A stretch of 64,000 bases of DNA from the NCBI GenBank assembly GCA_963713705.1, contig CAVQMY010000033.1, positions 20,203 through 84,202 of the forward strand. Direction: 5' to 3'. Under the pieces are notes generated by a model. It saw nothing but the letters and a program-made list of their open reading frames with translations, searched no databases and was not told the DNA's origin. Of this stretch, positions 1 to 64,000 are shown in pieces. Both the position numbers and the translations under genes were made by a program. This stretch comes from an uncultured Verrucomicrobiae bacterium. Lineage in GTDB: Bacteria; Verrucomicrobiota; Verrucomicrobiia; Palsa-1439. Each line of letters begins with the position of its first letter. Positions within the stretch are counted from its first letter, which is position 1.

Positions 1-164
1 AAATCCGCAAAAGTCGAGCCAATCATCTGGCGACAACGGTAACGAACCCTGCTCCGCTTTGCAAACGCAAACCCCACAGGCGTTTTGCCCTCCGGATTCG
101 CAGCCCGGGAAGGTGAAGACCTCCGCCCGTACCAGAGGCTTGCCGACAGCGATCGATGCCGCTA

Positions 165-1316
165 GTGTAGTGTCCAATAAGTGATTGATATTATTGTCGG
201 ACGGGGTAAACTCCCGTCATGCCGCGTTGCGCTCAACCACTGGTATTGACCGTCCTAGAACAGAAACAACTGACCGACCGTGTGCGGGATCGCCGTTCGA
301 CACAGCAGACCGCGTTGCGGGCCCGTATCATCCTGCTGGCCGCCCAAGATTGGGAGAACCGAGAGATTGCCGCGGAACTGGAAACGACCCCACACACCGT
401 GGGAGTCTGGCGGCGGCGGTTTGCGCGCGAGCGACTGGCAGGGCTCGAAGATGCGCTACGGTCAGGGCGACCCGTGTCGTTGGCGACGGCGACGGTGACC
501 AAGGTGCTCACGACGGCGACCCGACCGCCCAAAGGGCGATCCCGCTGGAGTGTGCGCAGCATGGCCCGCAGCGCCGGGCTGTCCAAGAGTCGCGTACAGC
601 AACTCTGGCAGGCTAACGACCTCAAACCGCACCGGGTGCGCACCTTCAAACTCTCGCGGGATCCGCAGTTCGAGGCGAAGTTCTGGGATGTCATCGGGCT
701 GTATCTGCAACCGCCGCAGAAGGCGCTGGTGCTGTGCTGCGATGAGAAGAGCCAGTGTCAGGCTTTGGAACGCAGCCAGCCGGGCTTGCCCCTTGGCGTG
801 GGCCACATTCGCACTCGTACCCATGACTACGTGCGCCACGGCACCACAACACTGTTTGCCGCACTGAGCACGCTGGACGGCCGGGTGATTGCACGCACGG
901 AGACCCGCCACACCCATCTGGAATGGCTGCGGTTCCTACGCCAGATTGAGCGGGAGACGCCGCCCGCACTGACGCTGCACCTGATCGTGGACAACTATGC
1001 CACGCACAAGCACCCGGCGGTCCGCGCGTGGCTGGCCCGGCATCCACGCGTGCGGCAGCACTTCACTCCCACGAGCAGCTCGTGGCTGAATCTGGTCGAA
1101 CGCTTCTTCCGTGACCTGACCGAGGAGGTCGTTCGGGAGGGCAGCTTTCGCAGTGTGCGCGAACTGGTGCGCACGATCGAAGTCTGGTTGGCAGAACGCA
1201 ATCGCCAACCCCAGCGCTATGTGTGGCACGCCAAGGGTACCGCCATCCTGGAGAAAATCATCCGCGCCCGCGCTAAACTCGAAGAAATAAAGGCAGACAC
1301 TTCAAGGACACTACAC
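165..1316 (+). mobile_element. Intact IS630-family insertion sequence (1152 bp)
   Basis: Perfect inverted termini: CTAGTGTAGTGTCC at 162-175 versus GGACACTACACTAG at 1305-1318. This gives GTGTAGTGTCC ends flanked by TA on both sides (163-164 and 1317-1318), the TA target duplication typical of IS630/Tc1-mariner. A single transposase ORF lies inside, and its TAG stop spans the right end. Confidence 0.85.
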
Positions 1317-1319
1317 TAG
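219..1319 (+). CDS. IS630-family DDE transposase
   Basis: 366-aa ORF with an N-terminal HTH-like region and a C-terminal DDE region containing SSSWLNLVERFFRDLT, a motif characteristic of IS630 transposases. Confidence 0.85.
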   Translation: MPRCAQPLVLTVLEQKQLTDRVRDRRSTQQTALRARIILLAAQDWENREIAAELETTPHTVGVWRRRFARERLAGLEDALRSGRPVSLATATVTKVLTTATRPPKGRSRWSVRSMARSAGLSKSRVQQLWQANDLKPHRVRTFKLSRDPQFEAKFWDVIGLYLQPPQKALVLCCDEKSQCQALERSQPGLPLGVGHIRTRTHDYVRHGTTTLFAALSTLDGRVIARTETRHTHLEWLRFLRQIERETPPALTLHLIVDNYATHKHPAVRAWLARHPRVRQHFTPTSSSWLNLVERFFRDLTEEVVREGSFRSVRELVRTIEVWLAERNRQPQRYVWHAKGTAILEKIIRARAKLEEIKADTSRTLH

Positions 1320-1346
1320 TGGCGGTCTGGAGTGGTTTTGGAGCCG

Positions 1347-2060
1347 TCAGGCGCGCAGGTCCGGTCCGGTATTGATGTGGATTCGTTCCACCACATGAGG
1401 GCTGACCAATGGATTCAACGGATCATCTTTCATTTGCTGGAGGTACGACGAGACAGATACCCCCGATAGCTCACCGTCGTGACCACCACCGTCTGGGAGA
1501 TGTTCCTCGGCGCTGCCTGCGCAAACATCAATCACAACGACCACGGATCCCGACTTCGCCCACGTTTCCACGTTAGAGGTTCCCAATTCATACAGGCCGT
1601 CGGATTGCGATTCTTTCCGTGACGGAAGCGGCCCCGGCGGAAAATCGACTTGTTCGTCGTCGGTGTCTGTCGAGGTCTCCCGACGGACGACGACTGCAAC
1701 CGCATACACGGGCGCCCCGTGATGATCGATCAGTGCGACGACAGGCTGTTGCGCTTGCTGCCCTGGCAAGGCCGACGAACGTTCTTCCTTTCCACGCGCG
1801 AGCCATACAAGCAATCCTACAAGCAGGAGTCCCGTGATTGCGGCAAGAGCGCGGCGATACCGGGCAATCCATTCACCGAACCAACGGATCCCGGGCTGCG
1901 CCCCAAATGGGTCGGGCAGGGGATAGCCGCATCGGCCACACACAGGACGAAGAACCTTCCGGTGGGAAACGACCCGGTTCTTCGTCAGGCAAATGCCGCA
2001 GATGACATACTCCTCGGTGATCTTGGCGTCGATAATGCCCGGCCGTTTTGGGTGACCCAC
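1347..2060 (-). CDS. Hypothetical protein: N-terminal zinc-ribbon (CGIC...CGRCG), one TM helix, unknown C-terminal domain
   Basis: 237-aa ORF with CxxC-X17-CxxC near the N-terminus, followed by the hydrophobic segment AITGLLLVGLLVWLA. No family recognised. Confidence 0.45.
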   Translation of the reverse strand: MGHPKRPGIIDAKITEEYVICGICLTKNRVVSHRKVLRPVCGRCGYPLPDPFGAQPGIRWFGEWIARYRRALAAITGLLLVGLLVWLARGKEERSSALPGQQAQQPVVALIDHHGAPVYAVAVVVRRETSTDTDDEQVDFPPGPLPSRKESQSDGLYELGTSNVETWAKSGSVVVVIDVCAGSAEEHLPDGGGHDGELSGVSVSSYLQQMKDDPLNPLVSPHVVERIHINTGPDLRA

Positions 2061-2081
2061 GTCCGCTCCTGGGAGAGTGCC

Positions 2082-2717
2082 CTACCGATTGACGGCGCCC
2101 GCTTCGGGTGGCTCCTTGGCGAGCAGATCGGCCAGCGCCTTCAGCGCGGGCGCGGCTTGCGAGCCGGTGGCGATAAATTCCAGGCTGTCACCAAGGGCCG
2201 TCCCCACGGACAGCAACCCGAGAATCGATCGCACATTCATGTACGGGCGTCCTTCCAGCAGGAAGTTGTAGTACGTCATGCCTTCCTTGTGCACGTAGAT
2301 ATCGCAGTCAAACTGGGCGGCGAGGCCGGCGACGGCCGAAACCGGCCGCAGGTGGAGTCCATCCTTGTTGTGGACGGTCACGAGAACTTTCTGAAAGCCA
2401 TTTCGTTCCAGCGATTCGCGTTCCGTGCGCCAGATGTGCGCGTACTTTTGGCACCATTCCTCGGCCGCCGAAGACCCGCCGATGTCCCGTCCTTCGGCCA
2501 TGGACCGAAGGTACTTGTGCTTCTCGATTTCGTCCCGCTGTTCGAGGTTGTCCCGTCGGAGCTTCTCTTTCCGCCAATCCTCGGCGAAGTGCTGCACAAA
2601 ATCGTCGATGGCCTCTTCGATGCTCACCTCGGTCCCGCGCTGTTGCGAGAGATAATACTTGTGCTCCTCAATCGCCTTGAGTTCCGCCGCGGTGAGGTTG
2701 TTTGCCTGACCCTTCAT
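2082..2717 (-). CDS. HPr-domain phosphocarrier protein fused to an N-terminal helical domain of unknown function
   Basis: The C-terminal ~90 aa match HPr: GLHLRP with the active-site His, and RSILGLLSVG with the regulatory Ser. The N-terminal ~115 aa carry a duplicated IE(E/K)HKY(Y)L(S/R) module. Start set at Met56 of the track ORF because the upstream part overlaps tRNA-His. Confidence 0.7.
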   Translation of the reverse strand: MKGQANNLTAAELKAIEEHKYYLSQQRGTEVSIEEAIDDFVQHFAEDWRKEKLRRDNLEQRDEIEKHKYLRSMAEGRDIGGSSAAEEWCQKYAHIWRTERESLERNGFQKVLVTVHNKDGLHLRPVSAVAGLAAQFDCDIYVHKEGMTYYNFLLEGRPYMNVRSILGLLSVGTALGDSLEFIATGSQAAPALKALADLLAKEPPEAGAVNR

Positions 2718-2839
2718 CCTGAAGCCCTGTCCCTTGATGCTACCCGGTCCATCGCCGTCTGGCGAGATTTCTTTTCGGCCGGGACGCGACCCAATCCACT
2801 CACATCGCGTGAGCGTAAGTGTGAGTCCCGCGGAAAGGA

Positions 2840-2917
2840 TGGGGTGACCGACGGGATTTGAACCCGCGACAGCCAGATCCACAATCTGGAGCTCTACCAG
2901 GCTGAGCTACGGCCACC
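2840..2917 (-). tRNA. tRNA-His (anticodon GTG)
   Basis: Manual cloverleaf on the reverse complement: extra G-1 paired to C73 (His hallmark), 7-bp acceptor stem, anticodon loop TTGTGGA, T-loop GGTTCAAATCC, encoded CCA. Confidence 0.9.
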
Positions 2918-3389
2918 ATCCTGCGTCGAAGAGAACGTACAGACGTGTAACATTATCACCCGAACGGGTCAAGCCGCGCTTCCGTCGTTGGCCAGACCGG
3001 GCCACGCGTGTCCCCTGTAGCCGCACGGCTTCAGCCTGCGTCGGCGCGATGTTGAAACGCGGCCCGATCCGCATTGTAGGGCGACCGGCCCGGTCGCCGT
3101 CTTCCGCTTGTACGGCAAGCGCTCGGCTCACCGCCGTATTCCCGCCATCCGAACTCCGTCCGCCGGTCTGCCCGGCCTTCTGGCTACTGGATTCTGGCTC
3201 CCGAATACTACCCGGTGCCATCCCCCGCTTGTGGCCTCAACTTGGGTTCGTTTTTGGCTTTGTTTTTGGATATTTCCACGCCGGCTTGCTCAAACTTGGG
3301 TTCGTTTGTATTTTTTACTTTTTCGACAGCCTCTCGACCACCCCCACCGGTTGTGGTACCCCCCCTCATTGTCAAAGAACGTTCCAACG

Positions 3390-3650
3390 TCAGCCCCCCA
3401 GTATATCCCAATGAGATACAAAGTCAATCGCAATACGATGAATCCGACAAAGCGCCGGTCGCTCCTCGTCCTCGCCTTCCATTGTAGCCACCCCAGCCGC
3501 AGTGCCGATTGCGACACGTTTAAGCTTGGTCTTGCCATGGTCAATCCGATAATAAGCTCCAGCCCTTTCATCGTGTGTCGCCAACTGCTCCGAATAACCG
3601 ACAGGAGGCATAGCCAGTGGCTTAATTTGGTAGGTGATGTTTGAGGGCAT
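3390..3650 (-). CDS. Hypothetical protein in an AT-rich patch
   Basis: 86-aa ORF with a purine-rich AAGGAAAGGA about 12 nt upstream of the ATG. Locally lower GC. No recognisable family. May be truncated by an indel. Confidence 0.3.
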   Translation of the reverse strand: MPSNITYQIKPLAMPPVGYSEQLATHDERAGAYYRIDHGKTKLKRVAIGTAAGVATMEGEDEERPALCRIHRIAIDFVSHWDILGG

Positions 3651-3855
3651 GTTCGTAAGGTTTCCTTTCCTTTTTCGAATAGCAGTTCAGATGAAGCCCG
3701 CGCTCAGAGTGGCAATCGCTCCGTCTCTCACCATCAGCCGGATGATACCGCTTTAGTCTAGAGTCGCAATCTGAAAATCGTGTCGAACCCACCCGCCCGC
3801 ACCCTGCCGCCTCTGATGTTGGCATACATCCACACGGGTTGTGGGCGCAGAGAGT

Positions 3856-5214
3856 TCAGTCTTCGGCGGGTAAAGCGGGCGGTGGCCCGAACGACTTCAA
3901 CAGGATCTTGATGTTCTGGATGGCAGCGATCAACCAGTCCTGAATTTGGACCCGCCACAGCCGCCGCCACCGCGCGCGTTTGAAGCCGTGATGATTGGTG
4001 GCATCCGCGAAACTAACTTCTGCCAAGTGCTGCCGTCGTTTCCGATCCCGTCGCGCGGCGGCACTGTGGGCTTGCTGGCGCGCTCGATCCAACAAGGCTT
4101 GGTGTTCATGCCGATGAATCGTGCGACCGTAGACGGTGGCGCGGGTGCATTGGGAGCGGAGCGCGCAGGCGGCGCAGACGGCTTTGGGTAGCGAGTATTC
4201 CCAGGTCCGCTTGAGCGGGTGGAGTCGTCGCGGTCGCATGGACTGACCGGCCGGACAACGCACCGTGTTGGTGCCGGCCTGGTAGTGGAAGGCGCTCTCC
4301 GGGAAGATTCCTTCGCTACGGACGTGATGATGTTTGGCGCGGGCATCACCGAGATGCGTGCGAATACCCAACTGCTGACAGGCCACGAAGTTCTCGGCTG
4401 TGCCGTACTTGCTGTCGGCCACAGCGGTGCGCACGGTCTGCCCGGTCTGGGTTTGATGCTGCTGGACCAATGGTAGCAGCCGCTTGTTCTCCGCGATGCT
4501 GCCGGTGGTCGTTTCGACTGCGGTGATCACTCCCTGGGCGTCGTCGACGGCGCGGTGATGATGATAGCGCGGGCGTGGCGGTTGTGAACCATGGCGCACC
4601 ACCGTCGCGTCCGGATCGGTCGTGCAAACGACCCGGTCATTGACCGCCTCGTACGCGGCGGGGGTGGTGGCGTCGTCGAGTTTGCTCTCGGTCGCTTGGT
4701 ACGCGGCCTTCAACGCCGCGATCAAGCTCGGGGCCCCCGTCCGCACGGAGTCACAGGCCGCGTGCGCTTCATTCAAACTGCTGTCGACGTGCAGCTTGGT
4801 TCCATCCACCAAACCGGCGCTGACGCATTGCCCAACCGTGCGCACGAAGAACTTCTCAAACACGTCGCGGCCCCACCGCGTCCGCGCCTTGGACAACACA
4901 CTGTGATCCGGAATCACCTCGTCGAGTCCGTAGCCCAGAAACCACAGATAATCCAGCCGTTCCGGAATCACCCGCATCAATTCCCGTTCGCTGGCCACGT
5001 TCTCGTAGAACAACAGGAACATCATCTTCAGGATGACGGCTGGATCGACCGACTCGTTGCCGTTGGCGCCGTAGAGCGCAGCCACTTCCGCGCGCACGAA
5101 GCCAAAGTCGACCGCTTCGTGCACACGACGTAAGGGATGATCGGAGCGCACCCGCTTGTCCAGATTGACCCGATAGGTAAACAACGCCCCCTGCCCGTTC
5201 TGTGTGCCCATCAT
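3856..5214 (-). CDS. IS5-family (IS1182-group) DDE transposase
   Basis: 452-aa ORF. N-terminal InsH-type region (RSDHPLRRV...VDPAVILKMMFLLFYENVASERELM). C-terminal DDE region ending FADATNHHGFKRARWRRLWRVQIQDWLIAAIQNIKILL. IS termini could not be defined by eye. Confidence 0.8.
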   Translation of the reverse strand: MMGTQNGQGALFTYRVNLDKRVRSDHPLRRVHEAVDFGFVRAEVAALYGANGNESVDPAVILKMMFLLFYENVASERELMRVIPERLDYLWFLGYGLDEVIPDHSVLSKARTRWGRDVFEKFFVRTVGQCVSAGLVDGTKLHVDSSLNEAHAACDSVRTGAPSLIAALKAAYQATESKLDDATTPAAYEAVNDRVVCTTDPDATVVRHGSQPPRPRYHHHRAVDDAQGVITAVETTTGSIAENKRLLPLVQQHQTQTGQTVRTAVADSKYGTAENFVACQQLGIRTHLGDARAKHHHVRSEGIFPESAFHYQAGTNTVRCPAGQSMRPRRLHPLKRTWEYSLPKAVCAACALRSQCTRATVYGRTIHRHEHQALLDRARQQAHSAAARRDRKRRQHLAEVSFADATNHHGFKRARWRRLWRVQIQDWLIAAIQNIKILLKSFGPPPALPAED

Positions 5215-5289
5215 GCGCCCACGCCCTCCTTCGCACTTCTTCTACACGATCTTACTTGCCACCGGAAGAAAAATCATCGATTTGGGCAA

Positions 5290-5590
5290 CAGGCCCCATT
5301 CATTCTGCAATTGCCGACGCTCCCACCGCCTCACAATTCACGGACCGCCGAGCTTGTCCGCCCGCCGGCGGATTGGCCCCTCAACAACTCGGCCAAAGAT
5401 TGAACACGCCGTTCCCTGTCCGCCATGGCCTCTCCCCGCTCCCGCCGAAACATCCTCGACATCTTCACCGCAACCCTGTCACACGCGGAGGTGTCGTGGT
5501 GGGTTAGCACTCGGTTAGCATACGCCTCTGGATCAGGCCTCTTCATTCTGCCACTGCCGACGCGCCTCACCGCCTCACAATTCCCGGACC
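5290..5590. repeat. Two ~57-bp direct repeats (5290-5346 and 5534-5590), about 85% identical
   Basis: caggcc..ttcattctgc..tgccgacgc..caccgcctcacaattc.cggacc occurs twice, 244 bp apart, in noncoding DNA next to the IS5 transposase start. Confidence 0.7.
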
Positions 5591-5728
5591 AGACCTTCCC
5601 ACGCCCGGCCTTGCCCGCCTCCGCCGGACTTGCTCGCCGAAGGCGAGTTGCCCGATTCAGCCCCTCCGGTTTCCCCTGTGTTCCAAATTCCGTCCCCGCT
5701 TCCACGTGGCATCTCCCGACCTCTGACG

Positions 5729-5820
5729 CCACACCATGATACCTCAGATTCTTATGTATCGACCTCCCGCCTCCAACTTTATTTGTCTCCACACCATGAT
5801 AGCTAAGATTCTTATGTATC
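5729..5820. repeat. 32-bp direct repeat with 60-bp period (5729-5760, 5789-5820) plus a partial third copy near 5835
   Basis: ccacaccatgata(c/g)ct(c/a)agattcttatgtatc, 30/32 identical. AT-rich. Followed by a small palindrome ATACCTttgatAGGTAT. Confidence 0.7.
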
Positions 5821-6008
5821 CGCCCGGTTCGGACGCCATGATACATACCTTTGATAGGTATCCGCATCATTCATCCCCCCACCACCGCACTGGTTTATGG
5901 ATAGCGCTATCCATAATCGTCCTGACGGTACGCCGGCCGAATTGGCGCAATAGATTGGATGTGAGCCTCCTTCTCACCGCCCGGCTGGCTGTCTCGGACC
6001 GCGCCCCA

Positions 6009-6152
6009 TCAACGGAAATACAGCTTTTCGATGACCAGTTCGGCCACGAGTAACCCCAAGACCCACAAGGAAGCCCAGAACACTAACCACAGCAGCCGCG
6101 TCAGCGGACGATCTTCGGTCGGAATCGCATGTTGGACGGTACGCATCTTCAT
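6009..6152 (-). CDS. Candidate small membrane protein (47 aa), below the ORF-track cutoff
   Basis: Manual translation gives MKMRTVQHAIPTEDRPLTRLLWLVFWASLWVLGLLVAELVIEKLYFR. GAGGTG lies 5 nt upstream of the ATG. One clear TM helix. Confidence 0.35.
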   Translation of the reverse strand: MKMRTVQHAIPTEDRPLTRLLWLVFWASLWVLGLLVAELVIEKLYFR

Positions 6153-6364
6153 GCCGCACCTCTAAGTAAATGTAGTCCCGCGCTCGCCGAAGTCAACCTC
6201 CGGCTTCACCAGCTCGATTGCATCAACTCCGACACGCGTTGACCGCACCACGCCCGACGATGGCGACCCCTTGTGGCCGATGTGACGCTGGACAGCCGGA
6301 CCGACCAGGTGTAGTAAGGCGATATGCCCAGGCCGGTGCATGGAGTGTTCGGGTGCGGTTCATA

Positions 6365-7171
6365 ATGAACCCGCACCGTATTCTCTGGTTGGGCCTCATC
6401 GGTGCCCTGACGCTGTCCTGCAACAGGGCGACGACCCGTGAGCCCCGCCTAGTGGAACAGGAGGAGGTCACGATCACCTGCGAACTCACCCAGCCGCCGA
6501 AGTGGTCGGACATCCCGGTGTTTGAATCGGCGAATGACTGCCAGGCCGCCACCGGTACGTATCACTACGTGCTCTGGTTGCCCGAGGGCTATCTGGCCGA
6601 CACCCAACGCCGCTGGCCCTGCCTGTTCATTGCGGACGCCTTGGGACACGCGAAAATGGGGAACATGGCCGTCTGGCTCAAGACCCGGGGCTACGTCGTC
6701 GTCATGCTTGTCGAATCCCAAAACGGTCCGTGGCCGCCGATCATCGGCAATTTCCTCGCCGCGCATGACGATGTTGTGCAGCGGGTGCGAATTCAAGAGG
6801 GGCTCAAGTTCGCCACGGGCTGCTCGGGCGGGGCGCGGGCCAGTTCCGTGTTCGTGCAAATCCGTCCGGGCTTTACAGGACTCATCCTGCAAGGGGCTGG
6901 TCTGGCGTACAAGACCAACGGCACATATATCGTGGCCGGGCTCCGGCGCACCCCGCCCATCTACGTGGCGATGACGATGGGCGATCGCGATAAGCGCGGG
7001 GGCGAGGTCGACGAAATGCGCCGCTGGATCGGGTCGTCGCATTTCCAATTGTTCCCGTTCCCCGGCGGCCATGAATGGGCGCCGACGGAAACGTTCGAGC
7101 ACGCCATCGCCTGGGTCGAAGACAAGGTCCGTGAAACCCCCGAGCCCCCACCACCTCAGAAACTCAATTGA
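6365..7171 (+). CDS. Secreted/lipoprotein alpha/beta-hydrolase (esterase-like)
   Basis: Start chosen at MNPHRILWLGLIGALTLSC (lipobox-like LSC). Nucleophile elbow GCSGG. Downstream GDRD and GGHEW are consistent with a Ser-Asp-His triad. Confidence 0.6.
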   Translation: MNPHRILWLGLIGALTLSCNRATTREPRLVEQEEVTITCELTQPPKWSDIPVFESANDCQAATGTYHYVLWLPEGYLADTQRRWPCLFIADALGHAKMGNMAVWLKTRGYVVVMLVESQNGPWPPIIGNFLAAHDDVVQRVRIQEGLKFATGCSGGARASSVFVQIRPGFTGLILQGAGLAYKTNGTYIVAGLRRTPPIYVAMTMGDRDKRGGEVDEMRRWIGSSHFQLFPFPGGHEWAPTETFEHAIAWVEDKVRETPEPPPPQKLN

Positions 7172-7342
7172 CCGCCGCCCCCGGCACAACCGCTGCACAC
7201 ACCAACGTCCTTGCTTGTCAGCCCGGCAATTTCAAGTGGAGATGACCCTTCCGTTGGCGATGAGAACACTGTAGCCGCAAGCGTGACAAATCCAACCGCA
7301 GCGCATATACTCCGCGCAGCTACTGACCCGGGAGAACAAGAA

Positions 7343-8233
7343 ATGAGTGAGGTGTTTGCCATGAACGAGCCGCCACCCGTCCCACCCGCTGTCGATTTCA
7401 AGGACCGCCACGCCGGCCTCATCGGGTTCGGCATTCTCGTTATCATTATCGGGTGCCTCTGCGCCCTCTTCGTGCCGTTGGTGCTCCTCGGCCAAACGAT
7501 GTCCGCCAGGACAACCGGTACCCCTCCGAGCCTCCGCATGATGGTTCCAGCCATGATGACGTATGCCGTTATGGCAGTCGTGTTCATCTGGCTCGGAATC
7601 GGCTCAACCATGGCCCGACGCTGGGCGCGTGCGCTGTTGCTGATTGTCTCGTGGGCCTGGTTGGTGATGGGCATTTTCATGGTGGTCGCCATGGCGGTGT
7701 TCTTGCCTGCGTCTTTCGCTCACATGCCGTCTGGGGGACAGCCCGCGGCGTCCTCGGTGGTGGCTGTGATGATGATCTTCATGGTCGGCTTTTTAACCGT
7801 GACGTTCGTGATTCTCCCGGGCCTGTTGGTGTTGTTCTACCGCAGCCCGCACGTGAAGGCGACGTGCGATGCCCGCGACCCGGTGACGCGGTGGACCGAT
7901 GCCTGCCCGCTACCCGTCCTCGCGTTGAGCCTCCTTCTCGCCTATGGGGCGGTGTCGATGTTCCTTATGCTGCTCTGCTACCACGGCGTGATGCCGTTCT
8001 TTGGCTTCTTGCTGAGCGGTCTGCCGGGAGGAACATTGACTCTGGTCATCATTGCGGTATGGGCTTATTGCGCCTGGGCCACCTACCATCTCAATGTCAC
8101 CGGTTGGTGGACTGTCTTGATCGCGTTCGGGGTGATGCTCGTGTCTGCGGTGCTGACCTTTTCGCGGGTCGATCTCATGGACATGTCCCGGTTGATGGGC
8201 TATTCCGAACAGCAAATCGAGCAAATGCAGTAG
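7343..8233 (+). CDS. Polytopic membrane protein, unknown function
   Basis: Start at MSEVFAM, preceded by GGAGA. Multiple long hydrophobic segments. No family recognised. Confidence 0.55.
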   Translation: MSEVFAMNEPPPVPPAVDFKDRHAGLIGFGILVIIIGCLCALFVPLVLLGQTMSARTTGTPPSLRMMVPAMMTYAVMAVVFIWLGIGSTMARRWARALLLIVSWAWLVMGIFMVVAMAVFLPASFAHMPSGGQPAASSVVAVMMIFMVGFLTVTFVILPGLLVLFYRSPHVKATCDARDPVTRWTDACPLPVLALSLLLAYGAVSMFLMLLCYHGVMPFFGFLLSGLPGGTLTLVIIAVWAYCAWATYHLNVTGWWTVLIAFGVMLVSAVLTFSRVDLMDMSRLMGYSEQQIEQMQ

Positions 8234-8435
8234 TTCAACCACTTTACGAGCCAGCACCTGCTCGTCCTTATGTCCATTATGTCGTTGCCGTTCCTCGGTT
8301 ACCTGCTCTACGTGAAAAGATATTTCCGTCGGACCGCTGAATCACCGCAACCCCGGTGAATCGCTCGCATCCTGACGGTTATCGCCTGCCCGTTTTCCCG
8401 CTTTCACCGGGTCCGCTGTCCGCTATAATCCGTCC

Positions 8436-10220
8436 GTGAACCGGATTCGTCTCCTCTCCGAGCAGGTCGCCAACCAGATCGCCGCCGGCGAGGTGGTCGA
8501 GCGGCCCGCCTCCGTCGTGAAGGAGTTGGTCGAGAACTCGCTCGACGCCGAAGCCCGACGCGTCACGGTCACCATCAAGAACGGCGGTCGCTCGCTCATC
8601 AATGTCGCCGACGACGGGTTTGGCATGAGCCGCGACGACGCGCTCCTCGCCCTCGAACGTCATGCCACCAGCAAAATTTCCAGGGCCGAAGACCTGCACA
8701 GCATCACGTCACTCGGGTTTCGCGGCGAAGCCATCCCGAGCATCGCCGCCGTCTCACGGTTCACGCTCACCAGCCGCGAACGGGGCACGTTGAGCGGGAC
8801 GCAAATCGAAATGGCCGGCGGAAAGATCCTGTCCGTCGCCGACATGGGCGCGGCGGAGGGAACCGTCGTGGAAGTGCGCAACCTGTTCTTCAATCTGCCC
8901 GCCCGCCGCAAGTTCCTGCGCTCGATCCCGACCGAGACCGCGCACATCGAACACATCGTCACCCTCTGCGCGCTCGCGCATCCCAATGTCGCGTTCAAAC
9001 TCGCCGTCGATGGCCGCGAGATCTTCAACCTCGCGCCGACCAACGACCTGGCGGGCCGCCTCCGGGAACTTTACGGCGTGCAACTCGTCGAGGAACTCCT
9101 CGCCGTCGAGTTGTCCCACGGCGATGTCCGCGTCACGGGCTTCATCGGGAAACCAGGCGTCAGCCGCGCGGATCGCCGTCAACAGCATCTCTTCGTCAAT
9201 CAGCGCCCCGTCGAAAGCAAGGGCATCAACTACGCCCTCCTCGAAGGTTATCACACCGCCCTGATGAAGGGAAAATTCCCCGTGACATTCCTGTTCATCG
9301 ACATCGACCCCGAGTTGGTCGACGTCAACATTCATCCCGCCAAACGCGAGGTTCGCTTTCGCGATGAATCGGCCGTGCGCCAGTGCGTGATCGATGCCGC
9401 CCGCGCCGCGCTGGAACCGGTGACGGCGGGACTCCATCCGGTGCAACGGGAAGGCTGGCCGCAGTCCCAGCAACGCATTGTCGGGCCACGACCGCATTGG
9501 TCGCCTGCGCCGCCATTGGCGTTGCGGGGAGAGGCCCCGGCGTCACCGTCCTCGCAACAATCCAATTTGATCGAGGTGCCAAGAAATCGCGGGGAGGGCG
9601 AAGCTCCTGCCGAGCCGCAGTTTGAGGTTCAAACGGAAGAAGGTTCGTGGCGGATTCTCGGCGTGATCGGCCAGCTCTACGTGCTCATCGAATCGCCCGA
9701 AGGCCTTGTCCTGATGGATCAGCATGCCGCGCACGAACGCGTCTTGTTCGAGAAGATGCTCCGAGAATTCGAGACCGATTCCGCCCCCGCGCAAAAGCTC
9801 TTGCTGCCTCTGACGCTTGAACTCGACGCCCGCGATGCCGCCTTCCTCCACGCCAACCAGAAGACGTTGCACAAGCTGGGCATCGGTGTCAGCGAGTTCG
9901 GCGAGAAAACGTTTCTGGTCGACGCATTGCCGCCGTATTTCCCGACCGCCAATCTGGCCCAGACCTTCCGCAATATCATCGACGAGTTGCGCCAAACGGG
10001 CGAAGAGATCCACACCCGGCGATTGACCGAGGACAAGATCGCCACCACCGTCTGCCGTCACGCGGTGAAAGCCCACGATCCGTTGCGCGGCGAGGAGTTG
10101 CGCGCGTTGCTCCAGCAACTTCACCAGTGCGAGTTGCCTTATACCTGTCCCCACGGTCGCCCGACCATGATCCAAATGTCCTACGCCGAGTTGGAGAAGA
10201 AATTCGGGAGGAAGGTATGA
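8436..10220 (+). CDS. mutL: DNA mismatch repair protein MutL (endonuclease type)
   Basis: GHKL ATPase N-terminus (AAGEVVERPASVVKELVENSLDA) and C-terminal endonuclease motif DQHAAHERVLFE. Confidence 0.95.
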   Translation: MNRIRLLSEQVANQIAAGEVVERPASVVKELVENSLDAEARRVTVTIKNGGRSLINVADDGFGMSRDDALLALERHATSKISRAEDLHSITSLGFRGEAIPSIAAVSRFTLTSRERGTLSGTQIEMAGGKILSVADMGAAEGTVVEVRNLFFNLPARRKFLRSIPTETAHIEHIVTLCALAHPNVAFKLAVDGREIFNLAPTNDLAGRLRELYGVQLVEELLAVELSHGDVRVTGFIGKPGVSRADRRQQHLFVNQRPVESKGINYALLEGYHTALMKGKFPVTFLFIDIDPELVDVNIHPAKREVRFRDESAVRQCVIDAARAALEPVTAGLHPVQREGWPQSQQRIVGPRPHWSPAPPLALRGEAPASPSSQQSNLIEVPRNRGEGEAPAEPQFEVQTEEGSWRILGVIGQLYVLIESPEGLVLMDQHAAHERVLFEKMLREFETDSAPAQKLLLPLTLELDARDAAFLHANQKTLHKLGIGVSEFGEKTFLVDALPPYFPTANLAQTFRNIIDELRQTGEEIHTRRLTEDKIATTVCRHAVKAHDPLRGEELRALLQQLHQCELPYTCPHGRPTMIQMSYAELEKKFGRKV

Positions 10221-10747
10221 GCACAAGCTGCCCACGCTGCTCGAAGCCGCTGGAAGACCAGCAACTGGACGATGTTGCCTTCCGTTGTTGTCGCGATTGC
10301 AAGGGCATGCTCATCCGGCATACCGACCTGATTGGCGTGCTCGAAAACAGTTGGCACGCGGTGCCGCAGGAGACGGCCGAGGCCACCTCGTTCCGCGCCC
10401 CGGAAGGCTGGCAAAATGCGCCGGCACTGGCTTGTCCCGATTGCCATCAGACAATGGACAAGTACGGCTACATGGGTATTGCCGCGATCCAGATCAATCG
10501 CTGCGACCCCTGCGCCGAGCTCTGGCTCGACGCCGACGAGTTGCAGAACATGGCGCTCGCCCTCGCAAAATCCAATTACCGCAGCGCATCCGCTTGGGAA
10601 GAATCACAGCGCGCGAGTCTCGATATCGCGGAGGTGGGAGTTCAGGGAGCCCGGACAGTGGGGGGAGGCAGATACGGATGGCTGTTCCCGGGCCAGCGCA
10701 CCGCCATTGTTCCCGCCATCAATCTCCTCAACTTGCTTCTGCCGTAG
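10217..10747 (+). CDS. Double zinc-ribbon (zf-TFIIB-like) protein, translationally coupled to mutL
   Basis: ATGA overlap with the mutL stop. Two CPxC...C(R)DC / CPDC...CDPC zinc-ribbon modules. Confidence 0.65.
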   Translation: MSTSCPRCSKPLEDQQLDDVAFRCCRDCKGMLIRHTDLIGVLENSWHAVPQETAEATSFRAPEGWQNAPALACPDCHQTMDKYGYMGIAAIQINRCDPCAELWLDADELQNMALALAKSNYRSASAWEESQRASLDIAEVGVQGARTVGGGRYGWLFPGQRTAIVPAINLLNLLLP

Positions 10748-10759
10748 ACAGCGTCCCAG

Positions 10760-11695
10760 TCAGGGCTGCAACCCGGGAACCTTGCGCGCGGCTTCAATAT
10801 CTGCGGCGATTTGCTTCCGCAACGCGTCCACCGAGACAAACTTCTGCTCATCGCGCAATTTCGACAGGAAACAGACCTCGACATCCTGCGCGTAAAGATC
10901 GCGGGCGAAATCCAGGATGTGAACTTCCAGCACGCGACGTGGTTGCGCTCCCACAAACGTGGGGCGAACCCCGATGTTCACCACGCCGCCGAGCCGCTCC
11001 GCGCCGATGATCACCCGCACGGCATACACGCCGTCAGGGGGTAACACCTCGTCGTGCGTATCCAGATTGGCCGTCGGGAATCCGAGTTGGCGTCCGCGAT
11101 GGTCGCCCGGCTCGACCGTGCCGAGGATCGAAAACGGTCGTCCCAACATCGCGGCGGCGCGATCGAGACGGCCATGCAACACGTGTTGCCGAATCGCGGT
11201 CGAGCTGATCATTTCGTCGCCCAGCTTGACCGATCTGATCTCCTTCGCGACGAATCCGTACTTCGGCGCCAGCGCTTCCATGAGACGCACGTCACCAGTG
11301 CGATCGTGCCCGAACCGGAAGCGGGTGCCGACGCAAATCTCCTGGAGAGGGTGGGTGTGGCGCGCGACCGTCTCGATAAATTGCTCGGGCGGCGTCAGTG
11401 AGAACGGTTTGTCAAACGTGACCAGCAGGCAGGCATCGGCCCCAAGTTTTCCAATCAGCGCGAGCTTGTGCTCGGTGGAAGTCAGCAACAGCGGCGCTTT
11501 CTGCGGCTGGAGCACGCGCATCGGGTGCGGATCGAATGTCAGCACCACCGACGTTCCGCCGCTGGCCCGGGCATCGTCCCGCGCCTGGCCGATCACCTGT
11601 TGATGTCCAAGATGAACACCGTCGAATACCCCGATTGCCAGGCAAACCTTGTGAGGCCGCCCGGCCAATTCTTCAAATGTGCGAAATACCTGCAT
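10760..11695 (-). CDS. ribF: Bifunctional riboflavin kinase / FAD synthetase
   Basis: N-terminus AIGVFDGVHLGHQQVI, and a C-terminal riboflavin-kinase region (GFPTANL...GVY). Confidence 0.92.
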   Translation of the reverse strand: MQVFRTFEELAGRPHKVCLAIGVFDGVHLGHQQVIGQARDDARASGGTSVVLTFDPHPMRVLQPQKAPLLLTSTEHKLALIGKLGADACLLVTFDKPFSLTPPEQFIETVARHTHPLQEICVGTRFRFGHDRTGDVRLMEALAPKYGFVAKEIRSVKLGDEMISSTAIRQHVLHGRLDRAAAMLGRPFSILGTVEPGDHRGRQLGFPTANLDTHDEVLPPDGVYAVRVIIGAERLGGVVNIGVRPTFVGAQPRRVLEVHILDFARDLYAQDVEVCFLSKLRDEQKFVSVDALRKQIAADIEAARKVPGLQP

Positions 11696-12420
11696 TACGT
11701 CGCATGGGAGCCAACGAGCTTCAAAATGGGAATGATGTACGCCTTCAACTGTTCGCGCGTTTGGTTCAGAATATCGTCGAGGGAATGCGCCTCGCTGATG
11801 TCAAAGTCGCCAGACCGCGTTCGCCGCAAATCGTGCAGGTGCGCGCCGCAGCCAAGCAGGTCCCCGATGTCCGAGCACAGCGTTCGCACATACGTCCCCT
11901 TGGTGCAGGCGACGCGGAATTGGATGCTCGGCAGCGCGAGTGCGATCACCCGCAGGTCATAGATGTGTATCAATCGCGGTTCGCGCTCCACCGTCTTGCC
12001 CTTGCGCGCCAGTTTGTACAGCGGCGTCCCGTGATGTTTGACGGCGCTGACCATCGGCGGCACCTGTTGAAGATCACCCCGGAATTTGGCGAATACCTCG
12101 TCGATATCGTTCTCCGTCAGAGATGGCACCGGCTTTTCGGCGATGATTTCGCCATCGGCATCCTGCGAATCCGTGGAAACCCCGAGCAACATTGTCCCTT
12201 CATACGCTTTGTCGTCGGACATGAGCCGGTCCTGCAGCTTGGTGGCGCGTTCCAGCACGAGGATGAGCAGGCCCGTCGCGGCGGGATCCAATGTGCCGCA
12301 ATGGCCGACCTTCCGGAACCCAAAATGGCGTCGCACCCGGTCCACCACGTCGTGGGAGGTCATCCCCGTCGGTTTGTCCACCAACAGGACGCCATCGAAC
12401 GGTGTCAATTGCGGTTGCAT
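11695..12420 (-). CDS. truB: tRNA pseudouridine(55) synthase
   Basis: GVLLVDKPTGMTSHDVV and the catalytic HCGTLDPAATGLL motif. Confidence 0.93.
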   Translation of the reverse strand: MQPQLTPFDGVLLVDKPTGMTSHDVVDRVRRHFGFRKVGHCGTLDPAATGLLILVLERATKLQDRLMSDDKAYEGTMLLGVSTDSQDADGEIIAEKPVPSLTENDIDEVFAKFRGDLQQVPPMVSAVKHHGTPLYKLARKGKTVEREPRLIHIYDLRVIALALPSIQFRVACTKGTYVRTLCSDIGDLLGCGAHLHDLRRTRSGDFDISEAHSLDDILNQTREQLKAYIIPILKLVGSHAT

Positions 12421-12430
12421 ACGATGGAAC

Positions 12431-13414
12431 CTACAACCTGGCCGCCGCGAGCGCTTCGCTCACAGCCGCCAGCACCTTGTGCTCGATCTCACGCGGCTCG
12501 CCGGAAATACGCGCGCCGGCGGCTTCCCGGTGCCCACCACCGCCGAAGCGGCGGGCAACGGAGTTGACATCGATCTTTGGGTGCTTCGAGCGAAGACTGA
12601 TGCGGAATTTGCCCGGTTCGGTCATCTCTTCGAAGAGAATCGCCACGATGACACCCTCGATGGCACGGGCGTAGTCAATCAAGCCTTCCGTGTCCTCGCG
12701 TTTGGCGCCCGACTCCTCGAACATTTCCGTGGTGACCCACGTGTACGCGATGCGTTTCTGGTCGGCCAATTGGAGTTGCGCCAGGGCCTTCTGCAGCAGC
12801 ATCAGCCGCGCGTACGGATAGCTCTCGTACACATGGCGGCAGATTTCGCCGACGTTGATTCCTGTGTCGACCAATTCGGCGGCAACGCGTAATGATTCCG
12901 CCGTCGTGCTGCTATAACTGAACGAACCCGTGTCGGTCGAGATCGCGGCGAACAGGCAGGCCGCAATATCGCGCGTGAGTTTGAACCCGCCCTGCTTCAA
13001 CAAATCGAAGGCGATCTGTCCCGCCGCCGGCGCTTCCGGGACGATCCAGTTGATGTCGGCGAATTTCTCATTACTGACGTGGTGGTCGATATTGATGAAG
13101 TGCTTTCGATTGCGAACTCGCTGGGCGGCTGAGCCAACCCGCTGCCACGTGGACGTGTCGATGGCGATGACGACATCGAAGTCCTTCGGCTCGGCGGGCG
13201 GTCGGGTGATGAGATCGCTGGAGGGGAGAAAGCGAAACTTCGTCGGCACCTCGTCGTCATTCCAGGCTTCGACCGTCTTGCCCAAACCCTTCAACATCAG
13301 CAGCAGCGCCAGTTGCGAGCCCACGGCGTCGCCGTCGGGCCGGTAATGGGTCAGCACCAGGAACGTGCTCTGGCTGCGCAACAATTCGCTGATCTGATGG
13401 ACAACATCACTCAT
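12431..13414 (-). CDS. nrnA: DHH/DHHA1 phosphoesterase (NrnA-like oligoribonuclease/pAp phosphatase)
   Basis: DHH motif (NIDHHVSN) and GGGH motif (FGGGGHREAAGA). Start set at MSDVVHQ, overlapping the rbfA stop by 8 nt. Confidence 0.8.
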   Translation of the reverse strand: MSDVVHQISELLRSQSTFLVLTHYRPDGDAVGSQLALLLMLKGLGKTVEAWNDDEVPTKFRFLPSSDLITRPPAEPKDFDVVIAIDTSTWQRVGSAAQRVRNRKHFINIDHHVSNEKFADINWIVPEAPAAGQIAFDLLKQGGFKLTRDIAACLFAAISTDTGSFSYSSTTAESLRVAAELVDTGINVGEICRHVYESYPYARLMLLQKALAQLQLADQKRIAYTWVTTEMFEESGAKREDTEGLIDYARAIEGVIVAILFEEMTEPGKFRISLRSKHPKIDVNSVARRFGGGGHREAAGARISGEPREIEHKVLAAVSEALAAARL

Positions 13415-13760
13415 CGGGCGGTTCGCCTTCGAGTTCGTCGAGCAAATGCTCGATGTGACTGGCCCGCGCCTCGGTTTCATCGAGAACAAACTTCAACCGC
13501 GGTGTGTATTTCAACACGATGCGGTGCGCCAATTCGTATTGGATGTGGCCATGCTGGCGCTCCAGCACGTCCAGGGCGCGTTGCTTCTGCGCCGCCGAAC
13601 CGATCACACTCAGATAGATCCGGCCATCCTTGAGATCGGGACTGACTTCCGCCGCCGTGATCGTAATGAAACCACAGTCGGTCAGGTTCAATCCCTGCAC
13701 GACCTCGCTGACCTCGCGCTTGACCAATTCGGAAACTCGTTCAATTCGATGACTGCTCAT
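13407..13760 (-). CDS. rbfA: Ribosome-binding factor A
   Basis: MSSHRIERVSELVKREVSEVV... is typical of RbfA. Conserved position downstream of infB. Confidence 0.85.
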   Translation of the reverse strand: MSSHRIERVSELVKREVSEVVQGLNLTDCGFITITAAEVSPDLKDGRIYLSVIGSAAQKQRALDVLERQHGHIQYELAHRIVLKYTPRLKFVLDETEARASHIEHLLDELEGEPPDE

Positions 13761-13852
13761 GATGATAGCGGCCCAGGGGAAGAGTAGAAAGGGCGGCACG
13801 ACCGAAATCATTCCGTGTTTCGTCCTCCGTGTTGGGCGGTTGAGTGATTGGG

Positions 13853-16177
13853 TTACAAACTCGCGGCGACCTTCTCGACCGTATAGCACTCCAGGACGTC
13901 GCCTTCCTGGATTCCCGGAAAATTCTCCAGGCGCAACCCGCATTCGGAACCGGCCTTGGCCTCGCGCACGTCATCCTGGAAATGCTTCAGGCTGGCAATG
14001 CGGCCCTCATACTGGACGGCTTTGCGTCGTAACAACCTCACGCGGGCACTGCGCGCGATCCGACCATCCGTGACCACACACCCGGCCACCGGCGACCCCT
14101 TGGAAAGCTCGAACACCTTGCGGACTTCGGCATGACCGATGACGGCTTCCTTCGATTCCGGCTCCAACAGACCTTCCATCGATTCTTCCACCTGCTCGAT
14201 CAATTCATAGATGATGGTGTGCAACTTGATCTGCACGTTGGCGTGTTTGGCCGTGTCGGTGACGCCGCTCTCGGTCTTGACCCGAAATCCGATGATGACG
14301 GCTTCCGAGGCGCTGGCGAGCAGGACATCGTTTTCCGTGATGCTCCCGACCGCGCCATGGAGAATGTCCAGTTCGATCTTGTCGCTCTTCAGTTTGCGCA
14401 GAGAATCCGCGATGGCTTCCAGGGAGCCTTGCACATCGGCCTTGAGCACGATGCGCAGCTTCTTCATTTCGCCATCCTGGATCTGGGTCATCAGGTCTTC
14501 GAGCCGTGAACCGCGCGGTTGCGCCGTGGTTGATCCGCGGGCGTCCTGCTGGCGTTGTTCGCTGAGGGCGCGCGCCTCCTTGTCGGTCTTCATGACGTTG
14601 AACTCGAGGCCGGCCTCGGGCAGGCCGGAGAGCCCGACGATCTTGACGGGCGTCGAGGGCGGCGCTTCCTTGATGCGGTGGCCCTTATCGTTGACCAGCG
14701 CGCGAATCTTTGCCCAGAACGGCCCGCAGACGATGCCGTCCCCCACGTGAAGTGTTCCCTTGCGCACCAGGACCGTAGCCGTTGGTCCCAAGCCGGGCTC
14801 GATTTGCGCCTCGATCACATTGCCTTTCGCCGGCACCTTCGGGCTGGCTTTCAGTTCCATGATCTCGGCTTGCAACAAAATCATCTCCAGCAACGTGTCG
14901 AGACCCTTCTTCGTGGTCGCCGAAACGTCGACGGTGATGGTGTCGCCACCCCACGATTCCGCGCTCAGACCGTGTTCCTGCAACTGTTTCTTGACGCGAT
15001 CCGGGTTCGCCGTCGGCAGGTCGCACTTGTTAATGGCGACGAGAATCGGGACCTGCGCTGCTTTGGCGTGGCTGATGGCTTCGATCGTCTGGGGCATGAT
15101 GCCGTCATCTGCGGCCACGACCAGCACGGCGATGTCCGTGACGTTGGCGCCCCGGGCCCGCATTTTCGTGAATGCCTCGTGGCCGGGGGTGTCAAGGAAC
15201 GTGATGGTCTTGCCACCCGGAAGCGATACCACACTGGCGCCGATGTGCTGGGTGATGCCGCCGCTTTCGTGAGCGGCGACATCCGTCTTACGTATTGCGT
15301 CGAGCAACGAGGTCTTCCCATGGTCGACGTGGCCCATCACCGTGACCACGGGCGGGCGTGGCTTCAGATCGGTCGCTTGTTCGCCGACTTCCAGGGGTTC
15401 GACCTTCCGGGGCGGGGCGTGAACCATACCGGCCCCGCGCTCGCGCTTTTCCAACTCGAAGAGGAACCCGTGCCGCTCGCAAATCTTGCGGGCAATGTCT
15501 TCCCCGACGGTCTCGGTAAGATTGGCAAAAACGCTCATCTCCATCATCTCGGACAACAGCACGTGCGGCCTTACGCCGATGCGCTGCGCCAGTTCGCGCA
15601 CCACGACGGGCGGCTTCATCTGGATAACCTTGTTGCCCTTGTCATCAACAATGAAAGCGGGCTGTGACGGTCCCACTGGCAACGGTACGGGCTTGGGGGC
15701 CGGCGCCAGCGGCGGTGTTGGACGCGGAGCTGTCGTGATCTTCACCGTTGGCTGCGACCTCGGTGGCGTCGTCGGCTTCGGCGGCACAGCGGCGGGCGGA
15801 GACTTGGGCGGAATGGCCGGTGGTGGTGGTGACACCACCGCACTCGTTGCCACTTTCACCACCGGCGGTTTGGCAGGTTCGACAATGACCTTCGGCGGTT
15901 CGGTAGCCACGGGTGGTGGCGGCAACGTGGCAACCGCCGTCGTTGCCTCCGTCTTCCCGGCGAGTTCAGGCGCAGGGGAAGCCGGCGCGGCGATTGGTTC
16001 GGGTGCCGGAGGGGGCGGTGGAACGTACCCGTATTCCTTCTCGATCGATTCGGCGGTGATCTTATCGACCGTGCTGGAGTGACTCTTGACGGGATAATTC
16101 ATCACGTGCAGCTTGTCGATCATTTCCTTGTTCGACAGGCCGCACCGCTTGGCCAGATCATGTACCCGAATACTCAT
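13853..16177 (-). CDS. infB: Translation initiation factor IF-2
   Basis: G-domain motifs [20 protein letters not shown] and NKCD, with a Pro/Ala-rich N-terminal region. Confidence 0.97.
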
Positions 16178-17460
16178 GAGGCCGGTTTGTCACCCTCCGA
16201 TGGTTGGGCTGCCTCGCGACGCTCCTGCTCCGCGTTCGCCGCTTGCTGTACTGCCGCGGCCGTTTCAGCGCCCCCCAGCATGTCCGTCAAATCATTCAAA
16301 TCCGCCGATAATAAACCCTCGAGCGAATGGAACCCGCCCTTAACCAAGCTCTCGGCCGCCTCGCGCGGAATCCCGGGGATCCCCGCCATCTCTTCGACGG
16401 CACGCTTGACTTTCTCCTCGAAACCAAGCTCGGCGGATTCTTCCTTCTCGATCTCGATGTTCCATCCGGTCAGCTTGGCCGTCAGGCGCGCGTTCTGCCC
16501 TTTTTTGCCAATCGCCAGTGACAATTGGTCTGGATCCACAATAATCTTCACGGAATGGCGGGCTTCGTCAATGACGAGGTTCTTTAACTTGGCGGGGGCC
16601 AGGGCAAAGGTGACGTACTGGCGAACGTTCGGGTCCCAGCGAATGATGTCGATCTTTTCTCCGCTGAGTTCGCGCACAATGTTCTTCACCCGCATCCCGC
16701 GCATGCCCACGCAAGCACCGACCGGATCAACCTTGTCGTCATGCGACAGGACGGCAATCTTGGTGCGAAAGCCCGCCTCGCGGGCGATGGCCTTGATTTC
16801 GACGGTTTTGTCGGCGATTTCCGAAACTTCGAGTTCAAAGAGCTTGCGGACAAAATCCGGATGGCTGCGAGACAGAATGATCTCAGGACCGTGAATCGCG
16901 TTGTCGACGCTCAGCGTATACGCGCGAATGCGATCACCGGGCTGGTATTCCTCCGTCGGGACGCGCTCGCGGCTGGGCATGATACCTTCAATCTTGCCCA
17001 GGTCGATAATGACGTCGCTACGCTCGAAGCGTCGCACGGTTCCCGACAGGATGTCGCCGCCGCGTCCCTTGAACTCCTCGAACACCATGTTCTTCTCAAC
17101 CTGCCGGATGCGCTGTAGCATCGCCTGTTTGGCCGTCTGGGCGGCAATCCGCCCAAAATTCTGCGGGGTGACCTCGACTTCGATGCTTTCCCCGAGTTGG
17201 ATGTTCGGCGCGCGGCGCCGGGCGTCCGTTAACGAGATTTCATCTTGCTTGTTGACGACGTTTTCGACCACCAATTGCTTGGCGAGGGCGCGGATGTTGC
17301 CGGTCTTGCGGTCGATCTCGATACGCAGGTCGTTGGCGGGACCAACACTCCTCTTGGAAGCCTGTAGTAACGCCGACTCGACGGCTTGGAACAGGACTTC
17401 CTTGTCGATGCCTTTCTCGCGATGAAAATACTCCACCGCTACTATCAATTCGCCGTTCAT
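16174..17460 (-). CDS. nusA: Transcription termination/antitermination factor NusA
   Basis: NusA N-terminal, S1 and KH regions. Its stop overlaps the infB start. Confidence 0.95.
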   Translation of the reverse strand: MNGELIVAVEYFHREKGIDKEVLFQAVESALLQASKRSVGPANDLRIEIDRKTGNIRALAKQLVVENVVNKQDEISLTDARRRAPNIQLGESIEVEVTPQNFGRIAAQTAKQAMLQRIRQVEKNMVFEEFKGRGGDILSGTVRRFERSDVIIDLGKIEGIMPSRERVPTEEYQPGDRIRAYTLSVDNAIHGPEIILSRSHPDFVRKLFELEVSEIADKTVEIKAIAREAGFRTKIAVLSHDDKVDPVGACVGMRGMRVKNIVRELSGEKIDIIRWDPNVRQYVTFALAPAKLKNLVIDEARHSVKIIVDPDQLSLAIGKKGQNARLTAKLTGWNIEIEKEESAELGFEEKVKRAVEEMAGIPGIPREAAESLVKGGFHSLEGLLSADLNDLTDMLGGAETAAAVQQAANAEQERREAAQPSEGDKPAS

Positions 17461-17502
17461 AAGCGTTCTTTATCCTCGGGCAGCACACCCCATCCGGGGA
17501 AC

Positions 17503-17531
17503 AAAAAAGTGGGTTCTTCGACCCACTTTTT
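17503..17531. terminator. Terminator-like hairpin in the nusA 5' region (possible attenuator)
   Basis: AGTGGGT-tcttcg-ACCCACT stem-loop flanked by an A-run (17503-17508) and a T-run (17527-17531). On the minus strand it reads stem+TTTTTT about 45 nt upstream of the nusA ATG. Confidence 0.4.
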
Positions 17532-17624
17532 CGTGTCGCCAATTAATCAACCAGCGCAATTATACGCGATCTCCAATACCGGTCAAGCCCATATAGGAAC
17601 CCGCGTAACGGGCTTGTTTTGCGG

Positions 17625-17664
17625 CGGGAGGGGTTTACAATGCGCCGCGAATGAACCTGCCCAA
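17625..17664 (+). repeat. Repeat A (40 bp), identical to 21933-21972
   Basis: cgggaggggtttacaatgcgccgcgaatgaacctgcccaa. Consists of 26 nt upstream plus the first 14 nt of pgsA. No mismatch found by manual comparison. Confidence 0.9.
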
Positions 17665-18280
17665 CCGGCTCACCGTCGCGCGAATCGGCCTGACGGTGCT
17701 TTTCGTCATGGCGCTGCTCTTGCCGCCTCACGGTCTGGTACTCTCCCACTTCCCGTTTGGGAAAACGACGGCCCTGGTTATCTTTATCATCGCCAGCCTG
17801 ACCGATTGGTGGGACGGCTGGTACGCCCGCCGATACAAGATCGAGACCGCGTTCGGCGCATTGATGGATCCACTCGCCGACAAGGTCCTCACGACCGCCG
17901 CGTTCATCTGTTTCATCGAGCAGCCGAGCTATCGTGGCGCCAACGTGCCGTTGGTGCAGGCTTGGATGACGCTGGTGATCGTCGCGCGCGATTTTCTGGT
18001 GACAGGGTTGCGGCTGGTGGCCGGCCAACAGGGCGTGGTGTTGCGGGCCGAAGGGTTCGGCAAGCACAAGACCGTGTCCCAAATGGTCACGATTATCGTA
18101 ATCCTGATCGGTCTGGCAGTGCGCGAGGACTGGAAGTGCTTCGGCGTCGATTATGACCAGTTCAATGTCGCGTTTTCGCGCGTGGCTTTCACCCTGATGC
18201 TGATCACCGTCAGTCTGACGTTGATCTCCGGTATCATCTACTTTTTCAAGAACGGGCAGTTTTTCTTCCGCGATGCGTGA
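17651..18280 (+). CDS. pgsA: CDP-diacylglycerol--glycerol-3-phosphate 3-phosphatidyltransferase
   Basis: CDP-alcohol phosphatidyltransferase motif DWWDGWYARR...GALMDPLADK. Confidence 0.9.
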   Translation: MNLPNRLTVARIGLTVLFVMALLLPPHGLVLSHFPFGKTTALVIFIIASLTDWWDGWYARRYKIETAFGALMDPLADKVLTTAAFICFIEQPSYRGANVPLVQAWMTLVIVARDFLVTGLRLVAGQQGVVLRAEGFGKHKTVSQMVTIIVILIGLAVREDWKCFGVDYDQFNVAFSRVAFTLMLITVSLTLISGIIYFFKNGQFFFRDA

Positions 18281-18740
18281 GCGACTGATCAAGTTTCTGG
18301 CCACCGGGTTCGGCGTCGGCTATCTGCCGGTCGCGCCGGGCACGGACGGCTCGGTCGTCGGCGTCGGGTTCTGGTGGGCCCTGAACCAGGAACATCACCC
18401 GTGGCTGCGTGTCGTGTTTCTGGTGCTGGCCATCGGATTTGCAGTCTGGTGCGCGGGCGAAGCGTCCGACATCATGCACCATCCCGATCCACCCAGTGTG
18501 GTCATCGACGAGATCGTGGCCATGCCGCTCGCGCTGATCGGGCTGGGAACAAGGTGGTGGCAGGTCGCCGTGGGCTTCGCGATGTTCCGGCTCTTCGATA
18601 TCTGGAAGCCGTCCCCCATTCGCGACGCGCAGGATTTTTCCGGCGGGATCGGCATCGTGCTGGACGATCTGTTGGCGGCGGCTGCCGCGTGCGTGACCAC
18701 TCACGGCATCGTGTGGCTGGTCAGTTGGATGAAGCATTAA
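18273..18740 (+). CDS. pgpA: Phosphatidylglycerophosphatase A
   Basis: FGVGYLPVAPGT, IDEIVAMP and FRLFDIWKPSPIR motifs. Overlaps the pgsA end by 8 nt. Confidence 0.85.
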   Translation: MRERLIKFLATGFGVGYLPVAPGTDGSVVGVGFWWALNQEHHPWLRVVFLVLAIGFAVWCAGEASDIMHHPDPPSVVIDEIVAMPLALIGLGTRWWQVAVGFAMFRLFDIWKPSPIRDAQDFSGGIGIVLDDLLAAAAACVTTHGIVWLVSWMKH

Positions 18741-18994
18741 CCCCGAAGGCTTTCGGGGCTGAGCTTCGCGAGAAACTTTTCGAGCTGTCCGGTGTCGAAA
18801 TTGGCCAGCACGTGGCCGTCGATCACAATGGTCGGCACGTAACGCTGGCCCGATAACCGCTGCATTTCCTCGTCGGCAGCAGGGTCGTGGCCCACGTCGA
18901 TTTCCTGAAACGGGATGTCATGCGCCTTCAAATATTCCTTGGCATCGGCGCACCACCCGCACCATTGGCGTGTGTACAGCCTTACGTCCCTCAT
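18737..18994 (-). CDS. Glutaredoxin-like protein (CGWC)
   Basis: 85 aa with YTRQWCGWCADAKEYL and GQRYVPTIVIDG (the cis-Pro region of the thioredoxin fold). Confidence 0.8.
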   Translation of the reverse strand: MRDVRLYTRQWCGWCADAKEYLKAHDIPFQEIDVGHDPAADEEMQRLSGQRYVPTIVIDGHVLANFDTGQLEKFLAKLSPESLRG

Positions 18995-19007
18995 GATTTT
19001 TCCTTGT
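18937..19007 (+). repeat. Repeat B (71 bp), identical to 21983-22053
   Basis: The first 58 nt of the grx CDS (minus strand) plus 13 nt upstream are duplicated without mismatch next to serA. Confidence 0.9.
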
Positions 19008-19125
19008 TAATAGAATGCACAACATGACAGGAAGGTTTCACGAGGAGAAGATTTTTAGAGTATTATAGTTTTTAGAAGTTAATTTGGAAAAGTATTTAAG
19101 AAGGGGTTCCAGAGAGGTTTTGTCG

Positions 19126-19153
19126 TTGACAGATCAGACGTTTTTGCTAAGCT
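19126..19153 (+). promoter_or_regulatory. Candidate sigma70-type promoter for the islet rep operon
   Basis: TTGACA (19126-19131), a 16-nt spacer, then TAAGCT (19148-19153), about 130 nt upstream of rep. Pattern match only. Confidence 0.2.
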
Positions 19154-19282
19154 GTGCTTATTAGTAAACGACGTGTTCGTTCGGACTCTTACCGAAAATT
19201 ATTGCCGCAGATTAGCGACGTCGGACGCTGAAAAAGCGTTGTTAGGCGAACACCAAACAATCATCAATTGTGAGGTGTGTTT

Positions 19283-20104
19283 ATGCGGCAGTTTGATTTT
19301 CCGTCGGCGGGAATACATGTGGTTTACCGTCGGGATGACCTCTTCCTTTCCGCCGATCTGCTGTCTGATTTTGAAGACCACTACGTCGGCAGAGTTTCCG
19401 AGCGTGTCCTTCATGGGATGTTGGTGATCGCGCAGAACGTCGAGGCGATACGAGCGGCGGCCCATGTGAAGGGGGATGAAGCGACCTTCGGTACTTGGAC
19501 ATTTAAGCTACCCACGGATGAATTGGAGGTCCATATCCGGGACGTGTTGACCGATTCGGCGTTGTTTCGGCGCAAGCTGGTGCGGTTGACGGGTACTTGC
19601 CTGACGTGGGTGGTTGAATGGGGCAGGCGTGGCGGGCGCATCCATGGGCATTATGCGGCGGATGGGTGGCAGGATTTGGAGGCGGTCGAGAAAGCGAAGC
19701 AGGTGGGGAATGGGTTTGTGGGGCGTTGCAATATTAAGCGTCTGGGCGCTCCAGGCTATATGTGGAAGGAGATGGGCAAGGGGGCAGGCCGTCGGGGGCT
19801 AGGTTTTCATCTGATGGGTTCGCACGGGGATTTCAAGGGGCGTTCGGTCATGCGGGATTTCCTCATTGATTCGCCAATGGCGGAGTGTCGTCGTCTGGCG
19901 TGGGGAACGCGGTTTACGGGGGAGCCGCATGGTCGGATTTGGGAGCGGGCGAGGGATTTGTATGCCGCGTGGTCGGCGGGAAACTTGGACTTGGGGGCCG
20001 ATTACGATCGATTTCGCGGGGGGATGTCGGGCGGGGGAGATGCGTGGGAGGGGGACAATCAGTCGTTGGATGCGGGCTTTAACGTGGAGGATTTTGAGCA
20101 ATGA
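19283..20104 (+). CDS. HUH-superfamily rolling-circle replication initiator-like protein
   Basis: Three ordered motifs: FGTWTF (motif I, FxTLT-like), VVEWGRRGGRIHGHY (motif II, HxH) and GYMWKEMGK (motif III, YxxKxxxK with a single Tyr). ATG at 19283 is preceded by TGAGG. Confidence 0.5.
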   Translation: MRQFDFPSAGIHVVYRRDDLFLSADLLSDFEDHYVGRVSERVLHGMLVIAQNVEAIRAAAHVKGDEATFGTWTFKLPTDELEVHIRDVLTDSALFRRKLVRLTGTCLTWVVEWGRRGGRIHGHYAADGWQDLEAVEKAKQVGNGFVGRCNIKRLGAPGYMWKEMGKGAGRRGLGFHLMGSHGDFKGRSVMRDFLIDSPMAECRRLAWGTRFTGEPHGRIWERARDLYAAWSAGNLDLGADYDRFRGGMSGGGDAWEGDNQSLDAGFNVEDFEQ

Positions 20105-20370
20105 AAAGGGAAAAGAGGAAATATTGTGCGGGTTGCGGTGTTGAAATTACAGGGGGCCTTGTAGCGGGTGGCCCGTCGGAGGAGGAGCAGTACTGCGCGC
20201 AATGTGGCGGTGCGGAAGTGTTGCAGGCGCAGGAGCTTTGCGACGAAGTACAGGGGTTGTTGCCGAATGCGTGGTGTGGGACTAGGGCACGGCTCTTGGC
20301 GTCGGGTCGTGCGTCTGGGAAGGGCGGCGGGTCCCCTGTTCACAGGGTGCGGCCCCCCGCGAGACAATAG
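20101..20370 (+). CDS. Small zinc-ribbon protein (CAGC...CAQC), coupled to rep
   Basis: ATGA overlap with the rep stop. Ends at TAG 20368-20370. The same frame continues for 33 codons to a second copy of the Rep C-terminal tail (stop 20467-20469). Confidence 0.45.
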   Translation: MKREKRKYCAGCGVEITGGLVAGGPSEEEQYCAQCGGAEVLQAQELCDEVQGLLPNAWCGTRARLLASGRASGKGGGSPVHRVRPPARQ

Positions 20371-20691
20371 AGGGGTGTTTGTGTGCTGTGTTTCTGTACC
20401 TGGGCTGCTTACGAGGGGGAAGACCAGTCCTTGGACGCGGGTTTTAACGTGGAGGATTTTGAGCAGTGAGGTGGGCGTTGCGGATGCGGGGTGGCGAAGA
20501 CCCCGCGCAGGCCCGCATGCGGGACGCGCGGGGCTACCGATAAGGAGGGGTGTCTGCTTGCAGGGTGTTGTTGTAAATGGTGCCGTTGGGTTCGTTGCGT
20601 CGCGTGTTGGACAGGAGCCATCGGAGCGCAGCAATTGGTGTGACAGAACTGCGAAAACATCTGGACGCTGCGCACGTTAATGTGAAAAACG

Positions 20692-20955
20692 TCAATCCCG
20701 TTCTTCGACATCGTTAATTGTGTCACCCTGTTGGAATGCCTCAGCGAAACATCGAAATTGACTGGGGAAACAATGATAGAACTGATGGCAGGCTCGGCAC
20801 AGGGTGACTCCATTATGAACGTCGTGTCGAAGGGCGGGATTGACGTTTTTTCCGATGATGTGCGCGGCGTCCAGATGTTTTGTCGTGCCGCAGTTCTGGC
20901 ACAGCCAATTGTCTCGCTCCATTACGGCTCTTGTCCAACGTTGATTGTCGTTCAT
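20692..20955 (-). CDS. HNH endonuclease (87 aa)
   Basis: CQNCG...LDAAHII...HNGVTLCRACH, the HNH/zinc-finger signature. AAGGAG lies upstream of the ATG at 20955. Confidence 0.75.
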   Translation of the reverse strand: MNDNQRWTRAVMERDNWLCQNCGTTKHLDAAHIIGKNVNPALRHDVHNGVTLCRACHQFYHCFPSQFRCFAEAFQQGDTINDVEERD

Positions 20956-21190
20956 CCGCTCTACTCCTTTATTTTCAAGGTAGGGAGTAGAGTGTATGAA
21001 CGATCGTAGGGAGCGACGCTTGGGGTCTTTGTCGTTTCGTGTTGTTGGCTGAGGGGCTGCGAGAGCGCTAGCCCGCAATAGAAAAGAAGCGAATGTTTAT
21101 ACGGGTAGAATGTCGATTGTTTTTGGTTGTTATTTCTCGAAAACGGGGGACAATCAACCTGAAGTCTGGCCGAACGGATTGGGAGTAATA

Positions 21191-21613
21191 ATGCTAACGC
21201 CAAGAGAAAACGGAAAACGATGTAGGCTCGCCCTTGGAGAATTTCTCAAACCGCCATTGGGACCGTATGCGCTGGACGGCAGGACGCTGATTTTCAATGG
21301 CAGAGAGATATTCGTGCTCTACTCTAGTTTCCAAGTAAGTACATCGCAATGGTGGTATGGCATTCAGCAAGAGGAATGGGAAGAGTGGGGGGACAGATTT
21401 GTGGCATTTCTGATGAGAGACCGAAGAGATGTGAATTTCGTGATGCTGGACCCGAAGGAGTCGGGGACTCTACTTGGCAAGTGCCGCCACGACTACAACG
21501 GACAAAAGGAAATGCATATCCGAATACGGGAAGGCGGAAGAGTGTACTTCGTTGAGTGGCAGAACTTTTCTTTGGCTGGCAGAGTGCAGCCGTTGAAGGT
21601 TTTGTTGACGTAG
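21191..21613 (+). CDS. Hypothetical protein (140 aa), no recognisable family
   Basis: GGAG lies 6 nt upstream of the ATG. AT-rich codon usage unlike the flanking core genes. Trp-rich segment SQWWYGIQQEEWEEW. Confidence 0.45.
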   Translation: MLTPRENGKRCRLALGEFLKPPLGPYALDGRTLIFNGREIFVLYSSFQVSTSQWWYGIQQEEWEEWGDRFVAFLMRDRRDVNFVMLDPKESGTLLGKCRHDYNGQKEMHIRIREGGRVYFVEWQNFSLAGRVQPLKVLLT

Positions 21614-21649
21614 TTAGACGGCTATATTGGATTTGAAACGGAGAAAAAC

Positions 21650-21865
21650 ATGACAATCATCACCACGGTCGGAGAATTGCAGAAAGAGTTGAAAGGGCTA
21701 CAGCGAGACACGCCGATTGCCGTTGCCGTACCTGAAGAAAGACAAACGGCAGTAGGTGAAAATTTCACTGTTGGGAAGTCTGGTCTATGTAATGAAATGA
21801 AACTCGCAGTCGGCGTGGAAAGAACAGGAGATGCCGCCAAGGTTTGGATAATCGGGGTCAATTGA
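21650..21865 (+). CDS. Hypothetical protein (71 aa)
   Basis: GGAG upstream. 36 nt downstream of the previous ORF on the same strand. Confidence 0.4.
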   Translation: MTIITTVGELQKELKGLQRDTPIAVAVPEERQTAVGENFTVGKSGLCNEMKLAVGVERTGDAAKVWIIGVN

Positions 21866-21932
21866 CTGGTTGCTAGAGCACGAGAGCGCTAGCGTCTCGT
21901 AACGAAAAGCATCCTGTTTGAGATTCTGTTTA

Positions 21933-22053
21933 CGGGAGGGGTTTACAATGCGCCGCGAATGAACCTGCCCAAGATCATGTTCCCTTGGCATCGGCGCACC
22001 ACCCGCACCATTGGCGTGTGTACAGCCTTACGTCCCTCATGATTTTTCCTTGT
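21933..22053 (+). repeat. Chimeric joint A'(21933-21972)-filler gatcatgttc-B'(21983-22053)
   Basis: The pgsA start region is fused head-to-head to the grx start region, with the intervening 1.27 kb absent. Leaves truncated pgsA' and grx' reading frames. Confidence 0.9.
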
Positions 22054-22117
22054 GCATCGCGCGCTAACATCGCAAATTGGATGCCAAAAGCAACCGCCGC
22101 GTTTCGCATCATTCATT

Positions 22118-23709
22118 ATGACCATGAGAATACTTGTTGCCGACCCCATTTCCGAGCGGGGAGTGGAAATGCTGCGTAAAAATCCGTCCTTTCAAGTCGA
22201 CGTAAAGACGGGCCTCAAAGAAGACCAGCTCTGCGAGATCATCGGTGAGTATGACGCACTGATCGTCCGCAGCCAGACGAAGGTCACCAAGCGCGTCATC
22301 GAAGCCGCCAGGAAACTGCGTGTCGTCGGTCGCGCGGGTGTTGGCGTGGACAACGTCGATGTGGACGCCGCCACGCGCCGTGGCATTATTGTCATGAACA
22401 CGCCCGGCGGGAACACGATTTCCACCGCCGAACACACATTTTCGATGATGATGGCGCTGGCGCGCAGCATCCCGCAAGCCCACGCCACGATGAAAGCGGG
22501 GAAGTGGGACCGCAAATCCTTCGAAGGCGTCGAGCTGTACAACAAGACGCTCGGCGTCATCGGCATGGGACGCATCGGCACGGAAGTGGCCCGGCGCGCG
22601 ATTGCGTTCGGCATGCGCGTGCTGGCCTACGATCCCTTTTTGAGCCTGAGCCGCGCGAAAGCGTTGCAGGTCGAGGTCGTCGAACTCGACGAAATCTATG
22701 CCCGTTCCGATTTCATCACGGTCCATGTCCCGATGACCGACCAGACGCGCGGCATGATCAACAAGGACGCCATTGCGAAGATGAAGGATGGCGTGCGGCT
22801 GATCAATTGCGCCCGCGGTGGCATCATCAACGAGAAGGATTTGTACGACGCCATCAAAAGCGGCAAGGTCGCCGGCGCCGCGTTGGATGTCTACGAACAG
22901 GAACCGCCGAAGGAATTGCCGTTGCGGGAACTGGACACGGTGGTCATGACCCCGCACTTGGCCGCGTCGACAACGGAAGCGCAGGAATCGGTCGGTATCG
23001 AAGTGGCCGAGCAGATTGCCGACGTTCTGGCGGGCGGCACCATCCGCAACGCGGTGAACATGCCGACCATCGACGCCAAAGTGCTCGCGGTGCTTGCAGC
23101 CGTACCTGACGTTCGGCGAGAAGATGGGGCGGTTGCTCGCGCAGATCGCTCCGCCGCGCGTCGAGCGGCTCGTCATCGAGTTTTGCGGCAAAGCGGGTGA
23201 ATTGGAGAGCGGGCCGATTAGCCGCGCGGTGTTGAAGGGGTTCCTCGAAAATGCGCAGGGCGGCGACGTGAATTACGTCAACGCGCCCGTGATCGCGCAA
23301 ACGCTCGGCATTCGCGTCGGTGAAGTGAAGAGCAGCGAGCCCGATTGATTATGCGGAGTTGATCAACGTCCGCGCGTTTGTGGATGGCCAGTCCGCGAGC
23401 TTGTCCGGCACATTTTACGGTTCGGCCAACAACCCGCGCATCGTCCGCATCAACGACATGCCCGTCGAAGCCGTGCCGACCGGCGTGCTGTTCATGATGC
23501 GCAACAAGGATCGCCCCGGCATCGTCGGCTGGATCGGCTCGATCATGGGCAAACACGGCGTCAACATCGCCAGCATGTCCCTCGGCCGCGACAAAGCCGG
23601 CGGCCAGGCCCTCACCGTCCTCAATCTCGACAGCGCCCCCAGCGACGAAGTCCTCGCCGAAATCAAAGCGGACAAAGACATCTTCGACGTGAAGGTCGCG
23701 AGATTGTAA
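22118..23709 (+). pseudogene. serA: D-3-phosphoglycerate dehydrogenase with ACT domain, frame disrupted twice (may be sequencing error)
   Basis: The protein continues across three frames (ORFs 22052.., 23094.., 23359..). There is an extra T at 23094-23095 and a GATT duplication at 23343-23350. Removing 5 nt gives 529 codons. Confidence 0.85.
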
Positions 23710-23715
23710 TTGTAA

Positions 23716-25463
23716 ATGAAACTTTCTCCCGAGAAGAAACTGGCCGGCGTTCTCTGTCCCGTGTTTTCCATTCGCACCGAAAACGATCTCGGCATTGGGG
23801 ACACCGAGGGCGTGCACCAGATGATCGATTGGTGTCACAAGCACGGGATCGGCATCTTGCAGGTGTTGCCGATCAACGAGACGAGCGACGACAATTCGCC
23901 GTACAACGCCATCAGTTCGATGGCGCTCGATCCGACGACCATCGCCATCTCGCCCGAGCACATTCCGGATTTGCCCGCCGCGAAGTTCAAGGAGATCGCC
24001 GCGCCCGAGTTGTTCAAAGAACTTCGCGCTGGCCCGGTGAAATACACGAAAGTGAAGGAACTGAAGCGTTCGCTCCTCCGCGCGGCGTTCGATGCGTTCC
24101 TCACCAAGCACTGGAACAAAAAGACCGAGCGCAGTGATGCCTTCCGCGCGTTTCTCGCCGAGAATGGCGACTGGATTTCCGACTACGCCATGTTCCGCGT
24201 GTTGATGGAGGATTATCACAACTGGCCGACTTGGGATGAATGGCCGCTGGACCGCCAGAACCCGAAAAAGGCCGTGGTCATGGTTCCTCTCGTTGCCGAC
24301 GAAACAGCGCGACGAATACGCCGGAGCGGATCCTGTTTTGCGCGTACATGCAATGGATTGCGTACGACCAATGGACGAAAATCAAGGACCACGGCACGCG
24401 CAGCAAGGTCTACTTGATGGGGGACATCCCGTTCGGCGTCAACCGCTACAGCTCCGACGTCTGGGGCAACCGCGCCATTTTCAACCTCGACTGGAGCGGC
24501 GGTTGCCCGCCCGAGAGAAACTTCAAGGTCGATCCCTTCACCGAAAAATGGGGCCAGAACTGGGGCATCCCGCTCTACAAATGGGACGTGTCGCGCGAGC
24601 GCAACCACGACTGGTGGCGGATTCGCTGCGGCAACATCCATAAGACGTTCCATCTTTTCCGCATCGACCACGTGCTCGGCTTCTTCCGCATCTACTCGTT
24701 CCCGTGGCAGCCGAAGTACAACGACAAGTTCCTGCCCCTGACCGAGGAAGAAGCGGTGAAACAAACGGGCGGACGGATGCCGCATTTCCAGCCGTATGCC
24801 GACGACACGCCCGAAGGCGCGAAGTTCAATCAGAAGCAGGGCGAGGAATTGCTGGCGATGGTGCTGGCGGCCGCGGGCGATACGACCGTTGTCGCCGAAG
24901 ACCTCGGAGTCGTTCCCCCGTATGTTCCGATCGTCCTCGACCACCTGAAAATCCCCGGCTACAAGATCCCGCACTTCCTGCGCGAGAAAAATCTCTCATT
25001 TCTGGACGGCAAAACCTACCCGCGGCTCTCACTCGCGACGCCAGCGACGCACGACCATGATCCGATCGCCAAGATGTGGCGTGGGTTGTGGGAGAAGGTC
25101 GACGCAGGCAAGAATAGCCAGGATGCGAACGCACGCCACCAATCGGACGAGGCCTACAAGGATCTCACGCGTTGGATGGAGTATTGCGGTGCGGACCACC
25201 AGACGCCGCCGCGTGCATTCAACGATGAGATCCACAAGCTCATCTTGCACGGGGTGCTGAACTCCAATTCATGGCTCGCCGTGTTCATGATTACCGACGT
25301 GTTTGGCACGGAGGGCCGGTTCAACGTTCCCGGCGCCGTCAGCGAAGGCAACTGGTCCTATCGCCTCGATAGAACCGTCGCCGAACTCGACAAAGACCCG
25401 CATCTCCTCCACAAGACCCAGATGTTCGCGAAGCTCGTGAAAGAAACGCACCGGCTGCCATAG
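23716..25463 (+). pseudogene. malQ: 4-alpha-glucanotransferase (GH77), frame disrupted twice (may be sequencing error)
   Basis: Amylomaltase sequence runs through frames 1, 2 and 0. Extra G near 24275-24276 and another near 24323-24324. Removing 2 nt gives 582 codons. Confidence 0.85.
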
Positions 25464-25484
25464 CTGTCAGTTGGCAACCCAACA

Positions 25485-26267
25485 TCAAGGAAGTGTCGGG
25501 AGCGTATCTTGCAGCGACGGTATGGGAACGCGCGGGTCAACCATACGCTGGTCGAATACGAAATCATCGTTCGCGACTACATTCCAACGGCGGCCATGCT
25601 TTTCATTGAGTGCCGAGGCAATCTGGTAGAAATTCCAGCTCGTGTTTGAGTCGATCAGGTAGAGGCCGGGCTTTGCCGAGGCGAGCCATGTCAGAGCTGC
25701 GGCGGTGTCGCGCACGAACGAACATGCCGGATACCATTTGCGACTCGCCGCAATGCCTTCACCGGTAGCCGCTTTCTTCTCAAAGAAATCGATCATGTTG
25801 TTGGAGCCAACCTTTTCGCCAATCTGCCAGCCAAGCCTCGCGACGACGGCATCGTGGTTCTGAAAAAACACGCGCTGTTCAGCCATGCGCTTTTCATAAC
25901 CGTAGCCCTTCGTGGCGTCGGGCTGTGAATCTACTGTGAATGGCCCCTTGGCGTTGTCCGAAAATACCATGACCGTACTGGTGAATACGAAGCGCACGCC
26001 GAGTTGCCTCGTGATCCATGCCAATTCACTGGTCCATTCATAATTCACGAGCCAGGATTCATTCGCCACGCCCGTGGATCGGGAAGCAATTGCCAAGTGG
26101 AAGAGAACGTCCGGTTGTTCCTGCCGGACGAAATCCTCCATCGGCTGATACCCATCAATCGGCTCTGCAGCACGATCCCACGCGACAACTTGGTGACCCT
26201 TCACGGTCAGATGGTTTGACAACGCGGACCCCACCGTCCCGCGTGCGCCTGTGATAATGGCCTTCAT
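25485..26267 (-). CDS. NAD(P)-dependent sugar-nucleotide epimerase/reductase-like (RmlD-type) protein
   Basis: Rossmann N-terminus MKAIITGARGTVGSAL and a YxxxK-type centre (YGYEKRMAE). Confidence 0.65.
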   Translation of the reverse strand: MKAIITGARGTVGSALSNHLTVKGHQVVAWDRAAEPIDGYQPMEDFVRQEQPDVLFHLAIASRSTGVANESWLVNYEWTSELAWITRQLGVRFVFTSTVMVFSDNAKGPFTVDSQPDATKGYGYEKRMAEQRVFFQNHDAVVARLGWQIGEKVGSNNMIDFFEKKAATGEGIAASRKWYPACSFVRDTAAALTWLASAKPGLYLIDSNTSWNFYQIASALNEKHGRRWNVVANDDFVFDQRMVDPRVPIPSLQDTLPTLP

Positions 26268-26290
26268 CGGACGCCCAGGACAGCGGGTGC

Positions 26291-26722
26291 TCAGATGGCC
26301 GCCAGCACTTCTTCAGCGTGGCCGGGAGGTTTGACCTTGCGGAAAATCTTTGTGATGGTTCCGTCGGGTCCGATGATAAAGGTAGTGCGTTCGACGCCCA
26401 TGTATTTCCTGCCGTACATGGACTTCTCTTTCCACACGCCGTACGCCTCGCAGATTTTGTGGTCCTCGTCGGGAACGAGCGTGAACGGTAGATTAAATTT
26501 CGTGGAGAATTTCTCGTGTGATTTGGCCGAGTCGGGACTCACGCCGAGCACGACGGCGTTCTTGTTGGCTATTTGCTTGTGCGCATCCCGCAGTTCGCAC
26601 GCCTCGGTGGTGCACCCGGGCGTGTCGTCCTTGGGGTAAAGGCAGAGAACAACAGTCTTGCCCTTGTTCGCGCCGAGTTCTTTGAATGCCGGGGCTCGGT
26701 CGCCTTCACTAAGCTCTTTCAT
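26291..26722 (-). CDS. bcp: Thiol peroxidase / peroxiredoxin Bcp
   Basis: Peroxidatic-Cys motif PKDDTPGCTTEAC. Its own ATG is preceded by AGGAG. The track fuses it to nth. Confidence 0.85.
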   Translation of the reverse strand: MKELSEGDRAPAFKELGANKGKTVVLCLYPKDDTPGCTTEACELRDAHKQIANKNAVVLGVSPDSAKSHEKFSTKFNLPFTLVPDEDHKICEAYGVWKEKSMYGRKYMGVERTTFIIGPDGTITKIFRKVKPPGHAEEVLAAI

Positions 26723-27373
26723 GATTTGACTCCTATCTTTGGACAAACGTTCTGCGATTTCACATTGGATGCAGTCCGGCTTGCGGGCGGTGCAACGTTT
26801 TCGTCCGTGCCAGATCAGCAAATGTGAGAAGTCGATCCAATTCTGGCGCGGGACGATTTTCATGAGGGCCTGCTCGATCTTTTCGGGCGTCGTCTGACGA
26901 GTTAGCCCCATGCGGCGGGCGAGCCGTGAGACGTGCGTGTCCACGACGATGCCTTCGGCCTTGCCATAGGCGACGCCCAACACCACGTTGGCGGTCTTGC
27001 GTCCGATACCGTCCAGTTGGATCAATCTATCGAGCGTGTCGGGCACCCGGCCGCCGTACTCCGTGACGAGGCTCTGGCAGCAATTCCGAATCGAGCGCGC
27101 CTTGTTCCGAAAAAAGCCGGTGCTGCGAATCATGGCCTCAAGTTCCGCCGGCCGCGCCGTCGCGAAATCGGCAGCACTGTGGTAACGCCGAAACAGGGCC
27201 GGCGTGACGAGATTGACACGTTGGTCGGTGCATTGGGCGCTGAGGATCGTGGCGACGAGGAGTTGGAGCGGGTTCCGATGATGCAAGGCACAGTGCGCCT
27301 CCGGGTAAGCGGCCCGCAATCGCCGTAAGATGGCGCGACAGCGCGCCATCAGTTTACTCTTGGCAATGCTCAC
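26719..27373 (-). pseudogene. nth: Endonuclease III, 3' end frameshifted into bcp (likely 1-nt homopolymer error)
   Basis: HhH-GPD motif LDGIGRKTANVVL. The Fe-S ligand pattern CTARKPDCIQCEIAER lacks its 4th Cys. Removing one T (plus-strand AAA 26745-26747) restores ...ERCPKIGVKS* with the TGA overlapping the bcp ATG. Confidence 0.8.
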
Positions 27374-27450
27374 GAGTCGCAGTATAGCATATCACCAAGG
27401 ACGTGCTCAGTTTCACCGCCGCGATTTCAATGAAGAAGAGGAGATAGATT

Positions 27451-27762
27451 ATGGCACACATTGTGTGTGAACCCTGTGTCGGCTGCAAGTACACCGATTG
27501 CGTGGAAGTTTGTCCCGTGAATTGTTTCTACGAAGTCGATGATCGGTTGTACATTCATCCGGACGAATGCATCGACTGTACGGCATGTGTGCCGGTCTGC
27601 CCGGTGGAGGCAATCTTTACGGAAAGCGATGTGCCGGAGAAGTGGAAGCCATTCATCGCGGAAAACCGCGACAAGCTCGCGGGCGCGGCCAACATCACCG
27701 CCAAGAAAGAGCCGCTCGGGAAAGACAAACCCGAGTGCCAGCCGGGCGCACGCAAACCCTAG
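27451..27762 (+). CDS. fdxA: 7Fe ferredoxin (FdxA type)
   Basis: [17 protein letters not shown] and [12 protein letters not shown] cluster motifs. Confidence 0.9.
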
Positions 27763-27807
27763 CCAGCACCGCAGGCTCTCCGCAAAACCTCGAAGCGTCT
27801 CGCGGCC

Positions 27808-29379
27808 CTAGTGGGGCACGGTAATCGCGTTTTTACCCTGCTCGCTCAGTCGATCCATCGGCGGTAAGCGGTAATACACCTCGAGGATCAACGCGCCGAG
27901 TGCGGTGGAGTAGGCGGGTGTCGCGGCGAGTTCTCGGGTTTCCATCGTGCTGTTGGGGGGCGGCATCCAGCGGCCGTCACCGAATTGCTTTTTGATGAGG
28001 ATGTCGCGAATCTCCCGGTTCCAGTACTGCCAGTACGGACCACCAGCTTGGAACATCGCCTGCGTGATGTAATACCAGCCATAGAGGACGTAATCGCCCT
28101 GGGTTTTGTCCCATTCGACCCTTTGCTCCCGGAGGTAGTCAAGGGCAGACTGGATGCGCTGGTCCTTGCCATTGCTAAGGAGTTGCTGGCTGAATACGCC
28201 AATGGCGGTCATGGACGGTGATCGCTCCGGCGTTTGATAACCGAAGCCGGGGTCCTTCACGTCATACATGTTCCAGAGAAATTGTGCGGCCTTGTTGTAA
28301 ACTTCCGGCGGAACATTCAGCCCGGCCACACGGGCCGACGTCAGTGCCATGATCATCCATCCTGTGACCGACACATCCGAATCATCGGACGACGGGCGAT
28401 AGCGCCATCCGCCCACATGTTGGGGATTGTCCTTGGCGGCCGATTGTCCGCGAATGATCACATTCAACGCCCGTTCCAGCGGATCGCGCAACACAGGGGA
28501 TTGCGTCATCGCATACCCTTCCGCAAGCGCGAGAGCCACCAGGCCTTGGGAGCCACCGCCGATGTAATCTTGCGATGCATCGGAAACGAGCCCGTCGCGG
28601 CCCACGTGGAGCGACAAATAGTCCAGTGCTCTGCTGACGGCATCACCGAATTCGACAGAATCGGGTGTCTCCCCGTGCCCGAGAAAGGCCAGCGTGGCCA
28701 AGGCAGTGCCGGCAGCGGTACTTTCGCCGCATCTCCATGAACCATTCGCTTCCTGGTGTGTCTTGAGCCACCGCAATCCGGCCACGACCGCGCGCTCGGT
28801 TTCGGCGCTGCCGTTGTACTGGTTGAGACTGCTCGCGCGTTGTGGCCCCATGCGTGCTCCCAAAATACCGCCACCAGGTCCCTTGATTCCCGCAGTGCCA
28901 ATCGTGGTGTCACCGAGCCCGCTCGGGGCCATCAAACCCACGCCGGTTGGACCACCCTCCGGTCGCGCAATCGCCGTCGCGCCGTCACTCACGACCCCGA
29001 TCACGTCAGCTATGGACTCCTTACCGACTTGCGCGGATGGAGTCGTGAGGTGCGCCCGGTAGGATTCGACCGTGCCTCCGCCAGCTGTTGGGACCCCACC
29101 GGGACCTTTTCCACTCGTACCACCACCCGCGCCGAGCGTCGGGCCATTGTAGTTGAACTCGTGGGAAGCGGCGTTCGGGCTTTGCGCGTCCTTGTCGGCG
29201 GCAGACGGCGGGAGCACACCCGCGTCGAACGACGCAACGATTCTCGGGCGATTGGCTCCGATCTTGATCCAGCCGAACGCCGCGATCAACGTGACGTGTA
29301 TCAGCAGAGCAATAAGGAAAGCGTACAAGAGGCGCGTGTTTGCCGCCAACCATGTCAGGAATTTGATGGAGGCCTTCAT
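27808..29379 (-). CDS. N-terminally anchored protein with prenyltransferase/squalene-oxidase (alpha/alpha-toroid) repeats
   Basis: TM helix LLYAFLIALLIHVTLIAAF with an embedded His. Gly-rich linker. Repeated QxxxGxW-like motifs (QEANGSW, VGGWRY, FGDGRW). Last gene of the exbBD-TPR cluster. Confidence 0.6.
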   Translation of the reverse strand: MKASIKFLTWLAANTRLLYAFLIALLIHVTLIAAFGWIKIGANRPRIVASFDAGVLPPSAADKDAQSPNAASHEFNYNGPTLGAGGGTSGKGPGGVPTAGGGTVESYRAHLTTPSAQVGKESIADVIGVVSDGATAIARPEGGPTGVGLMAPSGLGDTTIGTAGIKGPGGGILGARMGPQRASSLNQYNGSAETERAVVAGLRWLKTHQEANGSWRCGESTAAGTALATLAFLGHGETPDSVEFGDAVSRALDYLSLHVGRDGLVSDASQDYIGGGSQGLVALALAEGYAMTQSPVLRDPLERALNVIIRGQSAAKDNPQHVGGWRYRPSSDDSDVSVTGWMIMALTSARVAGLNVPPEVYNKAAQFLWNMYDVKDPGFGYQTPERSPSMTAIGVFSQQLLSNGKDQRIQSALDYLREQRVEWDKTQGDYVLYGWYYITQAMFQAGGPYWQYWNREIRDILIKKQFGDGRWMPPPNSTMETRELAATPAYSTALGALILEVYYRLPPMDRLSEQGKNAITVPH

Positions 29380-29382
29380 CCG

Positions 29383-31488
29383 TCAGGACTGCCGCGGTTG
29401 GGCAGGCAGGGATTCCAACTCCTTCTTCGCATCGGCGGCAAACAGGCCATTGGGAAATCGCCGCAAATAAGTTTCAAATGCACGACGCGCCATCTGCGGA
29501 TTGCCGAGCGCCTTGTCGCATTGCCCACTGCGAAATGCTGCCTCCTCGCCATGCGGGCCGCTCATCAACAGCGATGCACGGAGATAGTATGCCAACGCGG
29601 TCTTCTTGTTTTGCTGTTCGTCGCCGCCAAACGAAAAATAGTAGTTGCCCAGCAGGTAGGCGGCTTCACCCGAGCTCTCACCCGTTGCACCAACCATGAC
29701 CGCGGTGAGAAGCTCAATCGCCTTCGCGTTGTGAGGATTCTGCGAATCTCCACCGTTGCCACGGGCAAGCTGGACTTTGGCAAGGCCCAACTCGGCGCGA
29801 TTATGGAGCACCCCCGGTGGGGTGTTCGAGACCATCTGACCGAAGATCTCTTCGGCGTCGTCGAGTTGATTCATTGCCAACTCGGTTTCCCCCAAGCCAA
29901 GCCGGGCCCGTGGCGCGGTGAGCATGTCGTCTGGATAAAGTGTGAGTGAATTTTTGTACGCTTGCCTGGCTTGGATGAGTTCTCCGCGATGGAGGAGGGC
30001 GTCGCCAATGGCGATGTAGCTGGCCGACGGCAGACGGTGCTTCTCGGGGTCGCCGAGCAGTTGCTGCGCGGCTGCGTACGCGCGGGGCGAATCACCCTCG
30101 GCCAGCGCCAGATCAATGGTGCTGGTAAGCGTGGCAATCCGGACATTGGCGTTTTGTGGATACTGAGCGGCCAGATGGTCGAGGCAGGCGTACGCATCGT
30201 TGAATCTTCTCGCAGACTTGTATGCTTCAGCAATCTGCCCAATCATGGCATTTACCGCCAGGGGATCTTCGTGGAATCTACTTAGCGTCTCCTCGCAGTT
30301 CGCTACGACATGGGCAATATCCCCACGAGCTTCAAGAATCGCGGCGATACGCAGTTCCGAAGCAATGGCTGCCTTGCGGAGATCCGCCGTCACATTCGGT
30401 GTCGTTACGGCTCGTGCTGTGATGTCGCGGTACGCCGCGAGGGCTTCGTCTGTCTTCATGTCGCGTTCCATTTGCGAAGCGATCGAGTAAAGAGCGCTGC
30501 CAACGCGCGGGTGGTTCGGATAGCGCGTCACGAAGGTACGGAATTGTTCCACCATTTCTGCGCGCTTGTTTTCCGCCCCATAACAGTTGGCGATTTCATA
30601 TACGGCAAGCGCCGCAAACGTGCTGTCCGGGAATCCCTCGACAAGTTTCCGGTAGGAGCCAATGGCGTTGTCGAAACGCCCCAGGCCGAATTGATTGCGT
30701 GCGAGTTGATAGAGAGCTTCCGCTGCGAGAGGGTTCTCAGGCCAGCGGGTGACGAATTCCTGGAACGACGCTACCGCCTTCTCGAAGTGTGCTGTGCCAC
30801 TCGGTTTGCCCGTTGGATCACCATCGTGGGCTGCGAGGCAGGCGTTAAGGTAGCCGAGTTGGAAGGTGACTTCGGGGATCAAAGAGTTGGACGGGTAAGT
30901 CGCGCGTAGTTGCTCGTAAGTCTTGACGGCGTCAGCGAGGTTCGCGCGAGCGGTCGCCGGATCGCTTGCCTTCTGAGAGATCTCGAAGTAGCACCGACCC
31001 AGTCGGAACAAGGCATCTGGCATCATCTTGCTGGTAGGGTGCTGTTGCACGAAGGCCAGGAAACTGTCGCGTGCATAGTCGAAGTCGTGGAGGGTGTAGA
31101 AGCCGTCGCCAATCCGAAAGTCTGCGGTCTCGAGAATTGGCAATCGAGGGTCCGACGCGGCCAGTTTCTGGAAGTGGTCGAGAGCTTCTGGAATCTTGCC
31201 TGATACGAAAAGGGCTTCGGCTTCGAGTAACTGGGCGTCATTGGCAGATGCACTGTCGGGATAACGGGTCTGAAATGCCTTGGCCGCACCTTCGGCCTCG
31301 TCGAATCGACGCCGTTCGATCAGCGCTTGGATGAGTCCGAGGTGGGCTTGCTCGGCGAGCTTGTCGTTCGGATGCAGCGTGAGGAACTCGCGGTACGCGG
31401 CGGACGCCTCCTCGGGACGACCCAGTGACTGGTAGCAGGTGGCGCATGCGAAACAGAGCCGATGCGCCCAGGTCAGGTCCAGCTTCAC
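29383..31488 (-). CDS. Large TPR-repeat protein
   Basis: About 700 aa of TPR-like helical repeats. GTG start, uncertain. Could be continuous with the upstream TPR ORF if two 1-nt insertions lie in 31490-31540 (the frames step 2->1->0). Confidence 0.6.
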   Translation of the reverse strand: MKLDLTWAHRLCFACATCYQSLGRPEEASAAYREFLTLHPNDKLAEQAHLGLIQALIERRRFDEAEGAAKAFQTRYPDSASANDAQLLEAEALFVSGKIPEALDHFQKLAASDPRLPILETADFRIGDGFYTLHDFDYARDSFLAFVQQHPTSKMMPDALFRLGRCYFEISQKASDPATARANLADAVKTYEQLRATYPSNSLIPEVTFQLGYLNACLAAHDGDPTGKPSGTAHFEKAVASFQEFVTRWPENPLAAEALYQLARNQFGLGRFDNAIGSYRKLVEGFPDSTFAALAVYEIANCYGAENKRAEMVEQFRTFVTRYPNHPRVGSALYSIASQMERDMKTDEALAAYRDITARAVTTPNVTADLRKAAIASELRIAAILEARGDIAHVVANCEETLSRFHEDPLAVNAMIGQIAEAYKSARRFNDAYACLDHLAAQYPQNANVRIATLTSTIDLALAEGDSPRAYAAAQQLLGDPEKHRLPSASYIAIGDALLHRGELIQARQAYKNSLTLYPDDMLTAPRARLGLGETELAMNQLDDAEEIFGQMVSNTPPGVLHNRAELGLAKVQLARGNGGDSQNPHNAKAIELLTAVMVGATGESSGEAAYLLGNYYFSFGGDEQQNKKTALAYYLRASLLMSGPHGEEAAFRSGQCDKALGNPQMARRAFETYLRRFPNGLFAADAKKELESLPAQPRQS

Positions 31489-31526
31489 ACCTGGCCTGAA
31501 GCTGGCGCAGGTCGATCAACTGCCTC

Positions 31527-32369
31527 TCATAAGTTGGAGAGCACGCCCCGCTGCGCGTAGCCCGCCTCGTGGGATTGAAGGTCGTTGATCTGATGGCGAA
31601 GGTGTTCGATCAGACTGGTTCGGGGTTGCACGCGTTTATAGCAAGCAATGGCATCGGTCCAGCGCCCCGCCTCGAACAGGGCCTCGCCGGCGAGGAAGAA
31701 GCCCTCCGAGGTGCGCGCATTATTCGCGTCCAGAGGGATTTGGTCGTAGACGCGAAGAGCGGCATCGTACTGTTTCCCGGCCATCAGGCTTTGGGCGATG
31801 AGAAACTGCGCGTCCAGGACCGTGACGGGATCGTCAGCAAATTGGGTGCGGACTTTCTGCGCGATCCCCAGCGCCGACGCAAGGTCGCCCTGTTTGAAGA
31901 ACGTCCACGCCTCGCCGAGCATGGCACGCGACAACATCTCATGGCCCGGGTACTTCACTTCAAATTCGTGATACAACTCCAGGGCTGTCGGGTAATTCTT
32001 TAACTCCCGATAGCACTCCGCCTGTTTCAAAATCGCATCAGGGATCATGGAGGCAGTGGGATAGCCCTTGATCAGGCGATCGAAGGTGTTGATGGCCTCG
32101 CGATACTTCTGCATTCCGGCCCAGCACCAGCCCTCAAGATAGATCACCTGCGGGACTGCCGTGCTGAACCGGTATTGGCCTTCGAACGCTTGCAACGCCG
32201 CCAGCGCTTCGGCGACCTTGCCGTTGTCGTAAAGGGCTTTGGCATCCTGATAAGCCTTCGCCGTCGCTGATTCCGGTTCTTGTGCGGGCGCTTGCAGGGT
32301 TAGATACATCGGCAGAAGCAGGGCTGCCAACATGGTCACGGGGCGACGTGTGTGAAACGACGGAGTCAT
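31527..32369 (-). CDS. Secreted TPR protein (YbgF/CpoB-like)
   Basis: Signal peptide MLAALLLPMYLTLQAPAQE, then TPR repeats. ATGA overlap with the upstream exbD stop. Confidence 0.65.
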   Translation of the reverse strand: MTPSFHTRRPVTMLAALLLPMYLTLQAPAQEPESATAKAYQDAKALYDNGKVAEALAALQAFEGQYRFSTAVPQVIYLEGWCWAGMQKYREAINTFDRLIKGYPTASMIPDAILKQAECYRELKNYPTALELYHEFEVKYPGHEMLSRAMLGEAWTFFKQGDLASALGIAQKVRTQFADDPVTVLDAQFLIAQSLMAGKQYDAALRVYDQIPLDANNARTSEGFFLAGEALFEAGRWTDAIACYKRVQPRTSLIEHLRHQINDLQSHEAGYAQRGVLSNL

Positions 32370-32794
32370 TGAGCCGAGGCCAGTTTGTCCGGAAGCGGGC
32401 GCAAGGCGACCTTGGTCAGGTGTGCCTGGGCGCACGCGTCCAACGCGCTGACGACATCCTGGTAACTGGCACTGGGGTCAGCTTCGATGATGATGGTGGT
32501 GTCCTGCCCGGCCATGGCCAGTTGCATCATCGCGTCGCAAAGCCCAAGAATATCATACGTCGTAGCGCCGTTGACGACGATGTTGCCCCGATCTTTCACG
32601 TGGAGCACGATATCGAGAGGCAGTTGCGCGGGGGCGTGGGCGGAGTTCACCAAGGGCAGTTTGGCATTGAAGCGCTTCTCCCGCTTGCTGAATGTGGAGA
32701 AGGACATGTAGAACACCAGCAGCATGAGAATCGTGTCGATCATCGGGATGATCTCAATACGCGCCCGCTTGATGATTCGACGCTTCAGTTTCAT
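32366..32794 (-). CDS. exbD: Biopolymer transport protein ExbD/TolR
   Basis: MKLKRRIIKRARIEIIPMIDTILMLLVFYM, a typical ExbD N-terminus and TM. ATGA overlap with the preceding exbD. Confidence 0.85.
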   Translation of the reverse strand: MKLKRRIIKRARIEIIPMIDTILMLLVFYMSFSTFSKREKRFNAKLPLVNSAHAPAQLPLDIVLHVKDRGNIVVNGATTYDILGLCDAMMQLAMAGQDTTIIIEADPSASYQDVVSALDACAQAHLTKVALRPLPDKLASAQ

Positions 32795-33201
32795 TTGGGA
32801 ACCGTCGCGAATGTGACATCGGCAATGCCAGCCTTGGAGCAAACCGTCATGAACGCGCTGAGATCCTTGTACGTCATCGCGCGGCTGCCTCGGAGGACCA
32901 GCGAGTTCAGGTTCGGATGCGTGGACTGCACGCGACGCAGGAAATCGGGAAGGTCATTAAGCTTGTAGGGTTGGCCATCGATGGTCACGTTGTCGGACGA
33001 AGACATGTTGACAATGATTTGATTGGGCAGCTTCTCAAACGGATCGCCGACAAGCGCGATGGGGAGTTTGATTCCGGCCTGGCGTTCCACTTCGGCAAAA
33101 CGCGAGAAGCTCATGTAGAAGATCAGCAGGATGACAATCGTGTCAATCATCGGGATGATCTCGATGCGCGCACGCCGGATGTTGCGACGCTTGACCTTCA
33201 T
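32791..33201 (-). CDS. exbD: Biopolymer transport protein ExbD/TolR (second paralog)
   Basis: MKVKRRNIRRARIEIIPMIDTIVILLIFYM. Confidence 0.85.
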   Translation of the reverse strand: MKVKRRNIRRARIEIIPMIDTIVILLIFYMSFSRFAEVERQAGIKLPIALVGDPFEKLPNQIIVNMSSSDNVTIDGQPYKLNDLPDFLRRVQSTHPNLNSLVLRGSRAMTYKDLSAFMTVCSKAGIADVTFATVPK

Positions 33202-33210
33202 TGGTCGAGC

Positions 33211-33882
33211 CTACTGAGGAATGGGGGACTTGAGGAGCACGATCAGTTCAGTGAGGCTCTTTTCCATGTTCATCAAGATGACCTCCTTCTTGCCGGAAAA
33301 GTAATTGTAGGCGAACAGGGCCGGGATGGCCACGGCGAGACCCGCGGCTGTGTTGATCAGCGCCTCGGAGATGCCGCCAGCCAGTTTGGTGGGGTCACTC
33401 ATGCCAATGGCTGCGACAACGCTGAAGGAATGGATCATCCCGATCGTGGTGCCCAACAATCCGATGAGCGGGCACATGGTCACCATCGAATCAAGCAACG
33501 GCAGGTGTTTCTCCAGGGAGATGAGTTCCTTGGTCACGGCGCTTTGTGCGAGGTCTTCGATCTCATCAGGTTTATAGCCATCGCGAGCCGCCTGAATCGT
33601 CGCCCGCATCACTCGCCCGGCGACACCCGACACATCGTTGGTCACCTGAAGCATGTCCGACAATGTCGCGCCCTGCTTGATCTTATGGAGTAATTCCCCG
33701 GCGCTTCCCTCGACGCTGCGGTAATAGAGAAAACGTTCGATGATCAGCGTGGCCGTGATGACCGATAACAGGGCCAGAACCAGCAGGAGGGGCCCGCCAG
33801 CTTGGAGCATTTCCCAAAGCGTCCTTGTCTTGACCGAGTCAGCGGGCACCGGCTTCCTGGGCGAACACCCGGCCGGCGCCAC
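33211..33882 (-). CDS. exbB: MotA/TolQ/ExbB proton-channel protein
   Basis: LWEMLQAGGPLLLVLALLSV N-terminus and the conserved C-terminal GLLGTTIGMI...ALINTAAGLAVAIPA. Confidence 0.85.
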   Translation of the reverse strand: MAPAGCSPRKPVPADSVKTRTLWEMLQAGGPLLLVLALLSVITATLIIERFLYYRSVEGSAGELLHKIKQGATLSDMLQVTNDVSGVAGRVMRATIQAARDGYKPDEIEDLAQSAVTKELISLEKHLPLLDSMVTMCPLIGLLGTTIGMIHSFSVVAAIGMSDPTKLAGGISEALINTAAGLAVAIPALFAYNYFSGKKEVILMNMEKSLTELIVLLKSPIPQ

Positions 33883-34095
33883 TGATGGCAGCCACTATCA
33901 AAACAGTCCAGAAGATACCGGATACAACTCGAGACATTCGCTTAGACAAGACACACATGCGGCCCACCTCCTGTTAGAGACGCTGACGACATCGTCCCGC
34001 CGATATATAGGAAGTCAGGACAGGGATGGCAACCATTTTCCCCTCCCGATCGGAGGGGAAAATCCGTCGCTGCCGTCGGACAACTCTCCAAGAAG

Positions 34096-36214
34096 CTACT
34101 CCTTCTTCGCGTCCGCGTCCTTCTCCGCCAACGCCGCTTTGCGGCTAAGCTTGACGCGGCCCCGGTCGTCGATTCCCAGCACTTTGACCCAGGTTTCATC
34201 ACCCAGCTTCAACACATCTTCGACCTGTTTGATACGATGATCCGCGATTTCGCTGATGTGCAACAAGCCGTCCTTGTCCGGCAGGATCTCCACAAACGCC
34301 CCAAATTCCTTGATACCGACCACCTTGCCGCGATAGATCTTGCCGACTTCGACTTCCGCCGTGATGGCCTTGATCTGCTCGATGGCGCGGTCGGCGGCCT
34401 CGCCGTCCGTGGAAAAGATGTGGATCGTGCCGTCGTCCTCGATGTCGATTTGACAGCCGGTGGCTTCGACGATTCCCTTGATCACCTTGCCTTGCGGCCC
34501 GATGACGGCGCCAATCTTCTCCGGGTTGATGTGGATCGCCGTGATCCGTGGCGCGTACTTCGAGAGTTCGGCGCGCGGCGACTGGATGGCTTCGGCCATC
34601 TTGCCGAGGATGATGAGCCGGGCTTCCCGCGCCTGTTCGAACGCCTGTTTGGTCAGCTCAAAGCTCAACCCGTGCAATTTAAGGTCCGTCTGGAATCCAG
34701 TGATGCCCTTGCTGGTGCCGGCGACCTTGAAATCCATGTCGCCAAAATGATCTTCGGACCCGAGAATGTCGGTGAGCGTGACCGTCTTGCCTGTCTTCTC
34801 ATCCGTGATCAAGCCGATCGAGATGCCGGCAACGGGCGCTTTCATCGGCACGCCCGCATCCATGAGGGACAGCGTCGCACCGCAAACGCTCGCCATCGAG
34901 GTCGAGCCATTCGATTCCATGATTTCGGAAGTCACGCGGATGGTGTAGGGAAAATCCACTTCTTCGGGAATCATCGGTTCGACCGAGCGTTCCGCCAACG
35001 CGCCATGACCGATCTCGCGCCGGCCCGGGGAACCCGTGCGACCGGTTTCGCCGACGCTGAACGGCGGGAAATTATAATGCAGGATGAATTTCTTCTCCGT
35101 CGGGCCGCCCGTCCACGCGTCCATATCTTGTGTGTCAGATTTCGACCCGAGCGTGGTCATCACCAGCGCCTGCGTCTCGCCGCGTTGGAAAATTGCCGAC
35201 CCGTGCGTGCGGGGCAGGACGCCAACTTCGCCGTAGATCGGGCGAATGTCGCGCGCGCCACGGCCATCCGGCCGCTTGTTGCTGTTGAGAATGGAGCTGC
35301 GAACCGCTTCGGATTCGACCTTGTGCAAAGATTCTTTGATCTCGAAATCCGTTATGTCGGCAAACTTTTGCTTCAGCCCCTCGGTGGCCTTGTCTTTGCA
35401 GGCCCGAATCGCCGCTTCGCGGGCCAGCTTGCCGGGCGTGAGGAGGGCCTTGAGTACCTCGCCACCGACCATTTGGCGGGCCGCCGCGACGACTTCGGCA
35501 CGGGCCGTGTACAGTTTGACTTCGCGTTTCGGCTTGCCGGCTTTCTGGGCCAGCTCGCGAATGGCGGCCACGATCTTCTTCGCTTCCGCATGGGCGAATT
35601 CGATGGCCTTCATGATGTCGGCCTCGGAGATCTCCTGGGCCGCGCCTTCGATCATGACCAGTTCCTTCTCGCTGCCGACGAAGACGAGATCGAGATCGCT
35701 TTCCTTTCGTTGCGTGTGCGTGGGATTGGCAATGAACTGGTCACCGACACGGACCACGCGCACCGCGGCGACCGGGCCATGCCACGGAATATCCGAAACC
35801 GCCAGGGCGGCCGATGCGCCGTTGATCGCCAGCATGTCCGGATCGTTTTCCGCATCCGCACTGAGCACAATCGCCATGATTTGCGTGTCGTTGTAAAAAC
35901 CTTCGGGAAACAACGGACGGCACGGACGGTCAATCATGCGCGCGCTGAGAATTTCCTTTTCGGTCGGAACGTCCTTCGCGCTTGAAATAACCCCCGGGGA
36001 ATTTGCCTGCCGCGGCCGCTTTCTCGCGGTAATCGACCGTGAGCGGGAAGAAGTCCAGTTCGTCGCGGGTCGAGCCGCTGGCCACGGCCGTCACAATGAC
36101 GACGGTCTCGCCAAAGGTGACGACGGCAGCGCCGTCCGCCTGCTTGGCCAGTTTGCCGGTTTCGATGATGAGTTCTTTGTCGCCAATGAGGGCACGCACT
36201 ACACTAGGCTGCAT
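34096..36214 (-). pseudogene. pnp: Polynucleotide phosphorylase, one frameshift (likely 1-nt insertion error)
   Basis: The PNPase sequence is split between ORFs 35930..36265 and 34096..35937. An extra T (plus-strand AA 35968-35969) converts [23 protein letters not shown] to a premature stop. Removing 1 nt gives 706 codons. Confidence 0.9.
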
Positions 36215-36341
36215 ATATGAGTTCCGACCGCCCGGCAGGTATCGGACTAATGGAATGATGTCCACCCGCGCCGCGTCGCGGAGTAGGCGGGCATCAATCC
36301 ATCAATCCTCCAATGCTTGCCGGGGCAATCGCCTTTCTTTT

Positions 36342-36614
36342 CTACTTTCTGAGGTTCAGTTTCTTGATTAATTCCTGGTAGCGCTTCGTGTCGGTCTGGC
36401 TCAAATAATCGAGCAACCGCCGCCGCTGGCCTACCATTTTCAGCAACCCGCGCCGCGAACTGTGGTCTTTCACATGCGCCTGCAGGTGCTGCGTCAGCTC
36501 GTTGATCCGTGACGTCAACAACGCGATCTGCACGTCCGCCGACCCGGTGTCTTTCGGGTGAAGCTGAAATTGTTTCGTGACTTCCGTCTTTTTTACCGTC
36601 GCAATCATTTCCAA
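36342..36614 (-). CDS. rpsO: 30S ribosomal protein S15
   Basis: [48 protein letters not shown]. Confidence 0.95.
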
Positions 36615-36710
36615 ATGTCTACGCCTTTCCAGTGTTAAACAGCCGTGAGTTTACCGGCGCGCGCACGGGGTGTAAAGCAGTTTTTGACCCGCCAATTTTC
36701 CGTAAGTGGT

Positions 36711-36786
36711 TGGTGGAGACGAAGGGAGTTGAACCCTCGACCTCCTGAATGCCATTCAGGCGCTCTCCCAGCTGAGCTACGTCCCC
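36711..36786 (-). tRNA. tRNA-Ala (anticodon GGC)
   Basis: Manual fold: acceptor GGGGACG/CGTCTCC with the G3:U70 Ala identity pair, anticodon loop ATGGCAT, T-loop GGTTCAACTCC, encoded CCA. Confidence 0.9.
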
Positions 36787-37010
36787 GACCAAAATCTTTA
36801 CGGAATGCGGTGCCATGCTATCCACCGAATCAACGATTGTCAAATTCGGCCTGTGCGTCGAACTTGGAGGGACACGCTCCGTCGCGGCCGTATGAACCGT
36901 AGCGCGAACCGCGCCGAGGAACTCGAGCGCCACCTCAAGAGCGGGTCCGGTCACGCCTTCGCCAACCGACATCTCTGGTAAAGACCTCGGCCTAACGCCA
37001 ACAACCATCC

Positions 37011-37155
37011 CCCCGACCGAACCCAATTTAGCGGGGGACGAACCCAACCGTCTTTCACAATTTCGATTTTTCCAACTCCCTATCGCTTCGGGATTTTCAT
37101 CGGCAATTTCACGATCAACCCGTTGGGTTCGTTTCGCAAAAACACCCTTTTTTGC
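37011..37155. repeat. Box element copy 1: CGAACCCA boxes plus 95-bp unit bounded by 11-bp inverted repeats, plus A/T hairpin
   Basis: ACGAACCCAAC (37038-37048) and GTTGGGTTCGT (37122-37132) enclose exactly 75 nt between the 10-nt cores. Followed by GCAAAAA-caccct-TTTTTGC. Homologous to 55935-56081. Confidence 0.75.
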
Positions 37156-37688
37156 GCGGCCCCTCCTCCGTAGGGGTGGGCTCCCACGCCCACCCTGTCC
37201 TTGGTACCCACAGCGCTCCCTGCCCCGACAACGGGTGTCGGGGTGAATCGCTGTGGATTAGGTCATTTGGAGGGCGAGTCTCACGGCGAGCCGCATCCCA
37301 GCCCGGTCATCACCCCTCATGCTCCCTTATGTCAAAGAACAACACCGACCACAGCCTGATACCTCTATCACAACGCGATAGACGAGTCAAACGCAGAACA
37401 TCGCTTGCAAATACAGGGTCGCTCAACAGGGACCAGCCCTGTCCGCCGAAGGTTCACCCGCCTCAGGCGGGCTTGCCCCGACTCCGAGGTTTACCTCGTT
37501 TCACGAGGTCAGGGCGGTTCGCGTCACGGACCAAGCCCTTGACCATTGATTACCCTGAGTTATGATTCCGCCATGAACAACCGCTCCTCGCGCCAGCGCT
37601 AGAAAGAAGTCAAAACCAAATCGTTACGATGATTAGGCGTGATCCAAATTTTCGATCTGGTAAGTGAGAGCGCGTAGCGTAAGTAGAC

Positions 37689-38459
37689 GTGCAAAAACAG
37701 ACAAAATCCGAGGGGCTATTCGTAGAGTATTGCAGACTCCGCGGCTACGAAGTGAGACGCCCAGGCTCGCCAGCGGATGGAGGCCCGTTTGCCGATTACG
37801 AAGTCCTTTTCGGTGATGCTCGAGTCATAGCAGAAATTAAGGAACTTCAGGCAAGTCCAGAGGATAAGAGAATCGCCAAGATAATTCAGGAACACCGCAT
37901 TGAGGTTTTCCATGAGGATATTGGTCGCAGGGTAAGAACACACCTTGAAGACGCGGAACACCAGCTCCGACGTTATGAGCAAGACAAAGTGCCTTGCCTA
38001 ATCGTGTTGTACCAGAACATAGTTGTAAACGGCTTTCATCTCCATCCCCCGAACTGGTGTCTCCGTTCTGACCAGATTGACGCAGGAATGTATGGCTTGC
38101 GGACTATAAATCTGCGTCTTTATCCGGGCGGGCGTATGGAATCCTTGGGCGACACTCGCGGGGGCAACCGAACCTTGCGACATCAGCACCGGGACAATGT
38201 GAGCGCCGTAGCGGTGCTTTGCGATGACGCGCCAGATCATGGCCGATTCTTGATTATCTACCACAACTACTACGCAAAGACTCCGTTGCCAAAGACCCTC
38301 TTCGCGCATCCGAAAGACTTCCAATTTAGGAAGCCAGACCATCCGAGAGCTCTGCCCAGGAGCTTGGGACAAAATCTAGCGAAACGGGCTCAGGTCGAAT
38401 CATTGATACATTTGCCAGCGGCGCAACGAAGATGCCACAAGGGTCAGTCTCTGACATGA
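37689..38459 (+). CDS. Orphan protein with an N-terminal PD-(D/E)xK nuclease-like motif
   Basis: GTG start. EGLFVEYCRLRGYEV...PFADYEVLFGDARVIAEIKEL gives E...D-X13-E-x-K. Lower GC than the surroundings. The C-terminal ~170 aa are unassigned. Confidence 0.45.
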   Translation: MQKQTKSEGLFVEYCRLRGYEVRRPGSPADGGPFADYEVLFGDARVIAEIKELQASPEDKRIAKIIQEHRIEVFHEDIGRRVRTHLEDAEHQLRRYEQDKVPCLIVLYQNIVVNGFHLHPPNWCLRSDQIDAGMYGLRTINLRLYPGGRMESLGDTRGGNRTLRHQHRDNVSAVAVLCDDAPDHGRFLIIYHNYYAKTPLPKTLFAHPKDFQFRKPDHPRALPRSLGQNLAKRAQVESLIHLPAAQRRCHKGQSLT

Positions 38460-38495
38460 TGAGTGTTGAAGGAAACAGCTCCCGGGGTTCCAACC

Positions 38496-38822
38496 TCACA
38501 GCCCCCCGTGGAATCGGCCGAATGCGCGAGCGAGCAGGACCGAAAAGACCAGGATGCCCGCCCCGAGGACAAGGACGTGCCGGGTCTTGCGCAGTTCGAA
38601 GTTCCCGACCCGGCACACAAGCAGATAGCCGACCGCAAGGTTGAAGAGGCCCCACAGGACATTGACCGTCGAGGACGACAACCCTACCCCGGGCGGGGAC
38701 GCGAAGGGACTCTGGAAAGCATGGCCCGAGATCCCATTGCCGAGATGGGGCAGCGCGTTCGCGAGGAAGGCGCCCCCGAAGAAGTACGCCACGTAGTGGT
38801 ACCAGCGCATGATTGTCTCCAT
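38496..38822 (-). CDS. Small membrane protein, unknown function
   Basis: Start at METIMRWYHYVAYFFGGAF. Three hydrophobic helices. Occupies the opposite strand of the spurious 5' extension of ORF 38463..40709. Confidence 0.5.
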   Translation of the reverse strand: METIMRWYHYVAYFFGGAFLANALPHLGNGISGHAFQSPFASPPGVGLSSSTVNVLWGLFNLAVGYLLVCRVGNFELRKTRHVLVLGAGILVFSVLLARAFGRFHGGL

Positions 38823-39122
38823 TTTGGAGTTCCATTCTCCCGCCCGGTTCCTTTCCGCGCAACAACAAACCTTGAACAAGTCCAGTGCAGAAGCCGGGGC
38901 CTAATCATCGATAAATTTGGCCTGATGGGGCCGAAGCAGGTGGCTTGGACGAGGGTGGCCATACAGAAGCTCATCATCGGAGCGAAGGCATGGTCTCAGA
39001 ATCGGCTGGTCAGCACTGTCACACCTGATACCATAAGTGCTCGTCAGACGGAATGGCCCGCGATAGTCGCGGGCGTATGTCAGGGGACAATGTCGGGTGA
39101 CGTGACGATGGTTCGTGCCATA

Positions 39123-40709
39123 ATGATTAGATCCAAAATGAACAACGGTTGGTGGCGGGCCTTCACATGTGTTGCCGGTCTGTTTGGCTGCTGGGTCGTC
39201 GCGCCGGGAATCGGCCGCGCGCAGGTCAATGTGTTGACCTACCACAATGACAATGCTCGGACGGGACAGAACCTGAACGAAACCGTGCTCGCGTTGACGA
39301 ACGTCAATGCCACCCAGTTTGGCAGACTGTTCTCCTTGGCCGTGGACGGCTACGTGTACGCGCAGCCGCTGTATGTTTCCAACGTGAGCATCCCCAGCAA
39401 CGGCGTTCACAATGTCGTCTACGTCGCCACCGAGCACGATTCCGTGTACGCGTTCGATGCCGACACCAAGGCGGCGCCGCTCTGGAAGACGAGTTTCCTG
39501 AGCAAGAAGCCGTCGGTTAAATCGGTGCCGTCGTCAGAGGCGCACTGCGGTGACCTCGTGCCGGAAATTGGCATCACGGGGACGCCGGTGATTGATCCCA
39601 CTACCGGCACGCTGTATGTCGTCGGCAACACGAAGGAAGGCACCAACTTTATCCAGCGACTGCACGCGCTGGACATCGCGACCGGCCGCGAAAAATTCGG
39701 CGGGCCGGTGACAATTACAGCGTCCGTGGCCGGAACCGGCGACGGGAGTGACGATGGCACAATTCAATTTAACGCCCTGATCGGGAACCAGCGGCCCGGA
39801 TTGCTGCTGCTCAACGGCGTTGTCTACATTGCCTGGGCATCCCATTGCGATCTGGGGCTGTATCATGGCTGGATCCTCGGCTACGGGGCGACAAACCTTC
39901 AGCAGGTCGCTATGTTCAACACGACACCCAATGGCGGGCTGGGTGGCATTTGGATGAGCGGCGGCGGTCTGAGCGCCGACTCGAATGGGATCATTTACGC
40001 CGCGACGGGCAATGGCACGTTTGACGCCAACCTCGGCGGCATCGATTTCGGTGACAGTGTTCTCAAGCTCAGTAGCACCGGCGGATTGGCCGTGGTCGAT
40101 TATTTTACCCCGTTCAACCAGCAAATGCTCGCCGACGAGGACCTTGATCTCGGCTCCGGCGGCGTTCTGGTGGTGCCCACGCAATCCGCAACCGTTTCCA
40201 ACCTGCTCGTCGCGTGTGGCAAGCAGGGAACCGTCTACGTAGTGAATCGGGACAACCTGGGGCACTTTCAAAGCGGCAGCGACAGCCAGATCGTGCAGTC
40301 AGTGACCAACTTGCTGAAGGCGTCATTTGATACGCCGGCCTACTGGAACGGCCGCGTGTACTATGCCGGCGTGGACAATCCGGTCGAAGCCTTCGCCATT
40401 ACCAATGGCCAGCTCTCCAGCAGTCCCGTGTCAGTAAGCGCCGTCGCCTTCGGGTTTCCAGGCGCGACACCTTCCATCTCCGCCAACGGCGCAACCAATG
40501 GAATCGTTTGGGCCATCCAGAGAAGCGGCAAGGCCACCCTGCGGGCCTACGACGCCAACAATCTTAAGCACGAACTGTACAGTAGTTCGACGCGGCACGG
40601 TGACAGCCCGGGCGAGGCGGTTAAATTCGCCGTCCCGACGGTGGCGAATGGGAAGGTCTACGTTGGCGTCCAGCGAAGTCTTGCGGTGTACGGATTGCGG
40701 CCCGATTGA
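39123..40709 (+). CDS. Secreted PQQ-like beta-propeller repeat protein
   Basis: Signal peptide MIRSKMNNGWWRAFTCVAGLFGCWVVAPGIGRAQ. Repeated VYVATEHDSVYAFD / GTLYVVGN / GVVYIAW / GIIYAATGNG / GTVYVVN / GRVYYAG / GKVYVG blades. Confidence 0.75.
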   Translation: MIRSKMNNGWWRAFTCVAGLFGCWVVAPGIGRAQVNVLTYHNDNARTGQNLNETVLALTNVNATQFGRLFSLAVDGYVYAQPLYVSNVSIPSNGVHNVVYVATEHDSVYAFDADTKAAPLWKTSFLSKKPSVKSVPSSEAHCGDLVPEIGITGTPVIDPTTGTLYVVGNTKEGTNFIQRLHALDIATGREKFGGPVTITASVAGTGDGSDDGTIQFNALIGNQRPGLLLLNGVVYIAWASHCDLGLYHGWILGYGATNLQQVAMFNTTPNGGLGGIWMSGGGLSADSNGIIYAATGNGTFDANLGGIDFGDSVLKLSSTGGLAVVDYFTPFNQQMLADEDLDLGSGGVLVVPTQSATVSNLLVACGKQGTVYVVNRDNLGHFQSGSDSQIVQSVTNLLKASFDTPAYWNGRVYYAGVDNPVEAFAITNGQLSSSPVSVSAVAFGFPGATPSISANGATNGIVWAIQRSGKATLRAYDANNLKHELYSSSTRHGDSPGEAVKFAVPTVANGKVYVGVQRSLAVYGLRPD

Positions 40710-40829
40710 TCTCGGCGGCGACGCGGCCAGCACCGTATCGAAAGTCCATCCAAATGCCTTGCTTTTTTCGCCAATTTCACTAGATTGTCCCGCCTTCTGA
40801 AGTAGTGCATACTCTGCTCAGATGTCATT

Positions 40830-42665
40830 ATGAACAGCAAATTTCGCAATATCGGCATCATCGCGCACGTTGACCATGGCAAAACCACGCTCGTGGACAA
40901 GCTCCTGCGCGAGGGCGGGGTCTATCGCGCCAATCAGGCGATGGAGGAACGCGCCATGGACTCCATGGACCTCGAGAAAGAGAAGGGCATCACCATCAAG
41001 GCCAAGAACGCTTCCGTCCACTGGGGCGGTCACACGATCAATATCGTGGATACTCCCGGCCACGCCGATTTCGGCGGCGAAGTCGAGCGCATCCTCGGCA
41101 TGGTCGACGGCGTGTTGTTGCTGGTGGACGCATTTGACGGCCCGCAGGCGCAGACGCGTTTCGTGTTGAAAAAGGCGCTCGGCCATGGCCTGAAGGTCAT
41201 CGTGGTCATCAACAAGATCGACCGCGAACACGCCGACCCCCACAAGATGCACGACAAGGTGCTGGAGTTGCTTCTGGAACTCAACGCCACGGAAGAACAG
41301 TTCAATGCCCCGTTCATTTACGCCAGCGCGCGCGATGGCTACGCGCTGAAGAAGCTCGGCGACAAACACAATGGCATGACGCCGCTCTTCGAGGCCATTG
41401 TGAAACATATTCCCGCGCCCGCCGCCAATATCAAGGCGCCCTTTCAAATGCTCGTCAGCAATCTCGACTGGAGCGATTACGTTGGACGCATCGCCATCGG
41501 CAAGATCACCGGCGGTCACGTCAAGGTGGGCGACTCGATCGTGTGTATCCACAAGGACGGCAAGCGCGAGCGCGCGTCGGTCACGAAGGTCTGGGAGTTC
41601 AGTGGCCTCAAGTCCGGCGAAATCGTCGACGGCGTGGCGGGGAATATCGTTGGCATTTCCGGCTTCGAAGAACTGGCCATTGGCGAAACGCTGTGCGATA
41701 GCGAAGAGCGCGAGCCGGTTCCGTGGACGGAACTCGATCCGCCCACCATCCAGATGCAGTTTGCCGTCAACGATGGTCCGCTGGCCGGCAAAGACGGCAA
41801 ATTTGTGACCGCGCGCCATATTCGCGAACGGCTTTACAAAGAAATTCGGACAAACATCTCGCTGCAAGTGCAAGACACCGAGGCGGCCTACATTTTCCTC
41901 GTCAATGCTCGTGGTGAAATGCAGATCGCGGTCCTCGTCGAGCAAATGCGCCGCGAGGGCTATGAAGTCCTGGTCTCGCGCCCCGAAGTGATTTTGAAGA
42001 AGGATTCCGAGGGCCGCACGCTCGAGCCGTTCGAGACGTTGTGGATCGAGATTCCCAACGAATGTCTCGGCGATGTGATGCAAAATCTCGCGGGTCGCAA
42101 GGCGCAGATCACCCATATGCAGCACCATCCGCATGGCGTCAGCCTGGAATGCACCATCCCAACTCGCGGGCTGATCGGTTTGGAGACCGACATGGTCAAC
42201 CTCACCAGCGGCCGCGGTGTGATGAGCCATATGTTCAAGAGCTACGAGCCGTTCAGCGGCGAAATCACCACCCGGCTCACCGGTACGCTCGTCTCCATGG
42301 AAACCGGCATCGCCACCGCGTGGGCGCTCAACAATATCCAGGAACGCGGTCGCCTCTTCGTCGGCCCGCAGGAAGAAGTCTACGAGGGGATGATTGTCGG
42401 CGAAAACCCACGCGCGGAAGACATGCCCGTCAACCCGACCAAGACCAAGCATTTGACGAATATGCGCAGTCAGGGAGATGGCAAAGGCATCCAGTTGGAG
42501 CCGGCCCTGAAGATGAGCCTGGAGCGCGCCATCGAGTATATCGCCGTTGACGAATACGTGGAAGCCACGCCGAAGAACCTCCGCCTCCGCAAGAAGATCC
42601 TCAATGCGACGCAGCGGAAACGCGCTGCCATGTCCCAGCAGTCAACCGCGGAAGCTATCGCGTAA
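40830..42665 (+). CDS. typA: Translational GTPase TypA/BipA
   Basis: IAHVDHGKTTLVD, DTPGHADFGGEVER and NKID motifs. Full-length at 611 aa. Confidence 0.96.
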   Translation: MNSKFRNIGIIAHVDHGKTTLVDKLLREGGVYRANQAMEERAMDSMDLEKEKGITIKAKNASVHWGGHTINIVDTPGHADFGGEVERILGMVDGVLLLVDAFDGPQAQTRFVLKKALGHGLKVIVVINKIDREHADPHKMHDKVLELLLELNATEEQFNAPFIYASARDGYALKKLGDKHNGMTPLFEAIVKHIPAPAANIKAPFQMLVSNLDWSDYVGRIAIGKITGGHVKVGDSIVCIHKDGKRERASVTKVWEFSGLKSGEIVDGVAGNIVGISGFEELAIGETLCDSEEREPVPWTELDPPTIQMQFAVNDGPLAGKDGKFVTARHIRERLYKEIRTNISLQVQDTEAAYIFLVNARGEMQIAVLVEQMRREGYEVLVSRPEVILKKDSEGRTLEPFETLWIEIPNECLGDVMQNLAGRKAQITHMQHHPHGVSLECTIPTRGLIGLETDMVNLTSGRGVMSHMFKSYEPFSGEITTRLTGTLVSMETGIATAWALNNIQERGRLFVGPQEEVYEGMIVGENPRAEDMPVNPTKTKHLTNMRSQGDGKGIQLEPALKMSLERAIEYIAVDEYVEATPKNLRLRKKILNATQRKRAAMSQQSTAEAIA

Positions 42666-42756
42666 TGTCTTCCATGGCAGTTCCTGAAAATTAATTCCAT
42701 TCACGCTTGTCCACACCCGCGTTCAGGGGTACATATTGTCAAGGAGAATCACAACG

Positions 42757-44246
42757 ATGACGAGTTCTGTGTTGGGTCGCACGGATGTGCCAGTGTTGGT
42801 CGGCGGGCAATGGATGTCACAGGGTGACGGCGCTTTCACCGACGTCCATAATCCCTCAACCGGTGAGACGATTGCCCGCACGCCGATGTGTGGCGCGGCG
42901 ATTGTCGATTCGGCTGTACAGGCGGCGAGGCGCGCGTATGGCCCGTGGTCAAATACACCGGCCCCTCGTCGCGCAGAAATTCTGTTCAAGTACCGCAACC
43001 TGCTGACGGAGCATCTCGAAGAGTTGGCGCGGCTCATCACTCGCGAGAATGGCAAGACGCTCGACGAAGCGCGCGGCGATGTGAAGCGCGGAATGGAAGT
43101 CGTCGAACTTTCTTGTGGCATTGCCCAGTTGCTCAAGGGCGAGGTCGTGCCGCAGGTCGCCGCCGAAATTGACGGAATGACCACGCGCGAGCCGATTGGT
43201 GTCTGCGCCGGCATCACCCCATTCAATTTTCCCGCGATGGTTCCGATGTGGATGTTTCCCTTGGCGATCGCTTGTGGCAACACGTTCATTCTCAAGCCGA
43301 GTGAGAAAGTCCCGCTAACAACGTTGCGACTGGCCGAGTTGTTCATGGAAGCCGGATTGCCCGAGGGCGTGTTCAATGTGGTGCACGGGGGGCGCGAAGT
43401 TGTCGACGCCATCTGTGTGCATCCCGATATCGTCGCGGTCAGCTTCGTTGGGTCATCGGGCGTGGCTCAGCATGTCTACACCCTTGGCTGTCAGCACGGC
43501 AAGCGCGTCCAGGCTGCGGGCGGCGCGAAGAACGTCCTCGTCGTCATGCCCGATGCGGATCCGGAACCGACCTTGCGCGCGATCATGGGCTCATCGTACG
43601 GCTGCGCGGGTCAACGATGCATGGCCGGATCGCTCTTGCTGGGGGTGGGGGAGGCGGCCGATGGCCTGCAGCGCCGCGTCCTCGAAGCCATCGACAACTT
43701 GAAGGTCGGGAATACATACGACGATCCCACCGCGCAAATGGGGCCGGTCATTGATGCAGGAGCACGCGAACGCATTCGCCAGTATATCGATACAGGCGTC
43801 GGCGAAGGCGCCAATCTGGTACGCGACGGTCGCACCCTCAAGGCGGAGCGTGGGTACTTCGTCGGCCCGACGCTGTTTGACAATGTGACGCCGGAGATGA
43901 AGATCGCGCGGGAAGAAATCTTTGGCCGGTGCTCTCGATGTTGCGTGCCCGGACAATCGAGGAAGCCATCGAATGGACCAACCGCAGCGGCTATGGCAAC
44001 GGCGCAACCATTTTCACCAGCAGCGGCAAGCATGCCCGCGATTTCGCCCGAGGCGTCCAGTGCGGTATGGTCGGCATCAATGTCGGTGTGCCCGCGCCGA
44101 CGGCGATCTTCTCGTTCTCGGGTTGGAACCGCTCGTTCTTCGGCGACTTGCATGTGCAGGGTATGGAAGGCGTCATGTTCTACACGCGCCAGAAGCTTGT
44201 TCTCTCGCGTTGGGATCGGGGTTACCAACGACAATTCGGCTGGTAA
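42757..44246 (+). pseudogene. mmsA: CoA-acylating methylmalonate-semialdehyde dehydrogenase, one frameshift (likely 1-nt deletion error)
   Basis: ALDH motifs FILKPSEKVP and GQRCMA. After REEIFG the protein continues in ORF 43929..44246 (PVLSMLRARTIEEAIEW...). A C is missing at GGCC 43924-43927. Adding 1 nt gives 497 codons. Confidence 0.88.
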
Positions 44247-44382
44247 ACCAAACACCGTATCAGTCCAAACCGAGCCGTCGGCTTTGTCGGCTCTTCGATT
44301 CGCTCGAACGCGTGAATCAGTAAACCGCTTGCATTTCGCGGTGGAGTCTGAAAAATACCCACGCGATTCGGAAAGGATCCTC

Positions 44383-46620
44383 ATGGCAGCCAACGGTTTT
44401 ATCGGTATTGGAAACGCCAAATCCGTGGAACGGCAGGAGACGGCGGTCGAGTTGGTGTGCGCGCATGGCCGCGTGCGCGTGACCGCCCTCGCCGACGGCA
44501 TCGTGCGCGTCCGCGCGACGCAGGCCAGTGAGTTCGGGCCCGATTTCTCGTATGCCATCGCCAAAACACACTGGCCAAAACTGACTGCGACGGTTCGGAA
44601 CGGACCGAAGACGATCACCCTTCGCACAAGGAAACTGGTGGTGACGATCCAGAAGTCGCCACTGCGAATCGAGTTCTCAACACCCGACGGTCGGCAGTTG
44701 AACGGGGATGAGGCGACACGGGGCATCGGCTGGGACGGCCCGAAGTGCCGCAGCCATCGCACCCTGGATGCCGAAGAAAAATTCTTCGGTTGCGGCGAGA
44801 AGACCGGCCCGCTCAACAGGCGCGGTTCGAAAACGACCTTTTGGAACACGGACGACCCGAATCACACCTACGCCACCGAGGCGCTCTACGTTTCCATTCC
44901 GTTTCTGATCTCGACCCGGCCCGGCGCGCACTACGGCATTTTCTGGGACAACACGCATCGCACGCATTTTAATCTCGGCCAGGTCCAGGGTGAAAATCAT
45001 TACATCCTGGAATCCGAAGCGGGCGAGATCGACTACTACTTCCTGGGGGGTGATTCCGTGCCGGAGCTCGTCCGGGCCTACTCGGAATTGACGGGGCGAA
45101 TGTGGATGCCGCCGCGCTGGGCCCTCGGCTTTCAACAGTGCCGCTGGAGCTACGGGAGCGCCGACGAGATCATGGATGTCGCGAACAATTTCCGCAAACG
45201 CAAGATTCCCTGCGACGTGATCTACTGCGACATCGATTACATGGACGGCTTTCGCGTGTTTACCTGGAACCCGAAGACGTTCCCGCGTCCACGCGAGATG
45301 ATCCAGAAGTTGCGCAAGATGGGTTTCCGACTGGTTACGATCATCGATCCCGGCGTGAAAAGCGACGACGGTTACGCCGTGTGTCGCGACGGGAAAGAGA
45401 AGGGGATGTTCCTGAAGAATCCCGACGGTTCGTGGTTCACCGGCAACGTGTGGCCCGGTGAATGCGTGTTTCCCGATTTCACCAGCGCCCGCGTCCGTCA
45501 ATGGTGGGGCTCATGGCACAAGGAATTGCTCGATGTGGGCGTCGCGGGCATTTGGAATGACATGAACGAGCCTGCCGTGTGGAATCATCCCGGCGGCACG
45601 ATGCCAATCGATATCCCGCACGAGTACGAGGGACAGTGGACCACACACCAGCGCGCCCATAATGTCTATGGCCTCAACATGGCGCGCGCCTGTTACGAAG
45701 CGTTGCGTACGCTCCGCCCGAACGAGCGTCCGTTCGTCATCACGCGCGCCGCGTACGCCGGCATTCAGCGCCATTCGATGGTCTGGACGGGCGATAACCA
45801 AAGCCTGTGGGAGCAGCTCGCCGTCAGCATCCCGGAGTGTCTCAATCTCAGCCTCTCCGGCGTTCCGTTTTGCGGGCCGGATGTCGGCGGATTCGGACGC
45901 GATTGTACGGGCGAACTCCTCGCGCGTTGGACACAGGCGGGCGCGTTCTTCCCATTCTTCCGCAACCACACCGCCATCGGAACGCGTCACCAGGAACCAT
46001 GGACGTTTGGCAAGGAAGTCGAAGACATCTGCCGCCACTACATCAGCCTCCGCTACCAACTTCTGCCGTATTTCTACAATCTGTTCCACGAAGCGGCGCA
46101 GGACGGCACGCCCATCATCCGTCCGCTGTTCTGGGAATTCCCCGACGATCCCAACGGATACGCCGTGGAGGATCAGTTCCTACTCGGCCCATCACTGCTC
46201 GTGGCACCCGTTGCCCACCCAGGAGCCCGACAACGGGCTGTTTATCTGCCCGTCAGCAGCGAATGGTATGACTATTGGACGAAGCAGAAACATGCTGGCG
46301 GAAAATACGTCACCGTGTCCGCGCCACTCGATACGCTTCCATTGTTCGTCCGTGCCGGTTCCATCATTCCCATGACCGCGCCCATCGAATTCGTCGACCA
46401 GAAGCGATCCACCGAAATCATTCTCGATATCTATCCCGGCAAGAAAACCACGGGCTATCTCTACGAGGACGATGGCGAAAGCTTCGACCACGAGCGCGGT
46501 GCCTACTCGCTGACACTCTTGACATGGAAGAATAGCGGGCTGAAAGTAGTCAAGAGGAAGTCGGGTTATGCATCGGCCGCGAAGAACTTCGAGGTTCGCG
46601 TGCTGGGCAAGAAAGCGTAA
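44383..46620 (+). CDS. GH31 alpha-glucosidase
   Basis: GH31 catalytic signature GIWNDMNEPA. Its own ATG at 44383 is in the same frame as the artefactual 1294-aa ORF. Confidence 0.88.
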   Translation: MAANGFIGIGNAKSVERQETAVELVCAHGRVRVTALADGIVRVRATQASEFGPDFSYAIAKTHWPKLTATVRNGPKTITLRTRKLVVTIQKSPLRIEFSTPDGRQLNGDEATRGIGWDGPKCRSHRTLDAEEKFFGCGEKTGPLNRRGSKTTFWNTDDPNHTYATEALYVSIPFLISTRPGAHYGIFWDNTHRTHFNLGQVQGENHYILESEAGEIDYYFLGGDSVPELVRAYSELTGRMWMPPRWALGFQQCRWSYGSADEIMDVANNFRKRKIPCDVIYCDIDYMDGFRVFTWNPKTFPRPREMIQKLRKMGFRLVTIIDPGVKSDDGYAVCRDGKEKGMFLKNPDGSWFTGNVWPGECVFPDFTSARVRQWWGSWHKELLDVGVAGIWNDMNEPAVWNHPGGTMPIDIPHEYEGQWTTHQRAHNVYGLNMARACYEALRTLRPNERPFVITRAAYAGIQRHSMVWTGDNQSLWEQLAVSIPECLNLSLSGVPFCGPDVGGFGRDCTGELLARWTQAGAFFPFFRNHTAIGTRHQEPWTFGKEVEDICRHYISLRYQLLPYFYNLFHEAAQDGTPIIRPLFWEFPDDPNGYAVEDQFLLGPSLLVAPVAHPGARQRAVYLPVSSEWYDYWTKQKHAGGKYVTVSAPLDTLPLFVRAGSIIPMTAPIEFVDQKRSTEIILDIYPGKKTTGYLYEDDGESFDHERGAYSLTLLTWKNSGLKVVKRKSGYASAAKNFEVRVLGKKA

Positions 46621-46635
46621 CCGCCAAACGGGAGA

Positions 46636-46983
46636 ATGCTCATGAGCGATGACAAGCGAAAACTCTCAGATTGGTACGTGCCACCAGAACTTATTGGTAT
46701 GTTCCTATTTTTCTTCGTCCCGCTAATTGGGATTCTCTGCGCCATGCTTTTACCACTACTCAATCAGGCCCGACGTAGAGGAGATGCGACATTAGTATAT
46801 GTTGCTCTCCTCTTCGGAATAATCGGGATCATGCTGCTATTCTTCGCCCGCTTGCCGCTCTACAAACAGCGCAAGTTCTTTACGTTCGGTTCTCGAGCCT
46901 TGGATGCGCCGCACCGGAAACTGTACCATTGGGCATATGTATTCGTTGGTGCCTGCGTTCTGCTCATGATTATGCTGCTATAG
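46636..46983 (+). CDS. Small membrane protein, unknown function
   Basis: 115 aa with three or four hydrophobic helices. Noticeably AT-richer than its neighbours. Confidence 0.5.
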   Translation: MLMSDDKRKLSDWYVPPELIGMFLFFFVPLIGILCAMLLPLLNQARRRGDATLVYVALLFGIIGIMLLFFARLPLYKQRKFFTFGSRALDAPHRKLYHWAYVFVGACVLLMIMLL

Positions 46984-46991
46984 AACGTGTG

Positions 46992-47543
46992 TCACAGCCG
47001 TGAGACGAACGCATTGCCCTTGATGTAAAACCGCAGGTGTCTTTTTGCCCAGCGGCCCGCGTAATCAACGCCAATTCTTGGTCTCTTGACGATCGTGAAT
47101 GCCTTTCCCTTCGTCGGCGCGGCGATGTAGAAATCGTCGCTCAAGAGATCATGGGCGTTGAGGCGCTTGTCGATTCCCATGGCCTTGCAAAGCAGTCCCG
47201 GTCCCTGCGTTCGACCATTGACGTTCTGGATGGGCTCCACCGCCCGCAGCAACACCGCCGAGGCATGGCCCTCGCGTTCGGTCACGACGTTCATGCAGTA
47301 GTACATCCCGTAAATCATGTACACGTAGGCATGACCGGGCGGACCGAACATCACTTTTGTCCGTTCGGTCAGTCCACGCGCCGAATGCGCCGCGAGATCG
47401 TGTGGTCCGAGATAGGCCTCGACTTCGACAATCCGCCCGACGCGTTCCTCGCCTTTGCAGACATGAATCAGGTGCTTCCCGAGGAGTTCTCTGGCGACAA
47501 GGACCGTATCGCGGTCGTAGAAGGCGCGAGAAAGTTTGCGCAT
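46992..47543 (-). CDS. mpg: DNA-3-methyladenine glycosylase (Mpg/AAG family)
   Basis: VARELLGK...GRIVEVEAYLG..D.A.H......T.R...MFGPPGHAYVYMIYGMYYCMNVV. Confidence 0.9.
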   Translation of the reverse strand: MRKLSRAFYDRDTVLVARELLGKHLIHVCKGEERVGRIVEVEAYLGPHDLAAHSARGLTERTKVMFGPPGHAYVYMIYGMYYCMNVVTEREGHASAVLLRAVEPIQNVNGRTQGPGLLCKAMGIDKRLNAHDLLSDDFYIAAPTKGKAFTIVKRPRIGVDYAGRWAKRHLRFYIKGNAFVSRL

Positions 47544-47553
47544 CGCAACCGCC

Positions 47554-48145
47554 TCACTTTCGCCGCATCAAGATGGACCAGCCGAGCGGACGGAAAGCCG
47601 ACTTGTTCGAAGCGAACCGGAACTCGCGTAGCTCCACGACGTCAAACAGTGGCTCCAGTTCCACACGGACATCGTCTTCACTGACCACAGGCGGACCGGG
47701 ATCGGTGTCCTCTTTGGCATTGCCGGCCAGGCTCAACCACCAACTACCGGGGCGCGTGGATTTCCGGAGAAACTCCTGGAACCGTTTCAGGTCGATCGTC
47801 CGCACACAGTGATAGACGCCGCGGTCGAACAGGATGTCGTACGGCCCACCGAGATCGTCCTTCAACACGTCCGCGACACGAAAGTCCACAGTAACGTCGG
47901 CAGTACGGGCTTTGTCTCGGGCGATGCGGATGGCTGGCTCGGCAATATCCACGGCTGTAACGAGAAATCCCCGCCGCGCCAGTTCGACGGCATTTGTTCC
48001 CGGTCCCGCATCCAAATTCCAGGACCGTCTCGCCCGTCAGTTTCCCCGTACCCAGGACACGGAGCAATTCTTCGCTCGGCTTCCCCGAGTCCCACGGAGT
48101 TTCTCCCCGGAGATATCGGTCCGTGAAATCAACCGTCTCGGCCAT
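47554..48145 (-). pseudogene. Class I SAM-dependent methyltransferase (TPMT-like), one frameshift (likely 1-nt insertion error)
   Basis: The SAM motif VLEFGCGTG is interrupted. Removing one A (plus-strand TT 47997-47998) restores GCGTGTNAVELARRGFLVTAVD. 591 nt gives 197 codons. Confidence 0.75.
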
Positions 48146-48159
48146 AGCCAACGCGCGGG

Positions 48160-48753
48160 CTACTTCTTTTCCGCGGTCTGCTTGACAAATGACCCATTGA
48201 TCTCGATGCTGACCTCTTCGCCAGGCATCAAGCCGCCCGCGTCCAGTGTCTTGTTCCACGACACCCCGTAGTCCTTGCGATTGAGCTTGGTCTTGGCTTG
48301 CACTGCAAGGTGCACATTGCCCATCGGGTCTTTGATCGGGCCTTTGATCGTGTACGGCAGCGAGATTTCTTTCGTCACGCCGTGCATGGTGAATTTTCCC
48401 GTCAACGTCTGGGCATCGACAGCCGTACTTTCGAAAGTGATGGTGGGATACTTTTCCGCGTTGAAGAAATCAGGGCTGCGCAAATGATTGTCCCGCTTCT
48501 CGACGTCCGTATCGATGCTCTTGGTCTGGATGGTCGCCCCCGCCTGCTTGAGGGCGTTGCCGTTATCGGGATCGACCGTGATGGACCCTTCAAATTGGCG
48601 GAACCGGCCATGCACGGTGTCGATGACCATATGGTCGATCGAAAAACCAATCGAGCTGTGCGCGGGATCAACCTTGTACGTGTCCAACGCCCGCGCCGAC
48701 GTGCCCATCAGCATGGCGGCCGCTGCGATAGTAATGATGCGTGTGATTCTCAT
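48160..48753 (-). CDS. yceI: YceI-family periplasmic protein
   Basis: Signal peptide, then YKVDPAHSSIGFSIDHMVIDTVHGRF. Confidence 0.85.
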   Translation of the reverse strand: MRITRIITIAAAAMLMGTSARALDTYKVDPAHSSIGFSIDHMVIDTVHGRFRQFEGSITVDPDNGNALKQAGATIQTKSIDTDVEKRDNHLRSPDFFNAEKYPTITFESTAVDAQTLTGKFTMHGVTKEISLPYTIKGPIKDPMGNVHLAVQAKTKLNRKDYGVSWNKTLDAGGLMPGEEVSIEINGSFVKQTAEKK

Positions 48754-48844
48754 GGTAGGTGCGTGTCTCCTTCTACAGTGGTTTCATCCGTTCTGTTGTT
48801 TGCGTTGCCCGGCAGTCCGTCTGCCGGGCAGTGTGGCACGGCCT

Positions 48845-49544
48845 TCATGCCAAATCAAACAGCAAAAGCTCCGACGGCTCCGTCGCCTTGACGGTTAACT
48901 TGGTTTCGTCACTGACGGCGGCGCCGTCGCCGGCGCGCAGCGGGTTGCCATTCAACGTCACGCCGCCCGTCGCGACCTGCACCCACGCATACCGTCCCGA
49001 CTTCAACGAATACGTGGCCTGTTCGCCCCGCGACAACGAGGCGACGCTCAGACTGGCATCCTGATGAATCGTGAGGGCGCCATTGTTGCCCTTGGGTGCC
49101 ACGACCGTGCGCCACGTGCCGCGCGTCTCATCCGTCGCGAATGTCTTCTGCTCATACCCGGGCTGGCAGACCATTCCGTTCCGGCAAAACCCAGATTTGC
49201 AGGAAATGAACCGGCTCCTCTTGGGAATGATTAAACTCGCTGTGGCGTATGCCCGCGCCCGCGCTCATGCGTTGGACATCGCCGGGCCGAATGACGGACC
49301 CGTTGCCCAGGCTGTCCTTGTGTTCCAACGCGCCATCGAGCACGACGGTAATGATCTCCATGTCGCGATGCGGGTGCGTGCCAAAGCCGCCGCCCGGTGC
49401 GACGCGGTCATCGTTGATGACGCGCAGCGCCCGAAAACCCATGTGCTGCGGGTCGTAATATTCACCGAAGGAAAACGTGTGCCGGCTATCCAGCCAGTCA
49501 ATCTCTGTTCGCCCGCGTTCCCCATCTTTCCGTATCTCAATCAT
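48845..49544 (-). pseudogene. Pirin-family protein, one frameshift (likely 1-nt insertion error)
   Basis: N-terminal cupin HPHRDMEI in ORF 49152..49544, C-terminal half in ORF 48845..49174. Extra C (plus-strand GG 49165-49166). 699 nt gives 233 codons. Confidence 0.8.
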
Positions 49545-49589
49545 AGAGACCTGTTGGATGCGAATGGGCGGGCTCCGGTTTCCGGTCGC

Positions 49590-50015
49590 TTACGGCTCCA
49601 GCTTCGCGTCCATGGTGATCGTGGCGTTCAACACGCGGGAAATGGGACAACCGGCTTTGGCGTTCTTGGCTGCCGTCTCAAATGCCGCCGCACTCGCGTT
49701 CGGCACCTTCGCGGAAACATCCAGGTGGACCGCCGTCAGGGTCCAACCGGCTTCGAGTTTCTCCAACGTCACCGTCGCGGTCGTTGCGATGCGCTCGGGC
49801 TTGAGGTTCGCACCGCCGAGTTGCGCGGAAAGCGCCATCGTAAAACAGCCCGCATGCGCCGCAGCGATCAATTCTTCGGGGTTCGTTCCGATCCCATTCT
49901 CGAACCGCGTGCTGAATGAGTACTGCGTGTCCTTCAGGACCCCGCTCTCGGTGGAAATCGCGCCCTTGCCGTCCTTCAATCCCCCGGTCCATACCGCTGA
50001 TGCTTTTCGTTTCAT
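49590..50015 (-). CDS. osmC: OsmC-family peroxiredoxin
   Basis: NPEELIAAAHAGCFTMAL and KAGCPISRVL, the two conserved Cys motifs. Confidence 0.88.
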   Translation of the reverse strand: MKRKASAVWTGGLKDGKGAISTESGVLKDTQYSFSTRFENGIGTNPEELIAAAHAGCFTMALSAQLGGANLKPERIATTATVTLEKLEAGWTLTAVHLDVSAKVPNASAAAFETAAKNAKAGCPISRVLNATITMDAKLEP

Positions 50016-50040
50016 GTCTGTGTCTCCTGATTGTTTCGGG

Positions 50041-50838
50041 TTATAACACGGCTTTCACCACGCCACCCTCGGCGCGAACAGCCGACCCGTTGATCGCCAC
50101 TGCCTCGGGCGAACACACGAACGTCACGACACTGGCGACTTCTTCGGGGCGCAGGAACCGCTTCAACAGCGACGTCGGCCTCACGTTCTTGAAGAATTCC
50201 CTTTCGAACTCCGCGGGTGTGACGTTCTGTTGTTTGGCCAGTTCGGCGACAAAATTCGTGACGCCTTCCGAAGCCGTCGGGCCGGCCAATACGCTGTTCA
50301 CCGTCACGCCGGTGCCCACGCAGCTCTCGGCGATGCCTCTCGCCACAGCCACCTGCGCCGTTTTGGTCATTCCATAATGCACCATTTCAGCGGGAATGTG
50401 CACCGCGCTTTCGCTGGAAATGAACACGATGCGACCCCAATTACGCTGCTTCATTTCGGGCAGATACGCGCGACTCAGCCGCACACCCGACATGACGTTG
50501 ACCTCAAACAGGCGCAGCCAATCGGCATCGGGGATTGTTTCAAATGGTTTCGGCTCGAAGATGCCCAAATTGTTCACCAGCACGTCCACGGATGGCAACC
50601 GGCGTACCAGTCGTTCGCAGCCAGCGGCGGTCCCCAGATCCTCGGCAACTCCTTCGAGCGTCGCCTCCGGCTCTTCCATGCGGATATTCCTTATGGCTGC
50701 GTCAACCCGCGGCTGTGTGCGGCCATTGACCAAGACCCGCGCGCCCTCGCGGGCCAGGCCCAGCGCGATTGCGTAGCCGATGCCCGCCGTCGAGCCGCTT
50801 ACCAGCGCCGTTTTCCCCGCAAGCCTGCGATCTGTCAT
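50041..50838 (-). CDS. SDR-family oxidoreductase
   Basis: TALVSGSTAGIGYAIA cofactor motif and catalytic YGMTKTA. Confidence 0.85.
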   Translation of the reverse strand: MTDRRLAGKTALVSGSTAGIGYAIALGLAREGARVLVNGRTQPRVDAAIRNIRMEEPEATLEGVAEDLGTAAGCERLVRRLPSVDVLVNNLGIFEPKPFETIPDADWLRLFEVNVMSGVRLSRAYLPEMKQRNWGRIVFISSESAVHIPAEMVHYGMTKTAQVAVARGIAESCVGTGVTVNSVLAGPTASEGVTNFVAELAKQQNVTPAEFEREFFKNVRPTSLLKRFLRPEEVASVVTFVCSPEAVAINGSAVRAEGGVVKAVL

Positions 50839-50869
50839 GTGTCCCTTTCTTCTCGCGGCAGTTGGTTCA

Positions 50870-51571
50870 TCACCACGGGATCACCTTCCGGTCGCGCAGG
50901 AATTGACCCGTCAAATCCCGTGGCGCATCCGTCGCCAGCCAGGTCACCGTGTCCGCGCCTTGTTGTACCGTGCGCTGCGCATTCGGGCCGCCCATATCGG
51001 TTTTGACCCAGCCAGGGCAGACGGAATTGACAGTGACGCCCTTATCGCGAAGCGCGGCGGCGAACTGACGCGTCACTGCGTTCAGCGCTGTCTTGGAAAT
51101 ACTGTAGGTGGGATAGGTCTCACCCATTTCGCTCAACTGGCCCAGTCCGCTCGAGAGATTGACGACAGTCCCGCGAGCGCTTTTCAAGACGAGCGGGAGA
51201 AAGGCCTGCGTCACTCGCAATGGTCCCAGCGTATTGGTCGTTAACGTGGCGAGGAAGGTTTCGTCGTCCACCTCCGCAATACCCTTGCTGTCCTGCAGGA
51301 TACCGGCGTTGTTGACGAGTACATCCAGATGATCGACCTTGCTCGTGACCGCTTTCGCCGCTTTCTCGATACTCGCTCGATCACTCACGTCGATCTCAAC
51401 AAACTCCGCTGACCCGCCGCTCTTCGCAATCGCCTCGGCTGCCTGCTTTCCCTCGGGAACTTTCCGCGCCGCAATGAAAACGTGAAATCCCTTCTCGGCA
51501 AGCTGCCGCGCAATTTCATGTCCGATGCCCTTGTTTGCGCCCGTCACCAACGCGATCTTGTTCTTCGCCAC
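50870..51571 (-). CDS. SDR-family oxidoreductase (carbonyl-reductase-like)
   Basis: VTGANKGIG and YSISKTA motifs. GTG start chosen 7 nt after GGAGG. Confidence 0.8.
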   Translation of the reverse strand: MAKNKIALVTGANKGIGHEIARQLAEKGFHVFIAARKVPEGKQAAEAIAKSGGSAEFVEIDVSDRASIEKAAKAVTSKVDHLDVLVNNAGILQDSKGIAEVDDETFLATLTTNTLGPLRVTQAFLPLVLKSARGTVVNLSSGLGQLSEMGETYPTYSISKTALNAVTRQFAAALRDKGVTVNSVCPGWVKTDMGGPNAQRTVQQGADTVTWLATDAPRDLTGQFLRDRKVIPW

Positions 51572-51699
51572 GGTTCTGCCTCCATTGATTGTACACTGGC
51601 TCGCGTGTACGACCCAACGACTCACGCCGCCGACCTTGGAGCTTAGGATGCAAGAATCTTTCCCCGGTTTCCAGTCAGCTTCAACTCACCGATGGGGGC

Positions 51700-51736
51700 A
51701 AACAAAAAGCCTGTCCCCGACGAATCGGGGACAGGC
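51700..51736 (-). terminator. Rho-independent terminator downstream of the coiled-coil gene
   Basis: Perfect 12-bp stem GCCTGTCCCCGA-cgaa-TCGGGGACAGGC (51709-51736), followed on the minus strand by TTTTTGTTTG. Confidence 0.75.
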
Positions 51737-51880
51737 TTCGTAACGAACTGGAGCGCTACTGATCGCTGCTCTTCGTTTCGTTTTGGTCGTGACGGCGCAG
51801 TTCGGCCCTTCAACTCCGCGTTACTTGGACGCATACTCGTCCAACAGGTTGCGGAAGTAGGAGATCTCGTTGCGCAGTTG

Positions 51881-54274
51881 CTACCAGATCCTCCCGTCAG
51901 CCGGTTCCATTGTCGTGTCTTCCTCTTCCTCGGTCTGTTTCTTCGCCGACGCCAGTTGCTTGCGGAGATCGGCATTCTGCTTTTCCAGATCGGCGGCAGC
52001 TTTGCGCGCCTTTTCAGTATCGGTGCGGGCCTTGTCGATTTCCGACTGCAGTTTCTTCGTTTCCTTGTTATCCACGGACAACGCTGCAACCTTGGTGGCG
52101 GCTTCTTTCTTGGCGGAAGCCAGCTGATCGTTGAGATCCTTGTTTTGCTTCTGCAGATCGGCGACCTGCGAGGCTGACTTCTTCGCTTGATCGAGTTCCT
52201 TCCGCGCGTCGGCCAACTGGCCTTGAAGGTTCTTCACCTCGGTCGTATCGACGGCTGGCTTGGCCGCCAACTGCTTCTTCAAGTCGTCGACTTGGGCGTG
52301 GGCTTTGTCGAGGTCAGCACGAAGTTTCTTCGCTTCGCCCGTATCAACCGCCGGTGGCGCCGCAACCTTGGTGGCCGCTTCTTTCTTGGCGGAAGCCAGC
52401 TGATCGCTCAGGTCTTTGTTTTGCTTCTGTAAATCAGCAACCTGACTGGCCGACTTCTTCGCCGACTCAGCTTGAGCATTGGCCTTGTCGAGGTCCGCCT
52501 GAAGCTTCTTCAACTGTGCTGACTTGGCGTCCGCCGCATCCGCGACTTGTTTCTTCGCGGAGGTGAGTTGATTGCCAAGGTCGGCGTTCTTCTTATCCAG
52601 GTCGGCGGCCGTCTTGCGGGCCTTCTCGGCATCGGCGCGGGCGCTGTCGGATTCCGCACGGAGTTTCTTCAATTCGGAGTTATCGACTGCTGGTGCCGCC
52701 GCAACCTTGGTGGCGGCTTCTTTCTTGGCGGAAGCCAGCTGATCGTTGAGATCCTTGTTTTGCTTCTGCAGATCGGCAACCTGTGACGCTGACTTCTTCG
52801 CCTGGTCGAGTTCCTTCCGCGTATCCGCCAACTGGCCTTGAAGGTTCTTCACCTGGGTCGTGTCGACAGCCGGCTTGGCCGCCAACTGCTTCTTCAAGTC
52901 GTCGACTTGAGCGTGGGCTTTGTCGAGGTCAGCACGGAGTTTCTTCGCTTCGCCCGTATCAACCGCTGGTGCCGCGGCAACCTTGGTGGCGGCTTCCTTC
53001 TTGGCGGAAGCCAATTGATCACTCAGGTCTTTGTTTTGCTTCTGTAAATCAGCAACTTGGGACGCCGACTTTTTCGCCGACTCAACTTGAGCATTGGCTT
53101 TGTCGAGGTCCGCCTGAAGCTTCTTCAACTGTGCTGACTTGGCGTCCGCCGCATCCGCGACTTGCTTCTTGGCGGAGGTGAGTTGACTGCTGAGGTCCTT
53201 GTTCTGCTTCTGCAGATCGGCAACCCGGGAGGCTGACTTCTTCGCTTGGTCGAGTTCCTTCTGTGTATCGGCCAACTGGCCTTGAAGGTTCTTCACCTGG
53301 GTCGTATCAACGGCCGGCTTGGCGGCTAACTGTTTCTTCAGGTCATCGACCTGGGCATGAGCCTTGTCGAGGTCGGCACGGAGTTTCTTCGATTCGCCCG
53401 TATCAACCGGGGCGGCCGCTGCGACCTTGGTGGCGGCTTCTTTCTTGGCGGAAGCCAGTTGATCCTGAAGATCCTTGTTTTGCTTCTGCAGATCGGCAAC
53501 CTGAGAGGCTGACTTCTTTGCCGACTCGACTTGGGCATTGGCCTTGTCGAGGTCCGCCTGAAGTTTCTTCAGTTGCGCTGATTTCGCATCCGAAGCATCC
53601 GCACCCTGTTTCTTGGCGGCAGCGAGTTGCGCGGTGAGATCGTTGTTCTGTTTTTCCAGCCGCGAGGCGCGGGCGGCGTCCTTCTTGGCGCTGTCGAGTT
53701 CCTTTTGGGAACTGGCCAATTGATCCTGTAGTTTCTTTACTTCGCCCTGACCGGCGCCAGTCTGCTTGCTGAGGGAGGCCAGTCGATCCGAAAGGTCTTT
53801 GTTCTCTTTGGTGAGTTTGTCCACCTCGGCACGGAGCTTGGCCGATTGATCATCGATTGTCGTCTTCTCCACGGGTGGCGGCGGTGTGGAAGCTTCGGGA
53901 GTGGACGATGGCTCTGCGGATGCCAACGTCATGACGGGCGTCGTAACTGCCGCGACCGGGGTGGTCGTCGGTAAGGCCAGCCTGGTTTTCAGTTGGTCGA
54001 GGTGCGATTCGCAATCGTTCATGCGGAACTCGACCATGTTTGCCTTCCAGTCCGGCGACGCGGTGCGGATATCATGCAAAATGCTCAGCGCATCGCGATA
54101 CTTCGGCAAGGCGTTCGCATAATCGGCCTTTTCCTCGGCGTTTTCCGCTTCTTGGATCAGGACAACGGCATCCGTATAGCGGTTACCAGGATCGGTTGCC
54201 CGGGCCGATTTGGGTAACACCACAAACAAGACGCAACACACGAACGAGAAAAGTACTCCTAGACGATTCTTCAT
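51881..54274 (-). CDS. Secreted repetitive coiled-coil protein (797 aa)
   Basis: AGGAGG lies 8 nt before the ATG at 54274. Signal peptide MKNRLGVLFSFVCCVLFVVLPKSARA. About 600 aa of near-identical K/Q/A/D/L-rich repeats (KKSASQVADLQKQNKDLSDQLASAKKEAATKVAA... recurs at least 6 times). Confidence 0.8.
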   Translation of the reverse strand: MKNRLGVLFSFVCCVLFVVLPKSARATDPGNRYTDAVVLIQEAENAEEKADYANALPKYRDALSILHDIRTASPDWKANMVEFRMNDCESHLDQLKTRLALPTTTPVAAVTTPVMTLASAEPSSTPEASTPPPPVEKTTIDDQSAKLRAEVDKLTKENKDLSDRLASLSKQTGAGQGEVKKLQDQLASSQKELDSAKKDAARASRLEKQNNDLTAQLAAAKKQGADASDAKSAQLKKLQADLDKANAQVESAKKSASQVADLQKQNKDLQDQLASAKKEAATKVAAAAPVDTGESKKLRADLDKAHAQVDDLKKQLAAKPAVDTTQVKNLQGQLADTQKELDQAKKSASRVADLQKQNKDLSSQLTSAKKQVADAADAKSAQLKKLQADLDKANAQVESAKKSASQVADLQKQNKDLSDQLASAKKEAATKVAAAPAVDTGEAKKLRADLDKAHAQVDDLKKQLAAKPAVDTTQVKNLQGQLADTRKELDQAKKSASQVADLQKQNKDLNDQLASAKKEAATKVAAAPAVDNSELKKLRAESDSARADAEKARKTAADLDKKNADLGNQLTSAKKQVADAADAKSAQLKKLQADLDKANAQAESAKKSASQVADLQKQNKDLSDQLASAKKEAATKVAAPPAVDTGEAKKLRADLDKAHAQVDDLKKQLAAKPAVDTTEVKNLQGQLADARKELDQAKKSASQVADLQKQNKDLNDQLASAKKEAATKVAALSVDNKETKKLQSEIDKARTDTEKARKAAADLEKQNADLRKQLASAKKQTEEEEDTTMEPADGRIW

Positions 54275-54450
54275 CGATAAGCCTCCTTGACGCAGGCATA
54301 TAGCGAAAACCTGCGTACATTGCAACAATTTCATTGTGATAGACCGCAGGAGGCTAAAAGCACCTTCCTGGCCAACCTGTCGTCGGATTGCGCCGATGGA
54401 CGGCAGAGTGCGACCAATCGGCGGGGCAGGGAACCCCGCGATCAGGCGGT

Positions 54451-54921
54451 CTAATGGTGGTGGCCGTCAGGCCCGTGAGCATGCCCATGTGCCAACTCAT
54501 CTTCCGTGGCACCACGTACTTCCGTAATTTCGACATCGAACGTCAAATCCATCCCCGCCAAGGGATGATTCCCGTCCAGCGTGACGTGCGTCTCGGTCAC
54601 CTTCGTGGCGGTGACGACCGGTGCATGGGAATCCTTCCCGGCACGAAATCGATCACCCACCTTGATGCCTTTCGCGGGCATCTTGTCCAGCGGCACCTCC
54701 ATAACATTGCCCGCGTCGTGTTCGCCATAGGCGTCCTTGGCTTTGATCGTCACGTGCTTCTTGTCGCCGACCTTCATCCCGCGGATCTCGGCCTCCAGTC
54801 CGGGAATGATTTGCCCAGCCTCTTCGAGAAACGTCAGCGGTTCGCCGTCTGCCGAAGAATCCAGTGTCTTCCCAGTTTGATCGGTCAATGTATAGTGAAA
54901 CGAAATGACGTTCTTGCTCAC
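54451..54921 (-). CDS. slyD: FKBP-type peptidyl-prolyl isomerase SlyD with His-rich tail
   Basis: GTG start (VSKNVISFHYTL...). FKBP plus IF-domain sequence. C-terminal HGHAHGPDGHHH. Confidence 0.85.
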   Translation of the reverse strand: MSKNVISFHYTLTDQTGKTLDSSADGEPLTFLEEAGQIIPGLEAEIRGMKVGDKKHVTIKAKDAYGEHDAGNVMEVPLDKMPAKGIKVGDRFRAGKDSHAPVVTATKVTETHVTLDGNHPLAGMDLTFDVEITEVRGATEDELAHGHAHGPDGHHH

Positions 54922-55068
54922 GCGCAACCCTTTCTGTAGTCGATTCGCGCCGCACCTTACGGCACCGCCCGCGCTTTGTCGAAACAGAAAATTCCGCGCC
55001 AACCTTTTTCGCCCCGCGCAACGTGATGTCTTGTCGAATGCCCTCCGCGCCAGTAGCATCCCCCGCCA

Positions 55069-55716
55069 ATGAACCAGTCCGCGGGCAACCGCCGCCGCCA
55101 TTTCAAGAAAATCACCGCCACCGTCTCGCTGGCCGGCTCGGCCCTCCTCCTGCTCTTCATCCTGGCCTGCAACATCTGGATCGTCACCGCCACCAGATGC
55201 GAAGTCTTCTCCGACATCCGCTCCCTGCCCGTCAATCACGACGGCCTGCTCCTCGCCACGGGCCGGCTGATCGAACACGGCCGCATCAACCAGCATTTCG
55301 TCCGTCGCGTCGACGCCGCCACGGCCCTCTATCGCGCCGGCAAAGTCCAGCGCCTGATCCTCAGCGGCGACAAAGCCCACGACGAACCCATGGAACTCAA
55401 GCGCGCCCTGCTCGAACGCGGCGTCCCCGACTCCGCCCTCGTCCTCGACAACTACGGCTTGCGCACACTCGACTCCGTCGTCCGCGCCCGCGACGTCTTC
55501 CACTGCGGCAACCTCACCATCATCTCCGAGCGGTTCCACGATTTTCGCGCCCTGTTCCTCAGTCGCTACTACGGCATCAACGCCGTCGCCTACGCGCCGC
55601 CCGACCTCCCGTTCCGTTGGATGATCCGATCCACCCTCCGCGAATCCCTCGCCCGCGTCAAAGCCGTCCTCGACCTCTACGTCCTCAAAACCAAACCCAC
55701 CGTCGCCTCGGGCTAG
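55069..55716 (+). CDS. sanA: SanA/YdcF (DUF218) family membrane protein
   Basis: N-terminal TM followed by the DUF218 core (VQRLILSGDKAHDEPMELKRALLERGVP...ISERFH). Confidence 0.8.
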   Translation: MNQSAGNRRRHFKKITATVSLAGSALLLLFILACNIWIVTATRCEVFSDIRSLPVNHDGLLLATGRLIEHGRINQHFVRRVDAATALYRAGKVQRLILSGDKAHDEPMELKRALLERGVPDSALVLDNYGLRTLDSVVRARDVFHCGNLTIISERFHDFRALFLSRYYGINAVAYAPPDLPFRWMIRSTLRESLARVKAVLDLYVLKTKPTVASG

Positions 55717-55794
55717 GCCATCGTCCGCAGATCCGCTTTCGCAGTAGCCGCACCCTTCAGAGTGCGCAAAATGCCAAATCATCGCTCCCACACC

Positions 55795-55961
55795 CCGTCC
55801 GACCCCCACGACCGAACCCATCCGAAGGGTCGAGCAGCTCCCACTCGACACCTGCCGAGCCCGTCCGACCCCCACGACCGAACCCATCCGAAGGGAACAT
55901 CGAGTTGGTCAAATGCCCCGCCGAGCCCGTCCGACCCCCACGACCGAAACCATCCGAAGGG
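55795..55961. repeat. Tandem array: 35-bp core x3 at an exact 66-bp period
   Basis: CCGTCCGACCCCCACGACCGAA(C/A)CCATCCGAAGGG at 55795, 55861 and 55927. Each core contains a CGAACCCA-type box. Spacers are partly related (both end in GCCGAGC). Confidence 0.85.
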
Positions 55962-56081
55962 GGGACGAACCCAACCAATTTTCCGAATTCGTATCGTCCT
56001 AACTATCTGTCCCACAAGCTAATCCACGCGCACTTTCGACCAGACACCGTTGGGTTCGTTTCGCAAAAACCCCCTTTTTTG
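55935..56081. repeat. Box element copy 2 (homolog of 37011-37155)
   Basis: ACGAACCCAAC (55965-55975) and GTTGGGTTCGT (56049-56059) enclose the same 75-nt spacing between cores. Followed by CAAAAA-ccccc-TTTTTG. Lies about 180 nt upstream of the response-regulator ORF. Confidence 0.75.
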
Positions 56082-56259
56082 GCGTCCCACTCTCCTAACC
56101 ATATCAAAGAACCAAAACCAGCCCGAGTATACCACCTCGCCAACAAAATTCCGAGAAAATTCAGAACGGAATTCCTACCCCTAGGCTCCGTCTTCGCCGC
56201 CCGCGAGAAACCAACCTGCGGCTACCGGTCCTGAGCAACGGGGAGCGCACGCGCCCCGC

Positions 56260-57078
56260 GTGCCGCCTGACGCGCCCTCATGTCAGACAAGAGAGGGACC
56301 CCCACCCGCGGCCAGCACCATCCCCCGGCCCCACACTAACGGCTTAAAGAAACGTGTTTTCCTTATCGACCGCCACCCGCTCGTCCGGGAATGGCTCGCG
56401 CATGTGCTTGGCAACGAGTCCGACATAATGGTCTGCGGACAGGCCGCCGACGCATCGGCTGCCATGCCCGGCATCGTCGCCCTTGGCCCGCACGCGATCA
56501 TCATGGACTTGACGCTGGAGGACGGATCAGTCCTTGACGTGATCGAACGAATCATCTGCCACAGTCCCAAAACGGCGGTGCTCGTGGTGTCCGCCCACAC
56601 CGAAGCCCATTATGCGGCTCGATTGCTGCGCGCGGGTGCCCGGGGATACATTTCCAAGACGGAACCGACCCGGAAAATTATCGCCGCGTTGCGGCGCGTG
56701 CTTCAGGGCAAGGTCTACCTCAGCCCGGCGGCGCTGCAATACTTGATCGGCGGGCGCGCCGCGCGGATGGTGGCGTAACCGCTGCGCCCGCCGAAGCCCG
56801 GCGAAGGCAGGTCCCTGGTTGCGGTCGGCCCGCCATCCATCGAAACGCTCAGTGACCGCGAACTGGAAGTGTTCGCCATGACCGGCCGAGGATTGGGAAC
56901 GCGCCGCATTGCCGCGCTCTTGCATCTCAGCCCGAAGACGATCCAGGCGTACCACGGACGCATCAAAGACAAACTCCAGTTGTGCGACGCCAACGAATTG
57001 TTGCGCGAAGCCATCGGCTGGACCGAGAGAGCCGGGAAACGGACCCGCCGGACCACCCGGCCGCCTGACGACGATTAA
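56260..57078 (+). pseudogene. NarL/FixJ-type response regulator (REC + LuxR HTH) interrupted by an in-frame TAA
   Basis: REC domain (IIMDLTLEDG acceptor Asp, VVSAH, YISK) in ORF 56260..56778. LuxR HTH (LSDRELEVFAMTGRGLGTRRIAALLHLSPKTIQAYHGRI) continues in the same frame after TAA 56776-56778. Start codon uncertain. Confidence 0.7.
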
Positions 57079-57204
57079 CCCGCGAATCTGGGCGACCCAG
57101 CGTGGTCCTGTCCAGAACCCACACGAAATCTTGCCCGACTTCACTGGGCCTGTTAGAAGAAGGGATAGTTGCCGCTCTCGAACCAGGAGGGACCGCCAGC
57201 GCTG

Positions 57205-59442
57205 ATGAAAAATGAGTGGACAGTATTGGGCGCCGTGTGTGCGTTGGTAATTGGGGTCTACGCGTTTGCGGCCCACTCAGGCTTTTTGGCCTCGACGAGT
57301 CTGAGCCCTGCTGAGGATTACTACAATTTATTGGTGCAGGGTTTTCGCGCCGGCCAGCTCAGCCTGAAAAAAGAGGTGCCGCCCGGGTTCGCGCAACTCG
57401 CCGACCCCTATGATCGGACGGCCAATACCCCCTATGAAGTGCTCGACCTGAGTTATTACAAGGGAAAATTCTACCTCTATTATGGCGTGACACCTGCCGT
57501 GTTGCTTTTCTGGCCTTACGTAGCGTTGACCGGCAGCTATCTCCTTCAAAAGGACGCCGTACTGGCTTGTTGCATTGTCGGTTTCCTGGTTAGCGTGGGC
57601 CTGCTGTTTGCGCTGTGGCGGCGCTACTTTGCGAAAGTCACGCTCGCGGCCGTCGCTGCTGGCACAATCGCGCTCGGTTTGGTCACCTGCATACCACCTC
57701 TCCTGGCTCGCTGTGATGTTTGGGAGGTATCCATTAGCTGTGGATACGCGCTGACGATGTTGACCTTGGCGGCGATTTGGAAGGCATTGCATCAACCGGA
57801 GCGACGGTGCTGGTGGCTGGCGGCGGCCGGTCTGGCCTACGGGCTGGCGGTAGGGGCGAGGCCCTCCTTGCTGTTCGGCGCGGTCATCCTACTTGTGCCA
57901 GTGGCCCAAGCGTGGCGCGAGCGGCAGCGTGTTTGGACACTGCTCATCGCAGCCATCGGTCCGATCATGCTGATCGGGTTGGGGTTGATGCTTTACAATG
58001 CGCTGCGCTTCGGCGATCCATTCGAATTCGGCTTGCGCTATGCGTTGTCTGGAGACCGGCAGGGCCCTTTTCGACCATTCAGTGTGCGATATCTGTGGTT
58101 CCACTTCAGAGTTTATTTTCTGGATTTTGCCGGCTGGAGCGATCGGTTTCCCTTCGTACATGACATCACCGTGCCACCTGTGCCGGTGGGCCATGGGCGG
58201 GTTGAGCATCCCTTTGGCGTCTTGACCAACATCCCGCTGGTGTGGCTGGCGCTGGCAGTTCCGCTAGCCTGGCGTGATCGCCCGGCGAAGACGGGTTCAA
58301 CCTTGTGCTGGTTCTTGGCGGCGGTCACCGGTCTTTTCGGGATTTGCACACTGACGTTATGTCTCTTCTTCTCGGCGAGCATCCGCTATGAAGTGGAATT
58401 CCTTCCCACGCTGGTGCTGCTGGCAGTAGTCGGCATCCTCGGTCTGGAGCGCGCGCTAGCCCCGACCTCGGAGTCGGGGCAGGCTCGGCGGCCCGTCTGG
58501 CGGCATACGGCGCGCTGGGGGTATGGCCTTCTGCTGGGGTTCTCGGTGGCGTTCAACCTGTTAGCGAGCGTCGAGCGTTGCGCCGAGTCGCACAACAATC
58601 TCGGAGGCGTGCTGATGAATCAGGGCAAGGTGCCGGAAGCAATTGCGCAGTACGAGCAGGCAGCGCGGCTCAACCCCGACTACGCGGAGATGCGCTACAA
58701 TCTTGGGGCCGCCTTGGTGCGGGCGGGCAGGATACCGGAAGCGATCGAGCAGTACGAGCAGGCGCTGCGGCTCAGTCCGGATTTCGCCGAGGCGCACAAC
58801 AACCTCGGGAATGTCTTGACGCAACCGGGCAGTTTACCGGAAGCGATCGGGCATTTGGAGCAGGCGCTGCGGATCAAACCCAATTACCCCGAGGCGCACA
58901 ACAATCTGGGGATCGCCTTGGCGCGGGCGGGCAGAATGACGGAAGCGATCGAGCAGTACGAGCAGGCGCTACGGATCAAACCCGATCTCGCGGAAGTCCA
59001 CAACAGCCTCGGAACCGCTTTGTATCAGACCGGCAAGAGTCAAGAGGCTATTGAACACCTCCAGCAGGCGCTGCAGATCAAACCCGATTACGCCGCCGCG
59101 CACGCCAATCTGGGGGTCGCCTTGGCGCAAACGGGTAAGAACGAGGATGCCATCGCTCACTTCGAGCAGGCGCTACGGATCAAGCCGGATTACGCTGAGG
59201 CGCACTACAATCTGGGGGGCATCTTGGCGCAGTCGGGCAGGATACCGGAAGCAATCGAGCAGTATGAGCAGGCGTTGCGGATCAATCCCGATTTCACTGA
59301 GGCGCACTACAATCTGGGCCTTGCACTGGAGAAGTTGGGCCGCACGCCAGAGGCCATCGAACACTACGAACAAGCCCTGAAACTGCATCCGGACTTCGCC
59401 CCGGCAAGGGACGCGCTCACACGACTCGAAGCCGGTCGGTAA
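57205..59442 (+). CDS. Polytopic membrane protein (GT-C/ArnT-like fold suspected) with a C-terminal array of about 8 TPRs
   Basis: About 450 aa with at least 10 hydrophobic helices, an acidic ED in the first loop and YYKGKFYLYYGVTP. Then very regular 34-aa TPRs (AEAHNNLG..L...G...EAI..YEQALRI.PD). Confidence 0.7.
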   Translation: MKNEWTVLGAVCALVIGVYAFAAHSGFLASTSLSPAEDYYNLLVQGFRAGQLSLKKEVPPGFAQLADPYDRTANTPYEVLDLSYYKGKFYLYYGVTPAVLLFWPYVALTGSYLLQKDAVLACCIVGFLVSVGLLFALWRRYFAKVTLAAVAAGTIALGLVTCIPPLLARCDVWEVSISCGYALTMLTLAAIWKALHQPERRCWWLAAAGLAYGLAVGARPSLLFGAVILLVPVAQAWRERQRVWTLLIAAIGPIMLIGLGLMLYNALRFGDPFEFGLRYALSGDRQGPFRPFSVRYLWFHFRVYFLDFAGWSDRFPFVHDITVPPVPVGHGRVEHPFGVLTNIPLVWLALAVPLAWRDRPAKTGSTLCWFLAAVTGLFGICTLTLCLFFSASIRYEVEFLPTLVLLAVVGILGLERALAPTSESGQARRPVWRHTARWGYGLLLGFSVAFNLLASVERCAESHNNLGGVLMNQGKVPEAIAQYEQAARLNPDYAEMRYNLGAALVRAGRIPEAIEQYEQALRLSPDFAEAHNNLGNVLTQPGSLPEAIGHLEQALRIKPNYPEAHNNLGIALARAGRMTEAIEQYEQALRIKPDLAEVHNSLGTALYQTGKSQEAIEHLQQALQIKPDYAAAHANLGVALAQTGKNEDAIAHFEQALRIKPDYAEAHYNLGGILAQSGRIPEAIEQYEQALRINPDFTEAHYNLGLALEKLGRTPEAIEHYEQALKLHPDFAPARDALTRLEAGR

Positions 59443-59552
59443 GTCCCAACACTTTACGCCGCAAGGCGGCGGTTCGTGGAACCATCGAAGAAACCTCCTC
59501 TTGTCGCGTTCCCGATTGAGTGCGGATGCAGTTTGTGATTGGATTCGTTTGC

Positions 59553-61522
59553 ATGACCGTCAGCCGGACAAAGTTGGTCGGAGTGGCGCTGGTGATCTTT
59601 GCCGTCACGGTCTGGCTGTATTGGCCGAGCACGCATGGCGAGTTCCTGAATGGAGATGATAATGAGTACCTGCGGCAATCGGTGCGGCTGAACGGTCTGA
59701 CATGGAACGCGGTGAAATGGGCGTTTACGTGCACGGATGACTACTACCAACCATTGGTGCGGTTGTCCCACGTTTTGGAATACCAGATATGGGGAAGGAA
59801 TGCAGCTGGTCACCATGTGGTTAGCGTCGTTGTTCACGCGCTCAATGCCGCGCTGGTGTTCGGATTCTTGTGGACGCTCCTGGGCGCGGCACCATTGACG
59901 ACCGGCGAACGGCTCGCGATGGCGGCGGGCGTCGCCACGGCGTTTGCCATCCACCCGTTGCAGATGGAGTCGGTGGACTGGGTGGCGGGACGAACGCAAT
60001 TGTTGTGCACGACGTTTGGGATGGCCTGCTTGTGGGCGTACGCCGGCGGCGCGCGCCGATGGATGGTGTGGGGATTGTATGTGGCGGCGCTATTATGCAA
60101 GCCGATGGCGGTGTCATTTCCGTTTGTCATGCTCGCGATAGATTATTATCCGCTTCGGCGCTATGAGAGGTTGGGCTGGGGCTGGTTGTTGCGGGAGAAG
60201 GCGACTTGGATTGCCCTCGCGGTGGTAGCGGGGCTGGCGACGATGATCACCAAGTCGCAGATGCGTCAGATTATTCCGTTGGCGGCGGTACCACTCTCAC
60301 AACGGGCGCTCCTTGCGTTCGAGAGTCTGACGTTCTATCCGATGAAGCTGCTTTGGACGTCGCATTTGTCGCCCTACTATCCGTTGCGCTTGGGGCTCTC
60401 ACTTGACCAGTGGCCGGTGTTGGCGTCCGTCCTCATTGTTGTAATTATCACAGCGGTGGTCGTCTTGGAAAGACGGCGCCTGCCGGCGTTGGCGGCGGCG
60501 TGGGGGGCCTACGTGATGCTAGTTCTTCCTGTCTCTGGGCTGGTCCTCACTGGCACGCAAGTAGTGGCGCCGCGGTACGCATACGTGGCGATTCTGCCGC
60601 TATTGGTGGTCGTGGGCGGAGCGGCGGTGTGGGTGTGGCGGCGCTCGGGGACGGTCGCACGTGTCGCGCTTGTTGGTTTTCTCGGATGCATGTTGTGGTC
60701 TTTCGGATCCTACAGTCGCAGCCTGATATCCGTTTGGAGCAATGACGAAACATGGTGGCGAGCAGCGCTGGTGGAGTTCCCGGACTCGGAAATGGCCAAC
60801 CGGTGCCTTGCGGGGGCGTTGTTAGCTCAGGATAGGGCCAGTGAGGCGCTCGAATACGCACAACGGGATGTCGAAATTGCGCCGCGGTTAAACACGGCGC
60901 ACTATAATCTGGCCATCGTTTTGGAGCGCGTCGGCAGGATCGACGAGGCGATCCAGCAGTATGAGCAGACGCTCCGCATCAAACCCGACTTCGTCGAAGT
61001 GCGGGAAGATCTGGGCAACGCCTTGCTCCGCTCGGGTCGGGCAAGCGAGGCAATCGAGCAGTACGAAGAGGTACTACGCGTCGATCCCGATCACCCCGGG
61101 TCCACTACAGCTTGGCGGACGCCTTGGCGCGAGTCGGTAGAGTTTCAGAAGCAATCACCCAGTATGAGTTGGAGCTACGAATCAATCCCGACGACGCTCC
61201 GAGTCAAAACAACCTGGCGTGGCTATTGGCAACGCATGCGCCAGCGGAAGGCGCAGACCCCGTTCGAGCGGTGGCGGTGGCCGAGCAGGCGTGCAAGCTT
61301 ACTGACAATCGGGTGGCTACGTATCTGGACACTTTGGCCGCCGCATATGCCGCTGCTGGGCGATTCGGCGATGCTGTCGCCACGGCACAGAAGGCCATTC
61401 CAATGGCTGATTCCGCCGCCCAAACACAGTTCGTCAGCAAGATCGAGATGCGGTTGGAACTCTACCGGGCAAACCGCGCTTATTACGAGCCCAAGAATGT
61501 GACGGATTCCCGCAAGCCCTGA
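59553..61522 (+). pseudogene. TMTC-like multi-TM + TPR protein, one frameshift (likely 1-nt deletion error)
   Basis: GEFLNGDD directly after TM1 (the loop-1 acidic motif of GT-C mannosyltransferase-like proteins). The C-terminal TPR part continues in ORF 61112..61522. One nt is missing near 61098-61100. Adding 1 nt gives 657 codons. Confidence 0.7.
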
Positions 61523-61742
61523 GAGAGGAAACCGTCATGGGGCAGAAGTTAAAAGCGGTAGGCTAAGCTCGACCGGCTGCCGACTCGTTCACGCAGCCAG
61601 AGTGGGCAGCTTCTCCTTCGCTCTTGCTCTGGCCCATGCTCGCGGAGATCGATACACATTGAGAAGTCCGCCATTCTCGACTTGACGTGAGCCATGCGGC
61701 TCGGGCTATTACGGGAGGGAGACAAACGTTCTGACGAAGGCA

Positions 61743-63698
61743 ATGAAAAGCATCTGGAAATCACCCGCTGCGGGTGTCGCCGTCATCATCCTGTTGACAG
61801 TTGCGGCCTACATTCCCGCGATGCGCGGCGGATTCATCTGGGACGATGACACCCTGATCACTGGCAACCGGATAATCCAAGCCAGTGACGGGCTTCGCCG
61901 AATCTGGTTTACGACGGAAGCGCTGGATTACTATCCGCTGACCTGGAGTTTGTGCTGGCTGGAGTGGCGGTTCTGGGGCAATAGCGCGGCGGGGTACCAC
62001 GCGGTCAACGTGCTGTTGCACGCCGTCAATGCCGTGCTGGTATGGATGGTCCTGCGGCGCCTGAAGATTCCGGGAGCCTGGCTGGCGGGACTGGTGTTTG
62101 CGATTCACCCGGTGAACGTGGCCACCGTGGCCTGGATCAGCGAACAGAAGAACACGCTCTCGATGTTGTTCTACGCGGTGGCGATCCTGCTGTACTTGAG
62201 ATTCGACGAAGACGGCCGATGGCGGTGGTACGGTTTATCGTTGGGGGCGTTTCTGCTGGCGCTGTTCAGCAAGACGGCGGTGGTCATGCTGCCCGTGGTG
62301 TTACTGGGGTGCGTGTGGTGGTTGCGCGGCCGGGTGCGGCGGCAAGACCTCCTGCGCGGCGTGCCGTTCTTCGTGCTTTCACTGGTCATGGGATTGGTGA
62401 CCATCTGGTTTGAGTACAATCGGGACCTGGGGGGACGCACGACCCGAACGGACGGCTTTCCTTCTCACCTGACAATCGCTGGCCGGGCACCCTGGTTTTA
62501 CCTGTACAAAGCCCTTCTGCCGTTCAACTTGAGCGTGTTTTATCCGAAGTGGGTCGTCAACCCCTCGTCTTGGATTTCCTATCTGCCAGGAATGGCCCTG
62601 GTGGGATGTCTGACGCTCTTCTGGTGGAAGCGCCGGACTTGGGGACATCCTTTGTTATTCGCGCTGGGGTATTTCGTGGTGATGTTTTTCCCCGTATTGG
62701 GGTTCTTCGATCAAGCCTTTTATGAGCAGTCGTTGGTGGCCGATCACTGGCAATACTATTCGATCGTCGGCCCCATCGCCTTGGCGGTAGGTGCCGGGGC
62801 GGTGGTTTGCCGCCGAATGGGCAGTCGCCGCCGTTATTGGGGAACGGTGGCAGCCGTGGCGGTGCTGACCGTGCTGGGAGCGGCGACCTGGCAGCGCAGT
62901 CACGTATATGCCGCTCAAGAAACGCTCTGGCAAGATACGGTGGCAAAGAATCCGAATAATTGGTTTGCGCACAACAGCCTCGGGACCGCCTTAGCGCAAA
63001 CGGGAAAGATCGAGGAAGCCATCGCACACTACGAGCAGTCCTTGCGAATCAATCCCTATTACGCCGTGGCGCACTGCAATCTGGGAGGGGTCTTATTGCA
63101 CGACGGCAAGGTACAGGAAGCGATTGGGCACTACGAGGAGGCATTGCGGCATAAGCCCAATCTCGCCGCGGCGCACAAGGGCCTAGGGCTCGCCCTGGAA
63201 CGAACGGGCAAGGTGTCGGAGGCAGCGGGGCAGTACGAACAGGCGTTGCAGCTCAAGCCTGACGACGCCGAGACTCACAACTACCTGGGGCTGGCCCTGA
63301 AGAAGATGGGCAAGGTCCCGGAGGCAGCGGGGCAATACGAGGAGGCGCTACGAATCAATCCGGAGTTAGCTGATACGCAAAACAATCTGGCCTGGCTGTT
63401 GGCAACGCAGGCGCCGGGGGAAGGTGGGGACCCCGTTCGAGCGGTGGCGGTGGCCGAGCGGGCGTGCAAACTTACTGACAACCGGGTGGCCACGTATCTT
63501 GATACCTTGGCCGCCGCGTATGCCGCCACTGGTCGATTCAATGATGCCGTTGCCACCGCCGAGAAGGCTGTCGAACTGGCCCGTGCAGGCAACGAGTTGA
63601 GCTTGGCTGAAAAGATCGAGGGGCGGTTGCAACTGTATCGCAACGGACACGCCTACCGCCAAGCCACCGATGTGACACAAGCACCGCTCGACCACTGA
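61743..63698 (+). CDS. TMTC-like multi-TM + TPR protein (paralog of 59553..61522)
   Basis: GGFIWDDD after TM1, at least 9 TM helices, and C-terminal TPRs. The last ~90 aa are near-identical to the paralog (NNLAWLLAT..DPVRAVAVAE.ACKLTDNRVATYLDTLAAAYA). Confidence 0.8.
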   Translation: MKSIWKSPAAGVAVIILLTVAAYIPAMRGGFIWDDDTLITGNRIIQASDGLRRIWFTTEALDYYPLTWSLCWLEWRFWGNSAAGYHAVNVLLHAVNAVLVWMVLRRLKIPGAWLAGLVFAIHPVNVATVAWISEQKNTLSMLFYAVAILLYLRFDEDGRWRWYGLSLGAFLLALFSKTAVVMLPVVLLGCVWWLRGRVRRQDLLRGVPFFVLSLVMGLVTIWFEYNRDLGGRTTRTDGFPSHLTIAGRAPWFYLYKALLPFNLSVFYPKWVVNPSSWISYLPGMALVGCLTLFWWKRRTWGHPLLFALGYFVVMFFPVLGFFDQAFYEQSLVADHWQYYSIVGPIALAVGAGAVVCRRMGSRRRYWGTVAAVAVLTVLGAATWQRSHVYAAQETLWQDTVAKNPNNWFAHNSLGTALAQTGKIEEAIAHYEQSLRINPYYAVAHCNLGGVLLHDGKVQEAIGHYEEALRHKPNLAAAHKGLGLALERTGKVSEAAGQYEQALQLKPDDAETHNYLGLALKKMGKVPEAAGQYEEALRINPELADTQNNLAWLLATQAPGEGGDPVRAVAVAERACKLTDNRVATYLDTLAAAYAATGRFNDAVATAEKAVELARAGNELSLAEKIEGRLQLYRNGHAYRQATDVTQAPLDH

Positions 63699-63793
63699 AG
63701 CGCGCATGCCAATCGCCGTGTATCGGCGGCCCTGATGGTTCCGCTCAACGGTGCCGATGTGGCACGGCACCAACGCGCGTTCGGAAGCTCCGA

Positions 63794-64000
63794 CCGGACT
63801 TCGCCCCGGCAAAAAACGCGCTCACACGATTGGGGGCCGGTCAGTAGCCCCAAGACCATTCAGGCCGACCACGGTCGCATCAAGGACAAACTGCAACTGT
63901 GCGACATCAACGAATTGTTGCGCGAAGCCATCGGCTGGATCGAGAGAGCCGGGAACCGAACCCGCCGAACGCCCCCCCCCAGCCTGACGACGAAAGAACT
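63794..64000 (+). repeat. Duplication-junction scar: copy of the 3' end of gene 57205..59442 joined to a copy of the LuxR HTH 3' part
   Basis: 63794-63856 resembles 59389-59455 (PDFAPA(K/R)(N/D)ALTRL..G.*). 63849-64000 resembles 56932-57080 (SPKTIQA.HGRIKDKLQLCD.NELLREAIGW.ERAG), about 88% identical. The joint lies in a shared AG(C/T)CC(C/G)AA(G/C)AC microhomology. Confidence 0.75.

Follow-up and report, generated by a model that had tools for sequence, protein, structure and literature searches.

Organization of the grx-serA locus

The window, that is, the whole 64-kb stretch of DNA that was analysed, carries an islet between a glutaredoxin gene (grx) and a serA-type dehydrogenase gene. The features of the locus are the following.

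17625..17664, + strand: A, native pgsA 5' region, source of patch A' (exact 40-nt repeat)
17651-18280, + strand: CDP-alcohol phosphatidyltransferase (pgsA) ORF
18273-18740: PgpA
18737-18994, - strand: glutaredoxin (grx) ORF
18937..19007, + strand: B, left direct-repeat copy (grx 5' UTR and first 58 nt of the CDS; gene on the - strand)
19007..19022, + strand: conserved left end TTAATAGAATGCACAA (N8 followed by ATGCACAA), 16 nt, motif shared with relatives
19062..19090, - strand: promoter-like site TTTCCA-17-TATAAT, outward into grx (consensus scan only)
19283..20104, + strand: Rep, HUH-type rolling-circle initiator, 273 aa (motifs FGTWTF, RIHGH and YMWKEMGK)
20101..20370, + strand: zinc-ribbon protein, 89 aa, overlapping the Rep stop codon (weak Zn-ribbon Pfam matches)
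20406..20469, + strand: duplicated Rep 3'-end fragment (84% to 20041-20104; tblastn, Rep residues 254-273)
20692..21078, - strand: HNH nuclease, 128 aa (Pfam HNH_2/HNH and PHROG HNH families)
21110..21865, + strand: cargo, two ORFs (167 aa and 71 aa)
21879..21900, + strand: right-end hairpin CACGAGAGCGCTAGCGTCTCGT, 6-bp stem, then AACG; conserved in relatives
21914-21919 and 21926-21931, + strand: two CTGTTT motifs, terminus-type copies (raw sequence)
21933..21972, + strand: A', 40-nt host-derived patch (pgsA 5' region) inside the right end (exact repeat)
21973..21982, + strand: element 3' terminus GATCATGTTC, CATGTTY motif, conserved in relatives
21983..22053, + strand: B', right direct-repeat copy, a truncated grx 5' end (CTTG at 22049-22052)
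Start at ~22124: serA-type dehydrogenase

A repeat search of the 64-kb window, re-checked on the raw sequence, finds both repeats to be perfect, exactly as given in the preliminary description: 17625-17664 recurs at 21933-21972 (A/A', 40/40 identical) and 18937-19007 at 21983-22053 (B/B', 71/71 identical), which far exceeds the chance expectation for exact 40- and 71-nt repeats in 64 kb. Given the pgsA and grx ORFs, A comprises 26 nt upstream and 14 nt of CDS, and B 58 nt of CDS and 13 nt upstream. The interior from A to B is 1,272 nt long, the period from B to B' is 3,046 nt, and A' and B' are separated by gatcatgttc (21973-21982). A is host DNA, since every related host conserves it 5' of pgsA, even the lineage whose target site is empty. 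B terminates in the target TTTCCTTG, whose CTTG lies at 19003-19006, while B' remains joined to the native grx-serA intergenic DNA; its truncated grx' ORF is closed by an in-frame TGA (21975-21977, - strand) from the element terminus.

The islet had been called AT-rich, which holds at 18950-19550 (GC 0.42-0.53) and 20600-21950 (0.46-0.52) but not over the Rep gene, where GC is 0.57-0.64; the host flanks are mostly at ~0.55-0.65. More distinctive is the strand skew: G exceeds C on the + strand strongly (up to +0.47) over ~19250-21950, against ~0 in the flanks.

Recurrence in Verrucomicrobia

The architecture is repeated in more than 12 independent Verrucomicrobia MAG or metagenome contigs at six host loci: the grx 5' UTR, the 3' CDS of a citrate synthase, an O-antigen-ligase/TPR, a DUF47/PhoU_div and a PTS-EIIA gene, and the 5' UTR of a cytidylyltransferase-like gene. 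The shared order is host sequence ending in CTTG, the left end, Rep, the Zn-ribbon gene, HNH on the opposite strand, optional cargo, usually the hairpin, a TGTTY terminus and a direct repeat of 57 to ~207 nt that duplicates the host DNA 5' of the target; such an equivalent of B' is found in every relative with both junctions on the contig. Both junctions are assembled in L009 (698-kb contig), L011 (57-kb contig) and L050-L053 (four NCBI MAG assemblies), and the host-element-repeat-host structure is also present in the JGI/ENA contigs L004, L014 and L019. This recurrence bears out the view that a discrete mobile insertion lies between grx and serA: the islet is genuine, an integrated copy of a small mobile element of Verrucomicrobia that had not been described before.

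Contig L015, from a relative, measures 2,270 nt and has termini that overlap by 70 nt, which gives a 2,200-nt unit made up of the element and one repeat; it matches integrated L014 at 100% identity. It represents a circular or tandem unit and is, by analogy, the direct counterpart of the circle (element plus one B) predicted in the preliminary description. The empty grx-serA site foreseen there also exists, in a related lineage (24 contigs, 7/7 neighbourhoods shown being unoccupied); in L056 it reads ...CATGATTTTTCCTTG/TGCATCGCG... (slash, junction).

Repeat length varies: it is 57, 71, 122, 178 and ~207 nt among relatives at the grx site and 57/71/76/121/178 nt among other related elements, and 99.96%-identical elements with a common target have repeats of 122 vs ~207 nt. 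In L008, L009, L011, L012 and L014, the two copies match at 100% identity along lengths of 57 to at least 122 nt. In the closest relative, L050, which has the same A', the 178-nt copies are only 90.4% identical, with mismatches as close as 8 nt to the junction and a longest perfect block of 30 nt; the perfect repeats of the window fit the recent event proposed earlier. L050 is a Rep-less derivative retaining HNH and both ends; mobilisation in trans, as of a non-autonomous element, could account for it. A second CTTG pseudo-site at the left boundary of the repeat fits the window, L014 and L011 but fails for L008, L009 and L012.

Element ends and target site

All 15 distinct types of left junction (15/15), from the six host loci, end in CTTG followed by the conserved left end. 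The spacing between the two is equal in L002, L004, L008, L009, L011, L014, L019, L022 and L045, and a few nucleotides longer in L001 and L050. The junction CCTTG/TWA resembles both the phiX174 nick site CAACTTG/ATA and the IS91 target CTTG; in particular, CCTTG/TATATAAG and CCACTTG/ATATCTAA are similar to phiX174 CAACTTG/ATATTAATAAC, in which the annotated origin sits at the A. This likeness suggests that TTAATAGAATGCACAA is the 3' half of the Rep nick site or origin, with a putative nick between 19006 and 19007. Further TTTCCTTGT sites in the window (16123, 52060, and 44634 on the - strand) are all unoccupied, so the 9-mer alone is insufficient for specificity.

At the right end, the hairpin CACGAGAGCGCTAGCGTCTCGT is identical in L004, L009, L010 and L050, although Rep identity is 40-52%, and is present at 30 metagenome loci; its fold is predicted and thermodynamically unexceptional. 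At most loci, it is followed by GAGCYTGTTT-type motifs. The 10 nt between A' and B' had been regarded as filler; they hold instead a conserved terminus, the boundary between element and repeat being CATGTTC or CATGTTT in L002, L008, L009, L012 and L014 and GGATACCATGTTT in L050. The proposal that the A'-B' joint derives from deletion within a copied pgsA-pgpA-grx block is not supported: repeats at the same site vary between 57 and ~207 nt, and most relatives have no pgsA patch, one carrying an analogous patch from serA in its place (L009, 46 nt). The A' patch of Rep-less L050 is identical to that of the window, with an equal right boundary and closely similar sequence on its left.

Rep and the other genes of the element

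The islet carries an HUH-type Rep and an HNH nuclease, as first reported. In an alignment of 22 homologues, Rep shows the I / HUH(Q) / YxxK layout, with H121, R119, T73 and E163-G165-K166 invariant and Y159 and K162 almost invariant. Its AlphaFold model is confident (pLDDT 81.8), and a Foldseek search with it returns 61 viral matches at E<=1e-3, the few named ones being replication initiators of Microvirus and, from tailed-phage contigs, two 'replication associated' proteins; no significant fold match is found in the PDB. The predicted fold thus resembles that of Microviridae Rep. Sequence-level similarity of the window Rep to known Reps is weak: it has no Pfam or PHROG match itself, while PF23343 REP_ORF2-G2P and PHROG replication-initiator families (phrog_3584) match 7/22 members of its family, and hhalign places FGTWTF on FDTLTL and EWGrrgGRIHGH on EYGtanGRLHFH of phiX gpA with a probability of 6.6%. 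From its motifs and modelled fold, the 273-aa Rep may well be a nicking enzyme.

A small ORF follows Rep in L001, L004, L012, L014 and L017, in a position equivalent to that of the zinc-ribbon gene. The duplicated Rep 3'-end fragment (20406-20469) is a rearrangement scar. Most relatives have an HNH homologue in the interval from Rep to the hairpin, and the orientation of HNH opposite to Rep is conserved in the family; in the window, an inverted partial copy of the gene is present at 20654-20710 and a degenerate half-hairpin lies 5' of the cargo, at ~21059-21073. The two cargo ORFs have no significant match in Pfam, PHROGs, PADLOC or NCBIfam and are absent from relatives, other elements having different cargo genes in this position. 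The promoter-like site directed into grx may be functional, as the insertion cuts this gene off from the DNA natively found upstream of it. Neither a tyrosine nor a serine recombinase is present in the window element or in any relative's copy inspected, in agreement with the initial reading.

A model for integration

What was observed directly is an architecture that recurs, junctions at CTTG, the motifs and fold of Rep, a unit in circular or tandem form and an empty site. From these we infer that Rep cuts and joins, and how the repeat and patches arise: the element probably inserts after CTTG by means of this phage-like nicking protein. To the whole reading, in which a rolling-circle element integrates specifically at CTTG through its Rep, we give a probability of about 0.6; among the three mechanisms initially offered, Rep-mediated integration is the one favoured by the comparative data.

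The integrated element would comprise the islet (~19007-21982) and B'. Rep, a putative HUH nuclease of the phiX174 gpA/ssDNA-phage type that has a single catalytic tyrosine and lacks a helicase, would nick one strand 3' of CTTG, the left half of the nick site (...TTTCCTTG) being host sequence in the integrated state and the right half N8-ATGCACAA. Strand transfer by Rep would then lead to integration wherever the chromosome offers a mimic of the left half, in this case within the grx 5' UTR, 13 nt ahead of the start codon. As the mobile unit would span nick to nick, its 3' end would carry a duplicate (B') of the host stretch that lies 5' of the target, placed after the hairpin and TGTTY terminus, which would account for the bracketing by perfect host-gene repeats. 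After integration, this copy would form the long direct repeat and leave the target gene whole, and copy-out from the nick in B to that in B' would yield a 3,046-nt circle.

Since classical IS91-type insertion occurs without target duplication (PMC13181058), the long repeat would require an extra, hypothetical step. The variable length of the repeat and the patches inside the terminus (A') may stem from imprecise replication-coupled processing of the 3' end, by template switching or read-through; this is the weakest step of the model, and the position of the TGTTY motif, behind the host patch instead of ahead of it, is not predicted by simple 3' read-through. AAV Rep integration is a comparable case, as are the 'fuzzy ends' of Replitron-1. 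The identical repeat of 57-207 nt, once present, could also allow RecA-dependent excision and reintegration; L015 is compatible with a Rep or a RecA route, whether circle or tandem.

RecA could, alternatively, have done all the joining, in a Campbell-type homologous capture: a rolling-circle plasmid carrying the host-derived patch A'-terminus-B' would integrate and excise through recombination of B' with the chromosomal grx 5' end, and Rep would only replicate the free circle. The perfect repeats (71 nt here, 57 to at least 122 nt in relatives) are long enough for RecA, and the L015 unit holds exactly one repeat, as Campbell excision predicts. We nevertheless consider this unlikely: homology does not explain why the host segment ends exactly at CTTG on its right across 15 types of junction and six unrelated loci, the initial acquisition of the patch is left unexplained, and repeat lengths differ between near-identical elements. 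The 90.4%-identical copies of L050 would likewise be a poor RecA substrate if recent, although they may have diverged in situ.

Still less probable is integration by another enzyme, with Rep irrelevant, be it HNH (homing-type break and repair) or a host or helper recombinase in trans. HNH is kept in almost every copy, including Rep-less L050, and adjoins the right end, and the Zn-ribbon protein might also have a part. However, homing through a double-strand break yields no direct repeat and requires an occupied allele as donor, a recombinase is absent beside every copy, mobilisation in trans could explain L050, and a precise junction on one side only, at a phiX/IS91-type tetranucleotide, is an HUH signature. 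An assembly artefact, with a free 3-kb circle joined through shared k-mers or repeats collapsed or duplicated by the assembler, agrees with the perfect identity of both repeats and with several short-read contigs of relatives (L002, L008, L012) whose ends fall at the repeat or within it, but has a negligible probability here and is already contradicted for the family as a whole, as is the earlier suggestion of a chimera, by the many independent assemblies and by the diverged repeat of L050 (90%), which makes a k-mer join impossible there.

Comparison with known systems

Integrase-type islets that bring a replacement gene end in attP share with the element a direct repeat of a host-gene end and an intact target. 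The element differs from them in having no tyrosine or serine recombinase, in a repeat whose length varies between near-identical copies, and in six unrelated targets with only the ...CTTG motif in common.

The initiators of phiX174 (gpA) and other Microviridae, with those of the inovirus gpII type, are the best fold matches of Rep, with corresponding motifs (FDTLTL/FGTWTF, EYG..GRLHFH/EWG..GRIHGH and YVAKYVNK/YMWKEMGK, gpA first) and a nick site, CAACTTG/ATA, similar to the junction of the element. Rep is about half the size of gpA, however, and has glutamate in place of the second tyrosine of YxxKYxxK. Unlike Microviridae, the element carries no capsid or other virion genes in a Pfam/PHROG scan and is chromosomally integrated, at a site that is not dif-like.

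Rep78/68 of AAV is an HUH Rep that integrates the viral genome at AAVS1, where the chromosome mimics the site that this Rep binds and nicks, as is proposed here for the element. AAV differs in that it infects eukaryotes, has an SF3 helicase domain and replicates by way of hairpin telomeres.

Replitron-1, an HUH-Rep transposon of Chlamydomonas, encodes a Rep without a helicase and inserts in a fixed orientation, 3' of a short target; its right end has a palindrome and is 'fuzzy', with sequence from beside the parental copy, and its target-site duplications are short and of variable length (PMC10288648). Compared by features alone, the element is similar in its helicase-less Rep, oriented insertion 3' of a short target, right-end hairpin, host patches and variable repeat, whereas Replitron-1 is eukaryotic and has terminal direct repeats, a dinucleotide target and short duplications.

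IS91-type rolling-circle insertion sequences encode an HUH enzyme, have two unlike ends without inverted repeats and form circular ssDNA intermediates; they insert in an orientation-specific manner beside a CTTG/GTTC tetranucleotide abutting the origin end (oriIS), at the termination end the terIS cleavage site GTTC adjoins a subterminal palindrome, and frequent imprecise termination mobilises flanking DNA (PMC13181058). The element departs from this type in its Rep (273 aa, one tyrosine, no Y2_Tnp or Zn_Tnp_IS91 Pfam match), in a putative origin end upstream rather than downstream of the rep gene, in its accompanying HNH and Zn-ribbon genes, and in the 57-~207-nt direct repeat of every copy. 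Its likeness to IS91, IS801 and IS1294 (ISCR) lies in the CTTG at all left junctions and in a right end with a hairpin, CATGTTC/T and host patches.

Gene content and repeats of the islet

The 71-nt perfect repeat of the preliminary description, 18937-19007 and 21983-22053 (B and B', the left and right copies), was recovered by a repeat search and in the raw sequence, and the 40-nt perfect repeat likewise lies where it had been placed, at 17625-17664 and 21933-21972 (A and its copy A'). The second copies A' and B' are separated by gatcatgttc. From the gene boundaries, B therefore comprises 58 nt of grx coding sequence and 13 nt upstream, and A comprises 26 nt upstream and 14 nt of pgsA.

Features of the islet and its flanks in the window
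17651-18280, pgsA, CDP-alcohol phosphatidyltransferase (ORF call and Pfam)
18273-18740, pgpA (ORF call and Pfam)
18737-18994, minus strand, glutaredoxin, grx (ORF call and Pfam)
19090-19062, minus strand, promoter-like site facing grx (consensus match only)
19283-20104, plus strand, Rep, 273 aa, without a Pfam or PHROG match of its own
20101-20370, plus strand, Zn-ribbon ORF overlapping the Rep stop codon
20406-20469, scar, second copy of the Rep 3' end
20654-20710, scar, inverted HNH fragment
20692-21078, minus strand, HNH nuclease
21110-21613 and 21650-21865, plus strand, two ORFs without matches in Pfam, PHROG, PADLOC and NCBIfam
~22124, start of a serA-type dehydrogenase (ORF call and Pfam)

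The insertion separates grx from its native upstream DNA. The islet had been called AT-rich, which holds in part only, the Rep gene having a GC content of 57-64%; its distinguishing trait is an excess of G over C on the plus strand (skew up to +0.47), limited to ~19250-21950. A PADLOC search of the islet gave no match. The sole NCBIfam match of the HNH nuclease (20692-21078, minus strand) is below threshold, to the HNH domain of the RNA-guided IscB (E 5.5e-5; 22 bits against a cutoff of 175), and is taken as generic HNH similarity.

Element anatomy in related loci

We compared the islet with contigs encoding Rep homologues, genome contigs and 30 metagenome loci carrying the right-end hairpin, the stem of which was fixed by the metagenome search pattern. 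The anatomy is consistent across these loci. Host DNA at the left ends in ...CTTG, usually ...TTTCCTTG, and is followed by a conserved left end made up of eight variable bases and ATGCACAA; then come Rep, a small ORF, HNH on the other strand and optional cargo. In most elements the right end carries the hairpin CACGAGAGCGCTAGCGTCTCGT, then AACG and at least one GAGCYTGTTT-like motif. The boundary between element and repeat is a (C/A)TGTT(C/T) motif, located 30-90 nt downstream of the hairpin in most copies; the integrated relative L014 and the 57-kb contig L011 are without a canonical hairpin. The hairpin fold is predicted, with unremarkable z-scores. The right direct repeat copies the host DNA on the left side of the insertion point and likewise ends in CTTG, after which the remaining host sequence follows. 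Islet-type elements measure 2.2-3.6 kb. This architecture recurs in independent assemblies, including large contigs and four separate NCBI assemblies of the closest relative, so that the assembly chimera considered at first is excluded for the element family. No relatives of the element were found among IMG/VR viral contigs.

Several metagenome loci (L025-L028, L033, L039, L041 and others) carry the hairpin and the GAGCYTGTTT motif with no detectable Rep or HNH on the contig, L039 being an example inside a 77-kb contig; they could be solo right ends, non-autonomous elements or members of a wider repeat family. Contig L003 (3066-13948), from the same species as the 698-kb MAG contig L009, has the left junction, then a Rep with a frameshift and, in place of serA, ~10 kb of unrelated genes, FtsK/SpoIIIE and Macro domain genes among them; either the contig is misjoined or the island is composite and larger. 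In the window (21059-21073) and in L009 (9895-9925), the cargo genes have a second, degenerate or variant hairpin on their upstream side, so that a right-end-type hairpin stands on either side of them, as if they derived from a two-element fusion or from read-through.

Junctions and target sites

CTTG is present directly 5' of the element in all of the 15 distinct left junctions. Since the next base is A in locus L045 and C in the closest relative L050, the break is placed after the G of CTTG.

Junction sequences (the arrow marks the inferred nick after CTTG, with the host on the left and the element or flank on the right)
Occupied left junction: TTTCCTTG↓TTAATAGAATGCACAA
Empty target: TTTCCTTG↓TGCATCGCG
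Element terminus into right repeat, window: ...GATCATGTTC, then CCTTGG
Junction reads in the element family: CCACTTG↓ATATCTAAATGC; TTCCTTG↓TATATAAGATGC; in the window, TTCCTTG↓TTAATAGAATGC

Six host loci are occupied by the element family:
grx, 5' UTR
citrate synthase, 3' coding end
O-antigen-ligase/TPR gene, 3' coding end
DUF47/PhoU_div gene, 3' coding end
PTS-EIIA gene, 3' coding end
cytidylyltransferase-like gene, 5' UTR

The grx and citrate synthase targets have CATGATTT(T)CCTTG in common. Other exact copies of the 9-mer TTTCCTTGT in the window, at 16123 and 52060 (plus strand) and 44634 (minus strand), are unoccupied; target choice therefore needs more context.

An empty site, ...CATGATTTTTCCTTG↓TGCATCGCGCCCTAACATCGC..., is uninterrupted in a related lineage (24 contigs; glutaredoxin 85% identical to that of the window), where the sequence equals B' and the right flank of the window without the element. 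In this lineage (L056-L062; reverse-complemented L056, ~5276-5600), serA is cut to a 46-aa N-terminal remnant with a GH77 gene directly after it, so that the otherwise conserved grx-serA-GH77 synteny is without serA.

Length and boundaries of the direct repeat

Repeat lengths at loci with both junctions on the contig
Window, 71 nt, 100% identical
L014, integrated relative, 71 nt
L009, 698-kb MAG contig, 57 nt
L011, 57-kb contig, 76-77 nt
L004, contig with a tandem array, 121 nt, 98% identical
L008, at least 122 nt
L012, same element as L008 (99.96% identical), ~207 nt
L050-L053, closest relative, 178 nt, 90.4% identical

A second CTTG pseudo-nick site was considered as the left boundary of the repeat: it fits the window, L014 (TTCCTTG↓G in grx codons ~19-21) and L011 (CACTTG↓G), and fails for L008, L009 and L012. 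The diverged repeat of L050 is no proof of import, as its right copy is ~90% identical to both the resident grx and the grx of the window, which fits import and ancient in-situ divergence equally. A start of the repeat exactly at the stop codon of targets located in 3' coding ends was also considered and rejected. In several copies, both CCTGTTTG and the apparent stop before it (TTA in CTGTTA) are motifs of the element-terminus type, and on our reading of the sequences the host ORF therefore probably runs into element DNA, the boundary not being at the native stop.

The C-terminal tails of the citrate synthase copies beside the elements, together with their stop codons, vary by lineage, with ...KRTKQD, ...RETNRA and ...KRNKQA before the stop codon as against ...SHSVIL (L004, ~8587-8620; L019, ~330-360; L022, ~3000-3040). 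The variable tails contain the CCTGTTT motif of the element, which suggests that the citrate synthase ORF of the host runs into element-derived DNA.

The right end and its host patches

The 10 nt between A' and B', at first called a filler, are not random: CATGTTC or CATGTTT is found at the boundary between element and repeat in L002, L008, L009, L012 and L014. The closest relative (L050-L053; host DNA 94% identical) carries, at the same grx site, a Rep-less and apparently non-autonomous derivative (reverse-complemented L050, 5271-7507), whose left end, HNH and right end are closely related to those of the window and in which the hairpin is kept. Its cargo differs, consisting of a 239-aa MUG113/T5orf172 (GIY-YIG-like) protein and a 277-aa protein without known function. 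The 40-nt A' of the derivative is identical to that of the window and stops at the same point on the right, and the sequence on its left is closely similar; A' is followed by tgcGGATACCATGTTT, homologous to GATCATGTTC of the window, and then by the 178-nt repeat (90.4% identical to the resident grx). Because the two elements share A' and the terminus, A' is a host-derived insertion in the element right end, 10-16 nt from the terminus, and was probably inherited from their common ancestor.

A itself is native to the host genome, for all the hosts examined, the empty-site lineage among them, have it conserved ahead of pgsA. We considered CGTAACGGGCTTGTTTTGCGG, just 5' of A, as a relic of an older insertion, which would make A' a 3' transduction; this is ruled out, as CAACGGGCTTGTTTTG and A are conserved together ahead of pgsA in all hosts, even in the empty-site lineage and in L009, which is more distant. 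An analogous patch occupies the same place in L009, where 46 nt from the middle of serA (44/46 matching) lie 7 nt from the terminus, and L002 has 12 extra bases at the patch position relative to L014. The proposal that the A'-B' joint is a deleted copy of the pgsA-pgpA-grx block does not fit such a variety of patches.

In B', a truncated grx ORF (21975-22042, minus strand) encodes MRDVRLYTRQWCGWCADAKGT, and its stop codon, TGA, lies within the terminus motif. Transcription arriving from the native upstream region of grx would proceed into A', antisense to the ribosome-binding site and start codon of pgsA.

Circular unit and tandem arrays

For the 3,046-bp circle predicted in the preliminary description, a counterpart was found in a relative. 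L015, a contig of 2,270 nt whose ends overlap by 70 nt, has a 2,200-nt unit that matches the integrated L014 together with exactly one copy of the 71-nt repeat at 100% identity, and its path runs from the element right end through the repeat to the element left end; it could be a free circle or a tandem array. The small contigs with Rep homologues are mostly fragments of integrated copies, L015 being the sole circular or tandem contig among those fetched.

Tandem arrays of different elements are present at citrate synthase and DUF47 sites (L004, 4118-8707; L019, 269-4640; L022, 2904-3130; L045, 1240-1400). In these, the right end of one element is followed by a gene-fragment repeat, a further and often different element, another repeat and the gene. 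The L004 array holds three citrate synthase 3' fragments, and in L019 a left-end segment (ATATATATAAGATGCACAACTGAACCG...) occurs three times in tandem.

The Rep protein

An exact look-up of the Rep sequence of the window found no record, and this Rep has no significant match to the curated Rep profiles of Pfam, PHROG and NCBIfam. It has 22 homologues among 5.8 billion clustered proteins, and scanning the profile against all 1.84 billion representatives found 32 family members. Seven of the 22 match PF23343 REP_ORF2-G2P (best 4.4e-5) and phrog_3584 'replication initiation protein' (4.4e-4). The alignment of the 22 members displays HUH motifs I (uuTu), II (HUH/HUQ) and III (YxxK) in the order and spacing of HUH proteins. 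Motif I is FGTWTF, with an invariant T73. Motif II is R119-x-H121-x-H/Q123, in which H121 is invariant and H123 is replaced by Q in one subgroup, a substitution also known from HUQ Reps. Motif III, Y159-M-W-K-E-M-G-K (Y159-x-x-K162-E-x-G-K), has Y159 and K162 at least 90% conserved and, compared with the sequence of the phiX174 replication initiator gpA, corresponds to its YxxKYxxK with glutamate in place of the second tyrosine.

The AlphaFold model of Rep is confident (pLDDT 81.8, pTM 0.80). A Foldseek search of the predicted viral structures of BFVD returned 61 matches at E<=1e-3, the few with names being replication initiators of Microvirus and, from tailed-phage contigs, two 'replication associated' proteins. 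Structure matches in the PDB are weak (circovirus and geminivirus Rep, E ~0.1 only), and a sequence profile search of the PDB gave none. The hhalign comparison of Rep with gpA reaches a probability of only 6.6%, with motif I and the E-x-G-x3-G-R-x-H-x-H block aligned. Both alignment and model indicate a 273-aa protein that consists of the nuclease domain only, without an SF3 helicase domain. We take Rep to be a divergent, helicase-less, single-tyrosine HUH Rep, with nicking and joining predicted to be carried out by the tyrosine.

Proposed mechanism

A one-sided, base-precise CTTG junction is a hallmark of HUH enzymes of the phiX174/pC194/IS91 group, and the phiX174 origin reads CAACTTG↓ATATTAATAAC, with the annotated origin at the A. 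We infer that Rep is the agent of integration. Rep would nick after CTTG, the targets would be chromosomal sites mimicking the 5' half of the nick site, and the mobile unit would extend from nick to nick, thus including a copy of the upstream flank of the target. Such a model would explain the direct repeat, the circle with one repeat and the residence in coding 3' ends without gene truncation. Imprecise, replication-coupled resolution of the 3' end could account for the copying of the flank, the varying repeat length and the patches, and seems the most economical idea. The HNH nuclease or a helper enzyme may also have a role in integration. RecA-mediated Campbell integration through the repeat is possible once a repeat exists, but it leaves both the universal CTTG boundary and the acquisition of the flank unexplained.

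Following the nick-to-nick model, we tentatively propose, at a probability of roughly three in ten, that these elements represent a new class of integrative rolling-circle replicon in bacteria, one that has a 'split origin', moves as a nick-to-nick unit and generates long, variable duplications by an AAV-like route. The element would encode the 3' half of the nick site only, to be completed by host sequence; the carried target flank would let it sit in 3' ends (e.g. of citrate synthase) or 5' UTRs without inactivation; and the route would be replication-coupled, with a helicase-less, single-tyrosine, microvirus-type Rep and an HNH partner. More speculatively, the pgsA patch of the window and the serA patch of L009 are so oriented that transcription arriving from the displaced native grx upstream region would yield RNA antisense to the source gene, and through such RNA the element might influence the expression of host genes.

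If true, the family would link the replication initiators of ssDNA phages and plasmids with rolling-circle transposons, would stand as the bacterial equivalent of AAV-type integration, target duplication included, and would explain how a 2-3-kb element lives in the coding ends of housekeeping genes. For MAG annotation, the elements are a source of truncated gene copies and of fusions between gene and element at conserved loci, and short-read assemblies are broken by them. The family has few members and is so far known only from Verrucomicrobia of peat and soil, which leaves its general importance uncertain.

Comparison with known systems

Integration driven by HUH Reps is well studied in IS91/ISCR, IS200/IS605, Helitrons, AAV and the TrwC relaxase. 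To our knowledge, none of the well-studied bacterial systems joins a microvirus-type Rep, a one-sided CTTG junction and a long, gene-sparing target duplication, and no description of such elements was found in the literature searched. No element-encoded tyrosine or serine integrase was detected in the islet or the related loci examined. The islet is not a microvirus provirus, because none of its ORFs has capsid or structural matches in Pfam or PHROGs.

In the IS91 family, insertion takes place beside a CTTG/GTTC that abuts oriIS, the termination end has a palindrome with a GTTC-type cleavage site, ssDNA circles are used and termination is frequently imprecise (PMC13181058). The CTTG beside the origin end is shared (15/15 left junctions), and the subterminal palindrome and GTTC-type site of the IS91 termination end may have a counterpart in the hairpin and the (C/A)TGTT(C/T) boundary, where cleavage is putative. 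In contrast, none of the 22 Rep members matches the Y2_Tnp or Zn_Tnp_IS91 Pfam families and a single tyrosine is conserved, and IS91 has no target-site duplication, whereas repeats of 57 to ~207 nt are present here in all copies with both junctions. Because transposase type and target duplication differ, the element is not a member of the IS91 family; in its mode of action it resembles an IS91-type rolling-circle transposon or a rolling-circle replicon that integrates.

A chromosomal target mimicking the nick site and a partial target duplication, two features of AAV-like integration, are both found here, with Rep as the presumed agent; the target ...TTTCCTTG also supplies the 5' half of the junction of L015, the circular or tandem unit. 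The element works like that system without belonging to it: AAV Rep has an SF3 helicase domain, which the islet Rep is without. Target duplication has been reported for AAV Rep integration, according to a title cited in PMC6049929, and Replitron-1 has 'fuzzy ends' and variable duplications (PMC10288648); both are comparable to the imprecise 3'-end resolution proposed here.

What the first reader, a model, noticed from the sequence alone, without database searches (positions are those of the whole stretch)
19008..20104. HUH Rep-like gene with an AT-rich leader: candidate rolling-circle replicon embedded in the chromosome
The 273-aa ORF carries, in canonical order, the three motifs of HUH rolling-circle initiators. 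Motif I is FGTWTF. Motif II is VVEWGRRGGRIHGHY (E..G....H.H). Motif III is GYMWKEMGK (Y..K...K, single Tyr; phiX174 A has YVAKYVNK). The rest of the protein resembles nothing I recognise. Upstream lies a 275-bp noncoding AT-rich leader with a TTTTTAGA(G/A) direct repeat flanking AGTATTAT (19059-19066). That sequence is 7/8 identical to the AGTATTAC part of the nonanucleotide nicked by many HUH Reps. The ori assignment is speculative. If the Rep call holds, this is a very small (about 3 kb) integrated Rep element in a PVC-like genome, a combination that is poorly described.
Basis: partly seen in the sequence, partly recalled or inferred. Interest (0 to 1): 0.62.

Follow-up and report, generated by a model that had tools for sequence, protein, structure and literature searches.

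The report
Integrated rolling-circle Rep–HNH mobile element
A 3-kb mobile DNA element sits inserted beside a glutaredoxin gene of a soil Verrucomicrobium; it carries an unclassified rolling-circle (HUH) initiator protein paired with an HNH nuclease, and its relatives always insert after the same short DNA word while duplicating an unusually long, variable stretch of host DNA.

Summary
ORF 19283-20104 encodes a 273-aa protein whose three HUH motifs are conserved in 22 close and about 30 distant relatives. Its predicted fold matches microvirus replication initiators. A profile comparison links it (99.2 %) to Pfam REP_ORF2-G2P proteins, although no library model hits it directly.

It lies in a 3,046-bp insertion bounded by a perfect 71-nt direct repeat (18937-19007 / 21983-22053). 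Three close relatives have the exact empty site. At least 12 related insertions in Verrucomicrobia, at about five different loci, share these features:
- The left end abuts TTTCCTTG(T), or GGGCTTG in the most distant member. This resembles the CTTG nick site of pC194-type plasmids and the IS91 target.
- The host duplication has a fixed right edge and a variable length of 57 to about 210 nt.
- There is a subterminal right-end hairpin.
- An HNH gene lies inside a roughly 370-nt palindrome.
- GC skew is +0.3 to +0.46.

No free circle, phage or plasmid relative was found.

Most likely this is a site-specific, Rep-driven rolling-circle integrative element of an undescribed family. The chemistry of right-end joining is inferred, not shown.

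The parts
18937..19007 (.). Left copy of the 71-nt perfect direct repeat (X). It is the ribosome-binding site plus the first 58 nt of the glutaredoxin gene (18737-18994, minus strand) and ends in TTTCCTTGT.
   Evidence: D1, 100 %, spacing 3046; Glutaredoxin PF00462, E 2.6e-19; single copy in the empty sites L025, L027 and L028
19000..19024 (+). Left junction and candidate Rep nick site: the host half TTCCTTG(T) followed by the element's left end TAATAGAATGCACAAC.
   Evidence: The same arrangement occurs in at least 12 related insertions at about five different loci. The element-side consensus is TA.TAAGATGCACAA. CTTG is the pC194-type nick core (PMC10378824) and the IS91 target (PMC13181058).
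19008..19282 (.). AT-rich leader (GC 0.43) with two promoter-like sites. One is on the minus strand (19090..19062, -10 TATAAT, 10 of 12 matches) and reads toward grx. The other is on the plus strand (19037..19066, -10 TATTAT, 9 of 12 matches) and reads toward rep.
   Evidence: not conserved in relatives
19283..20104 (+). rep: a 273-aa single-tyrosine (Y1) HUH rolling-circle initiator. Key residues are motif I F69-F74, E112, H121-x-H123 and Y159-x-x-K162. It also has a conserved DSPMAECRR block and an acidic C-terminal tail, FNVEDFEQ.
20101..20370 (+). ORF2, 89 aa, a four-cysteine zinc-ribbon-like protein whose start overlaps the rep stop codon (ATGA). A small ORF is present at this position in most relatives, but its sequence is not conserved.
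   Evidence: (only weak zinc-ribbon hits below cut-off)
20406..20469 (+). Relic second copy of the rep 3' end (encodes ..AYEGEDQSLDAGFNVEDFEQ*). It is 84 % identical to 20041-20104 and closer to the rep ends of other elements than to the resident copy.
   Evidence: D2; 81-84 % identity to the rep 3' ends of L014, L015 and L002
20588..20960 (.). Imperfect palindrome of about 370 nt. One arm is the central and 5' coding part of the HNH gene. The other arm is an inverted pseudo-copy that overlaps the gene's 3' end. It is a candidate single-strand origin or structural element.
   Evidence: I1, I4, I5; -102 kcal/mol for 301 nt, z = -13.6; 121 pairs conserved in 6 elements, 19 with compensatory changes; 73-78 % DNA identity, the best-conserved block of the element
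20692..21078 (-). HNH endonuclease gene. The maximal ORF is 128 aa. The likely start is the ATG at 20955, giving 87 aa, with GGAG 8 nt upstream. Motifs are CxxC...DAAH...N...CxxCH.
   Evidence: HNH_2, E 2.5e-4, 21.3 bits against a cut-off of 21; phrog_144, E 1.4e-11. An HNH gene accompanies rep in L002, L007, L008, L010, L011, L012, L015 and L024 and on the P0040 contig.
21110..21865 (+). Variable cargo: ORFs of 167 aa (21110-21613) and 71 aa (21650-21865) with no family match. The minimal relative L015 lacks this cargo.
21862..21906 (.). Conserved subterminal right-end block GTTGCTAGAGC-ACGAGA-GCGCTAGCG-TCTCGT-AACG, forming a hairpin with a 6-bp stem.
   Evidence: It is present in window, L001, L002, L003, L012, L019, L020 and L024. 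Variants keep the stem with other loops or with a G-T wobble. One search gives 93-100 % identity even where Rep is only 29 % identical.
21933..21972 (+). Exact 40-nt copy of the start of pgsA (17625-17664). It is a host-templated patch lying 10 nt inside the right terminus.
   Evidence: 0 expected by chance. An independent contig from run X1 spans 21787-22009. L002 has an analogous 46-nt patch.
21973..21982 (+). Right terminus GATCATGTTC. Relatives at the grx locus, L004 and L014 end in (C/T/G)ATGTT plus 0-3 nt.
21983..22053 (.). Right copy of the 71-nt direct repeat, a truncated grx 5' end, followed by the original grx-serA intergenic DNA.

Best explanation
Window 19008-22053 is one insertion of a small, site-specific, Rep-driven rolling-circle mobile element. 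It consists of the element proper (19008-21982) plus one of the two copies of a 71-nt host duplication.

Shown:
- The element is an insertion, because close relatives carry the exact empty site.
- Its core genes are a single-tyrosine HUH Rep and an HNH nuclease.
- Every family member is inserted in one orientation directly after TTTCCTTG(T), or after GGGCTTG in the most distant member.
- The right edge of the host duplication is fixed at that word, while its length varies from 57 to about 210 nt.
- The element's left end, a subterminal right-end hairpin and a giant palindrome around the HNH gene are conserved.
- The Rep-coding strand is strongly G-over-C skewed.

Inferred mechanism:
1. Rep nicks the plus strand at CTTG^T. 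In the integrated state this site is assembled from the host word plus the element's left end, as in IS91.
2. Host polymerase and helicase peel off or copy the plus strand, with Rep bound to its 5' end.
3. At a new TTTCCTTG word, Rep joins the element's 5' end to the host 3'-OH. This gives the precise left junction.
4. The element's 3' end (...CATG-TT) is not joined by Rep. It is connected by DNA synthesis or repair on host DNA upstream of the nick, possibly helped by an HNH nick or flap cut.
5. That synthesis re-copies 57 to about 210 nt and occasionally patches in nearby host sequence.

The duplication keeps the target gene intact: grx at the left junction here, and gltA at the right junction in L012.
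For: Rep identity:
- The motifs are conserved.
- The AlphaFold model has pLDDT 81.8 and pTM 0.80, with motif I and HUH on adjacent strands and Y159 at a helix N-terminus.
- Foldseek against BFVD gives 61 hits at E <= 1e-3, best 2.3e-6. The named hits are microvirus 'Replication initiator protein' entries.
- Distant family members pass Pfam PF23343 REP_ORF2-G2P.
- hhalign of the family against those proteins gives 99.2 % probability, E 1e-19, aligning all three motifs.

Insertion:
- A perfect 71-nt direct repeat flanks the element.
- Empty sites in L025, L027 and L028 match the window's left flank + X + right flank exactly, with 93.5 % flank identity over 10 kb.

Family anatomy:
- The target word, left end and right end were read from the junctions.
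- L001 and L005 carry the same element (99.96 % identity) in the same flanks, but the duplication is 86 nt longer in L005.
- The minimal element is rep plus HNH in 1720 nt.
- The rep-HNH pairing persists at 29 % Rep identity.
- The right-end hairpin is conserved.
- The palindrome is conserved.
- GC skew is +0.28 to +0.46 in 11 elements, against about 0 in the flanks.

No integrase or transposase domain was found in any of the five ORFs scanned.

Literature parallels:
- CTTGATA is the nick site of pC194-type Reps (PMC10378824).
- IS91 inserts next to CTTG/GTTC and needs that word for later transposition (PMC13181058).
- Replitron-1 shows orientation-specific insertion, imprecise right ends and variable-length target duplications (PMC10288648).
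Against: - No nicking, covalent adduct, circle or single-stranded form has been observed. Read data were too thin.
- No free circular contig, IMG/VR, plasmid or phage relative exists.
- The window protein itself hits no Pfam, PHROG, NCBIfam or PDB sequence model, and Foldseek against PDB is not significant.
- The element's own right end lacks the TTTCCTTG half-site. A duplication-free circle would therefore have a poor nick site.
- No microhomology or motif marks the variable left edges. How the 3' end is joined, and what the HNH does, remain guesses.
- The window and L007 share the same 71-nt edge although they are different hosts. This fits inheritance of the duplication with the element at least as well as it fits fresh synthesis.
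- The host-templated patches lie just inside the terminal ATGTT rather than at the junction itself.
- The very strong GC skew fits long-term plasmid-like rolling-circle replication better than occasional transposition.
Confidence: 0.6

Rival explanations
1. Integrative rolling-circle plasmid. The mobile unit is a circle made of the element plus one copy of the duplication. Its origin would be ...TTTCCTTG^TTAATAG.... It replicates autonomously and enters or leaves the chromosome either by Rep-catalysed exchange between the two identical nick sites or by RecA crossover within the shared 57 to about 210 nt (Campbell type). On this view the duplication is carried along, not made at each insertion.
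For: - Only a circle that contains the duplication would have the full conserved nick site.
- GC skew of +0.3 to +0.46 is typical of replicons that spend time as a displaced single strand.
- The giant palindrome could be a single-strand origin.
- The window and L007 share the same 71-nt edge, and L011 differs from L007 by 3 nt.
- L012 has diverged extra copies of the gltA end, at 84 % and 98 % identity.
- Tandem arrays occur.
Against: - No circular contig was found among the fetched contigs that carry family Reps.
- No relative was found in plasmid, phage or IMG/VR collections.
- The two copies are 100 % identical and host-specific in most genomes, although orthologous target sequences differ by about 20 % between hosts.
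- The same element in the same host has two different duplication lengths.
- At the grx site alone there are six different edges in seven insertions.
- The model still needs a de novo capture event to start.
Confidence: 0.27
2. Remnant or satellite of a single-stranded DNA phage (microvirus- or inovirus-like prophage) that has lost its structural genes.
For: - The best structural matches are microvirus replication initiators.
- Pfam REP_ORF2-G2P covers phage G2P/ORF2 proteins.
- GC skew is strong.
Against: - No capsid, coat or morphogenesis gene is present in any of the elements examined.
- The minimal member is 1.7 kb with only rep and HNH.
- There is no hit in phage or IMG/VR collections and no PHROG hit other than HNH.
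- The ends, target word and hairpin are conserved as in a self-contained element.
Confidence: 0.06
3. A genomic islet integrated by a conventional site-specific recombinase (tyrosine or serine integrase, or Xer) encoded elsewhere. On this view Rep serves only for replication or is decaying.
For: Perfect direct repeats that overlap a gene end are the classic signature of integrase-mediated islands.
Against: - No integrase is present in any element.
- Repeat length varies from 57 to about 210 nt with only one fixed edge, and differs between identical elements.
- The fixed edge is the same 8-nt word at unrelated loci and matches rolling-circle nick sites.
- Rep is under clear purifying selection.
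Confidence: 0.03

Closest known systems
IS91 / ISCR rolling-circle insertion sequences
   Same: - An HUH enzyme drives the element.
- Insertion is orientation-specific, with one end abutting a short host word (CTTG or GTTC for IS91), which becomes part of the functional origin end.
- Subterminal palindromes are present.
- The origin end is precise while the other end is sloppy (one-ended transposition) (PMC13181058).
   Different: - IS91 transposases are two-tyrosine enzymes of another family, and no Pfam transposase model hits this protein.
- IS91 makes no target duplication, whereas this element makes one of 57 to about 210 nt.
- The target word here is longer, about 8-9 nt.
- An HNH gene and a giant palindrome are core parts here.
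- There are one or a few copies per genome at fixed loci.
Rolling-circle Reps of phiX174 / pC194 type and Pfam PF23343 (REP_ORF2-G2P)
   Same: - The three motifs occur in the same order.
- Distant family members carry the classic FWTFTF, HxH and YLAKYLSK motifs and pass PF23343.
- The fold matches microvirus initiators.
- The junction core CTTG^(T/A)T resembles the CTTGATA nick site.
   Different: - The window protein is below every library threshold.
- It has a single tyrosine (YMWKEMGK).
- It has extra conserved N- and C-terminal regions.
- It is found only integrated in chromosomes, never on a plasmid or phage record.
Replitron-1 (eukaryotic HUH transposon, Chlamydomonas)
   Same: - It has a Rep without a helicase domain.
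- Insertion is orientation-specific, after a short target.
- It has a right-end hairpin.
- Its right ends are imprecise and carry extra host sequence.
- Its target-site duplications vary in length (PMC10288648).
   Different: - It is eukaryotic.
- Its target is a 2-nt RG.
- It has short terminal direct repeats.
- It has no HNH gene.
- No sequence relationship was tested or is claimed.
Rep- or relaxase-mediated site-specific integration (AAV Rep at AAVS1, TrwC at oriT-like sites)
   Same: An HUH protein inserts its DNA at chromosomal sequences that mimic its own nick site (PMC5714925).
   Different: Those are side activities of a virus or a conjugative plasmid. Here integration appears to be the normal state, and it comes with a long duplication.

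Membership tests
HUH endonuclease superfamily, Rep class | Motif I (hydrophobic-T-hydrophobic-T) on a beta strand | tested here: met
   FGTWTF, residues 69-74. T73 is invariant in the 22-sequence and wider alignments. The predicted strand spans 68-74.
HUH endonuclease superfamily, Rep class | Motif II, His-hydrophobic-His (or HxQ), on the neighbouring strand | tested here: met
   R119-I-H121-G-H123. H121 is invariant and H123 is H or Q. The predicted strand spans 120-126. The middle residue is Gly here.
HUH endonuclease superfamily, Rep class | Catalytic Tyr in YxxK, C-terminal to HUH, on a helix | tested here: met
   Y159-M-W-K162 at the start of helix 159-164. Y159 is invariant in A2. One of the 22 sequences in A1 has Cys at this position.
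HUH endonuclease superfamily, Rep class | HUH fold shown by structure comparison | tested here: met
   Foldseek against BFVD gives 61 hits at E <= 1e-3, and the named ones are microvirus replication initiators. Foldseek against PDB gives only weak hits. These include the Rep domains of SIRV1 ORF119, circovirus and geminivirus.
HUH endonuclease superfamily, Rep class | Metal-dependent single-strand nicking with a 5'-phosphotyrosine adduct | not testable with these tools
   This needs biochemistry.
Pfam PF23343 REP_ORF2-G2P | Score above the family's gathering cut-off | tested here: not met
   hmmscan of the window protein returns no hit.
Pfam PF23343 REP_ORF2-G2P | Homology to bona fide members | tested here: met
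   P0049 and P0052 pass the cut-off. The A1 profile finds them at E about 4e-4 in 1.8 billion proteins. hhalign of A1 against A4 gives 99.2 %, E 1e-19.
IS91/ISCR family | Two-tyrosine HUH transposase of the IS91 type | tested here: not met
   There is a single Tyr (YMWKEMGK) and no Pfam or NCBIfam transposase hit.
IS91/ISCR family | Origin end abuts a specific host tetranucleotide (CTTG/GTTC) | tested here: met
   CTTG precedes the left end in all insertions examined.
IS91/ISCR family | No target-site duplication | tested here: not met
   Direct repeats of 57 to about 210 nt are present.
Autonomous rolling-circle plasmid | Exists as a free circular molecule | tested here: inconclusive
   None of the fetched contigs that carry family Reps has a terminal overlap. 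There is no hit in PLSDB. Read data were too thin to look for circle junctions.
Single-stranded DNA prophage (Microviridae/Inoviridae) | Capsid, coat and morphogenesis genes | tested here: not met
   PHROG and Pfam scans of the five ORFs scanned find only HNH. The minimal element is rep plus HNH. There is no phage or IMG/VR hit.
Integrase-borne genomic island | Tyrosine or serine recombinase gene at one end, with an att core of fixed length | tested here: not met
   There is no recombinase domain. Repeat length is variable.

The most novel reading that the evidence does not exclude
This would be a previously undescribed class of bacterial HUH mobile element, with a single-tyrosine Rep plus an HNH nuclease. 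It integrates at an 8-9-nt pseudo-origin word by one Rep-catalysed strand transfer, followed by replicative template-switch joining. That joining creates long (57 to about 210 nt), variable, gene-preserving target duplications and occasional host-templated patches. It would be a bacterial counterpart of the unexplained 'fuzzy end / variable TSD' behaviour of Replitron-1 and some Helitrons.
Probability: 0.35. Interest if true: 0.82.

Novelty: new variant of a known kind. Interest (0 to 1): 0.7.

Why it matters
HUH proteins are known to drive four kinds of transposon (IS200/IS605, IS91/ISCR, Helitrons, Replitrons) and many plasmids and viruses. How a replication initiator becomes an integrase or transposase is an open evolutionary question.

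This family sits between the two roles. It has a phage/plasmid-type Rep, a nick-site-like target word, transposon-like ends and a strictly chromosomal lifestyle.

Its long, variable duplications with one fixed edge are an unusual insertion signature. They keep the target gene intact. They could also give an experimentally tractable bacterial model for the imprecise right-end joining seen in eukaryotic HUH transposons.

The obligatory HNH partner and the conserved 370-nt palindrome are further unexplained parts.

The family is invisible to the annotation libraries searched here (Pfam, PHROGs, NCBIfam, PADLOC). Similar islets in Verrucomicrobia and other poorly sampled phyla are therefore probably being missed.

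Tried and rejected
- Direct library searches of the 273-aa protein (Pfam, PHROGs, NCBIfam, PADLOC, PDB sequences, and a PDB search with a family profile) returned nothing.
- Foldseek against PDB gave only non-significant ferredoxin-like matches.
- tblastn against 72,556 plasmids and 50,697 phages returned no match. An IMG/VR scan found no relative.
- The search for free circles failed. None of the fetched contigs that carry family Reps has a terminal overlap. Only low-depth assembled contigs from public runs were available, and they showed no joints.
They are absent from the left ends of L001, L002 and L004 and overlap promoter-like -10 boxes.
- An integrase- or Xer-type explanation was rejected: there is no recombinase gene and the repeat length varies.
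- I looked for microhomology or a common motif at the variable left edges of the duplication and at the borders of the host-templated patches. None was found.
- I looked for a second nick-like word downstream of the pgsA patch source. None was found.
- Rfam gave only chance sub-threshold miRNA hits.
- L010 has a canonical left junction but no repeat of 18 nt or more. It was left unresolved.
- A possible 4-5-bp pairing between the target's TTGT and the conserved ACAA 11 nt into the element was noted, but it is too short to evaluate.
Full report
**1. The observation**

The ORF is real. It runs 19283-20104 on the plus strand from ATG (273 aa), or from GTG 19277 (275 aa), and has a GAGGTG ribosome-binding site.
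- FGTWTF at residues 69-74.
- VVEWGRRGGRIHGHY at residues 110-124.
- GYMWKEMGK at residues 158-166.

The 275-bp leader (19008-19282) has GC 0.43, against about 0.60 in the flanks. TTTTTAGAG (19052-19060), AGTATTAT (19059-19066) and TTTTTAGAA (19069-19077) are present.

**2. Is it a Rep?**

No curated library recognises the protein: Pfam, PHROGs, NCBIfam, PADLOC and PDB sequences all gave nothing.

A search of 5.8 billion proteins found 22 relatives at 43-100 % identity. None has a functional name, and most sit on short metagenome contigs. In their alignment T73, R119, H121, E163, G165 and K166 are invariant. F69, E112, Y159 and K162 are at least 90 % conserved. H123 is replaced only by Gln, the HxQ variant known from other Reps.

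An exhaustive profile search of 1.84 billion cluster representatives found only 32 clusters, so the family is rare. Its distant members carry textbook motifs (FWTFTF, GRxHxHxV, YLAKYLSK). Several of them hit Pfam PF23343 'REP_ORF2-G2P'; two score above the gathering cut-off and three just below it. A profile-profile comparison of the close family with those Pfam-positive proteins gives 99.2 % probability, E 1e-19, aligning all three motifs.

The AlphaFold2 model has pLDDT 81.8 and pTM 0.80. Its secondary structure runs in this order:
- strand 68-74, carrying motif I;
- helix 85-103;
- strand 107-113, carrying E112;
- strand 120-126, carrying HUH;
- a helix;
- a strand;
- helix 159-164, starting at Y159.

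This is the Rep-class order. Foldseek against solved structures is not significant, although Rep domains of SIRV1 ORF119, circovirus and geminivirus appear among the weak ferredoxin-like hits. Against predicted viral structures there are 61 hits at E <= 1e-3 (best 2.3e-6). The named ones are microvirus 'Replication initiator protein' entries.

Conclusion: this is a divergent single-tyrosine HUH Rep. Catalysis is untested.

**3. The element and its borders**

A perfect 71-nt direct repeat (18937-19007 and 21983-22053, spacing 3046) brackets the gene. The repeat is the ribosome-binding site plus the first 58 nt of a glutaredoxin gene on the minus strand.

Three contigs from close relatives (93.5 % identity over 10 kb of flanks) have grx and serA directly adjacent. 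Their sequence...CATGATTTTTCCTTGTGCATCG..., is exactly the window's left flank + repeat + right flank. So 3,046 bp were inserted.

Contents of the element:
- the leader;
- rep;
- a small zinc-ribbon-like ORF overlapping the rep stop;
- a relic second copy of the rep 3' end;
- an HNH endonuclease gene on the other strand;
- two unknown cargo ORFs;
- a conserved subterminal hairpin;
- a 40-nt copy of the pgsA start;
- the terminus GATCATGTTC.

No integrase or transposase domain is present.

**4. The family**

All four hits in species-representative genomes are Verrucomicrobia MAGs. With metagenome contigs, I could read both junctions or one junction of at least 12 insertions. Six features recur.

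(a) Target sites. Three kinds of site are used, and the element is in the same orientation relative to the target word in every case:
- the grx 5' end (window, L001/L005, L002, L007, L009, L011, L015);
- the 3' end of citrate synthase (L012/L013, L019, L020);
- other loci (L004, L014, L010, L024).

(b) Left junction. The host sequence just before the element's left end is always TTTCCTTG(T). L014 has TTGTCCTTG, and the most distant member, L024, has GGGCTTG. The element then starts TA.TA(A/G)(G/A)ATGCA(C/T)AA.

(c) Host duplication. Its right edge is fixed at that word, but its length differs: 57, about 68, 71, 71, 76, 80, 96, at least 95, 121, about 124, about 144, 179 and about 210 nt. The repeats are host-specific and 98-100 % identical within each genome. 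Orthologous targets differ by about 20 % between hosts.

(d) L001 and L005. They carry the same element (99.96 % identity) in identical flanks, with the same right terminus GAACATGTTT. The duplication is 86 nt longer in L005.

(e) Right ends. Those at the grx locus, L004 and L014 end in (C/T/G)ATGTT plus 0-3 nt.

(f) Minimal member. L015 is 1,720 nt and contains only rep and HNH. The rep-HNH pair persists in L024, whose Rep is 29 % identical, and on the P0040 contig.

Tandem arrays and truncated copies occur in L012, L019 and L020.

**5. Conserved non-coding parts**

Right-end hairpin. The block GAGC-ACGAGA-loop-TCTCGT-AACG lies 60-100 nt from the right end in window, L001, L002, L003, L012, L019, L020 and L024. 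Alternative loops and one G-T wobble preserve the stem.

Palindrome. The best-conserved DNA block of the element (73-78 % identity, higher than rep) is 20564-21053. It folds into an imperfect palindrome of about 370 nt (20588-20960). For 301 nt the energy is -102 kcal/mol, z = -13.6. One arm is the coding sequence of the HNH gene. The fold is conserved in six elements, with 19 compensated pairs. It could be a single-strand origin. Concerted evolution of an inverted duplication would give the same counts.

GC skew. All 11 elements measured have GC skew of +0.28 to +0.46 on the Rep-coding strand, against about 0 in the flanks. The skew continues across the oppositely oriented HNH gene. This fits a strand that is often single-stranded or asymmetrically replicated.

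**6. The leader**

The AGTATTAT word and the TTTTTAGA repeat are not found in the left ends of related elements. They coincide with two promoter-like sites:
- TTTCCA-17-TATAAT on the minus strand, 10 of 12 matches, reading out toward grx.
- TTCACG-18-TATTAT on the plus strand, 9 of 12 matches, reading toward rep.

A consensus match is not proof. However, an outward promoter would make sense, because the insertion separates grx from its own upstream region. The conserved candidate for Rep recognition is the junction itself.

**7. Mechanism**

Established knowledge:
- HUH Reps nick one strand at a short specific sequence, stay attached to the 5' end, and can rejoin it to a 3'-OH.
- pC194-type Reps nick within CTTGATA (PMC10378824).
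- IS91 inserts with its origin end next to CTTG or GTTC and needs that host word for further moves. It often fails to terminate precisely (PMC13181058).

Inference for this family:
- The nick is at CTTG^T on the plus strand, the G-rich, Rep-coding strand. In the integrated state the site is built from the host word plus the element's left end.
- The precise left junction is a Rep-catalysed strand transfer to a chromosomal pseudo-origin.
- The right junction is not Rep-made. It has a defined element terminus, 0-3 filler bases, a variable host position, and no motif or microhomology.
- The simplest reading is that the element's 3' end is connected by DNA synthesis or repair on host DNA upstream of the nick, which re-copies 57 to about 210 nt.
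- The 40-nt pgsA patch here is supported by an independent contig. The 46-nt serA patch in L002 looks like a template-switch product of the same process. Both lie just inside the terminal ATGTT, which I cannot explain.
- The HNH nuclease is a core gene. It may cut the opposite strand or a flap. This is a guess.

The duplication has a clear consequence. The intact grx stays at the left junction. In L012 the intact citrate synthase stays at the right junction, because the 121-nt duplication starts 7 nt beyond its stop codon.

Replitron-1 of Chlamydomonas shows the same syndrome: orientation-specific target, hairpin, imprecise right ends and variable-length duplications. Its mechanism is also unknown (PMC10288648).

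**8. Main rival**

The main rival is a circle made of the element plus one repeat copy. It would carry the complete nick site, replicate as a plasmid, and integrate by Rep exchange between nick sites or by RecA crossover.

For it:
- the strong skew;
- the palindrome;
- the shared 71-nt edge in window and L007;
- the diverged extra repeat copies in L012.

Against it:
- the absence of any free form in very large collections;
- the many different edges;
- the L001/L005 pair.

The two models differ mainly in how often the duplication is made anew. A circle-junction sequence would settle the question.

**9. Novelty**

The kind of system is known: an HUH Rep that mobilises or integrates DNA at a nick-like word. 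This family is not described in the literature I could search and has no model in any library.

It combines features not reported together:
- a phage/plasmid-type single-tyrosine Rep;
- an obligatory HNH partner inside a giant palindrome;
- an 8-9-nt target word;
- long, variable, one-edge-fixed target duplications.

I rate it a new variant of a known kind, of clear interest to specialists in mobile DNA.

Noticed in passing
window 21933-21972 (source 17625-17664); L002 8709-8754 (source 9295-9340): An exact 40-nt copy of the pgsA ribosome-binding site and start codon sits 10 nt inside the element's right terminus. The related element in L002 has a 46-nt, 96 % copy of serA-internal DNA at the equivalent place. 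These are host-templated patches taken from 0.5-1.3 kb away.
   Followed up: partly
window 20041-20104 and 20406-20469: The last 64 nt of rep are duplicated downstream of ORF2 at 84 % identity. The second copy resembles the rep ends of other elements more than it resembles the resident one. This suggests ORF2 was acquired by recombination between related elements.
   Followed up: partly
window 20588-20960: An imperfect palindrome of about 370 nt has the HNH coding sequence as one arm. For 301 nt the fold energy is -102 kcal/mol, z = -13.6. It is conserved in six elements, with compensatory changes.
   Followed up: yes
window 19008-21982 and 10 related elements: GC skew is +0.28 to +0.46 on the Rep-coding strand, against about 0 in the flanks. 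It persists across the oppositely oriented HNH gene.
   Followed up: yes
window 19037-19090: Overlapping promoter-like sites lie on both strands of the leader. The minus-strand site (-10 TATAAT) points out of the element toward the glutaredoxin gene, which the insertion cut off from its own upstream region.
   Followed up: partly
L012 4118-8707; L019; L020 263-448: There are tandem arrays and truncated copies of related elements at the citrate synthase 3' end. L012 has three copies of the gene end at different identities (84 %, 98 %). L019 carries two different Reps (P0017, P0022) in tandem.
   Followed up: partly
L010 5776-7810: This related element has a canonical left junction (CATTTTCCTTGT|TAGTAATTAGTAAGATGCAC) downstream of an AstE/AspA-family gene. 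Its right end abuts citrate synthase, and there is no flanking repeat of 18 nt or more. It may be a rearrangement between two insertions.
   Followed up: no
window 19283-20104, residues 250-273: The Rep ends in a conserved, predicted-disordered acidic tail (GDAWEGEDQSLDAGFNVEDFEQ). It is reminiscent of protein-docking tails such as that of SSB and may recruit a host replication protein.
   Followed up: no
window 21040-21075: A second GCGAGAGCGCTAGC-containing hairpin-like sequence lies upstream of the HNH gene. It is related to the right-end hairpin loop. L002 likewise has a second hairpin at 7900.
   Followed up: no
window 16124, 52061 and 13 other places: The word TTCCTTG occurs 16 times in the 64-kb window, including TTCCTTGTT at 16124 and 52061, yet only the grx site is occupied. 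Target choice therefore needs more than these 7-9 bases.
   Followed up: no
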